In this document: positions 1 through 18,598 of the stretch, one piece after another
Numbering within the stretch: position 1 is the stretch's first letter
How the letters are laid out: every line of letters starts with the position of its first letter
Assembly: GCA_050250255.1 (NCBI GenBank)
Contig: JBFWOZ010000051.1
Span: 1 to 18,598, forward strand
DNA: 18,598 nucleotides
Direction of reading: 5' to 3'
Source: Bdellovibrionales bacterium
GTDB lineage: Bacteria > Bdellovibrionota > Bdellovibrionia > Bdellovibrionales > DASUEL01
The notes under the pieces: model-generated
The model's database searches: none
Seen by the model: the letters and a program-made list of their open reading frames with translations, nothing else
What the model was told of the DNA's origin: nothing
Program-made: the position numbers and the translations under genes

Positions 1-420
1 GCTCAAAGCGCTCTCGTCATTTCAAACCTTATTAGCTCTGGTTCTGCGATTTGCAAAAAAACTCTTACTGAGACCTTTAAAAAATATCGTGTTCAGTTTA
101 TTCCTTATCAATGGGGAGCTGCTCAGCTTCAGTTGTGTCCAGGATATCGAGTGCTGGCCCTCAACCTCATTGATATCGAAGCTGCTGTCCCTCTTAGCAT
201 TCGAGTTTTTACTGCTCATTCGCGTGAATCAGAGTTTAAAAGCGAACAAATCCTCATTCAACGACTTTACGAGGACGGAAAGAAGCTTGGAAGCACTATG
301 AACAGTGAGTTTCCAAATCTATGGCCACAGCTCGAAGACGATCCATCTCTTCCTTATGAGTCTTGGATTCGTAACCAAATTCTTGGGTGCAACAATGTTT
401 CCATGGGGCACTCAAAATGA
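1..420 (+). CDS. Hypothetical protein, 5'-truncated (C-terminal 139 aa visible)
   Basis: Frame 1 is open from base 1 (AQSALVISNL...) to TGA at 418-420, so the ORF extends past the 133 start in the track. Its stop overlaps the next ATG (ATGA, 417-420). Confidence 0.75.
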   Translation, partial: AQSALVISNLISSGSAICKKTLTETFKKYRVQFIPYQWGAAQLQLCPGYRVLALNLIDIEAAVPLSIRVFTAHSRESEFKSEQILIQRLYEDGKKLGSTMNSEFPNLWPQLEDDPSLPYESWIRNQILGCNNVSMGHSK

Positions 421-1721
421 TCTTAGTAAAAATCTTACCTCTTTTATTTATTGCCTCGCTTTCCTTCGCCCAAGAAACATCTTCAACAATGTTATTTGGG
501 TTCGGTAAGAAAAAACCTAAGCCACCTTCTCAACCGCCCGTAAGATACGCCCAAACAAGCACGGCCGTCGTCACGACAACAAATACCTCTTGGCACTTCC
601 CTGCAGGTTCAGACTCCAATAGTCCCCTCGTATGGCAAGGCGACACTCTCATTGCTTTTAACTCTGCAGGACACCCTTGGCGCAGCCAAGGTGGGACACT
701 TTTCGAATTAGGAAAAGCGGAGCGAGTAGAGTACATCAACGGCAACAACGGTGGCCGTTGGATGGAAGCCGTGATCGCAGATCCCAACCAACAAGGTGTT
801 CTCTATGGCTTTTATCACAACGAACCCAATATCGAAGATCCAACCCAACAAGAAAAAGTAGGTCTTTGTTCTACCGCAGTGGCTCGCCCACTAGAAGCAG
901 AAATCGATGGGATTATTGATCCCAATGCTCGACGAACTGTTCCTCGCATCGGTGCCGCGATCTCTTTGGATTCAGGAGTTTCGTGGGTCGATATGGGAAT
1001 TATTTTAGATGTAAATCCCCAACTTCTTTTACTCGGTCAACAATGTCTTCATTCACAAAACGCCTACTTCATTGGTGGCCATGGTGATTTCAGTGTGATC
1101 GCGGATAAAAATAACCAATATGTCTTTATTTATTTTAGTAACTACACTGGACTCTTACAGGATCAGGGAATCGGCGTGGCTTATCTTAACTGGTCTGATC
1201 TTTCCGCCGCCAGCGAACAGGTCAGAAGAATTTTATCTTCCCCCACTCGCGATCAGGAACTTTCGAGAATCAATGTCCATAGAACAACGATTCAAGCTCA
1301 TAAGTATATTACTAGCGGTTGGAACCAGCCCGGACTTGGCGGATACGTGTCTGCCATCAATCCTGCCTTTGCTGCTAAGAGAAGCTGGCACGAACCGGTC
1401 ACCGATGTTTATTGGGGACCTTCCGTTCATTTCAACACTTATCTCAACCAATACGTTATGCTTCTGAATCACACAGTATTAAGTAATGCCTCTTGGAAAC
1501 AAGAAAGCGTTTATATTTCCTTCTCCGACGCCATCGAAAATCCAGAGGGTTGGAGCCCGCCCGTTAAACTTTACACCGGCGTAAACTGGTACCCACAAAT
1601 CGTTGGCGCTCCCTCAGAGCGAGGTACCGACAAAGAAGCCGGCCAACAAGCCTACTTCTTCCTCGGCGGAAATCTCTTAGGACAAGTGCGCTTCTTCAAA
1701 GCCGGCGAACAACTCCCCTAA
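417..1721 (+). CDS. Secreted Asp-box beta-propeller protein (glycoside hydrolase-like fold, function unknown)
   Basis: Start re-called at ATG 417 (ATGA overlap, GGGG upstream). Signal peptide MILVKILPLLFIASLSFA. Asp-box SLDSGVSW at 963-986. Blade-like motifs LYGFYHNE, GGHGDFSV, YWGPSVHFNTYLNQYVMLL and WYPQ. Confidence 0.7.
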   Translation: MILVKILPLLFIASLSFAQETSSTMLFGFGKKKPKPPSQPPVRYAQTSTAVVTTTNTSWHFPAGSDSNSPLVWQGDTLIAFNSAGHPWRSQGGTLFELGKAERVEYINGNNGGRWMEAVIADPNQQGVLYGFYHNEPNIEDPTQQEKVGLCSTAVARPLEAEIDGIIDPNARRTVPRIGAAISLDSGVSWVDMGIILDVNPQLLLLGQQCLHSQNAYFIGGHGDFSVIADKNNQYVFIYFSNYTGLLQDQGIGVAYLNWSDLSAASEQVRRILSSPTRDQELSRINVHRTTIQAHKYITSGWNQPGLGGYVSAINPAFAAKRSWHEPVTDVYWGPSVHFNTYLNQYVMLLNHTVLSNASWKQESVYISFSDAIENPEGWSPPVKLYTGVNWYPQIVGAPSERGTDKEAGQQAYFFLGGNLLGQVRFFKAGEQLP

Positions 1722-1740
1722 AAGGTGCGCCGCTCCTTTT
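1720..1740. terminator. Probable bidirectional intrinsic terminator
   Basis: AAAAGGTGC-GCC-GCTCCTTTT is a 9-bp stem with one mismatch and A/T tracts at both ends, between convergent genes. Confidence 0.6.
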
Positions 1741-1763
1741 GGTAGCAATAGCGCGTTAAGTAA

Positions 1764-3638
1764 TTAAGGCGACAACATGTCCGGCTGAGACATGAGAGTT
1801 TTGTATTGAGCTTCTCGGTCCAATTGAAATTGTCGCCAGCGTACCGCTGGATTCTCTTTCATTATTTTTTGAATATCAGCAACCGTAAAAGCATAAGTGC
1901 GCCAGTCAATACGTGGCTTAATCGTTTCACGATAATTAAATGCCCAGTTGTTATGTGCCGAAACAAGTTCATGTCGATATACAAACCATTTCTTTGCATA
2001 CGGAAGCGCCTCAAGTTGCTGCATAACTTGAGCTTTCGTTGTGGTTACAGCAAATTGCACATTTTGTTCTTTCATAACAGAGTCAGGATTTGTAAAGCCC
2101 GATTCATACAGCTGCCTCCAGACATGCAAATAAGCACCCACTAATTGCTGCAGACCTGACAAAACTTCCTTATCGCCTGAGTAGACCTCTATCGCATTTT
2201 GCTCTTTTAAAAATTCATCCAGCTCCTGAAGTCGTTGAATACGTGCTCCCGTTGTCCGCGCAAAGTGGGGATCTACAACGAAAACCCCTTGAATCGGAGT
2301 AACGTAGGGTCGCGCTGAGATCTCTGCATACTTCGCCATCTGATCTCGAAATTGCTCCAAAGGAAGCTCTTGAGAAAATTGTGAAGCAATGTCTTGCGCA
2401 TCAGATTCTGTAACCCCTGCCTTTAGTACTTTTGCTGTTATCAATTTTTCGAGAAGACTAGAAAAGTTTCTCAATTCATACTGAGCCTTATTTTGACTAC
2501 CGTCTTTTAAAGATTGAGACGATTGTCCTCGCGCGAATAACTGCCAATGGCGGAGAGCTTCTGCAGACATCCGACCTTCTGTCTTCTGAACAAGATCCGC
2601 AATCGAAAACGATACTTTATCTAAACCATATTTCATCAACACATCTTTGAGAGGAATAACAAGTGCCAATTCATTGGGGTTATCTTTGTATCCAGAGAAT
2701 CTCTTCATTCGATGCGTTCGCATATAAAGCCCCGAGTGACCTCGATCTAGAGAGTGGCCAAAAATATAAGCGTCTTCAACCTTACCACCATTAAGAATAA
2801 GCTCATGGTAGGCATAGAATGCTGAAATTCTTATCGCCTCTTCAAAGCCATATTCGTATTCATTATCTCGTGCGGCTCTTCCTAATTCCCAAATGTGTTT
2901 ATATTTGGTTCGATCAATCGGCACGAGCAGGCGCTCGTCTTCCAGAGCTAAGGACGCTTTTTTACCAAAAGGCTGACCCGAGATGAGCACCGAAGCTCCC
3001 ACTTTAAGTCGATACTTCTGGCGATCTTTTGATTCGGGTTTATTTTCGTCAAGCAAGCTCATGTCTGTCATGGCAAAATGTTCTTCAACTCCGCGATCCA
3101 CGGGATCTCGTCGTGCATGATCCGGAATTTTTCCGTAACGCTTAACGAGTTCCGCGCGAGTTAACTCATCAGTAATTTCAAAAAATGTAATTTGGTCCGT
3201 CGAAAGCTTCTTCAGAGCATTGGAATGAAATTGAATTTCTCTAGGGTCCACATACTGGATGTCTTCCATAGACTTAAATGAGTAATATTGATTGCGATCA
3301 ATTAAAGTTTCGCCCTTACTTCCCGAAGCCATTTCGACTTGCAATGGATTTATATTAATATACGGAGTGTCGAGGCGTCTTGCGAGAGAATAGCCTGTCG
3401 AATAATATTGACCCTCCTGAATGAGTCCATATTCTCCAGACGAGTAGCCGCCCTCCCTGTAGTATAACTGCATGTACGTTGCTGAATTAAAAGATTTTTG
3501 CCCATAATACCGCCAGATCGAAACTTGAATTTTCTCTCTTGGGCGTTTCGTGCTTGGCACCATAAAGGGGCCACATAACTCAGCCCATGCAGATAAACTA
3601 AAGACTGAAATGAGAGAGACAATTAAAACCTTAAACAT
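1764..3638 (-). CDS. Secreted hypothetical protein (624 aa), paralogue of 3647..5437, possible GNAT-like fold
   Basis: Long ORF, RBS AAGGA, signal peptide MFKVLIVSLISVFSLSAWA. Shares motif blocks with the neighbour (IWELGR, AYHEL..GG..DAYIFGHSLD, PLKDVLMKY). Confidence 0.85.
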   Translation of the reverse strand: MFKVLIVSLISVFSLSAWAELCGPFMVPSTKRPREKIQVSIWRYYGQKSFNSATYMQLYYREGGYSSGEYGLIQEGQYYSTGYSLARRLDTPYININPLQVEMASGSKGETLIDRNQYYSFKSMEDIQYVDPREIQFHSNALKKLSTDQITFFEITDELTRAELVKRYGKIPDHARRDPVDRGVEEHFAMTDMSLLDENKPESKDRQKYRLKVGASVLISGQPFGKKASLALEDERLLVPIDRTKYKHIWELGRAARDNEYEYGFEEAIRISAFYAYHELILNGGKVEDAYIFGHSLDRGHSGLYMRTHRMKRFSGYKDNPNELALVIPLKDVLMKYGLDKVSFSIADLVQKTEGRMSAEALRHWQLFARGQSSQSLKDGSQNKAQYELRNFSSLLEKLITAKVLKAGVTESDAQDIASQFSQELPLEQFRDQMAKYAEISARPYVTPIQGVFVVDPHFARTTGARIQRLQELDEFLKEQNAIEVYSGDKEVLSGLQQLVGAYLHVWRQLYESGFTNPDSVMKEQNVQFAVTTTKAQVMQQLEALPYAKKWFVYRHELVSAHNNWAFNYRETIKPRIDWRTYAFTVADIQKIMKENPAVRWRQFQLDREAQYKTLMSQPDMLSP

Positions 3639-3646
3639 CTACTTCC

Positions 3647-5437
3647 TTAAAATTGATCCAGCATCCTTAAGTTCCATCGGGTTTGCCAAGACCCAGGGAA
3701 AAGCGTTCCAAAAGTATCATCAAAAATTTTAGGATGCTTTTTTTGAAGCTCCACAATTTGTTCTATATCAAAAATGTGAACATGAATGGGCTTCGTGTAG
3801 ATCGTATTGATCCAATCCATAGAGCTTTCTAAAGGTCGTACTGCTTGCGTCTTAAAACTTGCGACGTCTTGAGGATCGGCGGGAGCTTGATACGATAAAA
3901 CTTCTGCTGGCGAAAGTTTTTTGATCGCCTCTGATAGGGCTGAATCATAAGTGCTAATCGCAAAACGAAGTTTAGCACCTCGAATCTCCGCGAGAGATTG
4001 CCTAACACGTTCAACAGTATTCTCTGGATAAGAAATTTTGCGTGCGTAATAAGTGACAAGTGAAAACAACACTTTTAGAGGATACTGAGGATCAATCGTT
4101 AGTAACCGAGGATCTAAATTCGAAAGTTCCACCACATTTTTAGGACTTAACATGGGATGGAGCATTTGCGGATCACTGGCGTCGTTATACTGCCCTAATC
4201 CCTCAAACAAATAAGTCGCACGAAAGATCTTCATATACTCTTCAAGCTTGGCTTCAACAAACTCACTTCTGAAACTCTTCGCGAGACGCCTCAAAATCAC
4301 CGCCCAGCCACGCGAATAATCTGCGAAGAGCAGCGGCAACATTTGTTCTGATTTTCCTTCAAAGCGATAATTTAATTCTTGCCAGTAAGTTTCTTGAATT
4401 CCCGAATGCAGAGTCATGAGCTCTTCTTCAGTCAACTTACCGTCGAACGCTTTGTTGAGTGCCGCAAACTGCGCGGAAAGTTCAGAAGGTTTGTATTTCA
4501 TGAGTAAATCTGTAAGCGGCACCATAAACAGCGAGTTACTTGGATTGCTGTGTCCTTTTGGAAAAACTGAATCGGGATAGGCTTTCAAATACAATTTGGT
4601 ATTCGCCTCATCGAGTGAATGAAACATCACGTAGGCATTATCTAAACTTCCACCCATAGAACGAAGCTCACGGTAGGCCAAAGCCACAAGAACGTGACGT
4701 AGTTGCTCATGCTCACCCGCAAGATCTTGAGCTCCTCGTCCCCATTCCCAAACGTATCGATATTTTTGGCGATCAAAGTTACTAGAAATTTTGTGATACG
4801 CAGGTTCTAACTGCCAAGGAAGAGAGGTCGGCTGCATACGTCGTTCTGCGGGATCCCATATCTGGCCAGCTACTGACCACATGGTCGCCGTGCGAAATGT
4901 CCTTTGATCGGGATGATTGTAATCGCTAAAAGCAGACTCCACCCTTTCTCTCGGATAAGGTTCAAAGTTACGAAGAATCCAATTCTCCAAAACTTCATGA
5001 CTGGATTGCACAAAAGTAATTTGTTCGTGTATTAAATTATGAATGAGACCTGCATATTCTTTTGCATCAGTCGCTGTTAAATAGCCTGTCTCAACCATCC
5101 GACGAAGCGCATATGCTTGTTGTTGCATCAGAGGTATTTCTTCAGGAACATTTGTTGAATGGTGATCAACTCCCGTATCAGGCTGGAAACGGTTTCCTAT
5201 GCGTTTCCAATTCATGCGTGTTGAAGTGTGACGGTCGCGACCAATTTGGTTGAAGCGGGTTACAGAGATTGTTTGGGGAAATTCCTTTAACTCTTTTCTC
5301 ACTTTTGCATTCATTTTGAATGAGTCTTGGAGAGGCTCAGAACCACCTAGTTTAGGGCCACAAACCGGAGATTTTGACCCCGCATTCGCAACTCCCCAAA
5401 CCAGAAAAAAAATAAGGAAAATCAGACCCTTCAACAC
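3647..5437 (-). CDS. Secreted hypothetical protein (596 aa), paralogue of 1764..3638, possible GNAT-like fold
   Basis: Long ORF, GTG (5437) or TTG (5434) start, signal peptide ending GVANA. Motifs VWEWGR, AYREL..GG..NAYVMFHSLD, PLTDLLMKY. Only 8 bp separate it from the downstream paralogue. Confidence 0.85.
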   Translation of the reverse strand: MLKGLIFLIFFLVWGVANAGSKSPVCGPKLGGSEPLQDSFKMNAKVRKELKEFPQTISVTRFNQIGRDRHTSTRMNWKRIGNRFQPDTGVDHHSTNVPEEIPLMQQQAYALRRMVETGYLTATDAKEYAGLIHNLIHEQITFVQSSHEVLENWILRNFEPYPRERVESAFSDYNHPDQRTFRTATMWSVAGQIWDPAERRMQPTSLPWQLEPAYHKISSNFDRQKYRYVWEWGRGAQDLAGEHEQLRHVLVALAYRELRSMGGSLDNAYVMFHSLDEANTKLYLKAYPDSVFPKGHSNPSNSLFMVPLTDLLMKYKPSELSAQFAALNKAFDGKLTEEELMTLHSGIQETYWQELNYRFEGKSEQMLPLLFADYSRGWAVILRRLAKSFRSEFVEAKLEEYMKIFRATYLFEGLGQYNDASDPQMLHPMLSPKNVVELSNLDPRLLTIDPQYPLKVLFSLVTYYARKISYPENTVERVRQSLAEIRGAKLRFAISTYDSALSEAIKKLSPAEVLSYQAPADPQDVASFKTQAVRPLESSMDWINTIYTKPIHVHIFDIEQIVELQKKHPKIFDDTFGTLFPGSWQTRWNLRMLDQF

Positions 5438-5449
5438 ATAAGCCTTATG

Positions 5450-5465
5450 AGCAAGCCATATGCCT
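5450..5465 (-). promoter_or_regulatory. Sigma54 (-24/-12) promoter for the paralogue pair
   Basis: Minus strand AGGCATATGGCTTGCT has exact GG-N10-GC spacing, with GGCA and TTGCT matching the TGGCACG-N4-TTGCW consensus. Confidence 0.7.
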
Positions 5466-5477
5466 GTCTAGAAAGGT

Positions 5478-5499
5478 TAAAGGGCTCTAGAGAGCCCTT
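5478..5499 (-). terminator. Hairpin, probable terminator of the 7337-5555 operon
   Basis: AAGGGCTCT-AG-AGAGCCCTT is a perfect inverted repeat (5480-5499), ending in TTT and followed by AACCTTT on the minus strand. Confidence 0.55.
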
Positions 5500-5554
5500 A
5501 CTAAAAGTGACCTGTCAGCTTTTTAGACAACTGCAAAGTTCCTCACGAGTACGC

Positions 5555-6295
5555 TTATTTTCTCAGCTCGGGACCAATTTTCGCGAAGGCTGTTTTTGCA
5601 GATGCCACCGCGATATTTGAGAGAAGAGTTTCGTCGATAAAGGCACTCCCTCCAACCGAAGTTTTTGACTCTTCTCCGTCGATGCCGCCATCAAACCATA
5701 TGTGTTTTTCAACGCCTTTTTTGTAAACAAAAAAGCTCACCTTTGATTGAGGATAACGACTTCCAAGACCCATAATCGAAGTTCCATTCAGTATGACGTT
5801 CACACGCGCAACCATAATGGCATCCACCTTCAATGCCTCGATCAACTCGTCGCGACCTTTCATATCAAGAATGCGTGGCCCTTCGGCATCCATGACTTGA
5901 GCCACGAGGAACTGGTTCATCCCTTCACCAGGAGGCATCTTGTTCTGCCAACCATCCATTGTTTGTTTGTAAGCCTTCACATATCCCGCATTCGAAGCCA
6001 TGGTCTTTTTATCCATCACATTCCAACGAAGATTTTTCTTTAAAGCTTCGGACAAATCCGTGTACATAAGATCCGCGTGCGTTCCTTCTGTGGGCATAAA
6101 ATTCGCCGTGTTCCCAGCCTTGAGCTGCCCTTTACTTAAATCCACACCGAGCGAAGCCGATGATGGCTGTTGAACCATAAAAGCCACCACGGCGACTTTT
6201 TTAATTTCTCCAACCGCAGCTTCATCTTTGAAGTGCGTAAGCCCAGAACAACTGATCATCGCTAATGCAATCATAGCTAAAAATATATTTTTCAT
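5555..6295 (-). CDS. Lipoprotein, possibly CsgG/LpoB/TolB-N-like alpha/beta fold
   Basis: ATG 6295 follows GAAGGTG. Lipoprotein signal MKNIFLAMIALAMISC. Motifs KKVAVVAF and ALKVDAIMVARV resemble this fold (inference). Confidence 0.75.
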   Translation of the reverse strand: MKNIFLAMIALAMISCSGLTHFKDEAAVGEIKKVAVVAFMVQQPSSASLGVDLSKGQLKAGNTANFMPTEGTHADLMYTDLSEALKKNLRWNVMDKKTMASNAGYVKAYKQTMDGWQNKMPPGEGMNQFLVAQVMDAEGPRILDMKGRDELIEALKVDAIMVARVNVILNGTSIMGLGSRYPQSKVSFFVYKKGVEKHIWFDGGIDGEESKTSVGGSAFIDETLLSNIAVASAKTAFAKIGPELRK

Positions 6296-6313
6296 AAACA
6301 TCACCTTCTTATT

Positions 6314-6847
6314 TTAGAAAAACCAGCCGAGGTCGGCATACATACTGCCACCCGCCTGAGAAATTCCGATATGGTAACCAAGCCCCGCATTGAAACCACT
6401 CGACGCAAGCCAATCCACACCGACAGAACCGTAAAAGAGCGTGCCTGATTTTTTCACTCCTTGAATTTCGAGCTCTCCGTCGCCTTCAAAAGCCACGTGC
6501 GAAACCGCAAGGCCTGCAATCGGGCTAAAGCTCATTCCCGGAACAAAAGCCGTCGCCCCTGCACCGTAGGTCGTCACCTTTGTTGTTTTACTGACGAGAG
6601 TGTTGCCATTAGAACTGATGCCCGTCGTTGCTTCAATTTCACCGTAGCCGACACGTGCACGAAGGAAATCGTTCATGTTGTAAGAAGCATTAAGACCAAT
6701 GAGAGAAGGAAAAGGATTTCCTACGCTCAAGCCTACGCCTACTTTTTTTGCTTCACGATTGGAAGGCATGTCGGTAGAAATTTCTCCAGAAGCCAAGGCA
6801 GAAGTCGCCATTAAGTAGATTACAAATGGAAATAAAAATTTGCTCAT
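6314..6847 (-). CDS. Small outer-membrane beta-barrel protein
   Basis: Signal peptide ending SALA, alternating amphipathic Gly/aromatic-rich strands, C-terminal beta-signal YADLGWFF, RBS GAGG. Confidence 0.8.
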   Translation of the reverse strand: MSKFLFPFVIYLMATSALASGEISTDMPSNREAKKVGVGLSVGNPFPSLIGLNASYNMNDFLRARVGYGEIEATTGISSNGNTLVSKTTKVTTYGAGATAFVPGMSFSPIAGLAVSHVAFEGDGELEIQGVKKSGTLFYGSVGVDWLASSGFNAGLGYHIGISQAGGSMYADLGWFF

Positions 6848-6857
6848 GTTCTACCTC

Positions 6858-7337
6858 TTACAACTTTTGAAATTCAGTTTTGAAGCCGACCGCAAGAGTG
6901 CACGGACCCAATTTCTGAATGCTGTAAGTTAAACGATAGTTTTGTCCAGCAGTGACCGAGTGAGAGGCTACTGTCGCGGTGAAGTAGCGGAGATCTGCCG
7001 AACGGCCGTCTTGAATAGTTTCAATCGTCAAGAAACGAATAAACTCGTTTGACGAAGGACAATTGATCGTTGTGACATGAGGATTCACCACACGAAGCAT
7101 TCCAGTCTCAGTGGCCGTGTATGTGAAGAACCATTTTTTGTCTCCACCAGCATGGCCATTGAGAACAATTTCATTTTGTTCTGCCGCCGGTGCATTCACT
7201 TTTAACGCTTGAGTTTCTGGGCTCTGATAAGGCGCAGTTGCCGGGGCCGCATCCCCGCCACCGCCCTCTACCGTCGCAGAACACGCCGCCAGTACGGTCA
7301 TTGATAAAACAAAAAACAGACGAGTCGATCTTTTCAT
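6858..7337 (-). CDS. Lipoprotein, hypothetical (beta-rich, two further Cys)
   Basis: Lipobox LAAC after a basic and hydrophobic N-terminus, a Gly/Ala/Pro linker, RBS AAGGGG. Confidence 0.8.
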   Translation of the reverse strand: MKRSTRLFFVLSMTVLAACSATVEGGGGDAAPATAPYQSPETQALKVNAPAAEQNEIVLNGHAGGDKKWFFTYTATETGMLRVVNPHVTTINCPSSNEFIRFLTIETIQDGRSADLRYFTATVASHSVTAGQNYRLTYSIQKLGPCTLAVGFKTEFQKL

Positions 7338-7376
7338 AAATTCCCCTTTAAAGGTTTTAGTTGGTTGAAGCGCGGG

Positions 7377-7405
7377 AATCTATGAGCGCCTTTACTAAAA
7401 GTAAA
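7377..7405 (-). promoter_or_regulatory. Candidate sigma70 promoter of the lipoprotein/OMP operon
   Basis: Minus strand TTTACT-N17-TAGATT, about 40 bp upstream of the ATG at 7337. Confidence 0.45.
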
Positions 7406-7406
7406 G

Positions 7407-7431
7407 GAAATTTTAATTTTATTAAAATTTC
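7407..7431. promoter_or_regulatory. Candidate TetR operator
   Basis: Perfect 11-3-11 inverted repeat GAAATTTTAAT-TTT-ATTAAAATTTC between the divergent tetR gene and the operon. Confidence 0.55.
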
Positions 7432-7454
7432 ATATAATTATATTTAAACTTAAT

Positions 7455-7481
7455 TAAAGTTTTTTTGAACTATGCCGATAC
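7455..7481 (+). promoter_or_regulatory. Sigma28 (FliA)-type promoter of the TetR gene
   Basis: TAAAGTTT-N11-GCCGATAC matches the consensus TAAAGTTT-N11-GCCGATAA at 15 of 16 positions. Confidence 0.75.
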
Positions 7482-7487
7482 GTGAAT

Positions 7488-8120
7488 ATGGCTAAAGTCC
7501 GCAAAAAGACTCAGAAATCTGGCGATGTGTCCTCCCAGGTCAGCCTCAAAAATAAGATTATCGATGCCGCATTTTTTTGTTTTGCCGAATCAGGGGTGGG
7601 CACCACCAAGCTCACTCAGATCGCGGCAAAAGCCGGGGTCGAAGCGCCCCATATGCACTATTATTTCCCTACTTTCGAAGCTCTTTTTACCGAAGTAGTG
7701 AATATCGCGCTTGAAGACTTAAGAGCTTACTCGGTACGAAATATTGAAAAAGGCAGAGGCGATCCCCGAAAAGCTCTCGATCTTTACGTTAAAGCCCCTT
7801 TTGAGTGGGCCAAAGAAAGACCTACCTACCTTCCGGTGTGGATGTATTTCTATCATCTCGCAGCCTGCGACAAAAAATTTGGTCGATTGAATCGCAACAT
7901 ACGTGAAATTGGACGAGATCGCATTTCTTTATTGATTTATAAAGGTATTGAAACAGGACAGTTCAAAAAAAATTCAGAATTTGAAGTTCCTGAACTTGCC
8001 ACTCTTATTCAAGGGCTTATGACAGGCCACGGGGTACTCGCCGCCTCCGAAGAGGGTGGAGATTTTGATCAGCAATACAGGCTCGCTCTCAAAGCGATTC
8101 ATTCTCTTATCTTGAAATAG
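7488..8120 (+). CDS. TetR/AcrR-family transcriptional regulator
   Basis: N-terminal HTH IIDAAFFCFAESGVGTTKLTQIAAKAGVEAPHMHYYFPTFEAL and a C-terminal GIETGQF motif. ATG 7488 is preferred over GTG 7482 because of the promoter position. Confidence 0.93.
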   Translation: MAKVRKKTQKSGDVSSQVSLKNKIIDAAFFCFAESGVGTTKLTQIAAKAGVEAPHMHYYFPTFEALFTEVVNIALEDLRAYSVRNIEKGRGDPRKALDLYVKAPFEWAKERPTYLPVWMYFYHLAACDKKFGRLNRNIREIGRDRISLLIYKGIETGQFKKNSEFEVPELATLIQGLMTGHGVLAASEEGGDFDQQYRLALKAIHSLILK

Positions 8121-8178
8121 ACACTCAAGGCTCTTGCCCCACCAAGGAACTAAAGAGTCTCGTCTATTTTAATAAACC

Positions 8179-8207
8179 TCTCTAACCCTCTCGGGTTAGA
8201 GATTTTT
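8179..8207 (+). terminator. Intrinsic terminator after tetR, possibly bidirectional
   Basis: TCTCTAACCC-TCTC-GGGTTAGAGA is a perfect 10-bp stem followed by TTTTT. Confidence 0.75.
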
Positions 8208-8246
8208 AAAGCAAAGTACATACTTAAGATGCACGGCTGTGAAAAT

Positions 8247-8681
8247 TTAATCGTCGTCGTCTTGGATAAATTCAATTCCAGAGCGTTCACCAGCAAAATA
8301 CCATCTATACAGTACGTTGCCAGCTGCAGTTTCGTACGTCTCTAGTTCCGCATCGTCATAGATATCTTGATTATATGGAAGATAGGTTCTTTGACCCATG
8401 ACAAGACCAATAAATTCGCGATCACCGTCATTACAACCATAGATGGCGACAATGTTTCCTCCAGACATAGGGTTAACAAGTCTAAACATATAGCTACCTG
8501 CGGCAAGTGTATCGCCATCTACAACATATACGCTTGCTTCATCGGCATCAAAATCAGCTGAGGAAATCGTCAGCGATTTTTCTAAAGTGAAGTGTGATTC
8601 TCGGCTTGGATTAATAGTCGCGTGCGCAGTGGTCGTAACAAACAACAACATGGCAAAGGCCAGATGGATAATTTTTTTCAT
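8247..8681 (-). CDS. Secreted acidic hypothetical protein (about 144 aa)
   Basis: RBS AAGGAG upstream of ATG 8681, signal peptide MKKIIHLAFAMLLFVTTTAHA, Asp/Glu-rich mature part ending QDDDD. Confidence 0.75.
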   Translation of the reverse strand: MKKIIHLAFAMLLFVTTTAHATINPSRESHFTLEKSLTISSADFDADEASVYVVDGDTLAAGSYMFRLVNPMSGGNIVAIYGCNDGDREFIGLVMGQRTYLPYNQDIYDDAELETYETAAGNVLYRWYFAGERSGIEFIQDDDD

Positions 8682-8749
8682 AATTCGTAGCACTCCTTAA
8701 AAGGGTTAAAATATTTTTTCGCATTCTCATGCTATTTTCATTTGCGCAG

Positions 8750-8765
8750 TACAAGAACCGTGCCT
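8750..8765 (-). promoter_or_regulatory. Sigma54-like promoter for 8247..8681
   Basis: Minus strand AGGCACGGTTCTTGTA has a GGCACG -24 box, N4, and a TTGT variant of the -12 box at the correct spacing. Confidence 0.55.
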
Positions 8766-8893
8766 TTCATCTATGCGCCTTTTTCGGCAGGTTTCAAAAG
8801 CCAGTTGGGCAAATTGCCACTTTTACGAGGGCAAAATGGTACAGCACAATGAATAAATTTGCTTTCATCGTAGTAAGGCGCGAGAATTTATGA

Positions 8894-9745
8894 ATGAAAC
8901 AGAAAATATTTTTTGCATTGCTTCTTGTCGTAGCTCTTAACGCCTTAGCCCAAACTAATAATGAGGAAGTCGTCGCCACGAGAACTCATGGCGGTTACGG
9001 CTTCATCGAGCTAGCAAAGGGTTTAGATGATTTTCTAACTTTTGACCAATTTATGTTTCAGCATAGAATATGTATCGTGACCGGCACACCTGAGTTTCCA
9101 TCCCTTCTCCAAACTCTTCAAAAAGAAAAGAATGGTAAGGATTTTAAAACACAATTCATGTACGGAAATGCTCATTGCAAAAATTTTACTAAAGGTTTTT
9201 GTAAACACCCAGAAATTTACAAATCTCATAGCCAACTTTTAATGATGTGGCCCAATTATCCTACTGAGGCGGCAACATCCTTTGATCCGCCCGCATTTAT
9301 AGGCCTGCACACGAAAGACGACAAGAGAATTACCACTTCCTTTTTCATTGGTTCTGAAACGACTTTTACTTATGCCGATGAGCAAGGACAAATCGTTGAA
9401 ATGAAAGCGGACAATCTTCTTCCGCAACTTTATTTTGGTTCTTTAAAAGTTCGCAAATATGATCCTGATCTCCCTAAACAGGATATGACGAAAGATGGGT
9501 ATGTGCTAAACGGGAAGATTGGCACTCCCTTAACGATCATTTATCCCATGTCCTCTTACAAAGATGGGATCAAGATCGTTAACAAAAAAACGGGTAAGCC
9601 AATTTTGAATCACGAAGGCAAACCGCTCGTTTTAAAAATCGATAATTATTTGAGATGTCTCAAAAAACAGATGAGTCAATCTGCGGACTACAGTTCGCGG
9701 CCACCGACTCCCACTACACCAAAGCCCCCGAGTACTTCACGCTGA
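8894..9745 (+). CDS. Secreted hypothetical protein (283 aa)
   Basis: Signal peptide MKQKIFFALLLVVALNALA, four Cys, Pro/Thr-rich C-terminal tail RPPTPTTPKPPSTSR. Confidence 0.8.
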   Translation: MKQKIFFALLLVVALNALAQTNNEEVVATRTHGGYGFIELAKGLDDFLTFDQFMFQHRICIVTGTPEFPSLLQTLQKEKNGKDFKTQFMYGNAHCKNFTKGFCKHPEIYKSHSQLLMMWPNYPTEAATSFDPPAFIGLHTKDDKRITTSFFIGSETTFTYADEQGQIVEMKADNLLPQLYFGSLKVRKYDPDLPKQDMTKDGYVLNGKIGTPLTIIYPMSSYKDGIKIVNKKTGKPILNHEGKPLVLKIDNYLRCLKKQMSQSADYSSRPPTPTTPKPPSTSR

Positions 9746-9757
9746 GGCGCTTTCGCC

Positions 9758-11563
9758 TCACTGATTTTCCGACGAGAGCTCCATCCACTTCGTCTCAAGT
9801 GATTGGATCGTGGTCGTGTTGTCGGCCATTTGTTTCACGAGTTCACTCGAATATCCGCCGCCTGAAAGCAATTTTTCATTGAGCTCCTGATTTTCTTTTT
9901 CAAGCTTTTCAATTTGCTTCACACATTGACTCATTTCTTTTTCAATTTGCTTTGCGCGCTTCTCGAGTTCTTTTTTGTTTTGTCTTTGCTGTTTGATTTC
10001 GTCTTTTGGAGAATTCCCAGAACCCTTACTCGTCTCATCAGAAATAGACTCTTCTTCTAAGTCACCCGAGGCTAAGTTTTGTTGAATCCGCCAAACATAT
10101 TCTTCATATGGTCCTGGGTAGAGATGAACTGATCCTTTAGATACTTCGAGAATCTTTGTCCCAACTCGTCTGATAAAATGACGATCATGGCTGACAATAA
10201 TGAGTGTTCCTTCGTATTTACAGAGAGCCTGGGTCAGCGCTTCGACCGTTTGAAAATCTAAATGGTTCGTCGGCTCATCGAGCAATATACAGGGAACTTT
10301 TTGAAGGAGAATACGTCCCAACGCCACTCGCGACTTCTCACCTCCCGAAAGTACTTTCACTTTTTTCTGAATGCTGTTGTCGGTAAAGAGTAAAGCTCCT
10401 GCCATCGCACGAATTTCTTGAGGAGTCGTGCTTGTTTCAGTGACGTCTTCTAAAGATTCATACACGGTGTGATCAGGATCCAGAACTTCAATGACGTGTT
10501 GATTAAAGATGGCGATTTCCACTTGGTGCCCAAGAGTGCGCTCTCCTTTTAAAGGCGCAAGAGTTCCCGCAATTCCCTTTAAAAGAGTCGACTTGCCAGC
10601 CCCATTCAAACCCACGACCGCCACGTGATCGCCGCGTTTAATTTCTAAAGACACGCTTTTCAAGACTGTTTTCTCTGGATATCCAAGTTGCGCTTCATTT
10701 AATTGCAAAACCGTTTTCCCTACATGAGGAGGTCTAGGAATATGAATTGCCGCCTTGATCGGAACCGGCTTCAACTCCACGGTTTCCATTTTCTCTAATG
10801 TTTTTAATTTACTCTGCGCCTGTCTCGCCTTTGTGGCCTTCGCACCGAAACGGTTCACAAAATCCATGACGGCTTTTCTCTTCAAAGCTTGGCTTTGGGC
10901 TTGCGCCTCAAGCTGAGTACGCAAAAGTTCTTTTTGCTCAAAATAGTCGTCGATATTTCCGCTAAACTTAACAACCTCTCCGGCTTCGATCTCTAAAATA
11001 TGATCGGTGGTTTTTCGTAAAACTTCGCGGTCATGAGAGATGAGTAAAAAAGCGCCCCGGTAATTTTGCAAAAATCCTTCAAGAAGAAGTGTGGTCTCTA
11101 AATCTAAATAGTTCGTAGGTTCATCGAGCAGCATGAGGTTGGGATCCATTCCCAAAAGACCAATGAGCTTAATGCGCATACGGTAACCACCACTCAAACT
11201 CAAGATGGGCTTCGCAAAGATCTCCTCAGAAACTTGAAGCTCGCGTCCTAATGTTTTTGTTTGCCACACGGGCAAACGGCAGATGCGCTCGAGATAGGAG
11301 TTCCCTGTCTCCTCCGGAAGCCATTCATCATGCTGAGATAAATAGCCAAGTCGTAAGTTTTGTGAACGAACCACTTCACCGTCATCAAGCTTCTCTTGTT
11401 GAATAAGAATTTTAAAAAGTGTGGATTTGCCTGCACCGTTAGGACCGATCACCCCAACGTGTTCGCCCTCGTTGATAGAAAATGTCGCTTGCTCAAATAA
11501 AACTTGAGGGCCGTAAGATTTATGGCCATTATTCATTTGAATGAGATTTTGTCCGTCTGCCAT
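9758..11563 (-). CDS. ABC-F family ATPase (Uup/YheS-like)
   Basis: Two ABC domains (GPNGAGKST and GLNGAGKST, two LSGG signatures, two LLDEPTN Walker B motifs, SHDR switches), linker RFGAKATKARQAQSKLK, C-terminal coiled coil, no transmembrane segments. Confidence 0.95.
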   Translation of the reverse strand: MADGQNLIQMNNGHKSYGPQVLFEQATFSINEGEHVGVIGPNGAGKSTLFKILIQQEKLDDGEVVRSQNLRLGYLSQHDEWLPEETGNSYLERICRLPVWQTKTLGRELQVSEEIFAKPILSLSGGYRMRIKLIGLLGMDPNLMLLDEPTNYLDLETTLLLEGFLQNYRGAFLLISHDREVLRKTTDHILEIEAGEVVKFSGNIDDYFEQKELLRTQLEAQAQSQALKRKAVMDFVNRFGAKATKARQAQSKLKTLEKMETVELKPVPIKAAIHIPRPPHVGKTVLQLNEAQLGYPEKTVLKSVSLEIKRGDHVAVVGLNGAGKSTLLKGIAGTLAPLKGERTLGHQVEIAIFNQHVIEVLDPDHTVYESLEDVTETSTTPQEIRAMAGALLFTDNSIQKKVKVLSGGEKSRVALGRILLQKVPCILLDEPTNHLDFQTVEALTQALCKYEGTLIIVSHDRHFIRRVGTKILEVSKGSVHLYPGPYEEYVWRIQQNLASGDLEEESISDETSKGSGNSPKDEIKQQRQNKKELEKRAKQIEKEMSQCVKQIEKLEKENQELNEKLLSGGGYSSELVKQMADNTTTIQSLETKWMELSSENQ

Positions 11564-11571
11564 AGCACATG

Positions 11572-11600
11572 AAGATAACGGGACGCTGATAAGATTACAA
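11572..11600 (-). promoter_or_regulatory. Candidate sigma70 promoter of the ABC-F gene (near-leaderless)
   Basis: Minus strand TTGTAA-N17-TATCTT ends 8 nt before the ATG. No Shine-Dalgarno sequence is present. Confidence 0.5.
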
Positions 11601-11681
11601 GAAAGTTTAAAGGATCAGAAACCTGGTCTTAAGTCTATCCAATTCTCTTCAGCAATCCCTCAGGTTTGACGAAAAGAGAGC

Positions 11682-13013
11682 ATGCCATCTACGAAAAATT
11701 ATAAATTAACAGATGACGGACACCATGAACTCCTAAAAATCATGGATGTTTGTTTTGGTGCTTATTTTATTGGCTTAGCTTTACTCTCAGGGGTAGCAGC
11801 CTATAACCAACAAACGAGTTGGTGGGGTTTTATCAGTCAATTGTCGTTTCCCATCACTAATCTCATAATTTCGCAGGTTTCCTTTCGCCTAAAAAATCCA
11901 ACGCCATTTGAAATTTTCCGGCTTTCACTCAATTGCATTTTTTTTGCGCCACTTGCGTTTTTACTTACTGATGGTGCGCTTGATCAATATTGGATTACTG
12001 CCGCTATGCTTACGCTTGGTAGCTCTATTATCGTTATGTCCATTACTTCTAATCCTACCCACGGAAAGATCATTGTGTGTGCCTATGTCACGATGATGGT
12101 TTTGGTCGCTACTTTCTCTCCTAAACCAGTGAACTGGTATCTTTTTGGAATGTATGCCGGCTTGGCATTAATGTTAGGTAGCTTTATCACACAGACAATG
12201 GAAGTTCTGACAAAAAGTTTAAGACGTGAGTCAGAGCACACACAAGAACTCGAAAGATCACAAAAAATCATCATGGACCAACAACAAGCCTTGGTGAGTT
12301 CTTCGAAAATGTCAGCGCTTGGTGAAATGGCCGGCGGAGTGGCTCACGAAATCAATAATCCTTTGGCTGTAATCAAAACTCTCTCCGCACAACTCCTTGA
12401 AGTGATAGAGGAACAAAATATCGATCGACCTTTAGCCAAAGAGATGGCAACACAAATAGAAAGCACCACAGATAGAATTGCGAAAATCGTTCGGAGTATG
12501 CGTTCTTTCTCTCGGGATGGCAGCAACGACCCTTATCAGTCTGTGAACATTCATCAATTAATTGAAGAAACCTTGAGTTTTTGCAGAGAACGATTTATCG
12601 GTCACGGCACTCCAGTCACCGTAGAAAGTTTCAACAAAAATTTATGCATCGAAGGGCGCTACACCGAGCTTTCGCAAGTGCTTCTGAACCTTTTTAATAA
12701 TGCCCATGATGCTATTCTTCATCACACAGATAAATGGATAAAAGTGTCCGTCTCTGACCAACAAGATTGGGTAGAGCTTCATATAACAGATAGTGGAACA
12801 GGCATTTCTCCCGAAGTGCAAAACAAAATGTTTCAACCCTTTTTTACTACAAAAGAAATCGGGGCAGGTACCGGTATGGGCTTGAGTATTTCAACAGGCA
12901 TTATTGATAGCCATAGTGGTGAACTGCGCCTAAACAATAAATGCAAGAATACCTCTTTTGTTATTCGCTTACCTAAGTTTCAAAAGCCTGCCCGTTCAAA
13001 ATCAGCTGCCTAA
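11682..13013 (+). CDS. Membrane-bound sensor histidine kinase (HisKA + HATPase_c, NtrB-like)
   Basis: About 6 N-terminal TM helices, H-box LGEMAGGVAHEINNPL, N-box QVLLNLFNNAHDA, G1 DSGTGI, F-box FQPFFTTK, G2 GTGMGLSI. Confidence 0.95.
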   Translation: MPSTKNYKLTDDGHHELLKIMDVCFGAYFIGLALLSGVAAYNQQTSWWGFISQLSFPITNLIISQVSFRLKNPTPFEIFRLSLNCIFFAPLAFLLTDGALDQYWITAAMLTLGSSIIVMSITSNPTHGKIIVCAYVTMMVLVATFSPKPVNWYLFGMYAGLALMLGSFITQTMEVLTKSLRRESEHTQELERSQKIIMDQQQALVSSSKMSALGEMAGGVAHEINNPLAVIKTLSAQLLEVIEEQNIDRPLAKEMATQIESTTDRIAKIVRSMRSFSRDGSNDPYQSVNIHQLIEETLSFCRERFIGHGTPVTVESFNKNLCIEGRYTELSQVLLNLFNNAHDAILHHTDKWIKVSVSDQQDWVELHITDSGTGISPEVQNKMFQPFFTTKEIGAGTGMGLSISTGIIDSHSGELRLNNKCKNTSFVIRLPKFQKPARSKSAA

Positions 13014-13066
13014 GCATCAAGATGCATAAAACTTTGCAAGATTTTCGAGGCAGCCCATCCATCCTT

Positions 13067-13810
13067 TCATGACAAAAATATTCCCTTATAAATCATCGCT
13101 ATGCCTAGCAAGAGAATAAAAAATGAAACGAGTCTTTTAAAGACTCGCTCCGGTAGTTTTTTAAGAACGATAATTCCAAAAAATGTTCCTATTAAAGCGC
13201 CAAGAGTTGCGACGATCAAAAAATTCGTTTGGGCAAGAAGCGCTGGGCCTTGATTCATAAAGTAGATTGGCATTCTCGCCAGATCAACAAGTACCCCAAT
13301 CGCCGTTGCTGTCCCCACAAAAGTATTTCGATCTATTTTAAATCCCAAGAGAGCGGCCGACCGAATCCCTCCCTGATTTCCAACTAAACCTCCGAGCATT
13401 CCCGAGAGGGCTCCCATAATCCATGCCATTTTTGGTCCAAAGTGAAATTTTTCATTCAGTCCTGTGGATCCAGTGAATCCCGCAAAAGTTAATATGAAAC
13501 CAAAAATAAGAGTCAGCACTGATGGATGAAAGTTCGCATTAAGAAGAGCGCCCAGCAAACCACCGGCGGCGCTTAAAATTCCGAAATGTATAAGCACCTG
13601 TCTGTCGATGTGATGTCGTAAAATCCAAAATCGCGTGAAGGTCGCAACAAGATGCGGAACCGAAACGACAGCTACGGCAAGTTTTGTATCTAGTTTGAGA
13701 GCAAGAAGAGGTGTCAGCAGACTACCAATTCCAAAGCCCGATACCGCCGCAACTCCACCTGCTAACACTGAAACCACCAATAGCGCTAAATGAAAGATAT
13801 CCATATTCAA
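13067..13810 (-). CDS. TauE/SafE (TSUP) family membrane transporter
   Basis: About 8 TM helices with an internal repeat (SGFGIGSLLTPLL and GGLVGNQGGIRS). RBS AGGGG precedes TTG 13810; ATG 13804 is an alternative start. Confidence 0.88.
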   Translation of the reverse strand: MNMDIFHLALLVVSVLAGGVAAVSGFGIGSLLTPLLALKLDTKLAVAVVSVPHLVATFTRFWILRHHIDRQVLIHFGILSAAGGLLGALLNANFHPSVLTLIFGFILTFAGFTGSTGLNEKFHFGPKMAWIMGALSGMLGGLVGNQGGIRSAALLGFKIDRNTFVGTATAIGVLVDLARMPIYFMNQGPALLAQTNFLIVATLGALIGTFFGIIVLKKLPERVFKRLVSFFILLLGIAMIYKGIFLS

Positions 13811-13885
13811 GTTTCCCCTAACGTCACTTTTTGAGCCTTTCTATTCATGCCCACAATTTCCTATAGTTCCAACAAGTAAAACTGC

Positions 13886-13902
13886 TATGACAAGTTGTCA
13901 CA
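13886..13902. promoter_or_regulatory. Palindromic operator candidate, copy 1
   Basis: TGACAA-G-TTGTCA is a perfect palindrome (13888-13900). The 17-mer is 16/17 identical, inverted, to 18462..18478. Confidence 0.55.
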
Positions 13903-13922
13903 AAATTGGGTTAAACCTCATT

Positions 13923-13951
13923 TTGAATGGACTCCAACACCATATTATTCT
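13923..13951 (+). promoter_or_regulatory. Candidate sigma70 promoter of the P1B ATPase
   Basis: TTGAAT-N17-TATTCT upstream of RBS GAGGA and ATG 14010. Confidence 0.45.
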
Positions 13952-14009
13952 TAATACCTGTATGTACTAAGGCTTAGAAGTTCACTAGTAACTGTATAAA
14001 GAGGAAACT

Positions 14010-16319
14010 ATGACCCATCATCACGAACACCATCATGATTCCCAACATAAAGATCCCGTTTGCGGGATGACCGTACAAACTTCGACCGCAAAAGCTCAAA
14101 GCGAATATCAAGGTAAGACTTATTATTTTTGCAATCCCAAATGCAAAACCAAATTCGACGCGAACCCGTTACAGTATCTTGAAGAGCAAGCTAAAAAGAC
14201 AGCCCGAGCCGATATTGAATATACATGCCCTATGCATCCCCAGGTTCTCCAAATCGGACCTGGTTCCTGTCCTATTTGCGGCATGGCCCTTGAGCCCGTC
14301 GAGATCACGGTAGGTGAAGAAGACAATTCAGAATATTTAGCGATGAAAAAACGTTTTTGGGTGGGCGTTGTTCTTTCCGTACCTCTCTTATTCATTACTA
14401 TGGGCGGACGAAACTTTATCGAATCGCATGAAGCCATGAAATGGATGAAATGGGTCGAGCTTGTACTTGCAACGCCGGTCGTACTCTGGGGAGGGTGGCC
14501 GTTCTTCGAAAGATTTTGGCAATCGTTGAAAAATCGAAATCTCAATATGTTCACACTTATTGGACTGGGTGTAGGCGTGGCTTATCTCTACAGCTTAGTT
14601 GCGATTTTCTTCCCCAACCTATTTCCTGATTCCCTCAAAGATTCCATGACTGGTGAAGTGGGACTCTACTTTGAGGCGGCTGCAGTGATTGTCACATTGG
14701 TTCTTTTAGGACAAGTGATGGAGCTCAAAGCTCGCAGCCAAACAAGTACCGCGATAAAAGCTTTATTGGGGCTCGTACCTAAAACGGCTCGAAGAATGCG
14801 GCAAAATGGTTTAGAAGAAGACATTCCACTTGAAGAGATCCAAGTTGGTGATCAACTGCGGGTTCGGCCTGGCGAAAAGATTCCGGTTGATGGGATTGTT
14901 GTAAACGGTCATTCCTCTGTCGATGAATCGATGGTTAACGGAGAGCCGATTCCGGTTGAGAAAATTCCTGGTTCAAACGTCGTTGGAGCGACAATCAATG
15001 GAACAGGATCTTTTATCATGAAAGCCGAAAAGGTCGGCAGAGACACTTTGTTGTCCCAGATCGTTCAAATGGTGAGCGAAGCACAACGATCCAGAGCGCC
15101 CATTCAAAAACTGGTTGATCAAGTTTCCGCCTACTTTGTTCCAACGGTGATCCTCATCTCCATCATTACATTTGTTGTTTGGGCTCTCGTGGGACCTGAC
15201 CCAAAATTAGCTCACGCCATTGTCAACGCTGTTGCCGTTCTTATCATCGCTTGTCCGTGTGCGCTTGGACTCGCTACTCCCATGTCGATTATGGTTGCTA
15301 CCGGTCGAGGTGCTGCAATTGGTGTCCTCTTTAGAAATGCCGAAGCTATAGAGCTTGTGAGAAAAGTGAACACGCTCGTCGTCGATAAGACAGGAACTCT
15401 TACTCTCGGAAAACCAAAACTCGTCATGATCAAATCCGTAGGAACGCTCAACGAGGAAGAGCTTTTGGCATTAGCCGCAAGTCTCGAACAGTCGAGCGAA
15501 CACCCACTGGCGACCGCGATTGTTACAAATGCGAAAGAAAAAAATATAAAACTAAGTCCTGTTGATCAATTTCAATCCATTACCGGTAAAGGAGCCACTG
15601 CCGTCATCGACAAAAAAAATGTAGTCGTGGGGAATCACTCGCTCATGAAGGAACAATCCATCCTAACAGAAGATTGGCAAACCCTCGTCGATTCGCTGCG
15701 GTCTGAAGGACAAACCGTCATGTACGTCGCTGTTGATGGCCAGCTCGCAGGACTTCTTGGCGTCACCGATCCGATCAAACCAACGACCGTCGAAGCAATT
15801 AAAGCTCTCCAAACATCGGGCATTAAAGTCATCATGGTCACAGGAGATAATCAGAAAACTGCAGAGGCTGTCGGAAAAAAAGTGGGCGTTGATGAAATCA
15901 TGGCCGATGTATTGCCACAGAAAAAGGCCGAGATTGTTAAGAGATTGCAAAGCGCAGGACGGTTTGTCGCTATGGCGGGTGATGGCATAAACGATGCTCC
16001 TGCATTAGCACAGGCTCAAGTCGGAATCGCAATGGGCACTGGAACAGACGTCGCAATGAGTAGTTCCGGCGTGACTCTTGTCAAAGGCGATTTAATCGGA
16101 ATTGTGAGAGCGAGAGCTTTAAGCGAAAGCACACTCAGAAATATTCGACAGAATCTTTTCTTTGCATTTGTATATAACACGCTTGGCATACCCGTTGCGG
16201 CAGGAATTCTCTATCCATTTTTTGGGTTACTTCTTAGTCCAATGATTGCTGCGGCAGCGATGAGCCTGAGCTCAGTTTCCGTAATCGCTAATGCACTAAG
16301 GTTGAAAGGTCGGATCTAA
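14010..16319 (+). CDS. copA: Cu(I)/Ag(I)-translocating P1B-type ATPase with His-rich tail, YHS and heavy-metal-binding (CPMHP) domains
   Basis: HHHEHHH tail, YHS (DPVCGM...YYFCNPKC), YTCPMHP...[13 protein letters not shown] variant of the TGE motif, [32 protein letters not shown], and YN plus MSLSS specificity motifs of P1B-1 pumps. Confidence 0.95.
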
Positions 16320-16343
16320 AACTGTAGTTTAGCTTGATCAAGC

Positions 16344-16727
16344 TTAGCTTCGATGTTTTGTCCAATCTAATAGAAAAGCAACAAATACACCGATCGACAC
16401 GACACTCGAAAGCAACACGGCCCCTGCAGCACAGTCTTTTGCTCGCTTAATTTCAGGGTGTAGCTCTGGATGAAGTCGATCTATAAGATATTCTAGCGCT
16501 GTATTTATCATTTCAGTCGACAGGACACTTCCGATCGTTATTATCAATAAGCCCCACCACATAGGTGAGGCGCCGAGTATTGCGACAATGCTCAAGACCA
16601 AGACGGCTATAAGACATTGAAAGCGAAAGCTTGACTCTCTCTTCAAGGCTATTTCAATTCCGTGCAATGCAAACCTAAGGCGCTTGCGAAACGGCTTATT
16701 TTTCATTCGGCTTATTTGCGTTGTCAC
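16344..16727 (-). CDS. dgkA: Diacylglycerol kinase family protein (prokaryotic DgkA type)
   Basis: RLRFALHGI, ESSFRFQ, three TM helices, EMINTALE and AKDCAAGAV motifs. Start is GTG 16727 or ATG 16706. Confidence 0.9.
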   Translation of the reverse strand: MTTQISRMKNKPFRKRLRFALHGIEIALKRESSFRFQCLIAVLVLSIVAILGASPMWWGLLIITIGSVLSTEMINTALEYLIDRLHPELHPEIKRAKDCAAGAVLLSSVVSIGVFVAFLLDWTKHRS

Positions 16728-16953
16728 TTTTTATAGCCTTTCCATTTTCTATAGATTGAATTCTCGAAAGAAGTACTGAGTGCTCTTGTGCGTTCTGTCT
16801 TTCCAATACTGAAATCTTTTCCTCTAACGCTTTGATATTTCGAGGTAGTTCAATGTAGTTTTTGAACAATGTGGATAAGACAAAATATCCAACTACAAAA
16901 AGCATAGCTATTGCGAACATGCCTACCATGAACGCTTTTCCCAGTCCTGACAT
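16696..16953 (-). CDS. Small single-TM protein with coiled-coil C-terminus
   Basis: RBS GAGGA, hydrophobic N-terminal helix, heptad segment IKALEEKISVLERQ, fills the gap in a co-oriented operon. Confidence 0.7.
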   Translation of the reverse strand: MSGLGKAFMVGMFAIAMLFVVGYFVLSTLFKNYIELPRNIKALEEKISVLERQNAQEHSVLLSRIQSIENGKAIKSDNANKPNEK

Positions 16954-16964
16954 CCCGTCCTCCT

Positions 16965-17390
16965 CTAAATAATACCTAACTCTCGCCGCATAACTTGCTC
17001 ATCTTGGTGAGAAACATAGACGAGAATCTGTGGACTGTTATTGTTCTCTCGAACCAAATATGAAATGTCGAATAGAATCTGTTTGTTTCCAGTTTTTCTA
17101 AAGCGGGCACTCCATTGAACCTTTGCCCACGAATGTAAGTCGTCAATTTTCGTAACTTCAATTTTTTGAGGACTTAACGAGAGCATACCAGTACTTCTTT
17201 GAGACTCAGCTACGCTGTTGAGAGCTACATGAATCTCCTCTCTCCCTTTAAGACAACCCGTAAAATTAGGAGCTGCCGCAAGAGCACAGTCACCATAAAA
17301 TTTAGACAGCTTTTCTCCATCGTCAAAAGCTTTGCCATAAGATTCAAAAAACTCTGTTAGATTAATTTTTCGATATTGAACATTCGCCAT
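16965..17390 (-). CDS. NTF2/SnoaL-like fold protein
   Basis: FFESYGKAF...LSKFY helix pattern, GREEI motif, C-terminal strands AKVQW..F and DISYLVR. Confidence 0.7.
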   Translation of the reverse strand: MANVQYRKINLTEFFESYGKAFDDGEKLSKFYGDCALAAAPNFTGCLKGREEIHVALNSVAESQRSTGMLSLSPQKIEVTKIDDLHSWAKVQWSARFRKTGNKQILFDISYLVRENNNSPQILVYVSHQDEQVMRRELGII

Positions 17391-17404
17391 TCCATTTCCC
17401 TGCC

Positions 17405-18160
17405 TTAAGGCTCCAGCTTGAGCTCTTTTTCAAAAAGCAGCCTGCTTCTTTTGATTTTGGGTCTATACTTAAAACCAAACTGCTGAATAGCACGGCTCTT
17501 AATCAAAGCAGCTATTTCACTTGGAGAGTCACTCACAATAATGTTCTCGTAGTCTTCCGAATCAATGGTGTGTTTCCCAATCATAGTCTCTTTCATAAAC
17601 TGAATGAGTGGGCGCCAATAATTGGTACCCATCAAGATAAGCGGAAACTTTTCGACTTTTGCCGTTTGAATTAAAGTCGCTATTTCAAAAAACTCATCCA
17701 GCGTTCCGAAACCACCTGGCATAGCGACAAATGCATATGAATATTTCGCGAGCATCAACTTGCGTATGAAGAAATACCTGAACTCAACAAACGTATCAAG
17801 ATATGGGTTGGCTTTTTGTTCTTTGGGAAGAAGAATATTACATCCAACGGATCTGCCACCAGCATCTTTAGCTCCCCGATTTGCGGCTTCCATTAAGCCA
17901 CCAGCTCCACCAGTAATAACTGTAAAGCCAAGTTTCGCGACTTCTGAACCTAATGTTCGAGTTTGAGAATAATACGGATGATCTTCTTTAAACCGTGCAG
18001 ATCCATAAATCGTTACACACGGACCTACAAAATGAAGGGCACGAAAGCCTCTGATACATTCCACCAAAATCCGTATTGCCTGACGTGTCTCAAATCGCCG
18101 AGTAAGGGGGCCTTGCAAGAATACTTCATTGTTTTGTTGTCTAGTTCTCTTTGGGGTCAT
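17405..18160 (-). CDS. LOG-family nucleotide phosphoribohydrolase (TIGR00730 type)
   Basis: VTIYGSAR, ITGGAGGLMEAANRGA, RYFFIRK and the signature PGGFGTLDE. Confidence 0.93.
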   Translation of the reverse strand: MTPKRTRQQNNEVFLQGPLTRRFETRQAIRILVECIRGFRALHFVGPCVTIYGSARFKEDHPYYSQTRTLGSEVAKLGFTVITGGAGGLMEAANRGAKDAGGRSVGCNILLPKEQKANPYLDTFVEFRYFFIRKLMLAKYSYAFVAMPGGFGTLDEFFEIATLIQTAKVEKFPLILMGTNYWRPLIQFMKETMIGKHTIDSEDYENIIVSDSPSEIAALIKSRAIQQFGFKYRPKIKRSRLLFEKELKLEP

Positions 18161-18162
18161 TA

Positions 18163-18372
18163 TTACTTTGAAATAGTCATGAGTGCGTTGTAGTCATCAC
18201 CTCGAACAGACAAAGCAATTCTATTGATAGTGTCAAAGCCTCGACCCTTTAAAAAAATCTCGAGTTCTTCCTTTAACTGAGCAAGGTAGACAACTTCAAA
18301 AGCCGTCGGTCCTTTTCTCACAATTTTATTAACTTGTGGCTGAGTATTCATTTTTTGGAGTTGGCGTGGCAT
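18163..18372 (-). CDS. Small hypothetical protein (69 aa)
   Basis: RBS AAGGGGA 5 nt before the ATG. Tandem stops TAATAATG overlap the LOG start, suggesting translational coupling. Confidence 0.7.
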   Translation of the reverse strand: MPRQLQKMNTQPQVNKIVRKGPTAFEVVYLAQLKEELEIFLKGRGFDTINRIALSVRGDDYNALMTISK

Positions 18373-18407
18373 GTTGTCCCCTTTGTTAATTTGTTAACAG
18401 CTTAAAC

Positions 18408-18424
18408 TACAATACTCCTGCCAA
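18408..18424 (-). promoter_or_regulatory. Sigma54-like promoter of the five-gene operon
   Basis: Minus strand TTGGCAGGAGTATTGTA has a TGGCA box, N10 spacing and the TTGT -12 variant also seen at 8750. Confidence 0.5.
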
Positions 18425-18461
18425 TGGCCAACCTATCTTTGTTTGCTTTTAAGGTCATTGC

Positions 18462-18478
18462 TGTGACAACCTGTCATA
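18462..18478. promoter_or_regulatory. Palindromic operator candidate, copy 2
   Basis: TGTGACAACCTGTCATA contains TGACA-N3-TGTCA. A weaker site TGACATTTTGGCT lies 23 bp away (18487-18499). Confidence 0.55.
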
Positions 18479-18585
18479 TGCCAAGGTGACATTTTGGCTT
18501 ATGGTGAACGATTTCGGTTTCAAGACAACGCAAATCACTTACAAGCTAATATTTTTTTGGACTCGGTGATCGCGCGCCCAAGTTG

Positions 18586-18598
18586 AGATCGGAAGAGC
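18586..18598 (+). other. Illumina TruSeq adapter remnant (artefact)
   Basis: The terminal 13 nt, AGATCGGAAGAGC, are the universal Illumina adapter prefix. Confidence 0.95.

Follow-up and report, generated by a model that had tools for sequence, protein, structure and literature searches.

Two adjacent genes in an 18,598-nucleotide stretch of DNA from a Bdellovibrionales bacterium (hereafter the window) raise the question of what kind of proteins they encode and where these proteins act. A sequence-only reading had described them as a tandem pair of secreted, diverged paralogues with GNAT motifs of the LuxI/FeeM kind, possibly working as a heterodimer. The GNAT fold, the W-E-x-G-R motif, the export signals and the lack of a named family all held up in the present analysis, and the heterodimer did not. 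A real, unannotated exported GNAT family was confirmed, its fold being a predicted one. The best explanation, to which we give an even chance, is that paralogues A and B are diverged members of this family, with Sec-type signals, an N-terminal LuxI/FeeM-like GNAT domain and a degenerate second GNAT-like domain, and that they are exported N-acyltransferases.

Table 1. Features of the gene pair and its surroundings (positions in the window).
Feature	Position	Strand	Description
Paralogue B (P0002)	1764-3638	-	624 aa, ATG start; signal peptide aa 1-19; LuxI/FeeM-like GNAT domain (predicted) ~aa 34-340; C-terminal region collinear with that of A
E251-L-G-R254, paralogue B	2877-2888	-	E-x-[G/S]-[R/K] motif; E251 nearly invariant in alignment A3; model strand 248-257
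Signal peptide, paralogue B	3582-3638	-	hydrophobic core mean 3.04; A-W-A before predicted cut
Intergenic spacer A/B	3639-3646	-	8 nt; with the stop codon forms AAGGAAG, a Shine-Dalgarno-like site
Paralogue A (P0001)	3647-5437	-	596 aa, GTG start; signal peptide aa 1-19; LuxI/FeeM-like GNAT domain (predicted) ~aa 47-340; second GNAT-like domain ~aa 344-578
E231-W-G-R234, paralogue A	4736-4747	-	family E-x-[G/S]-[R/K] motif on predicted strand beta4; model strand 228-232
Signal peptide, paralogue A	5381-5437	-	basic n-region; hydrophobic core Kyte-Doolittle 10-residue mean 3.26; A-N-A before predicted cut
Conserved lipoprotein	5555-6304	-	249 aa; directly upstream of paralogue A; no known family
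Small signal-peptide protein ending ...GWFF	6314-6847	-	outer-membrane beta-barrel-like, from sequence
Candidate lipoprotein	6858-7337	-	159 aa; opens the minus-strand cluster (translation)
AT-rich divergent intergenic region	7338-7481		overlapping palindromes; inverted repeats, e.g. arms 7391-7417 and 7421-7447
TetR-family regulator	7482-8120	+	divergent from the cluster; PF00440 E 3.5e-9, PF13977 E 6.7e-4

The two open reading frames lie in tandem on the minus strand with the 8-nt spacing claimed for them (Table 1). The upstream stop codon and the spacer together read TAAGGAAGTAG ahead of the ATG of paralogue B, and the short spacer with its Shine-Dalgarno-like site suggests that A and B are co-transcribed. 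The GC content of the pair (0.42-0.45) is in line with that of the remaining window (0.40-0.48). The public gene call for paralogue B (P0003, 569 aa) starts at Met56 and loses the signal peptide; since homologues keep a W-R/K-Y block 5' of Met56, the ATG at 3638 is favoured as the start. A single landfill-metagenome study has three runs that contain the DNA of the window, and one of these may be its source; no RNA run is listed.

Comparison of P0001 and P0002 by BLASTP gave E = 6e-22 with 25% identity over 258 columns (P0001 100-340, P0002 110-362). The expected pairwise similarity is thus real and the proteins are homologous; all the collinear blocks listed earlier are present in both. The C-terminal halves went undetected in the pairwise BLASTP comparison. 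They do align in family alignments, where F492, T496 and F556 are invariant (5-sequence alignment). A and B are old paralogues and fall in separate old clades of a family tree that has very long branches. The tandem arrangement was found in one of the 26 loci examined, i.e. in this genome only. In the closest relative (G001) the A and B orthologues are on different contigs, a pyruvate phosphate dikinase gene preceding the P0002-type gene, and only one family member is present in G008 and in several other genomes. The separate clades and the occurrence of the tandem only here argue against an obligate heterodimer, in which A and B would work only together. Although GNATs often dimerise and the two genes, 8 nt apart, are probably co-translated, each protein already appears to contain two GNAT-like halves in the predicted models and the catalytic-type motif is kept in both. 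We regard an obligate pair as very unlikely.

The N-termini show the proposed Sec signal followed by (L/V)CGP. Paralogue A begins with MLKGLIFLIFFLVWGVANA followed by GSKSPVCGP, and paralogue B with MFKVLIVSLISVFSLSAWA followed by ELCGP, both Sec-like as read from the sequence. A crude hydrophobicity rule, which also served to pick the starts, found signal-peptide-like N-termini in the two window proteins and 24 of 26 relatives; by this rule the suggestion of an exported family stands. Lipoprotein identity was considered for A and B and rejected, as the Cys after the signal peptide lies outside any lipobox (ANAGSKSPVC, AWAELC). The N-terminus could instead be an uncleaved anchor that leaves the GNAT domain facing the cytoplasm, where the proteins would make lipoamino acids from acyl-ACP like FeeM or OlsB. 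The donor problem discussed below would then be solved, and the signal-peptide calls do come from a hydrophobicity rule and not from a trained predictor. However, a basic residue before the hydrophobic core and small-x-small sites (ANA before G, AWA before E) are consistent with Sec signals that are cleaved and with a C-terminus on the outside. Moreover, Cys residues are sparse in the family, as in exported proteins, and a canonical FeeM-family domain already exists elsewhere in the genome, on C25, the only contig of this genome that PF21926 and PF13444 (Acetyltransf_5) match. We hold a cytoplasm-facing synthase to be highly improbable.

The assignment to the GNAT fold comes from predicted structures. 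The AF2 model of paralogue B had a pLDDT of 78.6 and a pTM of 0.79, and its top Foldseek match was TofI (E 5.8e-4). VIA-align of the same model gave 11.1 for TofI, 11.1 for FeeM, 11.0 for RpaI and 10.5 for LasI. In the structure comparisons the LuxI/FeeM rows are only about 1 Z unit higher than generic GNATs. The mixed alpha/beta GNAT fold (beta1-alpha1-alpha2-beta2-4-alpha3-beta5-alpha4-beta6) is present in the predicted models, whose closest matches are the LuxI/FeeM enzymes, in agreement with the kind of GNAT fold proposed at the outset. Each protein is predicted to contain two GNAT-like halves in its chain, the second one degenerate; comparison of the N-domain with the C-domain by hhalign showed no similarity, so that an internal duplication is not demonstrated. 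The ESM Atlas gave no usable feature match; its own model was poor (pTM 0.29), and one structural row, a weak one, pointed to a cluster that contains FeeM. The fold matches also include the toxins AtaT, KacT and TacT. A GNAT toxin of a toxin-antitoxin pair was rejected on account of the signal peptides, the length of about 600 aa and the lack of an antitoxin-like neighbour.

Against the GNAT assignment, no sequence method used (Pfam, NCBIfam, PDB profiles, hhalign) ties the family to any GNAT family. Scans of both proteins with Pfam, NCBIfam and PADLOC had no match, and neither for P0001 and P0002 nor for four homologues did a GNAT model of Pfam or NCBIfam appear at E <= 1. PF00765 (Autoind_synth) did not match the window proteins at E <= 1, and its six-frame search of this genome and 10 relatives (0/11) is uninformative, the control genomes being empty as well. 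PF21926, searched in six frames, left the window unmatched. Sequence-profile searches of the PDB with alignments A1 and A2 produced one spurious Cas7 row (E 0.17) and then 0 rows. Comparison with FeeM-family domains by hhalign gave E 0.12 for the whole family and 0.044 for the N-domain, at probabilities of 0.5-1.2%, below significance; the best of these alignments is in register over beta4 to alpha4. A word-indexed homologue search with P0002 found only the protein itself. An exhaustive search returned 309 cluster representatives, all unnamed or "hypothetical", and looking up 20 of them gave one name, "hypothetical protein [Bdellovibrionota bacterium]". The literature found on exported or periplasmic GNAT, FeeM or tandem-GNAT proteins does not describe the family. 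The earlier impression that no named family fits was thus correct, and the proteins define a family of about 300 clusters that current annotation leaves "hypothetical".

The most conserved feature of the family is the strand motif singled out earlier as W-E-x-G-R. Its general form is E-x-[G/S]-[R/K]: in a 148-sequence alignment the Glu is present in 147 sequences, the fourth position is Arg in 140 and Lys in 6, and the third is Gly in 128 and Ser in 15. LuxI enzymes carry the signature E-x-S-R on beta4, and the conserved Glu and Arg match it, with an equivalence judged from where the strand lies in the models. The H-S-L and L-Y residues, also stressed before, vary across the wider family. Helix alpha1 carries Q-x-F-x-L-x-x-M (Q107, F109, L111, M114), followed by Y119. 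The family has one lone conserved Cys with a bimodal position: roughly half of the members have it immediately ahead of helix alpha1, in the column of P0001 position 99, and the others, both window proteins among them, have it at the mature N-terminus, as Cys26 in A. H273 and Y283, classical GNAT helper residues, are not invariant in the 148-sequence alignment, and in the C-terminal domain the Glu is lost in most members. This variation, the clear degeneration of the second domain and the lack of a known donor in the periplasm would suit a non-catalytic GNAT-like protein that binds or scaffolds acylated molecules (lipids, N-acyl signals) in the periplasm and transfers nothing. Nonetheless, the retention of the beta4 Glu, and of Arg or Lys in 146 of 148 sequences, over very long branches is a catalytic or charge-cluster pattern and not that of a loose binding surface. 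We consider such a binder distinctly unlikely.

Several known systems were compared with the pair. FeeM (PDB 2g0b; PF21926) comes from uncultured soil bacteria and is an N-acyl amino acid synthase of the cytoplasm, with acyl-ACP as the donor. It has no sequence-level match to the window proteins, which are three times longer and have signal peptides and a second domain. The LuxI-type AHL synthases (TofI 3p2h, LasI 1ro5, EsaI 1kzf, and the CoA-dependent RpaI 6wn0, MesI 6wns and BjaI) differ in that PF00765 is undetected in the window proteins. In LuxI enzymes SAM is bound by N-terminal Arg, Phe and Trp residues; judged from the sequence, these have no evident counterpart in the window proteins, and helix alpha1 has its Q-x-F-x-L-x-x-M block there. 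Unlike the cytoplasmic LuxI, the window proteins are exported according to the heuristic rule, and SAM and acyl-ACP would therefore not be at hand. The tandem-GNAT proteins among the closest known systems are VipF of Legionella (6wqb) and MAB_4324 of Mycobacterium abscessus (7q3a); MshD is a further one.

Taken together, the export signals and the predicted LuxI/FeeM-like fold make it likely that the family moves fatty acyl groups outside the cytoplasm. In the mechanism that we propose for an exported N-acyltransferase, an activated acyl group, probably a long-chain one, would sit in the beta4/beta5 cleft of the N-terminal domain once the protein had been exported by Sec. As general base we propose the invariant Glu (E231 in A, E251 in B), structurally supported by the Arg at the third position after it. 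The acceptor would be a primary amine on some molecule of the prey or of the predator's own envelope. For the C-terminal domain, a role as the half that binds substrate or as a partner within the same chain may be envisaged, by analogy with other tandem GNATs. To our knowledge, all characterised enzymes of the LuxI/FeeM fold subtype are cytoplasmic, and the donors of all the closest ones are acyl-CoA or acyl-ACP, neither of which we would expect in the periplasm; this counts against the proposed chemistry. A conserved, Sec-exported branch with Glu and Arg intact implies that GNAT chemistry outside the cytoplasm has a new acyl donor, that the proteins are delivered into another cell, or that the fold has been put to a new use without catalysis.

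Envelope acyltransferases that use neither CoA nor ACP exist: Lnt has a nitrilase fold and a Cys thioester intermediate, and PagP is a beta-barrel. What they may have in common with the window proteins is the use of lipid donors for acyl transfer beyond the cytoplasm, although the folds are unrelated. By comparison with the catalytic Cys of Lnt, the lone Cys of the family might carry an acyl thioester taken from envelope lipids, the Glu acting as base, and pass it to amines of the prey's or the predator's own envelope, e.g. de-N-acetylated peptidoglycan. We rate this CoA- and ACP-independent chemistry as quite unlikely. If true, it would supply a gene family for the kind of acylation reported biochemically in 1978 for the bdelloplast wall, as summarized in PMC10482364. 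The Bdellovibrio literature found assigns no gene to this acylation.

Delivery into another cell would be a special case of the acyltransferase reading, with the place and the donor defined. The proteins would leave the predator and N-acylate a prey target, in the prey cytoplasm or in a bdelloplast with leaked contents, using prey acyl-ACP or acyl-CoA. All placeable members belong to Bdellovibrionota, and judged by the available names the family occurs nowhere else; the fold is nearest to acyl-ACP- or acyl-CoA-dependent enzymes. However, its occurrence is patchy, with members in 19 of the 401 genomes that were sampled, in 0/53 of family f11 and in 0/100 of f22, which places it outside the core predation kit. 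In addition, a Sec signal alone leaves the crossing of the prey inner membrane unexplained, and control by a TetR protein suggests a conditional function. A prey-directed effector is unlikely on this evidence. Secreted "acyltransferase" partners of CapCone-2 genes in Bdellovibrionota are mentioned in the Lipocone preprint (10.1101/2025.01.14.632903), whose passages on them leave the acyltransferase family unnamed.

The genes upstream of paralogue A offer a further view of the locus. Homologues of the 249-aa lipoprotein adjoin family members in 4 of 26 loci and its lipobox Cys is invariant (4-sequence alignment), with no match in Pfam or NCBIfam. Prediction of a complex between mature P0001 and this lipoprotein scored 0.00 in two runs, which, made without control runs, give no verdict. 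The ...GWFF protein likewise lacks a family match in Pfam and NCBIfam; one homologue lies beside a family member (locus L052). The 159-aa candidate lipoprotein has weak sub-threshold Pfam hints only. The regulator is one of only three TetR_N matches in the whole genome, and TetR homologues adjoin family members in 8 of 26 loci. Judged from its sequence and position, it is probably a dedicated, ligand-sensing regulator of the cluster, and the AT-rich region beside it is a candidate for the promoters and the TetR operator. A small ligand would release the repressor and turn expression on. Such a regulator in a predatory phylum offers an experimentally tractable way to study how predators modify lipids of the envelope or of prey.

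The two open reading frames that a sequence-only reading had placed 8 nt apart on the minus strand were found exactly there (see table). The spacer, together with the stop codon of paralogue A (P0001), provides a Shine-Dalgarno-like site, AAGGAAG, upstream of the ATG of paralogue B (P0002), and the base composition of both genes is close to that of the surrounding DNA. Both translations carry the putative Sec-type signal followed by CGP that had been described, with a short basic n-region, a hydrophobic core of 12-15 residues and a small-x-small site; cleavage is predicted between ANA and G in A and between AWA and E in B, soon followed by CGP in each. Every collinear block listed for the two proteins was located, and their similarity is significant by BLASTP (E = 6e-22, 25% identity over 258 columns). 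The C-terminal halves are missed by pairwise BLASTP, yet they can be aligned in family alignments. The public call for B (P0003, 569 aa) begins at Met56, which hides the signal peptide; the sequence N-terminal to Met56 is kept in relatives. In the database entry for the B orthologue of the closest relative genome, G001 (P0013), the start has also been placed too far downstream. These late starts indicate that automated annotation hides the export signal in part of the family.

Coordinates of the features discussed, in the window unless another contig or locus is named
Feature	Position	Strand	Basis
Paralogue A (P0001), 596 aa	3647-5437	minus	ORF translation
Paralogue B (P0002), 624 aa	1764-3638	minus	ORF translation
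Lipoprotein of no known family, 249 aa	5555-6304		
Perfect 9-bp inverted repeat	5480-5499		
Orphan ORF, signal-peptide-like N-terminus, no Pfam/NCBIfam family	387-1721	plus	
Orphan ORF, signal-peptide-like N-terminus, no Pfam/NCBIfam family	8247-8693	minus	
Orphan ORF, signal-peptide-like N-terminus, no Pfam/NCBIfam family	8894-9745	plus	
Ordinary gene	11682-13013	plus	
Ordinary gene	14010-16319	plus	
PF21926 and PF13444 match (locus L041)	C25:8713-9129		
Family member with preceding barrel-like protein and trypsin-like protease	L010 3716-5100		read from translations

The family is real and of modest size, and it has no annotation. When species-representative genomes were scanned with a pattern, 60 matches were obtained; five of these were confirmed as family loci, all in MAGs that carry the labels Bdellovibrionales, Bdellovibrionia or uncultured Bdellovibrio sp. 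Within the order, P0001 as the sole query matched 3 of 41 genomes, counting the window's own. A five-sequence profile found members in 19 of the 401 genomes searched across the phylum, spread over 14 of 204 genera; no genome had more than three copies, and the families f11 (53 genomes) and f22 (100 genomes) gave none. An exhaustive HMMER search, in which a 26-sequence profile was compared with 1.84 billion cluster representatives, yielded 309 matches at E <= 1e-3, 281 at <= 1e-10 and 187 at <= 1e-30; among the 150 of these 309 that were listed, the length was mostly 450-700 aa. The sequence-only reading had recognised no named family, and this held: Pfam and NCBIfam scans of P0001, P0002 and four homologues returned no match, and a name was found for one of 20 representatives looked up, "hypothetical protein [Bdellovibrionota bacterium]". 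Judged from the translations, signal-like N-termini are a family trait. In 24 of 26 genome-derived members a signal-like hydrophobic segment follows a start codon (one exception has a weak core, the other none); this count is biased upward because starts were chosen by the presence of that segment. When starts were left as annotated elsewhere, the same crude hydrophobicity rule was passed by 93 of 138 database representatives beginning with Met, and several failures, such as P0013, are evident late start calls.

Residue conservation was assessed in an alignment of 148 members, comprising P0001, P0002 and database representatives of at least 450 aa; four shorter sequences and P0003, the same protein as P0002, were excluded. 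A WE-x-S/G-R strand followed by a helix, a strand and an 'xxLY' helix had been proposed. The first part stood, with E231 (P0001 numbering) in 147 of the 148 and a basic residue at position 234 in 146 (140 Arg, 6 Lys), flanking G233 (128, plus 15 Ser); the LY tyrosine did not, being frequently Phe. Also conserved are G191 (131/148), Q192 and Q139 (127/148 each), R223 (124/148), Q107 (121/148) and H273 (113/148). The E231-R234 motif lies on a predicted strand (228-232); together with the long helix, the strand and the further helix after it, this strand makes up the beta4-alpha3-beta5-alpha4 GNAT core in the models. On the corresponding strand of the C-terminal domain, V-V-E-L-S-N-L-D, the Glu is kept in only 60/148 and Asn440 in 105/148, a pattern that appears to be that of a degenerate partner domain.

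AlphaFold2 models were obtained for P0001 (5 sequences; pLDDT 70.8, pTM 0.70) and P0002 (26 sequences; pLDDT 78.6, pTM 0.79). When both were compared with 48,161 chains by VIA-align, the LuxI/FeeM subtype ranked first for each, with a lead of only about 1 Z unit. Foldseek agreed, matching P0001 to FeeM (probability 0.99) and placing TofI at the top for P0002 (E 5.8e-4). The GNAT fold suggested earlier is thus well supported for a prediction, and it is by this predicted fold that A and B belong to the GNAT superfamily. PDB profile searches with family alignments gave nothing meaningful. Matches to PF21926, the FeeM model of Pfam, are widespread in the phylum (89 of 151 genomes); in the window's genome this model matched contig C25 only and not the window, and PF13444 gave the same outcome. 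Profile-profile comparisons with a reference alignment, built from 18 FeeM-family domains that occur in the phylum, were not significant for the whole family (E 0.12), the N-domain (148 sequences, E 0.044) or the C-domain (E 0.071), each with a probability near 1%. In the best of these non-significant alignments W-E-x-G-R-A-A stood opposite a-E-v-S-r-l-a-V, with the next helix-strand-helix in register. A and B failed the LuxI and FeeM sequence-model tests and, instead of the cytoplasmic location of those enzymes, have signal-like N-termini; therefore, they were not filed as members of either. In predicted architecture they resemble tandem GNATs.

The C25 match lies within a 589-aa open frame, presumably a canonical cytoplasmic lipoamino-acid-type N-acyltransferase fused with another domain. 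Phylum-wide (loci L062-L081), FeeM-family domains often occupy open frames of about 420-450 aa, and some of about 1190-1210 aa, sizes that suggest several fused architectures in Bdellovibrionota.

In a maximum-likelihood tree of the 26 genome-derived members, P0001 fell inside a 10-row clade (SH-aLRT 99) and P0002 inside another, of 7 rows (95), where it belongs to a 4-row subclade (98). Since both clades hold members from other families of the phylum, A and B are old paralogues rather than a recent tandem duplicate. The tandem arrangement did not recur: among 26 loci with 27 members, side-by-side members were seen only in the window. In G001, of the same taxonomic family, the A-type gene is at a contig end and the B-type gene is on a different contig, directly after a pyruvate phosphate dikinase gene. 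Both observations disfavour an obligate heterodimer of A and B, which had been raised as a possibility.

When the 270 ORFs of the 26 loci were compared all against all, one strongly recurrent neighbour emerged, a TetR-family regulator, in eight loci (the window, L009, L011, L042, L043, L044, L052 and L058). Its gene lies at most three genes from the family member and has no fixed orientation; in one locus it shares the member's strand and overlaps its 3' end. The homologues share 21-40% identity with the window's TetR over the full length and accompany members of at least three clades. Chance adjacency is unlikely, because the window's 3.09-Mb genome has only three TetR_N matches. The C-terminal domain of the window's TetR is BetI-type by sub-threshold scores. 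The 249-aa lipoprotein recurs in 4 of the 26 loci and a small beta-barrel-like protein in one. The minus-strand cluster of the window consists, in order, of lipoprotein, barrel-like protein, lipoprotein, A and B; an AT-rich spacer containing palindromes separates it from the divergently transcribed TetR gene.

The best-supported interpretation, which builds on observed gene linkage, motif conservation, homology and signal-like N-termini and on a predicted fold, is that the family is an exported, TetR-controlled, two-domain GNAT enzyme, whose catalysis and location of action we infer. The N-terminal domain would work as a FeeM/LuxI-like N-acyltransferase, with the Glu as base and the Arg as its partner, and the acyl chain, putatively long, would be held between beta4 and beta5; the C-terminal domain would be a degenerate partner. 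The acyl donor is the main weakness of this enzyme reading, since neither acyl-ACP nor acyl-CoA would be expected in the periplasm. Possibly the proteins act inside prey or on leaking prey, or catalysis may have been lost. A lipid donor, with a conserved Cys as covalent acyl carrier, is another possible answer; the likeness to Lnt and PagP would then be one of function only. The mature proteins are poor in cysteine, and in 118 of 141 sequences with a complete N-terminus a Cys follows the signal peptide and precedes helix alpha1. For 60 of the 141 it lies exactly 8 residues N-terminal to Gln107, in the column of P0001 residue 99 (Cys in 79/148); in the remaining Cys-bearing members it lies 60-140 residues upstream of Gln107, as in the window pair, where P0001 Cys26 and P0002 Cys22 are a few residues past the predicted cleavage site. 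A few members have both placements, and past residue 18 there is exactly one Cys in 65 of 141. That an exported protein keeps one conserved thiol suggests a functional role, be it as acyl carrier, in an intermolecular disulfide or as metal ligand.

The boldest reading of the enzyme links it to prey. A Bdellovibrio review describes lipid acylation of the prey wall once Braun-lipoprotein is removed (PMC10482364, citing Thomashow and Rittenberg 1978), and our search of the Bdellovibrio literature found no gene assigned to it. The patchy distribution (19/401 genomes) makes the family an unlikely general explanation of this acylation. A Sec-exported LuxI/FeeM-like family was likewise not described in the literature searched; a passage of the Lipocone preprint (10.1101/2025.01.14.632903) refers to secreted acyltransferases that accompany CapCone-2 genes in Bdellovibrionota and does not name their family.

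The inverted repeat AAGGGCTCT ct AGAGCCCTT stands in the 117 nt that separate the lipoprotein gene from paralogue A. No clear T-run was seen after it, and it could be a weak terminator, an attenuator or a protein-binding site. Locus L010, in a MAG of an uncultured Bdellovibrio sp., differs in what precedes the family member: in place of the TetR/lipoprotein pair there are a secreted protease, trypsin-like, and a small protein that is barrel-like. The neighbourhood in the window is rich in orphan proteins with putative export signals. Elsewhere it holds ordinary genes, including the two listed in the table, which encode a heavy-metal P-type ATPase with YHS and HMBD domains, a histidine kinase, an ABC-F protein, a TauE exporter, a diacylglycerol kinase and a LOG-family protein.
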